A model generated the notes under the pieces. It searched no databases. It saw only the letters and a program-made list of their open reading frames with translations, and had not been told where the DNA came from. Made by a program: the position numbers and the translations under genes. DNA of 63,990 nucleotides, the filler included, from Catajapyx aquilonaris (Eukaryota): the NCBI GenBank assembly GCA_000934665.2. It is 3 parts of 3 records of this genome, joined end to end, with 100 filler letters (N's around TTAATTAATTAA, not from the genome) between each part and the next. Parts side by side here need not be neighbours in the genome. Positions count along the whole stretch, not along the records: positions 42,835 to 63,990 come from KZ539480.1; 2 more parts are not named here. One strand, given 5' to 3'. Below, one piece after another: positions 1-63,990 of this stretch (position 1 is the first letter of the stretch; each line of letters opens with the position of its first letter).

Positions 1-435
1 TAGAGCTGCCTCGGGTGTGGCGGGATTTCCGCATCGCCAAAAAAAAAAAAGTGCATCTCTCGAGCTTGTTGTATAAACCCTGCATTTTGGTTGTGCTAAG
101 CATGGGCCGCACCAGGAATTCATAGTTTGGCTTCAAAAAAGTGTCCGGGGGATATATTGTTTCAGAGTGGTGATTCACACCGTAGTTGCTTTTTTTTTTT
201 GTTTAGCTGGCGGAACAAAAATCGAGGGTTCCATTTGCAATTCATATTATGACTACGCGATGCATTACAAATGATTGCGCGGACTATCAAGTGCCACTTG
301 CACAAAAGGCATAGACATTGCATACAAATTTAGGCAGATTCTGGCTAGAACTGTTACATATTTTTATTTATTTATTTAATACCTGTTGCCAAAATTTGAC
401 AAAATTTGGCAAAACCTATATAATCAGTATGACAG

Positions 436-699
436 CAGGGAGCATATACTACATAAGAGGCGCAAACTTCTGTCGGCGCCTTTGATGTTCGCGTCTCTCT
501 GTTTGAGGCCGTTGCCAAGGCTGGCGGCCATTTTTAAGTGTGGGGAACGCCAACGAGGTACAAATAGGGTACAGGCAAAAATATGGTCCGCCATCTTTGA
601 TGGCCCACACTTCAAAATGGCCGCCAGCCTTGGCAACGCCCCAAACAGAGAGACGCTGAAATCGAATGTTTGCGCCTCTTATGTAGTATATGCTCCCTG
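436..699. mobile_element. Non-autonomous DNA transposon (MITE), 264 bp, nearly fully palindromic, 7-bp TSD
   Basis: Perfect 32-bp TIR CAGGGAGCATATACTACATAAGAGGCGCAAAC / GTTTGCGCCTCTTATGTAGTATATGCTCCCTG plus inner inverted arms. ATGACAG is directly repeated at 429-435 and 700-706. Confidence 0.9.
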
Positions 700-3600
700 A
701 TGACAGTTACATACAACTTTAATTTACCACATAGTACTATTTGACACGCATAGATTGCGCACACTCCATCTGAACATTCCTGCCACCTTCTGATCGATAG
801 CGATACTATCAGGTAGGACGAACATCAGACGGAGAGAATAAGCCTATTAGGATAAATATTTTTGGCCATAGTTATGCCTCCTGATACACCTCATGCATAA
901 AGCTGAACCAGCAGCACTCAATTTGTAATCAAATAATTGCGCTCGAAATGCGGTCCTGAGCTTAAATCCGGCTAACTCCAACGCCCGTGGAGATACACCA
1001 TATTTTATTGCAGAGAGCTGATCTTATCCTCTTTGCATTTAGCTCCTATCTGCTGCAAGCTCATGGGGCTGCTCCTTTAGAGCTACCAGCACGATAAGTC
1101 AATGGCCGTGACATTAAGAGCTCTCCAACCAGTTAGATTAGACAGAGTAATTCGAGACTGTCGGCAGTTAAAACAATGATAGCACCTCAAATGTTAGGAT
1201 AGATGGTTCCTTTTTGGCATAATTAGACCTGGCCGCACAATAAATAATGCGAGTAGAGAAAATTGTTGTTTATACTTTCAGAGAACATGGATCATTCTTG
1301 AGAAGTGTCGAGAGCGCCATCAGAGCTCTCAACCAATCAGAAATCAGTCATTTCTCTCCATTTTGAGTTGGCAGAAACACTTCAAAAAGCCATCTATCCA
1401 ACAAATGAAAAAGTAGGTCGACGACGAAATGAAATACGAATTTCTTTGAAAGAAAAGAGGGACTTCCTTTTTCTCAAATGCTATTTTTTTCTCCGTTCTT
1501 TAACAGGATTATACGTTGTATGGAAATACAAAACGATTTCGAAAGATTTGTGAAGAGATTTTCTCCAAAGCGGAAAACTAATTTGATGGCTTTACAGCAA
1601 GTTTTGCACTCATTACATCTCTGAATTCATTACCGGAAAAGTAATCCTCCGTCTTAGAAAACGCTCGTTACTTGCCTGGAATCGCGCGGTCAATTTGTCT
1701 TTGACATGAAGAATATACAAGGCAGCTCTCTAAGCATTGGATTCTGTAGAGGCTCATTAAGCAGGCCCCGGGACTCACATTTTCATACCATATTTTATGA
1801 CAAGATCTGCGTTCCATTTGCCTTCATTTGCCGTAATTACAACGGGCATTACGGTAGGGCGGATCCCACGTTGTTTATTCTCTCTAGGATGCCGGAACCT
1901 TGTTAAGTGCTAGCTGGCGATTTGCTCCTCGGGACATTCATGGGAGGCTTGTCCATTCATGGAAGGGTAATTCGGTGAACTAAACTGCTGGATTCATCTA
2001 ATACCTGCTAATACGTATATATTTAACAAAAAAAACAACAAAAAGTCATTTGGGTAAATAATCCTTAGGTTTCATAATTTTGGCCTGGATAGTACAGCAT
2101 ACCAGGCGGTTTACGACAAAATTTTCCACCGATTGGGAATTTTAAATGGCAATTGACCTGCTGTGGTTTTATGGCTCGGACCGTTATTAATTGTTTTAAA
2201 AATTTGCCGCATCATGCCCGGTGCATAGTGCGGATAGCACGATATTTCGAGAGTATCCTTTGAAGTTTATTTTTCAATGGCCATGTTCGGTTAATTGCAG
2301 GGCAATTCAGTGCAGATTACAGTTTCAAAAATTTCAACAACAACAAAAATTGCTCTGCACTGATCAATCGATATGTACCGGCCACTTGTACTTCTAATGT
2401 ACCGATCCGATAAGTCCAAGCCTCCTAACCATTCGGGGGGATGACCTCACCTGTGATACAATCGACATAACTTCCACCACCTGTGTAAATCATCCGCGCA
2501 TGTCTTACTCCAAATCAGCGTACGCCCGCAGCTATCCTCCAACATTGAATTAATACTACCCCGGTAATTAATATACCTCCAGTCACGACTTACAAGTTCA
2601 TTCCCGATGTCACGAGGTTTTATCTTTTTTTTAAAAAAAACGACCACACCCAATAGGCCTAAAAAGCTGGACTTCAAACCGATAAGGAAGTGATCATGAG
2701 CATCCCATGACATTCCCATTTGTAAAGCAAAACATCCCACGCGCGAAGTTAGTTAGTGACGCCTACAAATCCTGCGGTGCGTTCACGGGAAATGGACACT
2801 TTAGTTCCGGATAAGGTTCCGGTGTCTGATGGTACACCAGACTTGCTGCGAGTTCAAATGAAAAATTGGGTTTGTGGTGGTTTTTGCACAGGATATATTG
2901 TCCGCAAATAAACTTTTCCCTTCCCAAGTTCTTCTGTATGGACAAAACCACCACCACTCACCGAAAAGCGACCAAAGTTTCCTTTGCACGTTCCGGAGAA
3001 GCCGGCGGAGAAAGAGCATGTAGAAGCAGAAAATCTCTGATCCGGTTGGGGACTTTGGGGAAAACCCGACTTGTCCGGAGCCTTTCTGAGGTTGGCACAC
3101 ACTTATTATGTTTTAAAGGTGGTGGTTTCTTTGTGAAGTTATTGCCTGTACTATAATGTTAACATTTGAATTGCAAATTAAGTGCGCATAAGTGTGGTCA
3201 TGTTGGTTGGTCTAGATACTGTCAAATTGATATTAAAAAGAGAAGTTTGTGTGTGATGCAATATGTGTAATCACCTGGTTTTATGCAACGGCGCATAATA
3301 TTATGGCATTTGGCAGTAAATTTATGAAACGGTTTTTTTGGTGGATCACTTGTCACAAGGGCCAGCCAACTGTTTACATACCTATTAATTTGATACAAAA
3401 AGTCTATTTCAATCCAGAATTAATCACTCTAAATGACTGGAATAATAATGTTGGTGAAGAAATTAATGTATTTAATATCAGTGGCACAGTTGGATACACT
3501 TCCATTGCCATTGTTATTAAATAAAGACCATCGCAGAACCCTTAGGATAGGACATCACAGTCACCGACCCTGTGAAATATTTATTGCTAGTATAGCTAGA

Positions 3601-5166
3601 CGGCTCTTTAGCAATGCCATGTATACTCAAATGTGTGGCAAGTCGACTCGTTGTTTAAATAGGGCATTCCCTTGACTCTACATTCTTTGGGTCCGATCCT
3701 GCAATTAGTATTTTACTCCAATTCTCTACTCGTGTATACTATATTTATTTCACAGCTCTTGCATCAAGATAATTTTAAGCCTAAAATCAACAACACCCAT
3801 CCCAGAGCAGAATGATCTATTAGCGAAACTCTGCAGGCTATCAGCTTACATCCCCACTGCAGATCCTTGTCACAATAGAAACTTTATAGTCTCTTTCCCT
3901 TTCTCAAACGTTTGCTCTCTCTTATGGCTGCCGGACGCGCAAGGCACACTTATACGAGCCAGCATCGGAGTAAATGTCAACATTTACCCTCCAGCTCAAA
4001 TCCCAGACACGTTACTACCATGTTGTGCTTACCACCATCTGCTACTATGTTACTTTCAAGTACGAGCTCTCAGATAGCAATAAAGCTCCTTCAAAAATAT
4101 TGACTCCTAATATTCACCAACTAAAAATAATTTCCTGATTTTATAAGGGATTCCGAAGTGCGAATTACGTGTGGTGAATCTTGGTATTCGCATTATGTTT
4201 CTCCAAGCCCGATCCGTCATGGCGGATTTTTTTTTTCTCCGTCTCTTCTTCCTGGTCTACTACCTCTTCCTTTTTACGCCGGAGAGGTTTGCGGCGTCGT
4301 AAAAATTTCACTTTTCAGCACGGGTAGGAGGAGCTGTAGGAAAAGTTACGCCTTTCTTCGCCGGGCATACCGAAAGAATTTTATTGGGAAAACTTGGGAG
4401 TAAGGTCGCGCACACAATAAATATTTCATCAGGAAATTCAGTCCAGAATTAAGTCAGCTCGTGTTCAAACAAGACATTGCAGAACTGTTTATTTAGCTGC
4501 TTCCAAATAGGTTTCAATTCTGAAAGTAACCTACTAGTAACTTGAAAGCATTATGTAAACGTAATTTCTGTACTAGTGCAGTGGCTCCATAAGCTATAGG
4601 GAATGCATGTTGTGTTCTCCTACATTAACCGACAAACTGTGCGAAAAATGTGCAAACAGACATCCTGCATACGAATCTGAAAAAGGCGGAGTCATGCACT
4701 GACATTTCATCGTCTTTACTTTAATCCGTCTAATATCCTTCCATTATCCTGACAATTTGCAAGATGCAATCTTAAGTCACGCCCAAGAAGCCCACGCCTC
4801 CCTGTTTGAGGATAGCAAAACTCTAATTCTCCTAGACTTGGCTGGATGTTATCTATCACGACACACATTCGACACAAGTGATTAAGTGCGTCTCAACACG
4901 CAGTTTTCCTCACACAAGGAGTCTGAAACGCTGCTCTGCAGGTGCTCCCATCATGCATATCCACATTGGTGGATTTTTATCTCCCGACAAGAAAAAAAAG
5001 ACGAAGATGAAGAAAAAAAAAACCATCTGGCCCACCTCATGAAAAAAGCTTCGAAGAAAATCCTCTTTTCTTGTCGGGCATAAGGCCAAAAATTATGGTC
5101 TGTAGGTGGCGAACCGGGGAGAAAAGGACATAAATTGAACGACAGTGAAGATAGAGACGTACTTAC

Positions 5167-5247
5167 CAGAAGGACAGGGTCTGTCGATGGCATATCGGTT
5201 GCACATGTAGTTGTTGGTGACGTTGACGCACGTATAGCAAGTCAGAC
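5167..5247 (-). CDS. LYPD6-like: Ly6/uPAR (three-finger) protein, LYPD6-like; internal exon encoding the first half of the LU domain
   Basis: Minus strand ttttcttgacag|...|gtaagt, 81 nt, phase 1-1. Translates (S)LTCYTCVNVTNNYMCNRYAIDRPCPS(G), matching the LYPD6-family pattern C-x-T-C...N-x-x-C-N-R-[WY]-A-x-D-x-x-C-P. The remaining exons were not found and probably lie left of the window. Confidence 0.85.
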
Positions 5248-8113
5248 CTGTCAAGAAAAGATAATTACATTGTTACTACGAAAAAGTGTGAAGGTGTGAG
5301 ACAGGGGGTACACACATGTTAAAAATTTTTTTTGCTTAAAGATGCCCGCTGATTTCGAACGTGACAACAACCTCATTATGTAAAGGAACATGAGAGGAGG
5401 CGCTTTTTCCAACAGTTTCTCGTCATTTGTTGAGGTGAAAAATCCTTCCTATGCGACCCCCGGCTGCGAAGCCTTCGCTTTGCTTCCTTTTTCTACCCAG
5501 CAATCCCTGGGATTTGAGATTTTTCTAGACGGGATACTGAAAAGTACCCCTAGCCTTTTTTTTGTCAGGGTCACTAAGGATTTCCAGGCCAAACTGAAGA
5601 AATAAGGCGAGATCTCTCCATTTCCGCAGAAATGGAACTATACACCCTTTTTTTCGGTCCGAACCTTATAGTCTGGACCAAAAATAACAGACTCTGGCTT
5701 TATCAACTTTCCCACTTCCTTCTGTGGATGTTTATATTCCGAGCAGATATTGTTACGGAAGGCAAAGTGACAAATTGTGGCGTACAGTACGAGTGTCTGC
5801 TTGCAGTCGAGTCGTTCTTGAATGGAGGAAGTGGAATCCTAAATCCAATTCCGGGTGTATTGGTATGGAAGGGGGGGGGGGGNNNNNNNNGAGAGAAAAA
5901 AAGGAAGTGCTTGGAACAGAGAATTAAAGATGAAGTTACATTGTTCTTCTTTATTGTTGTCTCGGAGACAGCTTCAGAACTGTAGCTGCTCAAAACGAGG
6001 GAGGAAACTCGAAATGTTGCTATAAGTAATAGCCGATTCAGCTAAATCAGTTGCGGATGGAGGCCATCTTGCTATAGTGAAAGATGAACCCAGTGCAATT
6101 TTTGAGCTCATCATTGCAGAGGAAGTTGGCTGACTATTGCAAAAAATAGGATATAGACAAACATAGCAGTTGACTTCTAAACTGCTATTTTGTGAAGAAA
6201 TTTTATGACATTGCACCATATATTTTTAAAAAATGTAACGCGGCCACCTTTTGCTAAAGGAAGTTGTCCACAGGCAATAAACCCGACCTTCACACCACCC
6301 AGCCAATGAACAATTGATATTTGCTGGTGTTGAAAACTTAACAGCATAATTGCTGCCATTAAGACCTCGAAACTTATGATTTTAATGGACAGGAACGAGC
6401 CCTGTTATAATAGCTTTGCTAATTTATACGCCAGGAGCCGTTCCTGCTCGTTTGAACTGGTTACAGAATAATTTGCGATAGCGTTTCCAAATTACAGTAA
6501 TGACTGGGCAGCGGCTCTAGGCGGAATATCAAATTGTCGGGAGATTAACGCCAATGAACCCCCTGTGCACAAATCAGAGGAATATCAGTCAAAAAACGAG
6601 GGCAGAGTTTCACCACTCCATTATATAAGCGATTCGATCGAAAAATTTAATACCTTTCGCCTTTTTCAACATTGTTTTTTTTGTGTGCAAATGGGGTTGC
6701 GATTAGTCCGAAATCCCTTTGTGGAACCATCTGCTGGCGATCATTTATTTGCTATTGTGCAGACGAAATTCAATGCAGGGAATTTGCGAATACTGCCAAC
6801 TCTTGACCAAACCGGGAGTGAAATGTGGTGTTTTGTTACAATACAAGTAGACCCAGCAGGGGGGATGATGTTTTTTCCAGTTCTGGTACCGCCTGTGACT
6901 TTTAAAGCGGGGGATTTTTTGTGTGCATCTCACCTGACACTGTATTGTAACATTATGCAGATTACCACAGGGCAGCCCCATTTACACTTGGAAACCATAT
7001 GGATGAAGCGTACAGCTTTTGGACAGAGCTAACTACTGTATATGACGTGAAGAGCTCTTAGCTAAAGTAACTTTCTAAAAAAAATGTTGGGACATATGAG
7101 CGTTTCATATCCAATGAAATCTGTTCATTATAATATTATCACTAATTGCAATTGAGCCGGGAAATATTATGATAAATTGAAACAAGTATAGGCGAAAGTT
7201 CTGGACCACCTTCGTGTGCTATACATGTAACGGAGGTTAACACCAAGAAGTGCAATTTGGTGAAGCGTCAAGACGATTACTTCTGTGTGTCAAGCTCGTG
7301 CTCCTTGTTTCTCTGTTCGGGTTGTGAAAAATGCAGCTGAATTTCCTTGGCTCTCGCAATAGAAAAAGAGTGAGTGTGAATAATGTACACAGCAATTTGG
7401 ACCCAGATGGCAAACACGACGATTTTCACGCAACGTGATGTTTATTAAAAGCTAGTCATGCTTCGCTTTAAAAATGAGATGATCTTCTTACAAATCGCTG
7501 TCGTACGGTGCTTGAGGATTTCTGATATGAAAAGAATGCCTCACAAACTCTTTCAGAAAGTAATTGTTCCCATGGGGATTTATCCGGAATCAATTTTATA
7601 GGGATAGCCCTTTAGGTCCCGAAATTTTTTCATTTCAAAGTGATACATGTACCCGCTCCCTTATATTCAGAATAAAGCAACGAGTTTGTATAAAAACCAA
7701 TCTGTTGTATACAAATCCGATAATTATATGCCGTGAAAATTCATGAGTTGCGCCATTGGCCGTATCTTGTTTGCATTTTATCCGTGCCACAGTGCAAATA
7801 TTATTTTTTGGATAATCGGCCGAAATTCCCTCTTCAATTGAAGGATGTTATGAATATTGGGACCGGCATGTTGTCACTGCCTATAATTCCAGCACATTTG
7901 TACACAACGCTATTGAAGAATTAAGGAATTTGTTCACAGTTTACAAACCTGCAATGGACCAGTTAAAAGTGAGCTTTATTATTTTCATTGTATAGACAAT
8001 ATTTACTACCCGCCTGGTTGTTGTGATATCTGCTATATAAATGGCATATTCCGGATGTTTTATACAGCCAATCGCATAGTGTCACCCAGTAATATCGATA
8101 CACTGCGAAAGGG

Positions 8114-8185
<72 letters not shown>
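8114..8185. repeat. (ATT)n microsatellite
   Basis: About 24 perfect ATT units, inside the LYPD6-like intron. Confidence 0.95.
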
Positions 8186-10172
8186 TAAGGAACGTTTTTT
8201 GAAAAATAATTGCGCCTTGATTCGGTAACAAAGTGGCTAGTTATTTTATAAATGTAGGCCAGGTCAGAAATAGGAGCAAAAAAAATCTGGCTTAGTTTCA
8301 AGCGGTCGCATTATAAACCCTAGGTACTCAGGAAGCCTGAAATTACCCTTCTCATCCAAGTTTTTTCCACTACCATGTGAACTCCAGTTAAAATATGAAT
8401 AAATTATAACCCGACCTTTAAACCTGCCTTACTTGTTTATTGGAAAGAAATACTCTGTACCAATCATCATATCCATTGCCATGTTTACTATAAGAGAATT
8501 ATTTCAACCAGTGTAATTTATCACGCCAGATAATGCACAATCACGATGATTTCTCGCATTGTTCATACATGACATCATAAGAATGTAAATCCCTACCTGG
8601 AAAAATAGCCACGTTTGGCTCTCTGGTCAGCATGCTGCAGGGGTCAGTTAGTTTTGCCCTACAATACAGTCTGATCGTGGGTTTATCCCGTGTCCCATCT
8701 TGTCTCGCTGCGGGAAAGAGAAACCTGTTCCGACACTTATACTAGTCGGAGGAATGCTACAAGATGCAGTATTAAGCAGCGGTGATTGAAGGTGGGACCT
8801 ACGATGCAATTAACTTCTGACTGTTTTCATTTTTTGGAAGTCCACCTTTAATAGTTTGATAACGTTTTTTTCCAGTGTGATTAAGCAAACATGAAAAACT
8901 TCTTTAGAAAATCCTCCCACTTTTTTTGAGCTTCTCCCCATATGATATGAAACCCGGATTAGAAGTGACAGTCGCTCCAATTATCTCTCCTCCAGGGGCC
9001 TAGTCGCGTAAAAGTGAATAACTCATCCGGAATGAGAAAGAGAGAGATCTGACACTTGGCAGAAGATTTGGGGGGAAAATGGCCGGTTCCTTTTTTTCTC
9101 TCTCTCTTTCTTTTTCCGACTTCTATAGGAGTAGAAATAATTTCCTTCGCTTCTTTCGTCTGAAAATTGGGTCTGTTCATTTACATCTTTTGATCACGGC
9201 ACCTCCTTTTCGTTGGAATGGGAGACGGTCGATTGAAATACTGAAGGCTAGAAGGTGGGAACAGAGCATTATTAATTAACCAAAGTGTCGAGTAATGGCA
9301 GTACTGAGGTGTAATTGCGTGAAAATATATGGGCGAGTGTTAAGTGACTGGAAAGCTACAGGATCGATCGCTAATAATTATTCGGAGAAAAGCTCCCCCA
9401 ATGCCTGGGCCCCATCCTTCTTCCGGAATTTATTGGCCTGAAGGTATTACTCAATGCTTCATGTCTCCTGTACCAATTTCGCACACTTGAAATGTAATTT
9501 GCATACGAAAGGCCATGCCCTGCGGTATGGTTATAGTTAATCAAAACTTGAACACGTTAGGCCCTAACTGTTATTAAAAATTTTTATGACATTGCACATT
9601 CCGATCCTAATAACCATATAATATGAGAAGCACTGACTCTATTTTAATTTTACAGGCGATGACATATTATTCTTCGATATTGTTCAGCCGTTATATAGGT
9701 GTGGAGCATGTCGCTTCATTAAATTTTGCGACACAATTAAAGCATTTGAGTAACGCAAGTTTGCAACTAAGAGGAGCACTTTCGTCTCAATAAAACTATT
9801 ATTTTGGCTGACCTACTTCCAGTGTAATAGCACATTCTATGAAAGGAAAAGCACCCTCAAAGTATCCTTTGTGGGAACAAACTTGCCCCTTTCCCCCCTC
9901 GTGCTTTTCCATACACCTCTGAATATAGCCTACGCTTATAGAGCAGAGGCCATTTTCCAAAATTTCTACCAGAATACCACTGAGAAACGAGGTATGCATG
10001 TGACGAAATGGGAAAGCATTCGACTAGTATGAAATATGGATTAGGACTTGGGACGGGTTGCAGTAGATTAGAGTCTCACGAGGGTAAAAAAAGATGAAAA
10101 AGTAGGGAAGAAACGAGGCGCAAAAAAAAAGAAGAAAGTTGCTCCATGTAAAAGTTATGCCTGGGGACTTAC

Positions 10173-10338
10173 TTCCGTCGTTGGAATTGTCGTCTTGGTC
10201 CTTCTGGGCCCTGACCACCGTCGACTTGAAAGCCAGGGCCAAGCAGCATAGCAACAAGGTCCATCGGAGAAACGATGTGAATCCAAATGCGCTGGGTTGA
10301 TGGGTTTGGATCGTTCCAGCTCCTTCCATGCGACACAT
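10173..10338 (-). CDS. LYPD6-like: Signal-peptide exon of the LYPD6-like gene
   Basis: tttgttacag|ATG TGT CGC ATG ... GAC GGA A|gtaagt, 166 nt, ends in phase 1 and joins the 5167-5247 exon in frame. MCRMEGAG...FLRWTLLLCCLALAFKSTVVRA-QKDQDD has a hydrophobic core and a V-R-A cleavage site. Confidence 0.75.
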
Positions 10339-13307
10339 CTGTAACAAATCATAGAGACATAATGTACTATTTTAGCAGGATCGTTTCATATATCAGGTAT
10401 ATTGATTACATTGTGACTAGTAGCTTCCAACCAAGTATCAAGCATGATTACACCCGGTCGTGGGTCATATTTGCATAATAGTGTGCAAATAGTTTGCAAA
10501 ATGTAATTTAACATGTTAACAGAACAAATTCGGCATATTGTTATTGCGTATATGCCCATATTGCCATGCTACCACTGTACTCGTTAGCAGAGTCTTGCGA
10601 CAGGTACTTCATTTGAACCTCATGCTCTGGCCTAGTTAGTGTAACATATCAAACAACTAGCCACCTCCGCACTAACAAAACAACATGACACGACCGACCA
10701 AATCTCGCCTTTCTCGCCCTGGAAAATAATCAGATGTGTAGCCCAACTTTCGCCATGTCACACTCCTAGTAATCACGCTCCATGTGGGGGCAACTGTTAT
10801 TAGGCTTCTGGGAGGCGAAAGTAATTTGGATCACAAAATGAGAGTACCACACACCCCTTAGTCAAATTGGAAGCCTTCAAAAAAAGTTGTTCCTAATAAG
10901 CATATGGCGGTGTCGGTTATTGCGATAATCAAAGCTACCAATTGTTACCCCCTTACTGACGCCATGTTAGCAAATTGCTCAGGACCAGAAATTTATTATG
11001 TATATGATTGGTAGGTACAATTTTTGTATGCGTGTAACTCATTTTGGCGTGGGAGTAGATTTATAGTTGTGTTTCAAGCTCGATTTTGGTACATGCTAAC
11101 CTGGAACCAGTGGAGATTAAATTGTAATTACGCACATAACAATCCCAGGGCTGACGTTATTGAGCAATAAATCCTGTGGAGATGAAAAGGAGGATTGGTG
11201 CTGCTGCCTCACTTAATTGCCCTCGGATGCAAGCTAGTCTGCTAACCGAGGGATAAGCCAACCTTCCCAACACCCTGTCCAAGACCTACGCCGCATAGTT
11301 CATCAACAATCATTTATATCCGATTATACTTGTCAAATCATCAGCCAGCTAAACACGATCGTACAATTCGCCATTAAAAACCCTTAATTTTGGCTCAAAA
11401 AAAGGGTCAAAGGTAGGGACGCAATATTCTTAATTACTTGGCTTTTTGGTGCAGGGGTCGCAGGTACTGTACTCTTTAGAAAACACACACAGGCGCAGAG
11501 GGTAGCAGCTTAATTAGAATTAGCCAAGCATGAGTAAAATCAGGCTTTTAGCACCTGACAACGCGCGCAAAAGTTCATTTTGGGACGACGGGCCTTATAA
11601 ATCCGGGGGGTGATTTTAAAGCAAAAATATTACTTCGGGTCTTTGAAGGTATAAGGGGTGAAATGGCTGTGGGTTCTAGGGCTCAATTTTTTTTTGTTTT
11701 AGGCCGGAAAAAGAGAAAAGGAAGGGTGGAGTATTAGTCAGAAGTGGGTGATGCTTCGTTTCTCGTAATGAGCAGCTCTTTGTTCGGGAATTGAATGCGA
11801 CCAATTTCTCGTCTACGGCTTCCATTCAGAATGGCCCATGGCTGCCAGGGGAATTTACCCCGGACCCCCGGAATATAATACGGGACAAAAAGTATGGGGG
11901 CTAATGACTACGCACTTGACTGCAGAAGAAATGAAGTCGGCCAGTGATTCTCGCAAAATTGCACAATTTCCTGTAGCCTCGGAGATCAAGCTGCTGCTAT
12001 TCAAACAGATGGACAGCATGAACGATATGTAGATTTTTGAAATTGAATGATCAAATAAGGTGATTTCGAATTAAGTTCACTTGTTCATGGATTGTCCCGT
12101 AGTGCAATACTTTTTATTGGAAGCTGTTCCTAATAATATTAAATTTAATAAATCTCTAATGTCTCATTATAGGGTGATAATTTACATTTTTTCACTTATG
12201 AAATTCACATATTTTTCACATACATTATATTAAAATCGTAGTAGGCATGTTTGCAGAAGCCTTCTGATTGGACCGCCGCATATTGTTTCCGCGACGCTTC
12301 CGATTGGCCAGCGTTCTACGCATGCGCAGTGGGTGGAGTCAGCGACTCGTGCATGAAATAATAAAATGGTACCAGAAGGTTTCATTTAATAACTTATTAT
12401 AATAAAAACGTCCATTATAAATTATGTCTACAGCAAAAGCAATCCTGTCCACAATCTGGAAAGTACTAGAAACTTGGTCAAAGTGTCACGTACCTCAACG
12501 ACTCTAAATTATTGAAAATTGGTCCTGAGAGCAATTACATCACGCAACTTGGCACCGCCATACCAAATTAATCATTCACGAAAAGCGACGCACATGACGT
12601 GTGACCAAAAACTTCTTGCAAAGAACCGATGATTTAACACCCTCCCATCCCCTGAGGGCATACGGTACACCTCAATTTGAGCCTTTATTTATGGAAGATG
12701 GCAACAGTAAGTGGTCCGTCCGGCAAGCCGCTTTAAACATTATTTACACACAAGTAGGCTGCGGCTGGCACTAATTAAAGGGAGGTCTGTTTTAAGCTGG
12801 ACAGTCAATAATTCATTGTTGGGGGCTGGAGGAACAGTTGGGGTCAGGTATATGAAACACTCTTGGCATTCAGGGCAATTGTTGAAGCGCGGACTGACTA
12901 TAAAAGGGTGAGGCTTTACGTGACCCCTGGAGTGCTAACTTGATTTACGCGGCTCTGTACACTACCTGCCGATGTCAATATTTAACTCCACTTAACCACC
13001 ACCCTTTTCACCTCAAGAGGTGCGGACTCCCGGAATTATGCTGATTATGGGAGTGGGAACAGCGGTCAAATATGCAAAAGTTTGCATTTATGAATTAATG
13101 ATGCACCAGAAGAGGAGGGGGTGCAAGTGCTTTTAAAAATTCTGAACTGGACTCTGAATTAATTATTTGAAGTGACATGATTCATCCATGTAGAAAATAT
13201 CAATATTAAATTTGCAAAATATGTAAGGTACGGTACATCCCCTATGAAGAAGGTAATAAATAAATCTGTTTCGTTCTTTAGCCATGTCTTGGGGGTAATG
13301 CCAAATT

Positions 13308-13376
13308 GTACAGTCTCCATGAACAGGTTATAACTCGAGAGGCTTTCGAGTAATACATTGTTCATGGAGAATGTAC
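13308..13376. repeat. 69-nt hairpin, probable mini-MITE with TA/CAGT end
   Basis: GTACAGTCTCCATGAACA ... TGTTCATGGAGAATGTAC with inner ACTCGAGAG/TTTCGAGT arms. Confidence 0.6.
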
Positions 13377-16300
13377 GGTACAGCCAGCATTCTAATCTTC
13401 TTTATAATTGTAAGGCACTCATTATTATTATGATGGAAAAGAGTTACCCCAGGAGAATGGACCACTCGACTAATCATTTCTAATTTTCTTGAATACTTGA
13501 GTGGCTCTCCATATTTCTATAGGGTCTACACTTCAACTTCTGCACATAAAATTGGTAACGTACTTAAAAGAGGATGTACAGTATTTTAATGGCGTACTTT
13601 TGAAAGAAGATTCGTAGAGACGGAAATGAGAGCAACCTTTTTTCTCATGCTCTCAGCTCCTTTTGAACCATTTGCCTGTAGGCCTATTTTTTAATACAAA
13701 AAAGCAAAAAAAATCATGGATAGGTCACATCTTTTGACATTTCACTTCTGCTACCACCTTCGCGTATGCTCCAAAGTAGCTTTTGAGGTTGTGCAGCCAA
13801 CTGTATACAAGTAGTACCATTGATCACATTTGAAAATGGTGCCCTGGTGTATATTAATGCGAACCTGGGACACAAGTGGGCCACACATATATTTCTCCTC
13901 CCCATTTTCAAGCCCTCCCAAATTCCAGTCGCACTTCTCCAAAAAAGCGCAGGAATAAATGGGCAGGACTTTTGAGGATTCTCCAGGGATCCATACCAGG
14001 ATCAAAATCCGCTTTTTATTCTTACTTCCAGCTTCTGTGCATTTGGAATACCAAAAAACCTCGACGCCATTTAAAATAAAATCAAATTATGCGGCCATAA
14101 GGTGCGGAACAGTATTAAGCGTCGGGGTTCTAAATTGGCCTTGTTTCGTGAAGTCTGTAACCCGGAAAAGGGGCTCCGGATAACAAGTTTTATAGTCAGG
14201 AAAAGTCAGTGCGCGTGCTAGGAAAAGTAACGTTCGGATTTGCAGTAACGGTCGATCGCTACGAATTTCTCTGGAGAAAAAGGGTTCGGGAGAAAAACAT
14301 GTTAACCACCAGAGTTATATATATATTTTCTCCCGAACCCTTCATTTGGGGGGTGTGTAACGCTCCAAAAAATAAAAAAGTTTTTGCTTGAATTTGGTGG
14401 GAGAAAAATGTTGATTGGACACGGGTTGGGTTGGCATCCGTGGTAGGATGTCATTAATTGATTCATCTTCACGGGCGTTTAATCAAGCGTGATGCAGGAT
14501 GATGGAAGATGTCGCGTCTCATTCAAGATACGAGGGTCGTTCTTTCCAGGCCTGCTGGAGGGAAGCCAAAAAAAGGTGATTGATTTTACCCCCGTTTGAC
14601 CTCAGAATCCTGGTACATTTATTTTCTCCAGAGCCTGTGAGGTCCATTGTTCGGGGATCATGTTTTATTGTACTGCCGATATATTAGTAGCGGCTAATGT
14701 GCGATAGTGACTAGTACAGTGATTGACGTATAATATTCCAGCTCCCCGCAGTGGTAATATTATATAACTGTGCACATATTGTATTATATGTGATTAGGTT
14801 GCAATGGTTCAAATCCCAAACAGAATGGTTGGGTTTGAAATAGCATAAATACTAATTATGGAAGGTTTTGTTTGTAGTCTAAATGCGACTGATTTTTTTC
14901 AGTGAAATAGTCATGAATATTCCGCTATAGAATAGTGTCAGCATCACATGTCGTTCGTATAGAGAGATATCCGGTCGACTTGTAGATTTTTGATCAGCCA
15001 CACTTGCGCAAAATAATTCCTGTAATCCACTAAGCTGCCAATCAGCACCATGTGCTTTTCATAAAGGCTGCAATTTCAATTTAAAACGCATTACTGCACC
15101 TCTTTGTCACTTTATGAATTATTGATGCTTCGTTTCCAATAATAATGATTTTACAGTGCTCGTAATCATGCATCAGTCGCCATTGATTGGTTTGTTTCCA
15201 GTTTACTTTCACACCCATAACAAGTAGGGGTCCATCGGAAGTGAGGATGTCCTGTTTATTAATGCCCCAAAGCAAGAGCAAGTAGCAATAAACACTATTA
15301 TTACTGGAAGTGTTTCGTGATATGAATTTAATCACTACATTCATTGGCAGTGCTCTATTTTGAACGACGCCTTTTTTTCCATAAATGTAACTGCATTCCC
15401 AGCCAGATTGTCCCATGGAAAACACACATGCACAAAGCCGGCAATTAACCCAGCCCCGGAATCATACAAGAAGTTGCAAGACTAGTTTGGAACCACCTGC
15501 TTCTAGATTTCGGATATTTTGTTCCTGGTGCTCAAAGAGCGACTCCGGTGGCCCCCAAGTCGATAAACTTTATTTTGCACTTTGGAGATGTTGCGGGCCT
15601 AATTAGCTGCCGTGTTCTTTCGGGGGTCCCCCTCCGACCCCCTAAAGTTATGGGACCTCGACTTCGATGTTGACACAAGTTAGCCTCCTACTTCCAGAAA
15701 GTCAGCGGATGCAATCAATTCGGGGAGGGATTGTTTGCGAATATATATATTTGCAAAAGTTGCTAAAGATGATTTTGGTATAGGACTGCAGAGAAGTTTG
15801 GCTGGAAAAAGGTAGATTTAACGAGCAAAAGAAGGAGGCTCGAGTGCTGCCATCATCATTAGGAATTCCAGGCCGCCCTTTTTCCTAATGGCGGAGGAGA
15901 TCACGAAGCCTGCCACACTAGGGTTTGTTTACGGTCGACCAAGGGTGCCCCAAGGTGATGGGGGAGAATAACTATGAATTTGAGAGAGAGAAAATTATAT
16001 CCCACACCCACTCAGATAAGAGGAAATGTTTCAAAAATAACGTTTGGGTTGGCAGTTTGTGATGTCAACTGGGTTGACGATAAACACTGATTACATGGAT
16101 TACAACTGGAGCTCCGTGCAGTTGTTGGGGGGATTAACTCGGGGTCTTGTAAAGCAAACCCGGTTTCTCAGTCTGGGTACAACTTCGGGGAAGACTTGTC
16201 TTGTCGGTCGGTTTTATCGCTAAAATGTGGTAACGTGGTAGCTCCTGTGGAATTAATGATTTCCAGGACACTTCCCGTTTACAGAACTGTTTTTGATATA

Positions 16301-19300
16301 TTTGCTAGCCATTCAGGAGATCATATAACCTCTACCTGCTAGCTGCTACCACTACCTTGTTGACTGCTACGTAGGATTGATGATGTAGATGGGGATTTTA
16401 TAAAATGGTCGAAAAATAAAAAAGTATAGCCCACCGAGGTCCCTGTCAAGGGATTTCAGGCTTCAGGACCAGCCTTGGGATTAACAGTGCAAGCTGGTGA
16501 CGTCAAAATGGAGCCCGCGAAAGTGATAATGATCTGAAACGTGGTCTTTTAGAAAATAAGACCCCCTTTCCCCTCGTTCCCAAACCGATCTAGCTTGCAC
16601 TGAAAAATGTGTAGACTCGATTCGAGTAGCAATCGGACACTGAATTTTTTTTTTCAACTTCTTCCGGTGGTCGTTGAGCTAACGAAGAGTCCTGCTGGGG
16701 ATTGCCAACAGCCTTTGTGTGCGATTAAAAGGGGGAGCCAAAAGTCGTCTTCTTTTTTTTCTTCTCTCTATTTCTTACCCCTTCTCCAGCTCGACTCTGG
16801 AGAAAACAGTTTTTGGAGTTGGCCAAAATCAGCCCGAGTTTCATGGATCTGCAGTTCCAAGTAAGCCTAACGAGACGCACGATCTGTTAAGGCTATTCCG
16901 CAGTTTGAGTCCCAAAGTTTGGTGCAGCACTATAACCATACCCCAAGTTTCTCTGACAGGTGGGGTAACCGGGGCTAAAAGACCTTGCCGTTTTGTGCCA
17001 AAATTAATTTGGTATAAGCATTAGAGATTCAAGGTGCGGAGTGGATTACTCTTATTCCTTTCCCAGCCAGAAGTTGCGACATCAAAGGAGACCAGGATGC
17101 ATAAAAGGGCGGAATCGAAAAGCGGATTGGGAGAAGTGCAAGGATTCAAAGTTTGCGTCTCATTCATTCAGACCCATAATGCGAGACCTAATGAGGTCTG
17201 ATTATGTGGACTAATGTTTTTGCTGGGTTGTTAATTTAATTTTTGATTGGATAATGCGACAGTTTTAAGATCAGCTTTCATGATCATATTCAATGCTTTT
17301 CTATGGGCATCCGAATAGTAATCTACAATTCAACATATTTCATTATACTGTACCAGCAGGATGATAATTTTTGTTAGAGATGACGCCTATATGAAGCTTT
17401 TAGCTTGGTAAATTATACACTAAAAGTTGTCTGTTATTTTAATAGTGTTCTGCTCTGCTAAATTCGCAAAAACACGTTTCCATTATTTATAATGTAGTCA
17501 TTAAATGTCCCCGTCCGTCGGGACGAGGGAAACTTTCGTAATGTAAAAAATTCCAGATGAGTCCAGCAGATTTTACTGCAATGCAGTTATGCAACCAAAT
17601 GAGCATATCATTAAATATCAACACAAAACATCTTCTAGTAGCCTGCAGATATATCAAACAGAATTTAATTAATTATCCCTTTTGTACAACGTGCACCAAA
17701 GTGACCTTTGAAGCAGACTTTTGTTAATTTGCCGATTCCCTATGCAATTTTCCCCTATTTCATTTCATTTTTTAAATATATAATTACATAGACTGTTATA
17801 GCAATATTTGCTCTAAAAGCCCGTCATGCATAAACCCCCCTTGTAGCCAAAGGGAATCTGGGAAATAATTAGCCCAACCATTTCAAGCAGCCGTGTGAAA
17901 ACAAACGCGAAATTCCTGGAATAATTAATTTAACTTTGGCGAACTTCCATCCATATCACGCTGCTCGAATTGGATCATGTTTACACTCAAGACGATCCTA
18001 GACAAGCAGACGCCTACACATCATCGATTCCATAATATCAACCTAATAAAATTAAAAACTTAAAAAATATGGTGATATGGGTACTAAATACTGACCAAAT
18101 ATATTATTGTGGCCTCTTACACTTGCATTTGGCCCGATTTGGCCGATAGTACAATTTGGCTGAAACCTACCATCCACCGAGTTACGTAATTTATGAACCC
18201 AACAGCGACCCGCCTTACAGTTTAGCATGCAAGATCAGCTAATTCCCTAATGCAGTCTTGCTTTATTTGGCAGTGTTTCACCAGCCCGAGGTAGTAAAAG
18301 TCCGCCAAAATCGATAGGAGGGACACCATCGGCGCTGGGATGCTAATTGGACCCGAAAAGTTCTGCCCTCCCCCAAAAAAAACACACGAAAAGAAAATCC
18401 CGCACTTTTTTTTCTCTCTTTTCAAAAAACGAACGTGTGGAAAACGTCTGGGCGGGAAAATCTCGGCGTCTACAAGTCGATTAGCCCTGGACACGGCCTT
18501 CCAGAGCTGACCTCTCGGACAACTTCAACCTGTCCCTAATTGGGGAGTTGCTAGAGGGGTAATGAGTGCACCGCCATAAAGCTTTAAATCAAGGAATGCG
18601 AACCGACTGCTTCTCATCCAATGTTGCATATACACACCGTGGGTGGAGACATGCTACGATACGTCTTAAGAAACTGTAATCGATATTGAATGTCTCTATC
18701 TCGTGAGGACCACCGACGGAATAAGATAAAACCGCTGACAGGAATATAACATGTCATCTGGGTCCGAGATTAATGGGTAGGTATTAATCAATTAGGTCTC
18801 GGGTGGTGCTTATGAGAGATGTGGTTGAGAGGAGGTGGGATGTGCAGAAGAAGATAGGAAGGGCAACTGAGGACGAGCTAGATAGATGGAGCTGTAATTT
18901 TCCTTTGTTTGCGAAACATGCGGTGGGTTGAGCCGCCTGAAATTGCGAGCCAATCCTTCGGCACGTCTCAGCCCATGTTTAAATATAAAGTAATTAAAAT
19001 GTTAGTCTGAACTGCAGCTTTAGATTGGGTGCTAGATTGGACCAATCAGACAGTGCTGATGCCGTCAAGCTGCGTCCAAATTTAACTCAATCCGAAAACT
19101 AGCCTAATATTTTAATGAGTAAATCCTTGAGTTGTAGAACTCAACAAAGTTTGGTTTTGGGACTTTTCCCTCAATCAGCTTCAGCACTCTCAGTAATCCG
19201 AAAGTGGGTTAGGTAGCCCGGACATACAAACAGAAACTTTCTGCTGTGCATATTATGTAAGATGTTACGAGTTAAATGCCATTTATTAGCTCCTGAAGAT

Positions 19301-21138
19301 ACGTAACTTATACATTTCACTGCATTTAACGTCAGAGCAGGTTAAACGGCCCATAATTTTACCTACGTCCACTAATAGTCTGCTAACAAGGACATGTCCG
19401 TTTTTCTACTCGCCTTTGTAGAGAAAACAAAGAGGTTCAGCACAGGACAGACTTTATTCGATGGAACAACAGGAGCTGATTGCAAGCTGGAGGACCTTTT
19501 TGGATGTTCAGCCAGGCCTGAGTGTCTTCCATCTTGGTTTGCCCCATCCACATGTCAAATATGATTCTTTCAGCCAACTCTTTTGATTCCGCCTTAACGA
19601 TGCCTTGGCTCGATTGCTCCTTCTTTCATGTTACTCCTGCAGGAAGGAAACTACACTCCAGAGACCCTTTTTTTCCTCTCCTTCATTTATGTCTTTTTAC
19701 TTTCCTTTTCCTGCGCTCTTGACTGCTCTTAGCTCGAAATGGAGTTGCGTGCTTGAGCTTATAGGAAACCCAAGTGATAGAATCCCCGTTGTTCAGCTCA
19801 CGCTATAGGATGGGATACACAGCATCTGCAGTAAGCCGGCGCATTACATTTTCAGGGGTTCTAACATATGTAATTCGGCAACGTCTGAACAAGTTTGGGA
19901 ACATTTTGGAACCGCCGGGGAGTCCTTCCTAAACTGGAAACTAACTCTGGTCCGATGAGCTATTAGGAAAGAGTGATCATGCCGAATATCATGAGCCAGT
20001 CTCTATCGCCTTATTAAACGGGCAGAAATGTGGAAAACGTGTCTGGAAACTACAGCCTATGCCAAACCCGAAACGACCCTTCCGCTTCGGTGGGTACATC
20101 AAATGGCGGGTGAGGTGCCACTTAAAACAAATCCTATTGGAATTGTGGGGGTGGGGACTGGGGGAGGTGGGGCTTTGTCGGCGGAAAACTGAGTGAAAGG
20201 GGAGCTTGACCACTGGTACAACCATTCCAATCATCTGATTAATTATCCCTCTCCCACTGGGGCCACCCCATTTTCAAGCCGTGTAACAGTTGGAATGAGC
20301 TCTGGGGGTTTGATATACGGTAGGTTTTGTGAAGTATAGTGATGATCGCCGCCTTTTGTTGCGTTATGGCAGGAGGCGTGTTGGCGTATCGGTGATGACA
20401 GCATATGATGGGATCCATAGTCCATACACAGGGCGAGTTAGTTTGACCTACACTTTTGACTCACCCTGTACACCGCCACACATCTATCCAATATCATATC
20501 CGTGTGGAGCGAGGGGTGGTCTCCCATCCTTTATCCATCCGACAACATATGGGCAGCCATTTTGGCTTAGTTAACCCTCGTCGTGGTTCAGTGACCAGAC
20601 CAGGAGTCAGTTGGCTAGTGTGCATATCGTGGGACCTTCAGGAAAATGAGAGAGGAGATTGGGGGAGCAAACTATTCAATTATGGTGGATGATGGATCAG
20701 TAACAATGGCACTGGTGTTCATATGAATTTTATTATTTATTATATCACACATTTGATGATAAATCTGCGCTTGAAACTTCTTTATAAACAAGGCAAACTT
20801 GAGGAAGTACTGTCGTTACTTTTAAATTGTACGTCATTATTTCGAGATGAATCTAGCTCGTCTAGAAATACTTTGAAAAGTTATTTTAACAGATGGGCAC
20901 TTTCCCAATTCCCTTGCACGTGTATCCGTACAACCTGCCGACGGACGTTTCGGAGTAAGCCTGCAGAAGCTCCATTCTCCTTCGTCGCAATTGAATTCTG
21001 TGATTTCACCAGGCCGAAGATCTCTTGGATCGACCTCTCGTTTGGTCGTCTGGCATATATACTGTTTAGAATGATAGATTCTACAGACCTCAGCACAATA
21101 TACGTACTTGGAAACTTCTGCATGCCTGCCATCATATT

Positions 21139-21320
21139 TAAGGGGCGATAGCCCCTTAGTAAGACCGTAGCATAGATTTCAACAATGAATTTCTTCAACA
21201 TCTTCTTGTTGTTCTTGTTACGCTTTTTTTATTCGCCCTAACTCAAGTTCTGCTGTAGGTAGAGCTTCCAAATTTTGAACACAGATGCCCACCGTCGTGA
21301 AGTGCATTCCTACCATTTAC
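21139..21320 (-). mobile_element. Helentron-associated/DINE-like element (family H2), hairpin end, truncated by the gap
   Basis: Terminal 8-bp hairpin TAAGGGGC-GATA-GCCCCTTA next to subterminal AGTAAGACC and a (TTCTTG)-type microsatellite. A homologous inverted copy is at 62285-62486. Confidence 0.65.
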
Positions 21321-21420
21321 NNNNNNNNNNNNNNNNNNNNNNNNNNNNNNNNNNNNNNNNNNNNTTAATTAATTAANNNNNNNNNNNNNNNNNNNNNNNN
21401 NNNNNNNNNNNNNNNNNNNN
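21321..21420. other. Artificial contig linker
   Basis: 44 N + TTAATTAATTAA + 44 N, identical to 42735-42834. Confidence 0.97.
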
Positions 21421-24400
21421 TCAATCGTTTGGCCTTAGGCCGGACGTAGTTTTCTTCTGGAAGGCATTTTGTATCCAGAAGTTTACAAAATGTCAGGAAC
21501 TAACATTGCTTGAATCGGATTGAATACTGAATATTTAACTTCTAGTCGCCTTAATCAGTTGCTTGGTTTCCTTTGTAAATACAGTAACAGATTTTTACCG
21601 TTACAAGTTGCCTGCACATAATTTTATCAGGATGATTTTTACACCTGCACGTTATTCATTATGCCTAATTAATTAAAATAATATGATTAATTTATTGCTG
21701 GAAATCTGCGTGACAATTCTGTGCGCCTATCCTGATGACGATCTATACTGGGGTGTAGCATTTTTCTTGTGTGTGTACTCGCGAGCTGGAGAATTTTTTT
21801 CAAAGCATTCTTTTGCGTTAAATGCAATATTGCGTAGAGGATGTGTGGTACTGTGAGTTCCTATTTTTCTGCGAAAACAAGGGAATGAAAAAGCTTTCTG
21901 AGTAAGGGCAGATGCCACAAAAAATCTCTTGGCCGCCTCTGGCACAATTCTTTTATGTCCCCCTTCTTTCCAACCCGCCTTCCTTTCTGCACCAAACCAC
22001 TTTGAGAAATGGGGAGATGATAACAAAGAGAGCGTACTTTTTTGCTGCCTCTTTATTTACCTGGCATAATGATTAAAAACTTTTTATCAAAGTGAGTTTG
22101 CTTATGAAGGATGTTCACCCTGACACAAGGGCCAGAGGAGGAAACCCAGGAGTAGGGGACCTAACGAATTAAATTATATGAGCAAGCACTTGATATATGA
22201 TGCAAATTTAGGAATACATGCAAAAAGGAAAAGGATATATAAAAGCAGAGGAAAAGGTGCCATGCCTTTTCCCTTCCACACCCCCCTTTTATGTTTCAGC
22301 AGGGAACGCGTTCCAGTTGCCATTGCTCTATACTTTTATAGAAACAGCACGCGAAAGGGCATCTCTGGGAAATGTCTTGGATATTTTTTATCACTTCGTA
22401 TATTGCGCAGACAACAACAAAAAAGAGTTTCTTTATCTGAAACCCGCGTGTCCTGCCAAGAAGAATATAAAGGCGTCAGGATAGTGCAAAGGAGTTGGGG
22501 GATATTTTATCCCACGCAATTCTTTTACTGTGTGCGAGTGTTGGAGTAGCGGAAAGATCTCAAAGTCCAAACATCTCTCCGAGAGGACCTCTTTCATCCG
22601 GAAATAATTGCACCTGATGTGTACACGCACTGTTGTCATTTCATTGTCTACCAGGCATTTGTTCTAGAGTGCATGTTGCTTACTACTAGAAAATTGCACC
22701 TTAAATGAACCAGATAATTTGTTAAAATATCTACAATTCTACATAGATGCATGTAGAACAAAGCCAGCTCTTGTTGAAATCGGTTGCTTCCAACTGATCT
22801 ATTAATTAGGTGACATCACAATGGAAATGACTTATTTCGCATTTTTATAGGTTAGTTTGACTATCATTGTCAGGTCAATTATGATAGGCCACTTATATAA
22901 TAAATGGTGAATATGTTCCGATACAGGATAATAAGAGTTTCAAGGCTTTGTCAGGTCATAACGCAGCCTTATCGCTGTTTGGCAAGCTTTGATAGCAGAA
23001 TCGATTGCCAAACATCAAGGGAGGTATTCCACAGCATATAAAGCCGATGCCATTATCTTCCGTTCTATCTTACTGTGCGACATCATTCAAATCATGTACC
23101 ATATCCTATTTACTCGTGATAAATATGCACCCTGGAGGTGTCTGATTAGATCTATCAGATTTTTCTGGTGAAAGATTAATGTCACTAATTGATTCGAAGC
23201 CGATATTGATTTAACATGCAAGATTTTGCTAATGTATTTGCTCGCTTCAGATTTTTAACCTGCTGGATGGATTGGCAACTGTCACTTTGTCAAAGTGCTT
23301 GGAACATAATGTGGCAGATCACGAAGCATACAAATTAATTCTCTGGAATTTCAGGTATTCCATCATTATTGGCGGGAATTTTGATTAATGTTGTTTACGT
23401 TTCCGCCGACATTTCACGGCGCCGCGTCATCATTTCTGTCGAATCTAATTTGACGACAAATCTACTGACCCCCTATAACTTTCATTTGCATATCAAAATC
23501 AGAGCCTAGGACAGAGGTGGGAGGAAAGAGGGGAGGGGATTTTGGTCTCATTCTAACGACTATAAAATATATGCCTCGATTTTTATGAAGGTCTGACACC
23601 ATGAATCATCTTCAAGCAAGTCGTAAATTTAGGGAGGGAGGGGGCGGGAAAGAGAGAATTTGGAAAGAAAAATAGCGATAAACCGAATGTAATCAAGTGA
23701 TCTCCCTGGGGAAGACGTAGACGGATTCTGCTTTGGAACACAAAGGCAGCAGCATCGTGCCGCCATTCGACTGAAGAACGACCTCGACTCCTCAAGTTAT
23801 AGAACATTTTTCTTTTCCGGCGAGATAGCAGCCACCAGATTTTATATCGCAGGGGAATCCTTGAGTGAGTGGGAAGACAATAACTCCTACTTTACGACTG
23901 CGGGAGAGATATCGGTAACGTACGGGCCGTCGGAAGGCTTGCAAAGATGGCTGCTGTGCCCTAGGACTCAAACACTCACTTGTAGACTTACAAGGCTTCC
24001 AAACCTGTTCCAAACTCAGAATGGCAGAAAGCGGCTCCGTATTACAGAACTGCCTATTTTCGTTGGAATCCTTGAGACAAGCCTTGGACTCCCTTGCGTT
24101 GTTCCGGAATTTTTTCAACACTCCTATAGAATATTTCGGACACAGCAAGTTCTAAAAAATATAGAATGATAAATTATTCTAGTGTATCTGAATCACCCCA
24201 TGGGGCTTCTTGGCCTGTGTCTTCCTAGACTCTACTGTGGGTACAGTAATTCTGATGGTGTCCCCTTCTGCGCTGGCATTTCCCTTAGTAATAATATTTC
24301 TTCTGTATTTTTTTGTGCCTTATCCCTGTCATTATGCACGTTACTTTCTTCTTTGGCATGCGTATTATAGACAATGTTTTGTAATAATAGTATGCAGACA

Positions 24401-27400
24401 CACCTATAGGGTTCCCTTGTTCCTGTATACATATTCGTGACACTCTCCGCTTATGGCTCACTGGTTCTCTTTTATTTGAAACTTGAGGATTGGGACCGAA
24501 GATATGGATGGACTTTTCCTTTTTTCAACACTTGAGCCTGTAAGGTGATGAACTACAGTATTATGAACGATAAGGAGTTTTGTAGCTTTGCCCAATATAA
24601 TGTCAGAGGCTGCAGCGAGAAAAATGGCCTGCACATGGCAAGGAAAGCTCGAGAAATAAAAGAGAAGCGACACCACCCCTACCCTTCTGCCTCAACTCAT
24701 CATTGCTCTAAATGGTCTTACTGACACGTCTGGTATTATACCGCTGCGCTGGAGTGGTGGTTGACCTGCTCAATAGGTTGGATGGGATACCCTCTGTCAC
24801 CCCACCTGAATTCTCATGACTTTGGTATTATTCCAAAGCAGCCAATATCCAATGCATGGAAAGAATTTTTTAAAACACATTCTACCCAATCTGTGCCATA
24901 GGCATTCAACGGCTACCACGTAGCGGTACATAAACAAGGGTGTCAGCAACCTTGTCTTCTACCACAATGCTGCCGCTATCTTTACGTTTTATACAATATA
25001 ATGAGGTAAGTGGGTCTATTGGTAATATTTTTAAATGCAATCCCAAGATTTTGTATTCCTTGTAATGATGGAGGTGGGGAGAAAGCTGACATTCCTGTAT
25101 TGTTTCCACTTTTTAAACTGTGCTAGAAAACACTCGAAAAATAGAAAATGTCGCACAGTTATTTTTTATGTATAGACTCCGGCGTTCTTTGAAACAAATG
25201 AAACATATCCAGGAGTTTAAATCGCTCGTGCAATATATTCCGATGTATATAACCTACCATTTACTCTCAACTACAGTATACTGTTCAAATCCCCAGTTCA
25301 AGAAGGGATAGAAGTAGTAGTTATGGATTGTTTACCCCTGCAAACAGTTTACAAGGAAGAACCACGTTGGAAGCAGAGATCAATGACACTTTTATAGTTG
25401 TCGTGATTGCTAGTCTACTATTCTAAGCTGGTGCTGTGACAAAAAAATCTATAACCACCACATCAATTACTCTCTTTGACCGTGGACTTGGGAAGGCCAC
25501 ATAATGTGCATTATTTAACTCTTAATGGAATTTCTTCTCGTTGTTCATCGCATTTTTGAACACGCATGCTGAGCCTTGAAGGCTCAAAATTCTCTATTAG
25601 TCGCAAACTTTTTTGGACTCGTCAGCACTTCCATTACTCATTCCTGGCTTTCCCTACTGTTGCTCAAAGTATGCAGAGGAACTCTTTGCTGCGAAATGCA
25701 ATAATTACAGTCTACGTTATCCACAACGTTTCACAGTACAGACACATCACGAATTCTGCTCCGTGTGCTACTGACCTGAGAAATGACGCAAGTTTTTTGA
25801 GGCTAGTCACGAAGTCGTATCTCCCCCAAGTTAAAATGTAATGGCCTCCTGCGTTTTATGTGGCCGGGATGTCGAAAGTACAGTATTTGGTGTCATGAAG
25901 TTGTGTGGCCCAGGAGGGATTGGGAGGCACGACTGGGATGTTGTTTACTGCTCTCTAATGCTATCCTTCAGGGGGTTTCCCTCTCTGTGACGTATAGGCC
26001 GGCAGTGGCTTTTCTATGGCTTTATGCCACACCCTTTGTCCCGAGAGTTTCATTTCCACTATTACTTTTATTTATTTTTTGCTTCATAAGAAGCGAGGTA
26101 GTTACTTTAAAACTTGCCCCGTCAGGATGAACCCAGGAAGGTGTTTGTTGCTTAAAAATGTATGGCAAAAATGTATATTTTTCTCATTTTTGGTGCTAAC
26201 TATCTGCAGGAATGTGAGATGCAGGGACAAGTTGTAAGAGCTAACATCCCTAGACACAGGTTGCCAACAACCGGCTTATTATTGATAGGACCAGCCTCTA
26301 CCGAGGCTGCTTCACGGATTGTGTCCAACTACTATCCTCTCTCTTCCCCGTCATGCCCGACACGCGATACCCCCACAACCTGCCATCTTTCGGCAAAACT
26401 GACAACTCTTTAGTAACTCCATCTAGAGTATCCTGGGTGTCACAAATTGCAAGGTTGAAACAATACCATTTTGTGTTTTTTTTCTGGGAGAGTGCTGTCT
26501 ACCGGAGAGACCTAATCACACTAAGAATGATGCAAAAAATTCCGGGCATGGGAACGAACCAGGACCTTTCTAGCATCGGGTGCTACCAAGCGTTTTGAAT
26601 AGGCTCCGTACAAAGCGCCATTTCAAACATTATTTTACAGGCCAAAACCTTTTTGTAAGGAAATATTGTATAACCTTAACGATTCCACTCGTCAAACATT
26701 GAATATCGGTTTCGGATGGGATATCATGATTGCACGGTGTAGGGTTTGCCCTTGGAAGGCGACAGACTCACCATTTCCTCTCAGGCTCCCAAATTCTCAA
26801 TCGACTATAGGCGCTGGCCGCAATCTCGGCCCAATTTCAATTTGGCTGCCGAGAAGGAATGAAGGAAGAATGAGGGGAATCCCATCCCAGACTCGCAGAC
26901 TCAAACACCGCAAACTTTTCTCGCAATCGCTCTTCCACTATAGCACGCTTCATTTCACCCCGACTTGGATGTCTGGCCTTGACAGTTAATTTCTTCCCAA
27001 TGTATTCCAGGAGGCCATCTTCTTCTCTCTTTTTATATAGCTCTTCAGGTTACTGACTTGAAGGTGAAACCTTGGCGCAGGTTTGGAAATTTAATTTCAT
27101 CTTCCATGCAAGAGCTGAAAGTGAAGCTTGGCTGCAGCTGAATTGCATTAGCGGAGGCCTAATTTAATTGTGCGAGCAAAGTTGTACATTATTAATGATA
27201 TGTAATAATGTTTCTAGGGACCGGTCTTGGTGGCAGAAAGGCCCTTAATGCAAGTATAAAGAGGGGTAATCAGACACGGCGCAAGTAGGAAGAGGTTTGT
27301 TCAGTGCTCGCTTCATTCTATGTATATTGGAACTGGTGATGTGTGGGGAGTTGGACCCTTGTCTTCGGACTGGACCTACGAACCCTTTTACCTTATTTTG

Positions 27401-28851
27401 AAAGCACAGCCGGCACAGCACAACTCTGAATGAGAATGAATGAAATATTTCAGATCTATACAATATGTAATTCAATTTCCATAATGCATCACCTTATGAA
27501 AATTGGTGTTTGTTCACATTTAAGACATATTGTACCCCTTGCGCATACAGTCAATTTCTACGTCACGAGGGATGTAAATATCATTGTAACCATGTAATCC
27601 CTAATGGCATGTATAGGTTTACGTTCTGAAGAGGGTGACAGTGGGTAACAACTTGTGCCTTTATACATTGGTATCCAGCTTAATATCTCTGGCGGCTCTC
27701 TGCCACACCTATACAAAGGGTAGACTACAGGAAAAAAGTTCCACTGATTACGGAAATTCTTATTTCTCAAAAGTATAGAAATACAGCGCCAATAAGATAG
27801 TTTTTTATTGTCTAGATGAAATTTATGTCATCGCGAAATTATATTTGTCCAACTTATGTGTATTATGGAGGCTATATAATTTTATAGCCTACTTTTTACA
27901 ACTAATGACGTCCACGACACGGGATGGAGAAAATGGATGTGGGCATGTACACTAACTTGGAAGTAAACCCATAAGACATTCAATATTATTCTGTGGCGAA
28001 TCAAACTTCCCAATGGCATAAATATAATATGGACTTCAAATTAGTGTTTTGCCCTTGTTCTTATACAAATTGTAGCTGTGGGCGTTCCCTTTATGGTTCT
28101 TCGAATTTGATCCCGGGACGACCTGCTGGTCATATCCTCCAGTCTCCTCATTGTCACTGTTGTTCGTTGTCAGCCTGCCAGAGTGGTCCGTTGACAGTCT
28201 CTACCTGCAATTCATCGCCCATTAAAATGTATCGCAACACGGTAATACTTGGTTAGTTTAGCTCCTTCTCGAGACATAGCAGGTGTCAATATGTATACAG
28301 GGTGAGCCAGAAATGCAGGTAATAAATATGCAGCGAAACAAGTTCCTTTCGGCTTGCTGCTGGTCTCACCGGTCCATGCACAAAGCACAAGTGCTATTTG
28401 GAGACCCCTTGTGATATCAAGTTATAGTGTGACGTTCCATAATTTATTTACACAAATGATTGATCACAAATGGATCTAGCACAGCGAGTGCTGCATAAAG
28501 TAACCCTAACATTACATTCCTTATAAATTAAATAACCAACGCCTGGAAAAATGTGATTCAATGCAGTAAATTTTGCTAACGAATCAAATACAGTATAATC
28601 TAATTAATAGATACAGAAGAGGGAGGAGTAATGATTGGATATGTATCCGGGCATCAAATACCTGAAAAGGCTCGGGTTGTCCGTAGAAGTAGTGCCATAT
28701 AACCTGAGGCAAGACAATGAAGAAGAAAAAATACACGATGTATGGCCACACAGTGCAAAGCTCCTGTGTTCCAGTATTCCATTCCAAAGTGTATGGTGGG
28801 AAATCTGGCAAGTTGTTCATACGACGCAGGTCCATGATGCGACGCTTTATA

Positions 28852-29412
28852 GGAGAGCTGTACTAAAATGATTTACATTTTTTTTGCCACAAATACAGTG
28901 CCCGTACAGGTCAGCAGATAGTTACATATTATAGATAGAATCCTTCTGGAGCCGAATGAACAGGAGTCATGGGTGTAAAACCTTTCCGTACCCTCCAGGA
29001 ACCATTTTTGGAGCGGGTTCTGCGCACCCCCTCCCGGACAACTGCTTACAGTCAACAATACCCTCGAAATTGCATCAGCATGGATCTGAACAGGTGAAAG
29101 TCACTGGGGGCCAAGCGCAGCGGGTGTGGAAGCACCCAAACCCAGATCCATGAAAAAAATCCTTCGTCGACGCCATTTCGACGACACTGTTGACAGTTGT
29201 TTACATTGCTGATTGTGCACAGTTGTCCGGTAGTTGGTGCGTCGTACCTCCAAAAAGTGGTTCCTGGAGCGCCTGGAGAGGTTGACACACCTGTGGTGGT
29301 AGTGCATTCGGCTCCAGGAGGATTCTATCTATAATGTGTGACTATCTTCCGACCAGTACGGGTACTGTATTTGTGGCAAAAAAAATTGTAAATCATTTTA
29401 GTACGGGCCTTG
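28852..29412 (-). mobile_element. Internally deleted mariner element with ~107-bp inverted ends
   Basis: TA at 28850-51 and 29413-14. Inverted arms at ~28852-28958 and ~29304-29412. Minus-strand remnant WVLPHPLRLAPSDFHLFRSM corresponds to the mariner motif WEVLPHPPYSPDLAPSDFHLF. Confidence 0.85.
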
Positions 29413-30138
29413 TACAATATTATGTTACAATACCATAATTTATTATGTTATCGACTATTACGCTACCCTGTAATTAACTTACCCTTTTTTGACACGAGAG
29501 GGGGTTAAGGGTGTATATAAATCTCACAAGTATGGCATGCGTCACTATTCTCGGGTCGATCAGGGCGTCTTTTACCACAACAATACCAATGTTTACACCT
29601 CGATTACCATGGCAACGGTTCATCCGATCTTCTTATGTTTGATGCATGTCAGCTGTTTGATTTTTATCAACGGTCATCATGTCAGGATCATCAGAACAAA
29701 AGCAGCAGCAGCAGCAGTAACAACAACAACATAACCATAGTGGCCGATGGCCTCTCAGGGGATCTTTCATTCTCCTCATTTTAACCATCAATTATACTGA
29801 TGATGATGTCTGAAGCATCTCTCGGAATTTTAGGAAAATTTCACAATTTGCTTAGAATAGGTACCCTCCTACCAATTTTCCGCTGTTATTATGTTGTTAT
29901 TATATTTCTTTTACCATCACAAACACTTCATATCCCGGCAGCATGCAATGTATTGGAACACGAGAGAATTGACGCATATGGCCATGTTTATTACTATAGT
30001 AGCTGCATCTGGTTAGCCACTGCATCACTACAGAGAGGTTGCAATTTTTTTATGTTAAAAATCAAAATTCAAACAAAAAAATGCAAAAGCTGACATGGAG
30101 GCACAAAACGAACAGCGCTCTCATAAGTTAGCCCATAT

Positions 30139-30434
30139 TTTTATTTTTATTTTACTTACCCCGTGATACAACTACTTGGTCGTTATAGGGGGGGGGGGGG
30201 GGNGAAATAGGGTAAGGGTTGGGGATTTTGGGGAGGGGACACATGTGCAGGTGCATTGTCCAGCGGTGGGCCAGGTGCAGTCCCCCAGGAGGTCAGGTTG
30301 CCAAGACGCCTCCTTAGGCGCGGGTCACGACCCATTGACGCAAGCGAAAGGTTTGCTCCCGGGTGGGGATTTGAACCCGGGACCTTTCGCATAGCAAGCC
30401 GAGACGTTACCATCTCGGCCACCGTGCCTCCCCG
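30139..30434 (-). mobile_element. tRNA-derived SINE, family S2
   Basis: A box TGGCCGAGATGG, B box GGTTCAAATCC, A-rich tail, 12-bp TSD GTTAGCCCATAT (30127-30138, 30435-30446). The 5' ~220 bp are near-identical to the copy at 45059. Confidence 0.9.
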
Positions 30435-33400
30435 GTTAGCCCATATCCGTATCGGTAAAAACCTGTAGCGGACGATAATTTCAATTCGCTACTTCCGTGT
30501 GTAAAATTACAGCCATTTAAATGGGCTTTTCATAATTCAAGTGTGTAACTCATTGACAAAATTGAAAGTGGTACTATAAGAGCGCGTGGAAATTTTCACC
30601 AATACGGATGTGACCTAACTGATGAAAAACGAGGTATATACACACGCGCCTTCTCTCCACCATCCTGTTTCTCATTCCCAATTCCCCTTCCTCATTTCTT
30701 CCCCTTTTGTCTTTCTAACGTTGCTGCTCAATATTCGCTTTCAACAATTTCCCCACCGCCATTCTTCCCCACCTTCTATGCAACATTTTCCTTTACCAAT
30801 TCTCTTTCGGGCTCCTCCCACACCCATCTCTCGCCTTTCCCATGCGTGATCGCTTCGGATTTGCCATGAAGGAAGTTCCGATTATGTTTGGCAAATAGGT
30901 GGCTCCTTTGGAAGACCCTTCCCCTGATGGCGACGACGGGGGACGACGCGAAAAGGAAAAGGTCCATGGGAAAGGCGTTATGGGCTAGAAATCGTATCAA
31001 GTGTTTTAGAGGGTCGCTCGGAAATGGTTCTTGATGTATCCCAAGGGTGAGAGGGGGGAGGAAAGCGGGAGAAAGCCTTTGTATTTGATGAATTGGACCT
31101 GAAAGAAAGGTCCGGAGTAACGTGCAAGCAAACACGCCTCGAGGATGAACCAGAGCCCAATGCAGTAGTTTTAGGCCACATCAGGGATTTTATAATTTGC
31201 GCACTGGAAGTCCTAGTCCCATTGCACCACTGTCAGTAATCCATTATTTCACAAATCTAGCTCATTATGTTGCGAAATTCAGAAGATATTGATATTGCAG
31301 CTGTATTCTCCACATTTTACCTGGATTGTTCTATACATATGCAAACTCTTATTTAAGCGTTTACTGTCCTTATAAGTTGAAAATCAGCTTGGAAATAACC
31401 CCACATTTTCTGATCTGTTCCGCTTCACTTTTCTTCGTGAGACTACATCTGCACTGGTGTCAGTTGTATCCATGTAAACAAACCAGGTTGAGAAATGAGA
31501 TGATCCGGAATTGGAGAGCTCGTTGCATCTACTGGGAGAGTCAGCAGTATTTCCGCTAGTGTAATGACGCGAGAAGTGCAAAAGCGCGCGAGTTCCAATC
31601 TCGCAAAATGGCGTTGCATAGAGAGTGGCACGTGGGTCTGAAAACGAATGGGCGCCATTGACATTTGCGCATCGAAATAACGTAGCAAGCGAGAGAAGAA
31701 GCATCAGCAGCTGGAGCACAGGGTGTTGCAAGTCGCATTTATACAACCGGATGCGGAGGTATAGCAGACAAGAAAGGCGGCCCAGACACTTTATCACGTC
31801 TCAGCATGCTCGGAGAGGCCATAGTACAGAGGCTATTTGGTAGGTCTGTATACTAAGCGGCAATCTCTAAGGACGTATTACTTTCTTCCATATTTATCAA
31901 ATCTTGCAGTATCCTGGCAAATCCAAGCCTAATTTAAAATATTACAATTTTGGTACCCAGTACTAAAGTTACTACTGCATCATACAGTATACTGTAGATT
32001 CACTACCCATGTAGACCTAATCTACCTGTGAGGACCACGAACAGGCTAAGTAGAAATTTTTCATCTTTCATGTACGTACCGTAGAGCTATCATACACTTG
32101 TTAAATCATGTACCGGTTTTGCCACCTACATTGCTCTAAATTCCCTCAGTAAGCACCAGTAGCTATTCTTTATTATCTGGAAAAATGCACAGTCATGTTG
32201 ATGAAATGGATTAAGATGCCATCATTTCTCCCAGGAGAAAATCAGGTAATTATGATCATCCTCCATATAATATTATGAAGACCTGCAGTGAAAGGAAAAG
32301 TGGTGATCAAGCGAGGTCAATTAATTAAATACCGGTAAACTGTCTAAAATGCTTACAGTCTGAACGTCCGTACTGTTTATTTTTCGAATAATCAGCTTTA
32401 TTTGCATAACTTATAGTGTTTGTTGCATGAAGCGCTACAGATCTTAAGAAATACAGACAGGTGATTAGTAAGCAGTTCAATACCAACACCAATTTTCCCA
32501 AAACAGGCCACGCTGATAGAGAAGAAATTAAATAACCCTTACAGTGCAATGTGTGTACTCTACAGTGTAAGTTACCCAAAACATCATTCTGAAGGCACTT
32601 GGCCCTTTGTTAACTCGGGGATAAGATTTGAGAATTGCATTTCCATATTTCAACATCAGAGCCTGTAAGGGCATCCTTAACTTTTCTACGGATATTAAAT
32701 CTTGGGTGTTCAGTATATATTGGAAGTTCAAAAATATTCACACATACATAATTATATCATTGGTGAAAGTATGAGCGCTATCGACAGGTAGCTGGTTTTG
32801 AGTTACACAGCTGAAAATTTTGCGAGCCTGTATAGAATCCCCTCGGGAAGTTATTTCAGATATGATATTGAACCATATGAATATCTAGCGAATTTATATC
32901 ATGCGTAGGTGTTTAAGTCCACATTTTCACACTGTTTTAACCTTTTCAGTTGGATTGCAATTTAGTAGGCCCTTTAATAGAATAGCAGGATGATCAAAAA
33001 TACCCTGGATACATTTGATAAACACTAAAAGTAACTATGCAAACGCAATTCCTAAAATAAGCGGCTTATTGCAATATTATTATCAAAAACATGACAAATG
33101 TAAACGAAGACACTAAGCATAGTACTAACCCATCACCAGTGCTTACCCTATGGCTGAGACACAGATAGAGGAACGGCACTTGACATGACACATCCAGTAT
33201 GTTGATTTTGCCTTTCAAAAAACATGAACAATCATTGGCTATGACAAACTGCTCATCACTTATCCAAATCCCCTAAATTACCAAAGCAATAACCTAAATC
33301 TAAATAATTGCCGATCCACATAAAAATATGTAATAGGCTATACTGTACACTTACACACATAAATAAACTCAACGTTAATAATTACCAAATTAACAGTTAT

Positions 33401-33506
33401 GCATAAGGATATGCCCATGGTTGAGCCCAGATGAAGTCTCGCATAATTTCAATTCAAATTAGTACACAAGCTGCTCCCATTTGCTCACATCTCTCTAGCA
33501 GAGGTA

Positions 33507-33641
33507 CAGTGGTGGATAATAATGGAGAAGAGCACAAGTATGGCTACCTGGCGGAGTTTTCCCTCTTCATGAAGCAGCTTCCTAGAGGGAAGACTCCGCC
33601 AGGTGGCCATACTTGTGCTTCTCCATTAATTTCCTCCACTG
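33507..33641. mobile_element. Tc1/mariner-type MITE, 135 bp
   Basis: TA|CAGTGG...CCACTG|TA with ~58-bp imperfect inverted arms. Confidence 0.85.
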
Positions 33642-36600
33642 TACAAGGTGCGCAGTTTCTCTCAAACTCAGCATTTTCCAAGCCTAAACTACCTTAATTG
33701 ACATCCGCATCATTACGGGAATTAATTTTATTTATTTATTTTCGACGAATATTGGATTCCGCTGGACTTGCGACTCACCCTGTCTGGAACGCTCTTATTG
33801 TGATAACAAGATGACTAGTAAGCATTAGAAATGTGCAAAAAGAGGCAGCAGATTCAGGCAGCGGCGGGCGTCAGCAGAAGCAGGCTGGTGTAGGTAACGA
33901 ACGGGCAGCAATATCTTTTTACGGCTTAATGAATTTATTATCCTTGCGGGGAACCCATATTACTCGGGCAATGAGGTAACGAAGTAACCAGATAACCAGG
34001 TGCGTGAGTACCGAAAAGGCTAATGAGTTTAATTCCGAGCAGGACTTGGGCTAAACCGTACACGGTCGGATGCCCCGACTGTTTCAACTGACAGTGCAAT
34101 TATGGATGAAGTGGTTTGTGTTGAAGTGCTCCTTCCTTGCATATTCAGCCGGAATTTGGCAGGTGCACTGGTCTATAAACATGGCGCACTGGGATTATGT
34201 TTTGCAGCCGGCCGGAGATGAAAGTGCCGGCCTATTTTGAATGCCTGGAAGCAAGTATTGAGGATGCCAAAAAATTATGAAAACGTGTGGGCGACCTGGT
34301 AGCAACCGTTGGTGCAGATGTAACCCGACGACGTCAAAAGAGGTCCAATATCATGGGCTGACATCAGACTGTCGCATCCAGTCCAAGTACGCTACACTGC
34401 TCCTACATTGCGACAATAATGTCAAAGGTAAGCACGCATGTTAATTATTGAATGATGGAATGGAAGGTGCAAGGTGAGGCTTCAGTACAGGCGTTATAGT
34501 GTACTTTGGTATCGTCATGCCGCCTAGGGTGGCGGAAAAAGTTCATACATTATGTTTGGGGGTGAGGCAGATGAGCCGTGTTGACCGCTCATATGTGCCA
34601 ACTCTCGGCCGCAACTTGATATAAGGCTTCGTCTTTATTGCCCATTCATGAAGCACATATGGCATCAACGTGTCACTCGCTGGATTCAGGCTACCCTCCA
34701 TAACTGTCCGTTGCACCTTCAAGGGTGTTAAACCGCTACTTTTACTAATTAAATATAATAAATATTAAGATAACAGGTTTAATATGAATTTACTTTTGTG
34801 AAAAATCTGTTTTTCTCATTCGTATATTGAGAAAATTAATATTTCTGTCAATTTACAAAAAAACCCACACATTATATTGTGAAGGATATGAGATGGCTCG
34901 TTGCCATATATGATAATAAATATATTTACATTGTTATAATGGGGAAGTTGGACATGCTGGAAGCTGGGGTGATTAGATGTCGAAGCACGTGCTGGTTACA
35001 AAAAATACACGCTCCGGGCTTTTTCTTTCGAAAAAGAAATGAGGAAATCTTGATGCCTCTCAGAACGCTTGCTTTCGCCTCCTCCCTTCTTGATTTCCTA
35101 GGCACGACTTCCATAATACTCCTCTTTGCAAATCCTGCGCACGATGGCATTGGTGTCGTCCTAAGGCCAGAAAGGGGGGTAGGGGTCACTTCGTAACAAT
35201 TCATCAGCGATGCTGATCCAATGGGATTTTGCCTGATTTGACGTTACTGTTGACTATAACTAGACATCTTTGTTTATTGGAGTGGACTTTATATTATTGC
35301 AAACATTATTTTATTTATAAATCAGATTCTAAATTCTAACGCTCGCGCACAAAGTTTGCATCTTACAATATGTATTGAAGAGGCTTGTATATTTGTGCAG
35401 TAGAATGTATAGCTTTAAGAGCTGCAGAAACATTTTCCTCACGATCCCACGGTGGTGATTTATATGACTGGTCCTAAGATACTCAGGAGGAGAGCAAAGT
35501 TGATCCCTATGGAAGACATTTCTCACCCACCTAACCTCCGATAGTTGGCAAATCTGACGTGTTATTAACTGAGTTTGGGATTGACAAAGAACTGAAAATG
35601 GAAAATGCTGCTGTCCAAGGGCGTGACTCCCCTGACTTAATATTATTCATCTGAATTTTTAAGGATATTGTATCACTATAATCTTCATCTCTATTTCTTC
35701 GTATAATACGAGAATATAGCTTGTCTCGATCTTTTTTCTCATGCCCTATTCTTTGTGCTCCAGCAAAGAGTATTATCCTAATTTTACAGCTAATCCTGCG
35801 ATTATTTGTGCAATAGTAGCACCACCATACCAGTAATAATGCTCTTTTCGTGCGTTTCACATTCTGAGTTTACAATTTACATTTTAAAGAAAAACAAAAC
35901 ATTGAAAATATTGACTTTACATACAATATGCATGGTGACATTTAGTGACTGGTCACTTACGGTACATATATGATTTTTATTGTCGTAGAAAAAGTTATGC
36001 AAAAATGATTTGGTAAGAGTAAATCTGTTGTGTTAGTAGGTGCATAAATATTATGTCTGCATTTTTATGTTTTAAAGACACATACTATCTTTACAGCTTT
36101 AAAAAATTCCGTGGATTTGATGTCAAAATTTTATTCTTCTGGAAATTCTTCGTGTCATGGTGTAAATAAAAGCAAACAGAAGAAAAACCCATTACCAGTG
36201 ATTTACTATATATACAGGATGTTCTAATTAACAGAGCGTTAGTTTGTTAGCTGTTTGATACTAAGCTGCTTACTTTTAAGCACTTACCTTTGCATAGTTA
36301 ATTTTAGTGGTTATTAAAAGTATTAGGTTGTCTGGACTGATCCTTTTTAAAGCCTCCAAATGGGGTCTGGCCTGCAAAAAAAATGGATTGTATTATTCAC
36401 GTTCGATGCTAATTACTGTTCCAATGGGTCATTCCCAATAGGATATTCATGGCAATTCAGAGATAGGATACTTACCTTATGTTGGCCTACAGTACACTGC
36501 AACGTACACTGTATTAGCAGAAGATATATGTATTTTTGATAACCACTAAAAGTAACTGTTTAGAAATGAGCACAGCGTAGTACAAATATTTCTAACTATG

Positions 36601-38577
36601 AACGGCATTCCATATGGAACACTATCTACATTAGTTCAGAAGATACGTAGGCTTGAAATAATTTGTTACGCCAATTAGCAAAAAAACATATTTTAACAAC
36701 ATGCTGCGATCAAAATTTGGCAAAAATATATGCAAGAACTTAACATGAATTTTGCTGTGTAGAGAGACGATCAGTATAGATGCCTGTTTAGTTCTGGAAT
36801 GAAACAGACCCATCATATTCTGAAGACGTTATTGGGATAATATTGTGACGGCAACATACTCAATTAAAAGATACGTTGGGTCAGAAAATGACTGCAAATC
36901 GATGTTTTCCGGACGTAAGAGAGTGAGAAAATCGTAGTTAACTATTTTTCTGGTGCCAGATGGAGAAATGGAGCGTCGTCTCGATCTATCCCTGCTGCTG
37001 GTGCAAGTAAGATGAAAGGTTTTGATGATGTTTGCCGGAAAGATGGAAGTTTCAGATGATCCTTACTTCGGCAGCAAACTTCGTTAGCAAGTCGCGGCTG
37101 CTTACCAAAGCTGTTTTGATGGTGAGTAGCCGGGCTTAGCTAGCTTCCTCTGAACCCCCAGACAAGATCTATGCCCTGGCTTGAGAGACGCGTCTCCTAA
37201 TAGCTTGGGCGGCGCTCTAACAATGGGTGTCTTCTCAGACCCTAACCTCGCCCTGCAGAATTGATTGCTTTGGTGACAACAAATAATTTCCATTCTTAGT
37301 GGTGCGTGTCAGGTCGCATTTGGAACGTAACGTCTACAATTAACATTAAGAAAATGTTGGCCATTGTTTCTCAAAAGAAGCTATATGGTGTTTAAGTTGT
37401 AGCGAAAATATATCAACAGATGCTATGGAGTCCGAATAATTACGGTATTGTCTGGCGGTCATGAAGTGAAAATGTGCCCTTTAAAATATGAAAGATTTTA
37501 AGATATCTTTAGCAAGAACATTAGAGAGGGTAGCATATGTTCATTTTGTAGAAGTTATTTAAATGCTATGCATTTCTCTCAGACAACGTCCCCTGCAGGT
37601 TGTCCCTGACATTTAGGACGGACAGCAAGACACAGAGAACCCCGGGTTTACAGCCTGATAAATAATTTCATTCTCACTTACTGTGGAAGGCATTCCCCCT
37701 TTTTAAAAAAGATTCCCGAATGGAGAGGTATCCTAGCTCCGAAGGCAGAATCAAAGAGCAAGGAATCCATTAGTAATCATACGGTTGCATTAATATTGGA
37801 CAGTGTCGATAGACCAATGGAAGCAGTTGGTGGGAAAGGGCTGCCTTAAACATCGTACCAAGTTTCAAAGGGAATGCATGCAGCAACTTTCTTTGGCTTT
37901 ATTTACCTACCACTCCTCCTAATCATCAATTACACTGCATCGCCTGAGCCCAGTGCTGCAAAAAGCACTGTAGTAAATGTTTAAAATCCTTATCAGGGCT
38001 TATACTTGGTGTTTGTGAAGGTCATAATGGGATGGATGCGCTGCAATACTCCGTTATTCAGTTCAGTAATGAAGGGAATTATGCCGCAAAGAGTGTTAAA
38101 ATTTTAATCCTGCAGCGAATATGCGATAGTTGGTGGATCTGTGCAGTGTGCAGATTTAGGGAAAGAGTCGTAAACTTATGCATAATTTATTTGAAATATT
38201 ATTTTTCAGTTTCGTCTATGGACGGATACATGCCGGTGGCAAAAAATATACAGTGGATAACATTTGCAACGCATCAGAAGCACATGTTATCCCAGCCCGA
38301 GTTACAAATGCATGAATTCTCTATTACTGTGGTATACACGCTACATTGCAGGCAGGAACCCCATTTTTATGTTGCTAATATTTTTGTATTCACGGACAAT
38401 AAAAAGGAAATCACCGCTCTTCATTGCATGCAAGTTCATATAACAGCGGGTTATTTTTTATGTGAATGCAATTACTCTTCTGGATTTATCCGCGGAAGCA
38501 GCTGTCTTCAAATTTCCTGCGCTTGAGAATAAAATTTTCCTGGAATTTAAAGACACTTGCTTTTACAGCGTAAAAAT

Positions 38578-38814
38578 GAAGGGCTCTCTGCAATAACCAG
38601 GTATGTGCACTTAGGACTTTTTTCCATAGTTTTAAATCGAAAAGCCTATAAACCAAGTAAGTCCACATACCTGCTGGTTATTGCAAAGAACTCTTCCAGT
38701 TAAGGGTTTTCTACAATGTGGACAATGTTGACTTACCTGGTTTATAGGTTTTTCGCTTTGAAACTGTGGAAAAAGTCCTAAGTGCACACACCTGGTTATT
38801 GCAGAGAGCCCTTC
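38578..38814. mobile_element. Foldback MITE, 237 bp
   Basis: GAAGGGCTCTCTGCAATAACCAGGT.../...ACCTGGTTATTGCAGAGAGCCCTTC with ~90-bp arms. AAAAT lies on both flanks. An extra degenerate terminus copy sits at ~38675-38697. Confidence 0.85.
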
Positions 38815-38932
38815 AAAATGTAGTATACTCTAAGTATACATGGCTTCTTTCATACCTGTGGGTTAGTAAAATTGTGTCATCTCAACGCATTTATGGGATT
38901 CATACTCGTATAGTGTATATGGGCTCGTTTTA

Positions 38933-39209
38933 ACTGAAGCAGGTTGGCCTAGTGGATAAGGCGTCCGACTGCTAATCGGGATGTCCTGGGTTCGAATCCC
39001 GGGGCCGGCAACTCTGACCGTGGTTTTCTGTGGTTTCCCACGGTCCTTCCAGGGAAATTCCGGGGTTGCTTCCGCAATTAATAGGCCACAGCCGCTTCCT
39101 TCCGTCCCTATCCTATCCCATAAAGCGCAGTAAAATGAAAGCAAAGAGTTCCAGGCAAAACAAACTTCCCCCCTAAAGAGCCGATGGCTGATAACGGGGT
39201 ATGAATTAT
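38933..39209 (+). mobile_element. tRNA-derived SINE, family S1 (Ser-GCT-like anticodon arm)
   Basis: A box TGGCCTAGTGG, GACTGCTAATC anticodon arm, B box GGTTCGAATCC, body GGTTTTCTGTGGTTTCCC. Imperfect TSD TATATGnnCTCGTTT at 38916-30 and 39210-24. Second copy at 45796. Confidence 0.9.
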
Positions 39210-42200
39210 TATATGTACTCGTTTATTGTAGGCTGCTGTACTGGACCATGCTAGCAACGACATATAAAATGAATAATATTCTACTAAATTTTGCATAGAT
39301 TTTAAGGATGTCGTTTTAAACTTAACCCATTAAAATTCTAGCTTTTCATGAAACACTTTTTTTCTCTCTAGGGAGTACTGCACGTTCTAAAAATGAGTCA
39401 ATTCTAAGAAATGAAAGAGGGAAAATCTGGATGTTCCCTCGCTCTCTGGCCCCCCTTCCTCCTCGCTTTTTCCACTCGATAACAATATTATCTAGAATGA
39501 AAAGAGACAGGCTTGAAACTGGTTGTACGAAGCACTTAAGAGTTCGGAAAAGAAGGATATAATTGGATTGCCGGGTGCAGAAAAGTGAGGTCGGACATAA
39601 GTAATAGCTACCGTGGGTTGAGTGGCCTCGCAATCCACGTGTCCAGTTCCACTTGCCCAAATCCTGATTGGAAATGTTCCAATTTTTTGGAGGTGGAGAT
39701 ATGTCCAATAGGTAGGCTACTATTAAAAACAGAAATTGTTAAAATAACCAAGCCTGTTTGGTTGAGAGAAAATAGGTCATTTTAACCTTGAAAAATCTGA
39801 TTAGTTGCATTATTTTGGTGTATTCAACAGAATATTTTTTAAACACGAAAATGATACTTGTTTCATGCTCTAAACATCTGTTTGAACATGACATTTGCAA
39901 ACAGCTGACATAAAAAGATCTGTTCCTGTGAGATGTTTTTTTGCGCACTGAAATATTGGTGGATAAGACCTTTGCTTTCTGTTTCAACGACCTACTCATG
40001 AAGTGGTCTCACAACATCAAGCGTTCCCATTTCATACACAATATGCCGCGTTATAGAGTTCCATAATTTCCAGTCTAGTTGGCCGATCGCAGTAATGGAA
40101 TATGCAGGAGCGCCCCAAATGTAATGGCAGCTGCAGGGAACGAAATTTTGAGTTTGATGGGTCACTAATGGAGCATTCTCAAGAAAACAGAGAGGGTAAT
40201 AGAGAAACTTGCTGCATTCTTAATGCGAGGACGATTTTGAGCCAGGTCTTTTTTTTCCCTTCGTTTCAGGAAACGATCGAAATCAGCATTTTGCCCGAGT
40301 GGGCCAGCCCCGCAACCGCTCACACTGATGAAACTTTTATCCTCACTATAATGTGACAGTTTAAAGCCTCCTCGAAATTTTACGGGAAGCATTTCCCAAC
40401 GACGTTAAAAGTTTCATTTTCATATCGCCTGCAATAACAATTGCGATGTTAGTATTAGCCAGACGAATAATTTTACCCTGACGTAATGCTAGGTAGGAGT
40501 AAGCCATATCATCCAAACTTCTGGCATGCCGTACCAAAAATAATCAGAGACTTAACTGTGATCAGCAATTGCATTAAAAAACATTTGACTATTCTACAAA
40601 AATAATTACACTAAGTTGTTAGGCTATAGTAAATCAAAAATTATATTAACGGCACATAATAATATTGATCAACAAGCATGGCAAGTGTTGTTATACTTCG
40701 TGTTTAATGTAGCTTGAAAACGGTTTTTTTTTGTATTAATTCTTTGAAAGGGGTTTCTACTCGACAAGGAAACGTGTGAACTTTGAAGTGGAATGACACC
40801 TTTACTCTCGGGTGGGTGAAGTCCAAGCTTAGGGCCAGACTACTGAATAAACATTTTTGCGAGGAAAGTAAAAACGTGGATGAAGATGGGGAAGGTCTCA
40901 GAAACTTGTAGAGGGAAGTGTGGCGTGAAAATAAAAAAAACTTGATTGGAATGCGGGTCGTTGCGTGTATCCATTTCAAGCTGAGGGGTCCCTATGATTC
41001 ATTCACACAAAGAGGTAATTTATGTGCATAAGCGATTGTTGTTTTAACATTTTGTTGAGATTTTTAAATGGATAACGGGTTTTTCCTGTTCAGACTTTGA
41101 ACTGTATGTCAGATTTGCCTACTTGATATGTGGCACTGTGAGGTGACCAAACATGGCGGAATCCACCTTAAACCCCATCTATTACACTTCCGGAGAACTT
41201 TTAAGTTGTCCTACGATTACACCTGGTGTTCTATCCGGTACCGAGGCCGGTACACTTAGCTGTAATAGATCAGCGGATTTGTCAAAAATATACCATAATA
41301 TCAAAATATACCCATTCTTCTTGATAAGTTCCTGCCCTAGATTTGCATAACTAATAATGGGCCTTTCATTTTTATTATATCCTGGTCGTGTCCGGCTAAG
41401 TACTGTACATGTTAGAGAGCAATAATGGTTCCTGACTTGAAAATTATCTGCACAGTGCCATGTTTAATAATTTGTGAATTCCCATATTCGAGCAATATTA
41501 CAGTACTGTACATACGTATCTATACTCGGCACGTAATGTGTCGTGGCCATTTCAGGTGCGTGTCCGAATATGTCCCGGATCAGGCGTCCGATCCCTATCC
41601 CCCGGGTCAGATTGGACGCCTCGCATCCTCGCTAAAAGTTGAATGCGACGGCATCTAACCCTATTGCAAAATTCATGTTGTCCTGGGAATCCCTCCCTTC
41701 CCTCCTTGCAACTGGGGGGAAGGGGGAGGCTTCATTCGCGGAACTACCTTTAAAATTTATGTGGACCATAACTTAATTCTTAACATTCTGGGATGGTTGC
41801 CAAGACTCCTTTTTGCGGTGATTCCCTCCAGATTTGCGGAGTACTTATATCGCGCTCCGAAGCCACACCTCATTGCTCAGCTCCAGCGCTACCAAATGGG
41901 TATTGGGACTTGGGGTTGCCCACTCAATGAAGCAGAAGGGGGTGATAATTACTTTGCTTCCCTGCACCGCATTACCCTGTGCACGTACACTCTCTTAGCA
42001 CTCCATGGCTCTGCATTGTAGCCTTATTTTGTTGCAAAAATTGGGCATGGGCAGATGGGAAATCGTAAAAAATGTAGTCTGACGCAATTTATGGAAGGCC
42101 ATTTTTAAGGCGTCCTTTCAAGGTCATCTGTAAAATATTTGAGGACCCCGAGTTCGGTGCAAATTGCGTAGGGGTTTGCTGCTCGCTGCGCATATTGCAA

Positions 42201-42544
42201 ATTTGATGCAACCAGCAATACACTGCAATTTCGCTTCAATCTGCAGGGTTTTTCAGGAACTCACTTCCAGGCAAGCTTGAAGATTATGAACATGTATTAA
42301 GATAGGTCCACACGAGCATTGTTGTGAATCTGTATATCAAAATGCCCCGACAACTACTGTATAATTGTGTCCAATGAGGAATTGTTATTATTAACCCAGA
42401 TATGCCTGAATCATTTTTTGCTTAAGTTTTAAAATATTTTCTGTTTACGAGCAAATGAAGAACTAACATGCGAGTAAATATCTAAAAATTTAACGGCAAC
42501 TGCAGAAGTACACGCCATTACTTATATAATTAAACCCACGTATA

Positions 42545-42734
42545 CAGGGTGCGTGTAAATGAATTCGGGGGACAAACGTGTAGGGGTAACAGAGGGGACC
42601 AAGACAAACATATTTGACCTAGGAACTCGTGTCCGGAAACGCCATCTAGAGGGGGTTCATAGACAAGGAACGGGTGCGGTCAGACGCGTCACGTGGGAGG
42701 TGCTAACAAGCGGACCGTTTAGTTGCTAGGTGGC
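42545..42734. mobile_element. Probable Tc1/mariner-type transposon end, truncated by the gap
   Basis: Begins TA|CAGGGTG; the partner TIR is not visible. Confidence 0.4.
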
Positions 42735-42834
42735 NNNNNNNNNNNNNNNNNNNNNNNNNNNNNNNNNNNNNNNNNNNNTTAATTAATTAANNNNNNNNNN
42801 NNNNNNNNNNNNNNNNNNNNNNNNNNNNNNNNNN
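42735..42834. other. Artificial contig linker
   Basis: 44 N + TTAATTAATTAA + 44 N. Confidence 0.97.
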
Positions 42835-42929
42835 GACGTTGAACTTGGCCGTATTTCAGATCTCACCACTTTTGACGGCCAAGCAGTCAGGAGAACTTGG
42901 CCTTTTTTTACAGAAAGGTTTTTGGTGGG

Positions 42930-43600
42930 ATAATTATTACTTAAATAAATTATGGAGAAATATATTCTATAAACTGAAAATAAATTAGCTAGATTATAAT
43001 TATTACTTAAATTATTTAGATATATTAGTTATTACTTAATTTATTATTAAATAAATAATTATGGTGCAATTGGATAAATTGTTAATAAATTATATTATAA
43101 TTATTATTTGAATTAATTAAAAATTAAACGGATTATTAAATAGATGATTAATTTATCTGAAAATAGCGAATTAATTATTGATCACTTATTTACTTATTGA
43201 TTAATGTCAAATTATTGGTATTAATGAATACACTATCGAATAATTAAATAAGATACTTATTAAGCAAATGAATTATTGATTGATTACATTATTAATGAAA
43301 TAATAATTTTAAAAAAAAATGATTAAATGAATTGTTAATTGGTCGAAAAAACTTAATTAGGTGATTGGTCAGCTACTTATTGGTTCTTACATGATGATTA
43401 AAAATAATATTAAATAGATAAACGACTGCCAATGACTACTTAATGAAATAAATTATTAATTGAACAAATGAAATAATTATTAATTGGTCAAATTATAAAC
43501 TGACTGAAAGAAATTATTAATTTTTCAGATAATAAATTAACAAAATGAAATTATGAAATTGTCAAATTATTAATTAAGCAAATAAATAATCGATCAGTTG
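42930..43600. repeat. Extremely AT-rich low-complexity tract
   Basis: Dense AATTA/TTAAT/TAAAT words with very few G or C. Confidence 0.8.
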
Positions 43601-44602
43601 ATGACATAACTGATCATCCATCAGTGTTGTCCAGCTTTGCTATGCCGCACCTTGATGTTGCTTTGTACGGCGCCTGCCATCGTGTCGACGATGCTCCACC
43701 GCTGGGCTGAGCAAGTCTTCCACAGACAAACTGCGCTTCAGCCTGTGTACACAGGAGACTATTTAACGTTCCCGATGAACTGTTTAACGACAACAATCGC
43801 TGTGATTCTGTTCTTGCGTAACGAACTTCTGGTGTGATGTACGTGATGCTCAGGGGCTTCCCTGCAATGCACTGAGTAAATGCAAACGGATAAAGTCCAC
43901 AATAAATGCTTACATTTAGTGTAAAAATGATCGAAATTTATGCTCACCTCTTTCATACGTCCTCAACGTCCGGTGGTACAGCCAACACCAAAATATATGG
44001 GCCGGAACCTGGAACCAACAATAGCAATATTTTAACAATTACATGGGATGATTATATTTACGGTAGTGGTGTAAGTAAAATTGGTGCTGATTTGCGTACT
44101 TACTTGCTAATTGTTAGAAAATTGAACACATGTGGCGATCATCAAATTATGACGCGACCGTACGTGATGATGAACCGGGATGCATCCTCACACTGGTTGG
44201 ATATTCCCATGTGACGTTGCATCACGGAAGGGTATTAATAGCTACCAGGTTTGTATCAGCTTACACTCCAGTTTCTCCACAAATTTATATTATTCAACAT
44301 TTTTATCGTCTTTTCAGCACTTAATTCAGGTCAACAAATAATTATTATCCAAACTCGCTGGCCAATTTGATGTAAAATGTACGGTTATAAGCGCCCTATT
44401 ACCTAATTAGCGATTATCTGATAATAGCCGTGATTTCTCGTAAAACGCGAAGTGATTTCAGGGCCTGGAGAAATTTTCCACTTCTCATTTTCCTTTGGCT
44501 GGAGGACGATCCACTGCGGTGCTCGTTGTGGGCTCCACAGTACCACAGCCATCAGGTGAGACCCCCTTTTCAATGCAGACGTTTAATTTACGAATTTTTT
44601 GC

Positions 44603-44667
<65 letters not shown>

Positions 44668-44760
44668 AGACCTCTCAACTAGGTTGATACCAAATGAGGG
44701 GAACCGCCTATGAAAATGAGGGGGATTGGTTAGTATAATGAGGGGGGTTTCAATGTAAAC
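44603..44760 (-). mobile_element. Probable retroposon 3' end with (ATT)n tail
   Basis: Minus strand CCCCTC...TCAAC-CTA-GTTGA-GAGG-TCTG followed by ~21 TAT units (44603-44666). The microsatellite is certain; the retroposon origin is inferred. Confidence 0.45.
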
Positions 44761-45058
44761 TGACACTGATAATATTCCTGTGTGTCTGGAGATTACTGTA
44801 GGAGAGAAATCTAAGCCTCACAGGTGCATAAATTAATGAAATATACAACAAATTTTGCAAACATTGTGCACAGTTGTTCCCGCCGTAAGTTTCGCGAGAT
44901 ATTTAGTATAGTTTAGTAAAACTACAATTAGCGGGGGAAATGGTGATGCGTGCATGGGGGCGGGGGAAGGGGTCCGAATGCGGCAGTCCCCCGCACAATG
45001 CGGGAGAGTTGAGATTTCTGAATAATGATGGTGATGATGATAATAATAATAATAATAA

Positions 45059-45395
45059 GGGGGAGGCACGGTGGCCGAGATGGTAACGTCTCGGCTTGCT
45101 ATGCGAAAGGTCCCGGGTTCAAATCCCCACCCGGGAGCAAACCTTTCGCTTGCGTCATTGGGTCGTGACCCGCGCCTAAGGAGGCGTCTTGGCAACCTGA
45201 CCTCCTGGGGGACTGCACCTGGCCCACCGCTGGACAATGCACCTGCACATGTGTCCCCTCTCCAAAATCCCCTACCCTTACCCAATTTCCTAGTATTCCT
45301 TGCACCGGTGATTGAAGTAAAAACACAAGAGAAAACTGTATGGTGGTCTGCCACCCCCCAAATAGGCCCTTGATGCCTGGCACGGGGTAAAATAA

Positions 45396-45435
<40 letters not shown>
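45059..45435 (+). mobile_element. tRNA-derived SINE, family S2
   Basis: GGGGGAGGCACGGTGGCCGAGATGG ... GGTTCAAATCC ... CACGGGGTA-(AAT)n tail; homologous to 30139-30434. Confidence 0.9.
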
Positions 45436-45436
<1 letters not shown>

Positions 45437-45795
45437 GCCAATTTATGGCGTTTTTCTCGTTTATTGAAAAACATTGTAGGCTAGTTAGAAGAGTGATATT
45501 AATGAAAAACAATATGCTTCAATATTTAACATTTTAACTCCTTGTGGTCCTTTTGAATTGTAAAATGCCGAAAAAAAATCATCTACAGGCTGTTCCAGAA
45601 AATATTTCAAAGGTGCAATTAACTTTAAATGCAATTAAATTAATTTAAAGTAACTTTAAAATTGTTAGTATGGTTACAAAATAATAATAAAACACTACTA
45701 TCAGAAACTCCAACGAGTCCAGACTTACGGCACACCCGGACCTGGTTCTGACCCCGCGGTAGGGGGGTAAGCTTAGCTCACACTGTGAGGCAGAA

Positions 45796-46084
45796 CCGAA
45801 GCAGTAGTGGTGTAGTGGTATGGTGTCCGACTGCTAATCGGGAGATCCTGGGTTCTAATCCCGGAGGCCGGCGACCCTGACCATGGTTTTCTGTGGTTTC
45901 CCATGGTCCTTGCAGGATAATTCCGGGGTCGTTACCGTAATATAGGCCACAGCCACCTCCTTCCTTCCCTTTCCCTGCTTTATTCTGGTGATGAGAAAAA
46001 GAGTAAAAATGGAAAGAGTTCCAGACAAAAAATTGGGAGAAATCCCCCCCTAGGAAAGCCCGTAGGCTGATAATGGGGTATCAA

Positions 46085-46138
<54 letters not shown>

Positions 46139-46153
46139 TATTATTATTTATTA

Positions 46154-46201
<48 letters not shown>
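45796..46201 (+). mobile_element. tRNA-derived SINE, family S1, with long (ATT)n tail
   Basis: Homologous to 38933-39209. 16-bp TSD ACAC(T/A)GTGAGGCAGAA at 45780-95 and 46202-17. Confidence 0.9.
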
Positions 46202-46203
<2 letters not shown>

Positions 46204-46713
46204 ACAGTGAGGCAGAAAAACTGATACGCCATGGTAGCTGAGCTCCCCTTCTACGACGAGGTGGTAGGAGCACTTTGAGCCTCTGATTGAGCCATTTCTG
46301 TCTAAACTGGAGAGCGCCCAGATCAAAAACCCGCAGATCATCATATGATGCACGTAGGCCTCAAAGGGTTATTTGTCAAATTTTTCAATAGAAATTCGCC
46401 AATTTGGGGCCCCCTGTTTCTGTCGGGGCCATGTTGGCCGGCGCATTGACCCCTGTCCATAATATGTGAAGATTCGATAAGACTTGCCCAAACACACGCT
46501 AATTCTCTCACCCTGAAAATGCAACCACTCAAGACATATGAAAAAGGAAAAGGGCTAAAAATGCGTACAAACAGGGTGTTCGTAAGTTGACCTCGTACAA
46601 TACAGTACTTCTACTTGTTCCCACACATTCTGCAGTGCATATGGTGCAATTGATATTTTTCTGTGTGTGTCTTCCACAGATTTCCCCCCATACAGAGTGC
46701 CACTGGTTGAGCC

Positions 46714-49192
46714 ATGCCAGGCCCGTATGATGGAGTGGGTTGCGTGACATTTGTGAAGCGTGAGGAGGTCCCTTCATCTGAAATCATAGCCTGGATTCAG
46801 ACAAATGTGGACACTGCACATAATGTGCACCACTCCCTGCAGATCATTGGGCCCAAATTGGATGCCAGGCCATCCTATGATCTGGTCCTGCAGCCTGATG
46901 CGATCTACCTTGTTCGATGCCGGGATCTTGTCCGGTACCGCTGCATAGTCCTCCCTGAGGTGCCCTCCCATCCGAGGCACGTTAGGGTGAGGCTGATTGA
47001 CTTTGGTACCGAAACTGAAGCCTCCGTGTGTAACATGCGCCCGTGGAAGGCACAACCTGGACTAGAACAGGGACCTCTCTCATCGCAGCACTTTCTTGCC
47101 GATCTGTATCCGCCTTTGGGGCATGTGTGGGTCGACCCACATTTCACAGCACTGCGAGATGCCCTAGAAGACAGACTTTTTTGCTACAAGGTTGTAGGCC
47201 AACATGAGGGTGTCCCTGTGTTTCAGCTCTTCAGCAAGGTAAATGGGAAGCCATTGAGCGAGGTTTCCCAGCAGGTGGGTCTGTGCGCTAGACGGCCACG
47301 TGCGTACCAGTTCCTGTCCCTTGAGGCTGGGGAGTACCGGGCTTACGTGTCTGAAGCTGCCGGAGGACCCCACTTCTTCCATGTACAGATGGCCAGTTCA
47401 GAAGTGGCTCTGAATGTCATGGGAGCCAAACTATCTGCTTTGAATCTTGAAACAGTGAACCAAGTACCTCGACTGGGTTCACCTGTCTTGGCGCGCTACA
47501 GCCAGGATAGTTTGCCTTACCGAGCCATAGTAATTTCTGCTCTGGATGCACCCACCACTGTACGGTAAGTATCAATGCATCAACGGTCTTCTCAATAGCG
47601 TACTTACACATTACTTTTGTTGTGCAGATTTGTTGATTAAGGCAACTCTGAGCAGGTCGCTAGTCACCAGCTGGCCTTCTGTCCGGACAACTTCTTGGTA
47701 CCAGAGCCCCTTGCAATCCCCTGCAGCCTGAGGGATGCCCATGGGATTGTAGGGAATCATTTTGCGGATATCACTTCCGACATTGAACTGAAAATACACA
47801 TTGTGCGGCCCGCTGATGATGATGTTTATCAGGTGTCCTTGTACCTCCCTGATGGGCAAAGTGTTTTGGACATTTTGAGGTCATGCGGACACGTTGGCAG
47901 CATCGCAGCTGGCTACCCAGAGCGCGAGCCACTGATGGCAGGGGACAGCGTGAGAGGCGTGTGCATCCTCATTGAAGAAAACCACGTCTGGATGCAGCTG
48001 CTGGAGGACTTGCATCGTCTCGAGAGGCTCATGGGGAGGGTCCAGGGCTGTGCCGCTGTTGCACCAGGAAACACCTTGAGTCCTAATCTGCTGTATCCTG
48101 GTACAGTATGTCTGGCTCGCTCATCAAGTGACCGTGCCTGGTACCGTGCAGAGATCATGTCAGACCCTATGGTCAAGTCCGTACAAGTCAGGATGGTGGA
48201 TTATGGATTCAAGGAAGAGGTATCCATTGCTGAAGTACTACCAAAGATGGATGATGACACGCCCAAGACTGCCATACTGATAGAGCTGGATGCCATTAGA
48301 ACTATTCCACATCAATGGGCTCCTAAGCTGATTGAGAAGGAATCGGACATGAATGTGCTGGAAGTGTCAGACGGCAAATATGTGTCAAATCTGATTCTGA
48401 AAGGAAATAAGTGCCTCAATGAGGCACTTGTCCTTGCAGAGTTGCAGAGCCATCCAGTCCCCTGGGTGCCAGAGCTTCAAAGCACGGAGGAGATGTTTGT
48501 TGCCCAGGTCGACCTACCACCTTACATGTATGCCCAACCTCTCAGGTTTATGGCCATTGACTTACCAGCATTAGACAAAGCCTTGAATGAGAAGTACGAA
48601 AAGCTAACAAGGCACCCACGGTACCTGTATACACCGGATGCGTTCGTTGTCGGGAAACTTCCGGAGTCACACGTTGGGGAAGCGTGTGTGGTTTTTGATT
48701 CTGCAACTGGTAGCTACTTCAGAGGAAAGGTAAGTCGTCAATCCGCCATTGCATTGATGGTTTTTGTTCAATGGTCCTCTTTTTGTTGCATTGTAGGTGT
48801 TAAGTGAATGCCCGTCGACCCAGATGATCCGTGTCCGCCTGGTGGACTAAGGACGTGTTTTGCAAGTAGGCCGTGAGATGGTGTTTTGCATGGAGGCTCG
48901 CTTCATGAGGCAGAAGATGTTGGGATTCTGCTGCAAGGTGAACAACTTCCCCCGCGGCATATCTGAGCCAACCTTCAAGAGCGTAATGACCAATGCCAGC
49001 ATGGCCTTCCAAGTGTTGGGGGCAGAAGAAGAGGAAGATGCTCGGGAGATGGTAGTGAGCGTGACCATTCTCAACACAGACCATGGAAGGAAGGTGATGG
49101 CCAATTTACAACCAGCTGCCAGGCGGGCAGACTCGTTCAAGTCTGGCTTCAAGACTAGGATAAAGTGGCCAAAACAATTTGAGCCCCCATAG
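46714..49192 (+). pseudogene. Multi-Tudor-domain (TDRD-type, 4 extended Tudor domains) gene with two in-frame TAA codons; pseudogene or recoded gene
   Basis: Exons 46714-47564, 47628-48729 and 48797-49192 are joined by GTAAGT...AG introns (phase 2, phase 0) into 783 codons. Tudor motifs: RYRC..VRLIDFG; ARYSQDSLPYRA..VRFVD*GNSE; ARSSSDRAWYRAEI..VRMVDYG; FDSATGSYFRGKV..VRLVD*G. TAA at 47638-40 and 48848-50, final TAG at 49190-92, AATAAA at 49451. Confidence 0.85.
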
Positions 49193-49652
49193 TACATGAC
49201 ACATTCCAAGGGAACAAGATGTGTTTGGAAGTGAAGCTATTTTTTTATTGCATTTGGGTACATGCAATTATTTTTCTCATGCTAGATGAAGGTATAGTCA
49301 TGCATTTTTTGGAACCAAATATTTTTTCTACTCGTACTTAATAAGCGTAATGGTAATGCTGATTTTTGTATTTTGATGAAGATTGTGGTGTTACTAGCTG
49401 ATTTTCTTTTCACCAATTGATGCTCGTTTGTTGTTCCTTAAGAGAAAGAGAATAAAACAGGAAAAAAAACATGGCTGCCATTATCATCATTATCAATTTT
49501 ATCATTGTGATTATTCGTAGAGTAACTTGGACTCTTTCCCAGTCCCAGTCATTTACATAAGATAATTATGAAAAAACGGAAAAAAACAGCACCATTGTTG
49601 CCTAAAAATTTTCTTCCCCCACCCAACTAGAAAGAAAAACAAAAAATAACTA

Positions 49653-50254
49653 CAGTAAAACTTCTATAAGTAGAACTTCCCAAGTCGAAGTTCTCTATAA
49701 GTCGAAAAAAATGATGAGCTTTGTAGGTGACAATGTAAAATAATAGGAAATTAACTTCCCCAACTCGAATTTCTATAATTCGAAGTTCTCCATAACTCGA
49801 AGTGCTGACAGGGCCTTACGATGGGATACCAATGCATTTTCAGTCTCCCTAAGTCGAAGCTCATGTTGGCGAGTACGGAAAATTTTCTTATTTCCCCGCC
49901 GAAGGGTCTAGAGTAGGCCACATGTACAGAATGGCTCCATTTCCACATCTCCGTCTACCAGACGTATACCGAAAGAAGTGTTTGACTCGATTGTGACAAT
50001 TCAATCCTTGAATCTATAAGAGTAAGCAAATGTCCATAACCGAGATTTTTTTACAACAAAACAACGAGGAACATTGTAACTGAGATGGTGACAGTTATGT
50101 TTAAGTTTTGAACACCTTTCGTCGCTGGGTATAAAGGTAGGCTTCCTTATAGAGTTAAGTGCTTTAAAAAAATCCAAACTTCTCTAACTCGATTCTTCTA
50201 TAACTCAAAGTTTTTTTCCGGTCCCATGGAGATTCGACTTATGGAAGTTTTACT
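49653..50254. mobile_element. pogo/Tigger-like MITE
   Basis: TA|CAGTAAAACTTCTATAAGT... / ...ACTTATGGAAGTTTTACT, with internal CTATAA(G/C)TCGAA subrepeats and a TTTTTTCCGGTCCC motif near the right end. Confidence 0.8.
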
Positions 50255-50773
50255 AAAGGGTATTTTGTTTGCTAAACAAACCACACAAAAAACCAATCCA
50301 AGAATTTGCGAGCTTCAAATCATCTGCTTTAACTTATTGTCATAAAATAAAGGAAGGGAGATGTCATGGGTGTAACAATTGAAGAGCAAGAAAGCGAATG
50401 AAAGAGAGAGAGAGAGAGAAAATATCTTTCCGACCTTTTGCTCAAAAATCCATCCATCCATATATTTATAAAGTGAAAAAAAGTGTGTCATTCAGGGCTA
50501 GAGAGAGGGAAGTATGAGTATGTGTGAATTTGTGGACATCTGCGGACCTTATTTTTTTGAGGCCTGCAGAGCATGAATTTGAAAACAAATGTGGGCTGGG
50601 TTAAGACAGCCATTGGTGTTCATAGAAGAAGAAGAGAGAAATAAAGTTTTTCCACCATGTCTATCCGTTGAGGGATAAAACACATATGATGGCATTTGTG
50701 TATGTGTTCAGGTCTCGCATAGGGTTTGGGGACCAAGGTTGGTGTTTTGACTGTAGCTCTGGGGCTATGCTCC

Positions 50774-50902
50774 AAATTGTGGGGACATTTCGCGTCCCTA
50801 CAACAAAAACGCCTGGTGGGATACTGCTTCAGTGGGGACATGTCCCCACAACAAAAACGCCTGGTGGGATACTGCTTCAGTGGGGACATGTCCCCACAAT
50901 TT
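50774..50902. repeat. Two perfect 48-bp tandem units inside 14-bp inverted ends
   Basis: Units at 50800-50847 and 50848-50895, each ending in the palindrome TGGGGACATGTCCCC(A). Flanked by AAATTGTGGGGACA / TGTCCCCACAATTT. Confidence 0.85.
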
Positions 50903-51097
50903 CGTTATGTAGGGTTTTACAAAAGTCAATTTTCCTCAGTCTAGGATAGGTAGGGTAGGTTAGGTTAGGTATGGTTATCAGTTTACACTCGCTTCGAAAA
51001 TGTGTTTTTTTCTCGCCCCCACAGCCTATTGGATCCCTGATTGTGTGTGTGTGTGTGGGGCGGGGGGGGGGGGGGNGGGGGGGGGGGGGGGGGGGGC

Positions 51098-51316
51098 ATT
51101 GCTATGCTTGTGAGGTATTTTTTACGCGTTTTCCTATCCATGTGAGGAATTTTGTCATTACGAGGCAGTTTTGCTGCACCTCATAGTGAACAAGGATAGG
51201 GAAAAATTGAAAAAATGCCCCATAAAGACAGTAAAGATATATTTCACCAAAATTTCGTGTTTCCTTGTAGGTTAGGTTAGTTTTAAATTTTGGAAAAACC
51301 TCACAAGGATAGCAAT
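51098..51316. mobile_element. Small MITE-like element
   Basis: ATTGCTATGCTTGTGAGGT...ACCTCACAAGGATAGCAAT inverted ends; internal TAGGTTAGGTTAG. Confidence 0.55.
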
Positions 51317-51570
51317 TCTCTCCTGGGTGTGTGTGTGTGTGTCCGATCAAAGGCCGAGCCATGTGGGCTGAGTAAAGCAGATAAGAGACGGGGGTCAGAT
51401 AAGCACGGACACACACACACCCACACACATGTACCTGTGCAATGGGTTGCATCCAAGCTAGGATAACCTGCGACAATCCTTTTTAGGGCCGTAGTACGCA
51501 ACTGAAAAAATAGCTTGCCTGACTTTGCTTGCAGGGGTACAAGGCAGTTTTTTTCCAGTAATGTACCACC

Positions 51571-51832
51571 GCCGCGCCGGTGCCGGTGGACTAGTGGTAA
51601 GCTCGCTCGCGTCTGGTCCCATAGTTGTGGGTGACTTTTCTACAGGTGGTAGAAAAGTGCCAGTGAGCCTTCCTTCGGTGGGGAAGTAAAGCTTTCGGTC
51701 CCGTGTGCTTGGGACATTGCTGGAGTGCACGTTAAAGATCCCCAGAGCGGCCATTTCCAGGAGGAGGACCACCCCTGGCGTCGGTGTTAAGCCTTAGCAG
51801 CAGAAATAGGCCGACGTTAAGCCCTACTGAAA
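51571..51832 (+). mobile_element. SINE family S3 with Nin/Deu-like central domain
   Basis: A box TGGACTAGTGG; core CCTTCGGTGGGGAAGTAAAGC..CGGTCCCGTG..GCACGTTAAAGATCCCC resembles the Nin/Deu SINE domain. TSD AGTA(A/G)TGTACCACC at 51557-70 and 51833-46. Confidence 0.75.
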
Positions 51833-53460
51833 AGTAGTGTACCACCACCATGATCACTAATAACATTAGCTCCCCAAGTAGTTCCTGCTTTGTTGAAAAA
51901 TCTCCTACTGCATGAAGGGATACAAAAACCAAAATGTATTGGCCTCTTTTGTTGTGATTTTGTATGTCAACAGTGTATTTAATTCAATAAATGCATTTTC
52001 AGCTTTTTGTGTAGCGTATGACGCCCCGATCCACGTGCCTGATCATTCCCAGTTTGTAAAACAGGAGAGGTTCTCATTTTGGAAGCTGGGATTATAATAT
52101 TATTCTGGGGGATCTCGTCCATGCACCCATGTGATTTTGAGGAAGTGTTCCTGCATCTTTGTGCAATACTCGAATCCTTTGTTTTTTTAAGGGAAAGCAA
52201 GCTGTCTTGCCGTTATTGAGGGTGACCCATTCCTTCTGTGCCTTTTTAGGTGAAACGTGAAACCAGACAGTTTAAATATTTGAAATACAGGGTGTCTCGC
52301 TAGGTTTCGATAGGTTTCTCTCCGAAAGAATCGACTATACTTTTCTTACCACTCTACTTGAAATGTGATGTTGGTTTAAAAGTTACCTTAGTTCATGGGA
52401 ATATAGATGTTTTGGTTGGTGGCATGTTTGAATTTTCCGCGCTCTCCTTCTCCCGTCCTATACTGACATCTTGTGTCATTAGTGTAAACTTCTTGCTTTT
52501 TTTGTGTAGTCATTTGGTGGGAACTGGTTTTTACTTTTTTCTGTCTTTCCCACACTTGCAACCAGACCCTGCTCCTGTCCGCACGCACCTTTTGTCTGCT
52601 GTGTAATGTCTTTGTTCCTCAAGTGTATCAGTGTATGCGGATTGGAGCTGGGTTTTACAGTTGGATTACTGACTTTGCTGTATCTGGATTAAAATATATT
52701 GTTTTTTGTCAAAGGAAAGTTTCCGTCTTTTTTTATTGCTTAAATTTGCAAGCTGTTATTGCGCAGCTAACAATATAACTATTCGCAATAACTGCTGTAC
52801 CTGACCATCAACGACCTCCATACTCACTCGAACACAACTCGACCCGACTCTCCTTATTATCGAAGATCCTCCGCAGCATATCCTCATAAATGGTCCAGAT
52901 TGCTGCACTTTTGTTGCTTTCCAAGACTTCTAACCTCGAGGCTCACTGTTGCAAGCACAATTCTTCAAATATCCCCACTCGCGGCTCTTTTGGCAGGTGG
53001 AAACAGGATACCCGGTTTCTTGTGACAAAATCATGGTGACTTTTCCGGTATTTTCAGCAGCCTGTGCTTCACTTTTTCGATTTTTTCTCTATCTAAAGGA
53101 AATCACCTATCACTCTATTGGTCCAAAACACTTGGTGAAGGAATCCTGACTATTCATGTCGATGTGTTCGATAATAAGTCGAGTGCTTGTGACGGTCGTT
53201 GAAAGTCAAGTAGCCTACAGCATTTATTGCGAATAGTCCTACATTCCCATGAACTAAGGTAGGTTTTAAATCAAACATCATGTATCTACTGTAGATAGAG
53301 TTGGAAGAAAAATGCAGTCGATTCTTTGGGCGGACTACCCAGTGATATCGTCGTTAATGCAAAAAATCGTTCAATATATTGGATTTACCCCATCTTTGCT
53401 CTGATTTCTTTGAGAAAGAATCATTTTTCTCCCTTCCGAGAATTCATTCCTTTTCAGTTT

Positions 53461-53496
<36 letters not shown>

Positions 53497-53728
53497 CGAC
53501 ATTTCCCTATGAGGGGTAGTCAGCGATGAAGGGAGACACAAGCTAACCCAACATATGAACTGAATTAAAACCTGTGAAAATAAAACCGGTCCCACACCCC
53601 GTCCCTGCCCATCTCAGACGACAGACACTGAATATTACATTTAATATAACACTATTTATCCCTTTACACTAGCATTAAATGCACTTTCTATGATTACATC
53701 AGTATTTTATTAAAACACCAGACGTGTG

Positions 53729-53799
53729 CTGGGGGCCAGTGGGGGGCGCCGGCAATACTTGCCTTGCCCCGGGCGCTGGCAACCCACGATACGCTACTG
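53729..53799. mobile_element. Single end of a hAT-type MITE
   Basis: GGGCGCC...TTGCCCCGGGCGC...CACGATACGCTACTG terminus; the other end was not found. Confidence 0.45.
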
Positions 53800-54081
53800 G
53801 TTGGAGACTAATATGTATGAGTAATAAAAATTATATTGTATATGATTGTGTGGGAATCGTATGGAAAATTCCAACTGAATCAGCAGTGCAAATGTTATCC
53901 AGTGAGGCTGGCTTCCCGCGTTTCAAGAGAGTCGCAAGGGTAGCTCTTAACAGTCAGGATAACATTCTGTACTGTTGGTTGTACTGTAACGTACTGTACA
54001 GTACTTGAGATCTGACCAGGGATGATCTAACTACATGTTTCAGCTAAAGTCACTTAATTAATCCAACACACTTACAGTACC

Positions 54082-54690
54082 TAGATAGATAGATAGATAG
54101 ATTCTTTATTTCTATCGTACAGAGTACATAGAAAGACACCACCCTCCTCTACCATTACCATTTTTACACACTACAATACAATGTTACACAACTGCAGCTT
54201 TTGAACTGCCATTTAAAAAAACTGGTATAAAGAAAACATCATTTGTGGGGGGATATCCAAAAACAACAAGTGGATTTTGTCGATCGGTACTCTCGTATAG
54301 GCCTATGTATCCTTGCCTCAGTATAAAAACTACAGTTAAACATCATATGGAACAATGTGAACTCGTCCTTACCATTGCAAAGTGTACAGCACTCATCTTG
54401 GAATTTAAAGGCATAATTACACACGTAAATTGTCCTCGACTTGTTTCTTATGTTTATAAGTAATCTCACCAAATGCAGCGACATCCTACATTGCAGATAA
54501 TTTTCTTGCATGCAACCGTTTGTTATGTCCTTGTAATGCGTGTATGCCTTATAATAACCTTATTGTTGTTTGGCTCGATGAGCGTTTCCGATCAGTATAG
54601 CGTCTGGGACAGTTCCAAAGACTGTGTGTGTTACAGTCATGATGGTGTGAGTTCTCAGTTCTGTATGAAACCGTTATGAAGCCGTTAGAA
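54082..54690 (-). mobile_element. 5'-truncated LINE (non-LTR retrotransposon) 3' end
   Basis: Minus-strand YTHYKDI...QENYL...CTLC...TLFHMMFNC (C-terminal CCHC knuckle), followed by AATAAAG and an (ATCT)n tail at 54082-54110. The 5' boundary is approximate. Confidence 0.75.
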
Positions 54691-54839
54691 AAAATCACGG
54701 TTAGAATGAAATCGGAGGTGATTACTGAGGTGATCTGAGGTGATACGCTTGGTACGTGCTGTCACCTGCCTGCCTCCCTCTGCCCCCCCCCCCCGGGCCC
54801 GCCCCCCCTGCCCCCCCTCCCCCCCGTTCCGCCGGGCCT

Positions 54840-55617
54840 GTCTTCAATAAGACTGACAATCACTGTAACCAACAGGATGAATATCCATCATCCTTTCTCT
54901 ACATAAATGGAATGTTTTATGGTGATCACCGTAATATCAATGCTTGGAAATTGGAGGAACCTCTATGCATTGCAAAATGTGATGGACGTAACAGCAGTGT
55001 TCCATTTCGAAAGGCCAAGATGGAGGAAACCTGCTTCAAAGACCTGATTTGCTTTCTTGGCTTCCCTTATAATTACGCCGGTCCATCTAAATTGGACTTG
55101 CAATCACAAGTTTGAGATCGTAGATGTTCGGTAAGTACGTAATGTTCACAAACCAAGAATGCACTCTGCTTATGGACTCATGTTCAGGTTGATGCATCCC
55201 AGTGACAGCCCCAAGATATCCAGCTATCCGGTAATCCTGCACAGGCGTCAGGAGATGGCCGTGTACTGCCACATGTGCACTGGCAGTATAAGGTGGCAAC
55301 TTGGGAAGTCTGTGACCTGGAATTTACTAATCTTATACGATTAGTAAATTCCAGGTCACAGACTTCCCAATCGTGGCATAACCGTGAACAACTATAGTTG
55401 TTCACGGTTATGCCACGATTGCTTTTTGAGTTTGTGTTACGCAGTGGATGGAGAAAAGGTCTCAAACTTCAAAGCGTTCCCATTCATTCAAACAGCACTA
55501 GATCAATTCTGTCACAATGGAACTGATTTGGTGCAAAGATGGAAGAGTCTTGATATTACTATTACTATTACTATTACTATTACTATTACTATATTACTAG
55601 CCCACATCGTGGAGTAG
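54840..55617 (+). pseudogene. SNAPC3: SNAPC3/SNAP50-like (snRNA-activating complex subunit 3) C-terminal domain pseudogene
   Basis: SSFLYINGMFYGDHR...FRKAKMEETCFKDLICFLGFPYNY/VHLNWTCNHKFEIVDVR|LMHPSD..YPVIL..CHMC..RW...CHDCFLSLCYAVDGEKVSNFKAFPF aligns motif by motif with SNAP50. 57-nt GT-AG intron at 55131-55187, frameshift at ~55077-80, palindromic insertion within 55301-55421. Confidence 0.85.
55301..55421. repeat. Two overlapping long palindromes
   Basis: 55301-55370 has 32-bp perfect arms around TTATAC. 55368-55421 is a perfect 54-bp palindrome centred on TATA. They share CAA (55368-70). Confidence 0.97.
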
Positions 55618-55796
55618 AAAACCAGAAGCAGCCACGTGTTATGGGCATTTTCTGAACCATTCGCATTTCGGCATTTTTGTTAAGTCAAAAACGCTATGTA
55701 CGCTTTGAAAACGATCCTGTGGGGGGGGGGGGGGGGNNNNNNNNNNNNNNNNNNNNNNCCCCCAATAGAAATACGTTCCGCCGCCGCGCCGTTGGG

Positions 55797-55990
55797 AAAG
55801 ACCATCTGTGCATAACACCCACAAGCATCTGCTTTGTTGTAATTATCTTTATACGGAAAGAGTGTATGAAGACATATGATTAGAAATGTAGGCCTACTGT
55901 ACATCTCATGTAAGATGTGAAATTGTCCATAAAGTCCGTTATGCTCATCTTGACTTATTTACTCCCTTTGTCCAACGTGAATGTCACTCA
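55797..55990 (+). repeat. Orphan copy of the zinc-finger gene 3' region
   Basis: Colinear with 59592-59765 (AAAGACCATCTG..ATCTGCTTTGTTGTAATTAT..TTATTTACTCCCT..AATGTCACTC). Confidence 0.85.
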
Positions 55991-56456
55991 GCGTCATGAT
56001 GGGGTACAGACTTCGCGGTGAGATGCATGCACAGGAGGTGTCAGATAACTAGATTTCCTTTCTAGAATCCTTCCAAAAAAATTGTAGTTTTTACTGGATC
56101 TCTTGACGTCCTCTTTGCAATCAGGGGCCTGAGATTTAAGAAAGAGCCAAGTCTACTATGACAAACTGGTCGTAAAATGAGCCAAAACTGCTGATTACTT
56201 AACTTTCACTGGTACAATCTTGAATATTTTTACGTCCATATATTGCTGCAGTTCAGCGATGATACATAGGGAAATGTGCATTTAATTCCCAAGGACATTA
56301 AAGTACGAAATAGCTGCTGATTGAAAGATTGAACTGGTGATTGATTAAGTTCATAGTTAGACTAAGCCCACAGGTGCTCCTTCCTCGCACCCCCAGGTTA
56401 TGAACCGCGCTGCAGTAATAAGTAGTATATAATTATTATGTAGTGTAATATTAATA

Positions 56457-56724
56457 GCGGATATCGCGCAGTAGCAGTGCTAATAGCAGCGACCGCTGAG
56501 GTATCAATAGCGCTTAGACGCATCCTTTTCTCTTAGGTGGCGACCTCAAAAGAAAAAAAAAAAGAAACAAAAAACCGTTGAATCTTGAATGACTTCAATC
56601 AAAGATGGCCGACCATGTCTAGCTAGCTGTCACCACAGAGATACTACGATTTCTGTGAGCTGTCACGAAGACGCGAGAGGAGTCCTGCGAATTTAAGATC
56701 TGACCATTTCAACGTGGATTCAAG
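56457..56724 (+). promoter_or_regulatory. Putative promoter and non-coding first exon of zinc-finger gene 1
   Basis: CpG-rich and conserved with 59861-60079. YY1/Pho-type AAGATGGCC at 56602-10; donor CAAG|GTGGG at 56724/5. Confidence 0.55.
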
Positions 56725-57690
56725 GTGGGCACTTAGGTCGTCGGCGTTAAGAGTACGTTTGTGTCAGTACCATTGATGTCTGCCTTGTGAGTACTGTACC
56801 ACAGGCTAAAGATATTCGTGGCATTGCCAATTATTGTGTAGGATTAACTAGAACTCGTAAGGGTTTCCTGCTGTCCAACCGAGAAGGTTGGAATTCGTAA
56901 GTAAACGTATGCCAGGGTGTAGGCTACTATAAAAGTTTGCAGAAGCAGCACTGCCGAGACACACAGCTCATCAACCCAGATGGCTATGGGATGCGGGTCA
57001 ATGACACTCTGGGCAAGCATTGTGATTTCCAAACCCTGTGATCCTATATGGGCCTGCGGTTCACTCCCTAATAGTGTGAAGTAGTAAGCCCTTTTTGCCC
57101 TAGTATAGTCAATATAGTCAAGCACGTTGATGTTCTCTCTTCATTGGCCAGCTATTCTGCTTACTTATGAGAAGTACTCAGAGAGCAGAATAGTCCAAAC
57201 GTTTTCCAGAAGAAACACTACTAGTCTATGGTAAATGGTGGTATTTTCATTAAACTTGAGCTTACACTATGTACAGTGGCTTATTTAAGACATGTGAAAG
57301 CTCATTTTCACGGTATCTAAGACCATTATCAGATTATTCCTCTTTTCCGAGTATCTGGGCACACCAAAGCATTGATTAGTAGTGATAATCGGGAGTACAG
57401 TGTACATACACACACATTTCCCAATGAGAATAAGTTGGAATAAGTGATATTATGCAAGGGAAAAGTAGACACAAAAATATGCAAATGTGCAAAATCTGCA
57501 CTATTCAAATACTATGCTTCATCAAAATACATCTGGTGTTGTTTCAGCCATTCAAATTATGGCCACAATATGCGATCAACAGAAACAGAACAATGGTAGG
57601 CTGCATATATGGGAGTCTCCTTATTTTGCATGAGAAATAAATGATTCCCTATTTCCCCCTAACATGAGCTGTACATTGTATGACAGGACC

Positions 57691-58194
57691 ATGGCATTGC
57701 CTCTGAGAGTCAAGAAAGAAGAAACGCTTGATGGAGAAGATGAGGAGATCACAGTGGAGGAGAGTTGGAGGCTACTGCTGAAGGAGGAGACCACTTCTTG
57801 CTGTGATGAAGACTCGACTCTCATACAAGACACGCTGCGTGAGATCAAGAAGGAGGAAGCAGAGAAGGAGATGGCTGTGGCCACGTCTATGGAGGACAAA
57901 GAGGAAGATTACCCATTAGGAGTTGTTCCAGCAGAGAAGGAGGAGGAGGAGGAAGTGCAGGAAGGAGAAGAAGATGGAAACATCACAGTGGAGGAGACCT
58001 GGCAATTTCGGTTGAAGGAGGAGACCCCTTCTTGCTTTGATGATGACTCTACTCTCATACAAGACACGCTGCGTGAGATCAAGAAGGAGGAAGCAGCGGA
58101 GGAGGAGGAAGAAGAAGAGAGGGTGGTGGCCATGACCAAGGAGGTAGATGATGCAGATGACCCTTTAGGAGTTGGTTCTGGAAGGACTAGTGGG
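57691..58194 (+). CDS. C2H2 zinc-finger gene 1, acidic N-terminal coding exon
   Basis: tgacag|gaccATG...GGG|gtatgt, 168 codons, phase 0. Two copies of an ITVEE-W-LKEET-DDSTLIQDTLREIKKEE-DPLGV module. Confidence 0.85.
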
Positions 58195-58910
58195 GTATGT
58201 AACCTGCTGAAAATCTGAAGTAAAGTTACAGTAGGATAAGGGGCCCAAATTTCGACACCCTTACGTTGTTTTCCTCTTGTTAGAAAATGGCTGAATGCAG
58301 CAATGTAAGGAAAATGAATATTAATACATAGAACATTCACCTACTATGTCCCGTAATGAAAATTTTGAACAAAATTATAGGAAAAAGCACAAAATTGAAA
58401 AAGTGAAAACACCCATTTTTTCAGTTTCAAAGAAAGTGTTCCTAATTTCAGCCCCTGCGTTTTAATGGGATGCAGGGAGGGAGTATGGGCCACATTTATT
58501 TTACCTTATACCAAACTGCCAACGCTTATACTGTACCTTGTATGAGAGGGGTATTATGTACAGTATTATGTGAACAGTCGGGGACCCAAGTATTTTTGCC
58601 AAGTTTCCCAGGGGTTCACTAGTTGTAAATTCTAAGGTATACAAAAAAAAACTTCTCCAGTATGATCAATCTATATTCAACTGTTTCAAGAACATTCAGA
58701 TGTGAGGGTTGGCAAGGTTCAATGTCCTGCTCATTCCTCCAGCACTGTTATTTTCTCTCATATGATGATCTCAGGCAGAGTTCTACAAATGCTAAAAGAG
58801 GCTTTGCTATAAGGAGTGCCTTCCAAATGACCAAAACACACGTGGAAATATGTACTACATCGACCCTACATAATTGTACAGTAATTGATATGCTGCAATT
58901 CAATTTTCAG

Positions 58911-59510
58911 GAAATGCAAGAGAAAGATCATCAAGTCAGTGTGAAGAAAGCAGTCCTGAAGAAAAAGATTGCTAGAATCTGTGATAGAAGGAAGCCATTT
59001 CAGTGCGTAGTGTGCCAGAAACCATTGACTACAGCACAAAATTTGAAAGTTCACATGTTAATTCATACATGTGAGAAACCATATAGTTGTGAAATATGCC
59101 ATAAGAAGTTTCGTGAATCAAGTAAGGTGAAAAAGCACATGCGAATTCATACAGGCGAGAAACCATTTAGTTGTGAGGTGTGCCATAAGAAGTTTCGTGA
59201 ATCAAGTAAGGTGAAAAGGCACATGCGAATTCATACAGGCGAGAAACCATTTAGTTGTGAGGTGTGCCAGGAAAAATTTAATGAATCAGGTTCGTTGAAA
59301 AGGCACATGCATATTCATACAGGCGCTAAATCATTTCAGTGTGAGGTGTGCCAGAAGACGTTTCGTGATTCAACTGGTTTGAAGAGGCACATGCTAATTC
59401 ATACAGGCGAGAAACCATTTAGTTGTGAGGTGTGCCATAAGAAGTTTCGTGAATCAAGTAAGGTGAAAAATCACATGCGAATTCATACAGGAGAGAGACC
59501 ATGTACATAA
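58911..59510 (+). CDS. C2H2 zinc-finger gene 1, terminal exon with 6 Kruppel-type fingers (367 aa total)
   Basis: ttttcag|GAA in phase 0; six CxxC-x12-HxxxH units with TGEKP-type linkers; TAA at 59508-10. Confidence 0.92.
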   Translation, partial: EMQEKDHQVSVKKAVLKKKIARICDRRKPFQCVVCQKPLTTAQNLKVHMLIHTCEKPYSCEICHKKFRESSKVKKHMRIHTGEKPFSCEVCHKKFRESSKVKRHMRIHTGEKPFSCEVCQEKFNESGSLKRHMHIHTGAKSFQCEVCQKTFRDSTGLKRHMLIHTGEKPFSCEVCHKKFRESSKVKNHMRIHTGERPCT

Positions 59511-59860
59511 TTATGGGAAGACATGCAGGTGAAAGCCCTGTTCAGGTGTAATTTCCTTTCTGAAAGAAATGTGAGATATCAGCTCATTGAAAAGACCATC
59601 TGAGCATACCACCCAGAAGGATCTGCTTTGTTGTAATTATGTTTACAGAAAGAGTGCATGAAGACATGATTAGAAATGTGTATGGACCATGTGAAGTGGT
59701 CAATAAAGTTATGTTATGCTCACATTGGCTTATTTACTCCCTCTGTCCAATATTAATGTCACTCCTAGTGAGGTAACCACCACATTTTCAATATCTGCCC
59801 AATGCCAAGTGACCAGTACAACAGACCTACACCTACTAGACCTGTACAGTAATAATGACT

Positions 59861-60079
59861 AGCGAATATTGCCGAGTAGCAGTGCTAGTAGCCGCGACTG
59901 GCGTGAGCGCTTAATCACATCTTTCTCTCTCAGGTGGCGATGGGAATGCACCTCAAAAGAAAAAGAACAAGAAAACCGTTGAATGAAAGATGGCCGACCA
60001 TGTCTGTCGTGAAGACACGAGGAGGGTCCTGCGGCTTTAATTTCTGACGATTTCAACTGGGATTCAAGCATATGGCAAG
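59861..60079 (+). promoter_or_regulatory. Putative promoter and first exon of zinc-finger paralog 2
   Basis: Paralogous to 56457-56724. AAGATGGCC at 59987-95; donor CAAG|GTGGG; 121-nt intron to the acceptor at 60200. Confidence 0.55.
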
Positions 60080-60204
60080 GTGGGCAATTGGTAGACCTTT
60101 GGATATGTGCAGAAGGACAAGTAGATGCCACATGGGTTACACTCACGTGCTATTTATTGTTAGTGACATGATCGCAAGACCTCCCCTCTTGTGTTTGCAG
60201 GACC

Positions 60205-60474
60205 ATGTCGTTGATCCTGAGGATAAAGAAGGAAGAGACGGAGGAAGAAGAAGGAGAAGAGGACATCACAGTGGATGAGGAGAGTTGGAGGCTGCGGTTG
60301 AAGGAGGAGACCCCTTCTTGCTTTGATGGGGACTCGACTCTCATAGAAGACACTCTCCTCGAGATCAAGAAGGAGGAAGCGGAGGAGGAGGAGGAGGAGA
60401 TGATGATGGCCATATCTGAGGAGGTTGGAGATGAAGATGACCCTTTGGGAGTTGGATCAGGGAGGATTAGTGGG
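60205..60474 (+). CDS. C2H2 zinc-finger paralog 2, acidic N-terminal exon (finger exon not in window)
   Basis: tttgcag|gaccATG...GGG|gtatgt, 90 codons, same boundaries as 57691-58194, single acidic module. Confidence 0.8.
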
Positions 60475-60893
60475 GTATGTAAGCTGCTGAAAATCTGCCA
60501 TAATCTTACAGCATATTTACACCGTGCTGTACCTCCACTGGCTTTATGTCAGTCCACATGTATGCACCAGCTCTGTCCATTTTTTTACATGTAAGAATGA
60601 CCCCTCCACTTGTCAACAATGAGGCATATGTTGCTTTTTGTGCAATATGCATACCAACTTCAGGTCATTTGCTCTACTGGGCAATTCCACGTGAATGTGA
60701 TCACCTTTTGCACAAAAAAATTTGCCCGTCGATGAGTGGGAGATATGTTTTAGTCCTGCTCAAGTTATGACCTTTCCCACAAGGATTTGGTCCGCTCATG
60801 CGTGGTTGCCTATCTACAGGCGCTAATTGCACTTGGATCACAGTTAGAGGCGCCCCCCTATTACATTTACATGACAACGTAAATGCATGATGT

Positions 60894-61035
60894 AATTAGA
60901 TCAAAAACTTTCCCTTCAGTAAAAAAAAGAGAAGTAAGACCTCCGCGGCGGAATGAAAGTACTGAAACAAGGCAGGCGCACGTAAGACCTTCACCAATTG
61001 ATTTAAGCTGTACCATAGGTCTTACTCAAGCAATT
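60894..61035 (-). mobile_element. Short Helentron-associated/DINE-like element (family H1), copy 1
   Basis: 142 bp bounded by AATT at both ends. Subterminal AGTAAGACC/GGTCTTACT plus an internal GTAAGACC repeat. Identical inverted copy at 61517-61658. Confidence 0.7.
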
Positions 61036-61516
61036 TCCAATTCACTGCTCATGAAGTCTCCTTTCTGAAACAAATCTGTGGAGTTTCTGTCGTACTACTA
61101 GTTACTTCTAACTTAGCAGTACCAGTGTAGTGCAATGGTACTACTAAGTTAGCAGTATCTTAGCTCTTGTTGGCAGTATTAGTTTTCCATGAGCCACTCC
61201 ATATCAGTGTTTTATGAAATTAGGAACTTCAATATTAAGCACATTGAATTTCTATGCGATTAGTGAGAATTATTGCCATGAAACATTCATGCAGAATCGG
61301 CGCACCCCTCTTAGATGCTGATTTTAACTCTAACGTTTAATTTTTCACATATAAGCGTTAATTGGTGAATTTTAGAGGGTCTTTTTCGATTGGACCAAGT
61401 CTGTTAGGATGGGTTTAATTTTTCCCCCATATTTTTCTTTTCGTAATAAAATCCTACCTACTGCTCTGAGTAGTTTGCAGCAGTCGTTTTATGAGCCGTT
61501 CCATACCGTACCTGAG

Positions 61517-61658
61517 AATTGCTTGAGTAAGACCTATGGTACAGCTTAAATCAATTGGTGAAGGTCTTACGTGCGCCTGCCTTGTTTCAGTACTTTCATT
61601 CCGCCGCGGAGGTCTTACTTCTCTTTTTTTTACTGAAGGGAAAGTTTTTGATCTAATT
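61517..61658 (+). mobile_element. Family H1 element, copy 2
   Basis: Exact reverse complement of 60894-61035. Confidence 0.7.
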
Positions 61659-62284
61659 TCAGTTCTTTTTTGACAGTACACATAACTTTAAACTTATGCT
61701 CTACAGTGTCTACACTATACAGTCTGCACTATGAATGCATTGGAGACGATTTTCGTCGCTTAGAAGTCCCTAAAATTATTTTCACAGAGACAGTCGTAAA
61801 AAAACGAAAGTTGAGTGCTACCAGCCAACGGTTAGTCTGATTTAATTATTATGAAATAGCCTATACGCTAAAATATATGGAATATATACATTGAGAACTG
61901 TACCGGACGGTACAAAAACGCAAAGGTACATTAAAGTTGGGTGAAAACCCAACGGCGACAGTACGACTCGGCGTCGCTCATCGTGTCCTTCTTTGACCCA
62001 CAACAATATATGAGGTGGTAAACAACAACTGACGTTTCTAGGTGATGGCGTAACGAACAAATGAAGTAATGACAGAAAAAATACGAGGTAAAAAAATCAC
62101 AGCTACAATCCTGCAGCAGGTGGAACTGTGATATTTTGAACATAGATCCGCACCATCCTACTGCATCTTCGGCCCGTTGAAGAAGGAACCGAATTCAGAA
62201 TAGTTATTGAGCAAAAAAATTGATACGTATTTTTTGGTGGTTGTAAATTTTTTGCGGCGTTTTGAAGAGGAATTAAGTAAAAGT

Positions 62285-62486
62285 GTAAATGGTAGGAAAT
62301 CAAGTCACGACGGTGGGGATCTGCGTTCAAAATTTGGAAGCTCTACCTACAGCAGAACTTGAGTTAGGGCGAATAAAAAAAACGTAACAAGAACAACAAG
62401 AACAAGAACAAGAAGTAGGAAAAATTCATTGTTGAAACATTGTTGAAATCTATGCTACGGTCTTACTTAAGGGCTATCGCCCTTAA
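62285..62486 (+). mobile_element. Family H2 element, hairpin end (5' boundary undetermined)
   Basis: Homologous to 21139-21320; (CAAGAA)n, GGTCTTACT, terminal hairpin TTAAGGGC-TATC-GCCCTTAA. Confidence 0.65.
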
Positions 62487-63990
62487 AATACATGTTTCAT
62501 CTGTGAAATTGTCTCCTCTTTCCGACTAAAATAGTCACTTTCCGATAGCTGTGCAAATTCATGTCACAAAGGGACATTTTTGCAAACAAAATAATGACAT
62601 TTTCAAAAAAGAGCCAAAGTCAAATGTCATCACATTGATATCAAAATACACCTCACAGTGTCCTCTATCAGTGTTACAAACGGAATTTTGGAATACGAAA
62701 TGGTTACGGAGCTATAGGTACTGACGTGGAGCGCTGCGCTAGTGGCCACGCCTGCAGAATGAACAGAAGCGGCCCACCTAGGTCCGTCTTCATGTCTCAG
62801 GTAGTGTACGCTTGTCCTTTGTGTTTAATTCACTTAATAATATAGTTCCAAAAAAATTTACCATAGAATAGTAGGAATAAATGAAAATTCCCTTGCCATG
62901 TTCAACAAAGTTTCAATTTTCACAGGTCTCAAGCGTGTGTTAAAATATGCTTGATTATTTAGAATAGAGAAACATGTAGCCTACTTTTTATTTTTATATT
63001 CATTCCTCTATTCGTTCCTAATCACAGTCCAAATGAATGTTCACTGTTGAGACCTGTATGGAATTCCTTGTGGCTCCATACGGGCCCCTTGCTTCCACTA
63101 TAATGGAATATATTGCACTCCTGTACCCCTCCACGTCAGTGATTAAAGCTCCGTAACCCTTGTGTATGCCAGAATTCCGTTTGTATGGCTGATAGAGGAC
63201 ACTATGAGGAATTTTTTGAAATGTGATGACTGATGGCATTTAACTTAGGCTCTCGTATCGAAAATTCCACTTGCTTGCAAAATTCTCGCTTTTTGCCATG
63301 AATTTGCACATCTGTCAGGAAGTTAGCATTTTTGTCGAAAAGAGGAGACAATTTCACACATGAAACTTGTATCACATTAAGCATTTACATTGTCATGTAA
63401 ATGTGATCAAAGTACAATTTATGCCTGTAGAGAGGCAACCATGCATCAGCGGACCAAATCCTTATGCGAAAGGTTCTAACATGGACCTAAACATATCTCC
63501 TCACACTTTGACACTCATCGACGGTCAAATTTTTTCGTGCAAAAGGTGATCACGTCCACGTGGAATTACCCAGTAGCGGACCAAATTTATTTGGAACTAT
63601 ATTTCTATATTATTCTATATTATTCTATATTAAAACTATAACTACATTAACTATATTATTAAGTGACTTAAACACAAAGGACAAGCGTACACTACCTGAG
63701 ACATGAAGACGGATCTAGGTGGGTCGCTCCTTTTCATTCTGCGGGCGTGGCCTCTAGCGCAGCGCTCCACGTCAGTACCTATAGCTCTGTAACCATTTCG
63801 TATTCCAAAATTCCGTTTGTATCACTGATACAGGACACTGTGAGGTGTATTTTGATATCAATATCACAAAAACTAATTCCCTACGGAATTGTAAAAAAAA
63901 AAGGAAAGTAAGATCCAAGTAACGGATAGAAATTACTGAAACAAGACTGGGCTGCGTAAGATCTTCAACCTTATGGATAAATGTAACCCA

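What the first reader, a model, noticed from the sequence alone, without database searches (positions are those of the whole stretch)
47628..48850. Four-Tudor gene whose only two internal stops are both UAA at the homologous Tyr of the Tudor D-Y-G motif
Seen: after canonical splicing the frame runs 783 codons with just two interruptions, codon 288 (TTT GTT GAT TAA GGC AAC, FVD*GN, Tudor 2) and codon 669 (CTG GTG GAC TAA GGA, LVD*G, Tudor 4). Both have the context GAY-TAA-GG, while Tudors 1 and 3 keep DFG and DYG. Known: this aromatic residue is part of the methyl-arginine-binding cage of extended Tudor domains, which act in the piRNA pathway, and tRNA-Tyr is a known near-cognate decoder of UAA/UAG. 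Inference: random decay would rarely hit the same motif position twice among the many codons one step from a stop. Alternatives are programmed UAA-to-Tyr readthrough or editing giving 1-, 3- and 4-Tudor isoforms, a context-specific mutation or sequencing error, or a young pseudogene with a coincidence. No strong in-frame alternative acceptor skips either stop.
Basis: partly seen in the sequence, partly recalled or inferred. Interest (0 to 1): 0.8.

Follow-up and report, generated by a model that had tools for sequence, protein, structure and literature searches.

The report
Polymorphic stop codons in Tudor gene
A fast-evolving animal gene with four Tudor domains carries two stop codons at matching positions, but at least the first also exists as a normal tyrosine codon in sequencing reads, so this looks like ordinary recent gene decay rather than a new way of reading stop codons.

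Summary
The three-exon gene (46714-49192, +) has 783 codons. Its only internal stops are TAA at codons 288 and 669. Both fall in the aromatic D-Y-G column of Tudor 2 and Tudor 4.

The readthrough reading is not supported:
- **Site 1 is polymorphic.** In contigs of public DNA runs of one sample, 47640 reads C (TAC, Tyr) in two runs and A in a third. One 762-base contig differs from the window only at that base.
- **The context favours termination.** Both stops are UAA-GG, which is reported as the most readthrough-inhibiting context in human cells (PMC10954755). Neither has unusual downstream RNA structure.
- **Constraint looks relaxed.** The 32 coding differences shown give pN/pS 0.67, which is compatible with neutrality.
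- **The sites are mutation-prone.** TAC followed by a Gly codon makes a CpG. 16 of the 40 differences shown touch a CpG, and 5 of these are C/A or G/T changes.

Chance alone gives 0.03-0.09% for this column and 0.4% for any shared column. Some coincidence therefore remains unexplained.

Site 2 (48850) could not be read from the reads. No close relative exists in the protein collections I searched.

My best reading is young, still segregating nonsense variants in a lineage-specific multi-Tudor gene. Interest is low.

The parts
46714..47564 (+). Exon 1: ATG at 46714 with an in-frame TGA just upstream at 46708-46710. It encodes Tudor 1 and the first half of Tudor 2, and ends CG|gtaagt.
   Evidence: Sequence, ORF list, translation. 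Pfam TUDOR E 4.7e-10, 40 bits for the exon. Tudor 1 scanned alone gives 20.5 bits, below the cut-off of 23.
47565..47627 (+). Intron 1, 63 bases, gt..ag, with in-frame stops inside it
   Evidence: Sequence. No read evidence for this junction was shown.
47628..48729 (+). Exon 2: second half of Tudor 2, all of Tudor 3, first half of Tudor 4
   Evidence: Translation. Pfam TUDOR E 1.1e-20, 74.3 bits. Tudor 3 alone gives 52.3 bits. The only solved relative by sequence is TDRD1, 5m9n_A, E 1.3e-6.
47638..47640 (+). TAA 1 (codon 288) at the cage Tyr of Tudor 2. It is polymorphic: 47640 is A or C (TAA or TAC).
   Evidence: table 3. At 47640, A>C holds the whole depth in X1 (40.9 of 40.9) and X3 (47.6 of 47.6) and none in X2 (0 of 29.9). 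X1 record 3 (762 letters, 47143-47904) has that one difference only.
48730..48796 (+). Intron 2, 67 bases, gt..ag
   Evidence: Sequence. One contig of run X5 (kind not on record) joins 48729 to 48797 at GT..AG. No such joint appears in DNA runs X1-X3 (table 5).
48797..49192 (+). Exon 3: second half of Tudor 4 and the C-terminus. The final stop is TAG at 49190-49192.
   Evidence: Translation. Weak Pfam TUDOR match, 14.9 bits, E 0.028, profile 75-119.
48848..48850 (+). TAA 2 (codon 669) at the same column in Tudor 4. It lies in the last exon. Its state in the reads is unresolved.
   Evidence: One search shows no row for this place, but 83 of 123 rows were hidden. The three DNA contigs that cover it all end at 48856, and each has one unlisted difference.
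47338..47733 (+). Tudor 2 (interrupted by intron 1). This is the only repeat with a full cage pattern: Y, Y, F, [Tyr/stop], then Asn.
   Evidence: Pfam halves score 22.9 bits (profile 8-75) and 25.0 bits (profile 86-120). Cage columns come from the TDRD1 alignment carried over through the repeat alignment. Which TDRD1 residues form the cage is recalled, not from a call.
47962..48243 (+). Tudor 3 core (MVDYGF), with an incomplete cage
49146..49187 (.). Core of an interspersed repeat that overlaps the last ~15 codons. The repeat runs on past 49187 across the final stop (TAG 49190-49192).
   Evidence: Summed contig depth in bin 49148-49238 is 67474 (X1), 43604 (X2) and 72796 (X3). Dozens of contigs have unlike flanks at 49146 and at 49184-49187. 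No second copy lies in the window.

Best explanation
This is a lineage-specific, fast-evolving gene of four tandem Tudor domains, related to the TDRD/Tudor scaffold proteins of the piRNA pathway. It is in an early and still polymorphic stage of decay. Each TAA most likely arose from TAC by a C-to-A change at a CpG. The motif Asp-Tyr-Gly is encoded GAY-TAC-GGN, so whenever Tyr uses TAC its last base is the C of a CpG, one step from TAA. At site 1 the intact TAC version is still present beside TAA in one sequenced sample (shown). The TAA 1 version should end translation after 287 residues. That stop lies far upstream of the last exon junction, so its mRNA should be a target of nonsense-mediated decay (inferred from general knowledge). 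A version with only TAA 2 would give a 668-residue protein that lacks the second half of Tudor 4 (inferred). That both stops fall in the same column is partly explained by this CpG-prone codon pair. The rest is coincidence. The assembly may also be a mosaic of versions, so the two stops need not sit on one natural chromosome (inferred).
For: (1): 47640 reads C in the contigs of X1 and X3 and A in X2, all from one sample. The X1 contig of 762 letters differs from the window at that base only. (2): of the 40 differences shown out of 123, 33 fall in coding sequence. One is 47640 itself; the other 32 are 10 synonymous and 22 non-synonymous. pN/pS is 0.67, not different from neutral (binomial p 0.30), and omega of 0.2 or less is rejected (p 0.0009). 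The excess of amino-acid changes also holds upstream of TAA 1 (11 to 3). (3): 16 of the 40 differences touch a CpG in one of the two states, although CpG letters make up 170 of 2700 positions. Five are C/A or G/T changes at a CpG (46725, 47585, 47640, 48261, 48593). CpG observed/expected is 0.51 in the CDS against 0.72 in the window. (4): only 4 of 26 Tyr codons are TAC followed by G (codons 211, 288, 607, 669), and two of these four are the D-Y-G tyrosines. (5): there is no other stop and no frameshift in 783 codons, so the damage is young. (6): several distinct contigs 90-99% alike cover the same stretch. In X1, 48363-48494 has three contigs with 0, 9 and 20 other letters. More than two versions therefore exist in the sample. 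(7): the context and structure are those of efficient termination.
Against: The chance that two random nonsense changes fall in this column is only 0.03-0.09%, and 0.4% for any shared column. CpG context raises this but does not remove it. The state of 48850 in reads is unknown, so polymorphism is shown for one site only. The contigs are consensus paths that drop variants and mix versions. They give neither phase nor allele frequency, and they cannot tell an allele from a near-identical paralog. The pN/pS rests on the 40 rows the tool chose to show out of 123, and these mix alleles and paralogs. piRNA-pathway genes can also have high pN/pS because of positive selection (recalled). The ancestral TAC at site 2 is assumed, not observed.
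Confidence: 0.62

Rival explanations
1. The window holds a fixed, dead paralog. The TAC-bearing contigs come from a nearly identical intact sister copy elsewhere in the genome, not from an allele.
For: One search shows more than two versions of parts of the gene in one sample (three contigs over 48363-48494 in X1). At 46690-46693, two contig types both differ from the window. An X5 contig about 10% unlike the window (24 other letters in 241) is spliced at intron 2, so another family member seems to be expressed or processed.
Against: The TAC contig of X1 is identical to the window at 761 of 762 letters, whereas other versions differ by 1-10%. A paralog that close would be an extremely recent copy. 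No second copy lies in the 64-kb window. No whole genome was available to look for one.
Confidence: 0.2
2. One or both TAA codons are artefacts of base calling or of consensus building in a very heterozygous assembly. No chromosome in nature carries both stops, and perhaps none carries either.
For:: the contig otherwise identical to the window reads C at 47640. All contigs shown over 48797-48856 belong to a version unlike the window (48736, 48766, 48825 all differ). Each has one further unlisted difference, which could lie at 48850.
Against: The X2 contig reads A at 47640, so A is well represented in the reads of that run. Contig building removes rare errors. If these runs are the source of the assembly, this is not independent support.
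Confidence: 0.1
3. Programmed readthrough of UAA by a near-cognate tRNA-Tyr produces graded amounts of 1-, 3- and 4-Tudor isoforms.
For: The frame stays open for 783 codons. Both stops replace the same cage Tyr. Tyr, Gln and Lys are inserted at UAA and UAG in yeast (abstract of PMC4150775). Chance alone gives 0.03-0.4%.
Against: UAA is the least leaky stop, UAAG the most readthrough-inhibiting combination, and UAAG(G/C)NNNC the inhibitory motif in HEK293T cells (passages of PMC10954755). Site 1 is UAAGGCAAC, an exact match, and site 2 is UAAGG. Folding of 123 bases from each stop is no better than shuffles (z -0.65 and +0.16). Site 1 is TAA/TAC polymorphic. Constraint downstream is weak. TAA 1 lies 10 bases after an exon junction and far upstream of the last junction, a position expected to trigger mRNA decay (general knowledge).
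Confidence: 0.03
4. The organism, or this transcript, decodes or edits UAA as an aromatic residue. This could be a variant nuclear code with TAA = Tyr, or double A-to-I editing of UAA to UGG (Trp).
For: Under TAA = Tyr, the TAA/TAC difference at 47640 would be synonymous.
Against: The C2H2 zinc-finger ORF 58629-59510 ends at TAA directly after a finger. No zinc-finger sequence follows in frame (one gene only). The other 26 Tyr codons of the gene are TAT or TAC. Editing could not be tested.
Confidence: 0.01

Closest known systems
TDRD1 (four extended Tudor domains plus an N-terminal MYND finger; piRNA-pathway scaffold)
   Same: Four tandem Tudor repeats. The only solved structure found by sequence is human TDRD1 (5m9n_A, E 1.3e-6, aligned to Tudor 3). 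Tudor 2 shows the canonical pattern ending in F-V-D-[Y]-G-N.
   Different: Pfam found no MYND or any other domain in exon 1. The protein has 782 residues. Only one of the four repeats has a full cage pattern. Identity to anything in the collections is at most 36%.
Giant multi-Tudor proteins (Drosophila Tudor, TDRD6, TDRD15 type)
   Same: These are the best sequence relatives. The top hit is E 1.7e-93 over 15 matched stretches at 30% identity. The sources name such hits 'Tudor domain containing 15', 'protein tudor-like' and 'maternal protein tudor-like'. The one long-protein hit from the word-index search is a TDR15 protein.
   Different: Those proteins have 933-4497 residues and 4-19 matched stretches. 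This gene has four repeats and three exons, and no relative above 36% identity among the 150 listed.
Cellular and viral programmed stop-codon readthrough (for example UGA-C or UAG-CAA-UUA contexts and downstream stem-loops or pseudoknots; examples recalled)
   Same: An in-frame stop is followed by a long open frame. Tyr is a known insertion at UAA.
   Different: The stop is UAA with G at +4 and G at +5, the termination-favouring context. No stimulatory structure was found. The stops are internal to a domain rather than at a C-terminal extension. Site 1 is polymorphic with a sense codon.
Segregating nonsense polymorphisms and young pseudogenes in recently expanded gene families
   Same: Stop and sense versions coexist in one sample. 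Substitution is near neutral. There are no further lesions. Several versions of the gene exist in the sample.
   Different: Both stops hit the homologous functional residue of two repeats, which is unusual.

Membership tests
Tudor domain family (Pfam PF00567) / multi-Tudor TDRD proteins | Significant match to the Tudor profile in each repeat | tested here: met
   Exon 1 scores 40 bits and exon 2 scores 74.3 bits, against a cut-off of 23. Piecewise: Tudor 3 scores 52.3 bits. The Tudor 2 halves score 22.9 and 25.0 bits. Tudor 1 scores 20.5 bits, below the cut-off. The second half of Tudor 4 scores 14.9 bits (E 0.028), and its first half has no match. Two repeats are therefore clear and two are weak.
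Tudor domain family (Pfam PF00567) / multi-Tudor TDRD proteins | Aromatic cage of four aromatic residues plus the Asn that contacts dimethyl-arginine | tested here: inconclusive
   By alignment to TDRD1 and between repeats, Tudor 2 has Y, Y, F, [stop or Tyr], N. Tudor 1, 3 and 4 each lack at least the third aromatic residue and the Asn. The role of the cage and the Asn is stated in passages of PMC10711660. Which TDRD1 residues form the cage is recalled.
Tudor domain family (Pfam PF00567) / multi-Tudor TDRD proteins | Extended Tudor fold (Tudor core with SN-like flanks) | tested here: inconclusive
   The single-sequence AlphaFold2 model of Tudor 3 (191 residues) has mean pLDDT 41.7 and pTM 0.34. 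This is too poor for a fold search.
Tudor domain family (Pfam PF00567) / multi-Tudor TDRD proteins | Binding of methylated PIWI tails and a germline role | not testable with these tools
   No expression or binding data were available.
TDRD1 orthologue | N-terminal MYND zinc finger before the four Tudor domains | tested here: not met
   The Pfam scan of exon 1 at E up to 1 lists TUDOR only. An in-frame TGA lies directly upstream of the ATG.
Programmed stop-codon readthrough gene | Leaky stop and 3' context | tested here: not met
   Both sites are UAA-GG. UAAG is reported as the most readthrough-inhibiting combination and UAAG(G/C)NNNC as the inhibitory motif (PMC10954755 passages). That study used human cells, not this organism.
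Programmed stop-codon readthrough gene | Stimulatory RNA structure downstream of the stop | tested here: not met
   Folding 123 bases from each stop gives z -0.65 and +0.16 against 200 shuffles. A control downstream of the intact Tudor 3 Tyr gives +0.87.
Programmed stop-codon readthrough gene | Stop codon kept among versions, with coding constraint downstream | tested here: not met
   Site 1 is TAA or TAC within one sample. pN/pS is 0.67 over the 32 coding differences shown. Site 2 is not resolved, and no orthologues were found.
Programmed stop-codon readthrough gene | A detectable readthrough product | not testable with these tools
   This needs ribosome profiling, mass spectrometry or a reporter assay.
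Young or polymorphic pseudogene | Disabling and intact versions coexist | tested here: met
   Met at site 1: A and C are both present at 47640. Site 2 is inconclusive.
Young or polymorphic pseudogene | Relaxed constraint with few lesions | tested here: met
   pN/pS is 0.67, p 0.30 against neutrality. Only two stops and no frameshift occur in 783 codons. This rests on a partial sample of differences, 40 of 123 rows.
Variant nuclear genetic code with TAA = Tyr | TAA does not terminate other genes | tested here: not met
   The zinc-finger ORF 58629-59510 ends at TAA and no finger sequence follows in frame. Only one gene was examined.

The most novel reading that the evidence does not exclude
The two UAA codons are kept because they are useful. 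Low-level decoding of UAA as Tyr at the cage position of Tudor 2 and Tudor 4 would ration the amount of full-length, methyl-arginine-binding scaffold. The TAA/TAC difference at site 1 would then be a natural dosage polymorphism of a piRNA-pathway adaptor.
Probability: 0.03. Interest if true: 0.8.

Novelty: new member of a known kind. Interest (0 to 1): 0.15.

Why it matters
If my reading is right, this is an ordinary snapshot of gene-family turnover. A young, divergent multi-Tudor gene is losing function through nonsense variants at CpG-prone Tyr codons. One general point is modest but useful. A D-Y-G motif encoded GAY-TAC-GGN puts the cage tyrosine one CpG transversion away from TAA, so repeated Tudor domains share a built-in weak spot. 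Matching stops in repeats are therefore less surprising than a uniform model suggests. If readthrough were real, it would be a rare case of UAA recoding inside a domain in an animal gene. The evidence here speaks against that.

Tried and rejected
- **Whole genome of the window:** none is held, so I could not search for paralogs.
- **Protein relatives:** the word-index searches gave one distant hit among long proteins, none for exon 3 at near lengths and none for exon 2 among short proteins. The exhaustive search with exon 2 listed 150 of 930 hits, all at 26-36% identity. No orthologue or close paralog was available to read the two columns.
- **Metagenome contigs:** an exact pattern around TAA 2 with N at the third base found nothing. 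A protein-based scan gave one 28-residue match at 57% identity (L001), which I did not pursue.
- **Earlier notes of the scan:** none for this place, its look-alikes or its sequence. Two notes on other Tudor genes of the same genome turned up.
- **Sequencing runs:** no RNA holder is listed, so this says nothing about expression.
- **Reads at 48850:** However, 83 of 123 rows were hidden, and differences near contig ends are not listed. Site 2 stays open. Parts of the gene without X5 cover are not interpreted.
- **Structure:** the single-sequence AlphaFold2 model of Tudor 3 was too poor (pLDDT 41.7), so I ran no fold search.
- **RNA families:** Rfam over the window found only a tRNA at 38939-39010, and nothing near the gene or the repeat at its 3' end.
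- **Gene conversion between Tudor 2 and Tudor 4:** considered and rejected, because the 18 bases around the two stops agree at only 11 positions (by eye).
- **Oxidative or dye cross-talk sequencing errors (recalled):** considered and rejected as the sole cause at site 1, because each allele won a contig in at least one run.
Full report
**What is there**

The window is animal-like DNA. It has GT..AG introns, microsatellites, tRNA-derived repeats and a C2H2 zinc-finger gene.

On the + strand an ATG at 46714, with an in-frame TGA just before it, opens a three-exon gene:
- exon 1, 46714-47564
- exon 2, 47628-48729
- exon 3, 48797-49192

Joined by coordinates, these give 2349 bases or 783 codons, with stops only at codons 288, 669 and 783. 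The two internal stops are TAA at 47638-47640 (FVD*GN) and TAA at 48848-48850 (LVD*GR).

One contig of run X5, whose kind is not on record, joins 48729 to 48797 exactly at the predicted GT..AG. The three DNA runs show no such joint. That contig is about 10% unlike the window (24 other letters in 241), so it comes from another version of the gene. Intron 1 has no read support in what was shown.

Pfam finds Tudor domains in exon 1 (40 bits) and exon 2 (74.3 bits). Scanned piece by piece:

| Repeat | Pfam TUDOR result |
|---|---|
| Tudor 1 | 20.5 bits, just under the cut-off of 23 |
| Tudor 2, first half | 22.9 bits, profile 8-75 |
| Tudor 2, second half | 25.0 bits, profile 86-120 |
| Tudor 3 | 52.3 bits |
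| Tudor 4, first half | no match |
| Tudor 4, second half | 14.9 bits, E 0.028, profile 75-119 |

Both stops fall at about profile position 89. In a MAFFT alignment of the four repeats they share a column with F97 and Y476.

I carried the alignment of Tudor 3 to human TDRD1 (5m9n_A, E 1.3e-6) over to the other repeats. Only Tudor 2 then has the complete pattern of cage aromatics plus the Asn after Gly (Y, Y, F, [stop], N). Tudor 1, 3 and 4 lack at least the third aromatic residue and the Asn. The role of the cage and the Asn is described in PMC10711660 (passages). Which TDRD1 residues form the cage is from my recall.

**How unlikely is it**

I took both stops back to TAC. This is backed by reads at site 1 and assumed at site 2.
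- The CDS then has 274 single-base paths to a stop, in 225 codons.
- Two random hits fall in the aromatic column with probability 0.032% under uniform weights.
- With rough weights I derived by hand from the counts, that becomes 0.088%.
- For any shared aligned column the probability is 0.4%.

The pattern was selected after the fact, though, from a scan of very many windows.

**What the reads say**

Five runs hold the stretch. Four are from one sample (S1, "DNA?") and one is from another study (X5). I laid X1, X2, X3 and X5, all as contigs.

At 47640:

| Run | State at 47640 | Depth showing C / all depth | Contig |
|---|---|---|---|
| X1 | C | 40.9 / 40.9 | 762 letters (47143-47904); this is its only difference from the window |
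| X3 | C | 47.6 / 47.6 | 687 letters (47169-47855), 13 other letters |
| X2 | A | 0 / 29.9 | 762 letters (47143-47904), 8 other letters |

Contigs show presence, not absence. Both TAA and TAC (Tyr) therefore exist in that sample. Because each variant is resolved separately when contigs are built, the contigs give no phase.

The sample also holds more than two versions of parts of the gene. In X1, three contigs with 0, 9 and 20 other letters cover 48363-48494. At 46690-46693, two contig types both differ from the window. Paralogs, pooled individuals, or a window from another individual all remain possible.

For 48850 no row is shown, but 83 of 123 rows were hidden. The three DNA contigs that cover it (X1 48558-48856, X2 48688-48856, X3 48633-48856) all end at 48856. 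They belong to a version unlike the window (48736, 48766, 48825 all differ). Each has exactly one difference that the table does not list, and its place is unknown.

**Constraint and mutation pattern**

Seven of the 40 differences shown are non-coding. One is 47640 itself. The other 32 are 10 synonymous and 22 non-synonymous. With 544 synonymous and 1796 non-synonymous sites:
- pN/pS is 0.67.
- This is compatible with neutrality (p 0.30).
- It is incompatible with omega of 0.2 or less (p 0.0009) or 0.3 or less (p 0.023).

The excess of amino-acid changes is already seen upstream of the first stop (11 to 3). The whole gene, not only its tail, therefore looks weakly constrained.

Sixteen of the 40 differences touch a CpG in one of the two states, although CpG letters are 170 of 2700 positions. 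Five of them are C/A or G/T changes at a CpG, including 47640. The CDS is CpG-poor (observed/expected 0.51) compared with the window (0.72). This pattern fits germline methylation of the gene body, which is my inference.

Tyr in D-Y-G is followed by a Gly codon, so a TAC there always forms a CpG. Only 4 of the 26 Tyr codons are TAC before G, and two of these four are the D-Y-G tyrosines of Tudor 2 and Tudor 4. Tudor 3 uses TAT and Tudor 1 uses TTT. The two sites are thus among the few CpG-transversion routes to a stop (23 such paths). This reduces the coincidence but does not abolish it.

**Tests of the readthrough idea**

- **Context.** Tyr is indeed one of the residues inserted at UAA in yeast (abstract of PMC4150775). 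In human cells, however, UAA is the least permissive stop. UAAG is the most inhibiting combination and UAAG(G/C)NNNC is the inhibitory motif (passages of PMC10954755). Site 1 reads UAAGGCAAC, an exact match, and site 2 reads UAAGG.
- **Structure.** Folding 123 bases from each stop gives z -0.65 and +0.16 against shuffles. A control after the intact Tudor 3 Tyr gives +0.87.
- **Position.** TAA 1 lies 10 bases after an exon junction and more than 1 kb upstream of the last junction. By general knowledge this marks an mRNA for nonsense-mediated decay. TAA 2 is in the last exon.
- **Genetic code.** A genome-wide TAA = Tyr code is unlikely. The zinc-finger ORF 58629-59510 ends at TAA and no finger sequence follows in frame (one gene only).
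- **Splicing.** By eye, a weak in-frame acceptor at 48877|48878 could skip TAA 2 with 27 codons. The X5 contig uses the regular acceptor.

**Relatives**

No close relative was found:
- The exhaustive search with exon 2 gave 930 hits at E up to 0.001. All 150 listed are at 26-36% identity and have 933-4497 residues with many Tudor stretches.
- The four of the ten looked up whose cluster carries a name are called "Tudor domain containing 15", an uncharacterized protein, "protein tudor-like" and "maternal protein tudor-like".
- The other searches found nothing useful.
- No whole genome is held.
- Earlier notes of this scan mention other Tudor genes in the same genome, one of them a young chimeric multi-Tudor/RRM gene. 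I did not test those notes. They fit a picture of active turnover in this family.

**Verdict**

The most likely reading (0.62) is a lineage-specific four-Tudor gene under weak constraint, carrying young nonsense variants created by C-to-A changes at the CpG of TAC-GGN. The first of these is shown to be still polymorphic.

Other readings:
- A fixed dead paralog with a near-identical intact sister copy (0.2).
- An assembly or base-call artefact at one or both sites (0.1).
- Programmed readthrough (0.03), which is contradicted by context, structure, polymorphism and weak constraint.
- A variant genetic code or RNA editing (0.01).

The residual coincidence of the shared column is real and is not fully explained.

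Noticed in passing
window 49146-49187 (and on to about 49200): The last ~15 codons and the final TAG of the Tudor gene lie in a short sequence that occurs in very many contigs with unlike flanks. Summed contig depth is 67474 in X1 for bin 49148-49238. Dozens of loose ends occur at 49146 and 49184-49187. It is probably an interspersed repeat that now supplies the C-terminus and the stop. There is no second copy in the window and no Rfam match.
   Followed up: partly
window 45059-45373 (+) and 30183-30488 (-): Two copies of the same repeat lie on opposite strands. Their longest frames translate alike (GGTVAEMVTSRLAMRKVPGSNPHPGANLSLAS...). Both are flanked by (AAT)n microsatellites. They look like a tRNA-derived SINE.
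   Followed up: no
window 57634-59510 and 60172-60594 (+): A C2H2 zinc-finger gene (six fingers, Pfam zf-C2H2 E 8.5e-32) is preceded by an acidic repeat-rich ORF at 57634-58218. A similar acidic ORF recurs at 60172-60594, suggesting tandem paralogs.
   Followed up: partly
window 38939-39010 (+): tRNA-Ser (GCT) is called by ARAGORN and Rfam (46.3 bits). It may be a gene or the head of a SINE.
   Followed up: no
window 48877-48878: An in-frame AG acceptor (..ccgtgag|ATGGTG) would skip TAA 2 and 27 codons of the Tudor 4 core. It has a weak pyrimidine tract and is not used by the one spliced contig seen.
   Followed up: partly
window 46735 (9 bases): Contigs of X2 and X3 lack 9 bases at 46735, an in-frame 3-codon deletion near the N-terminus. 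The X1 contig keeps them (table 4). This is further length variation between versions of the gene.
   Followed up: no
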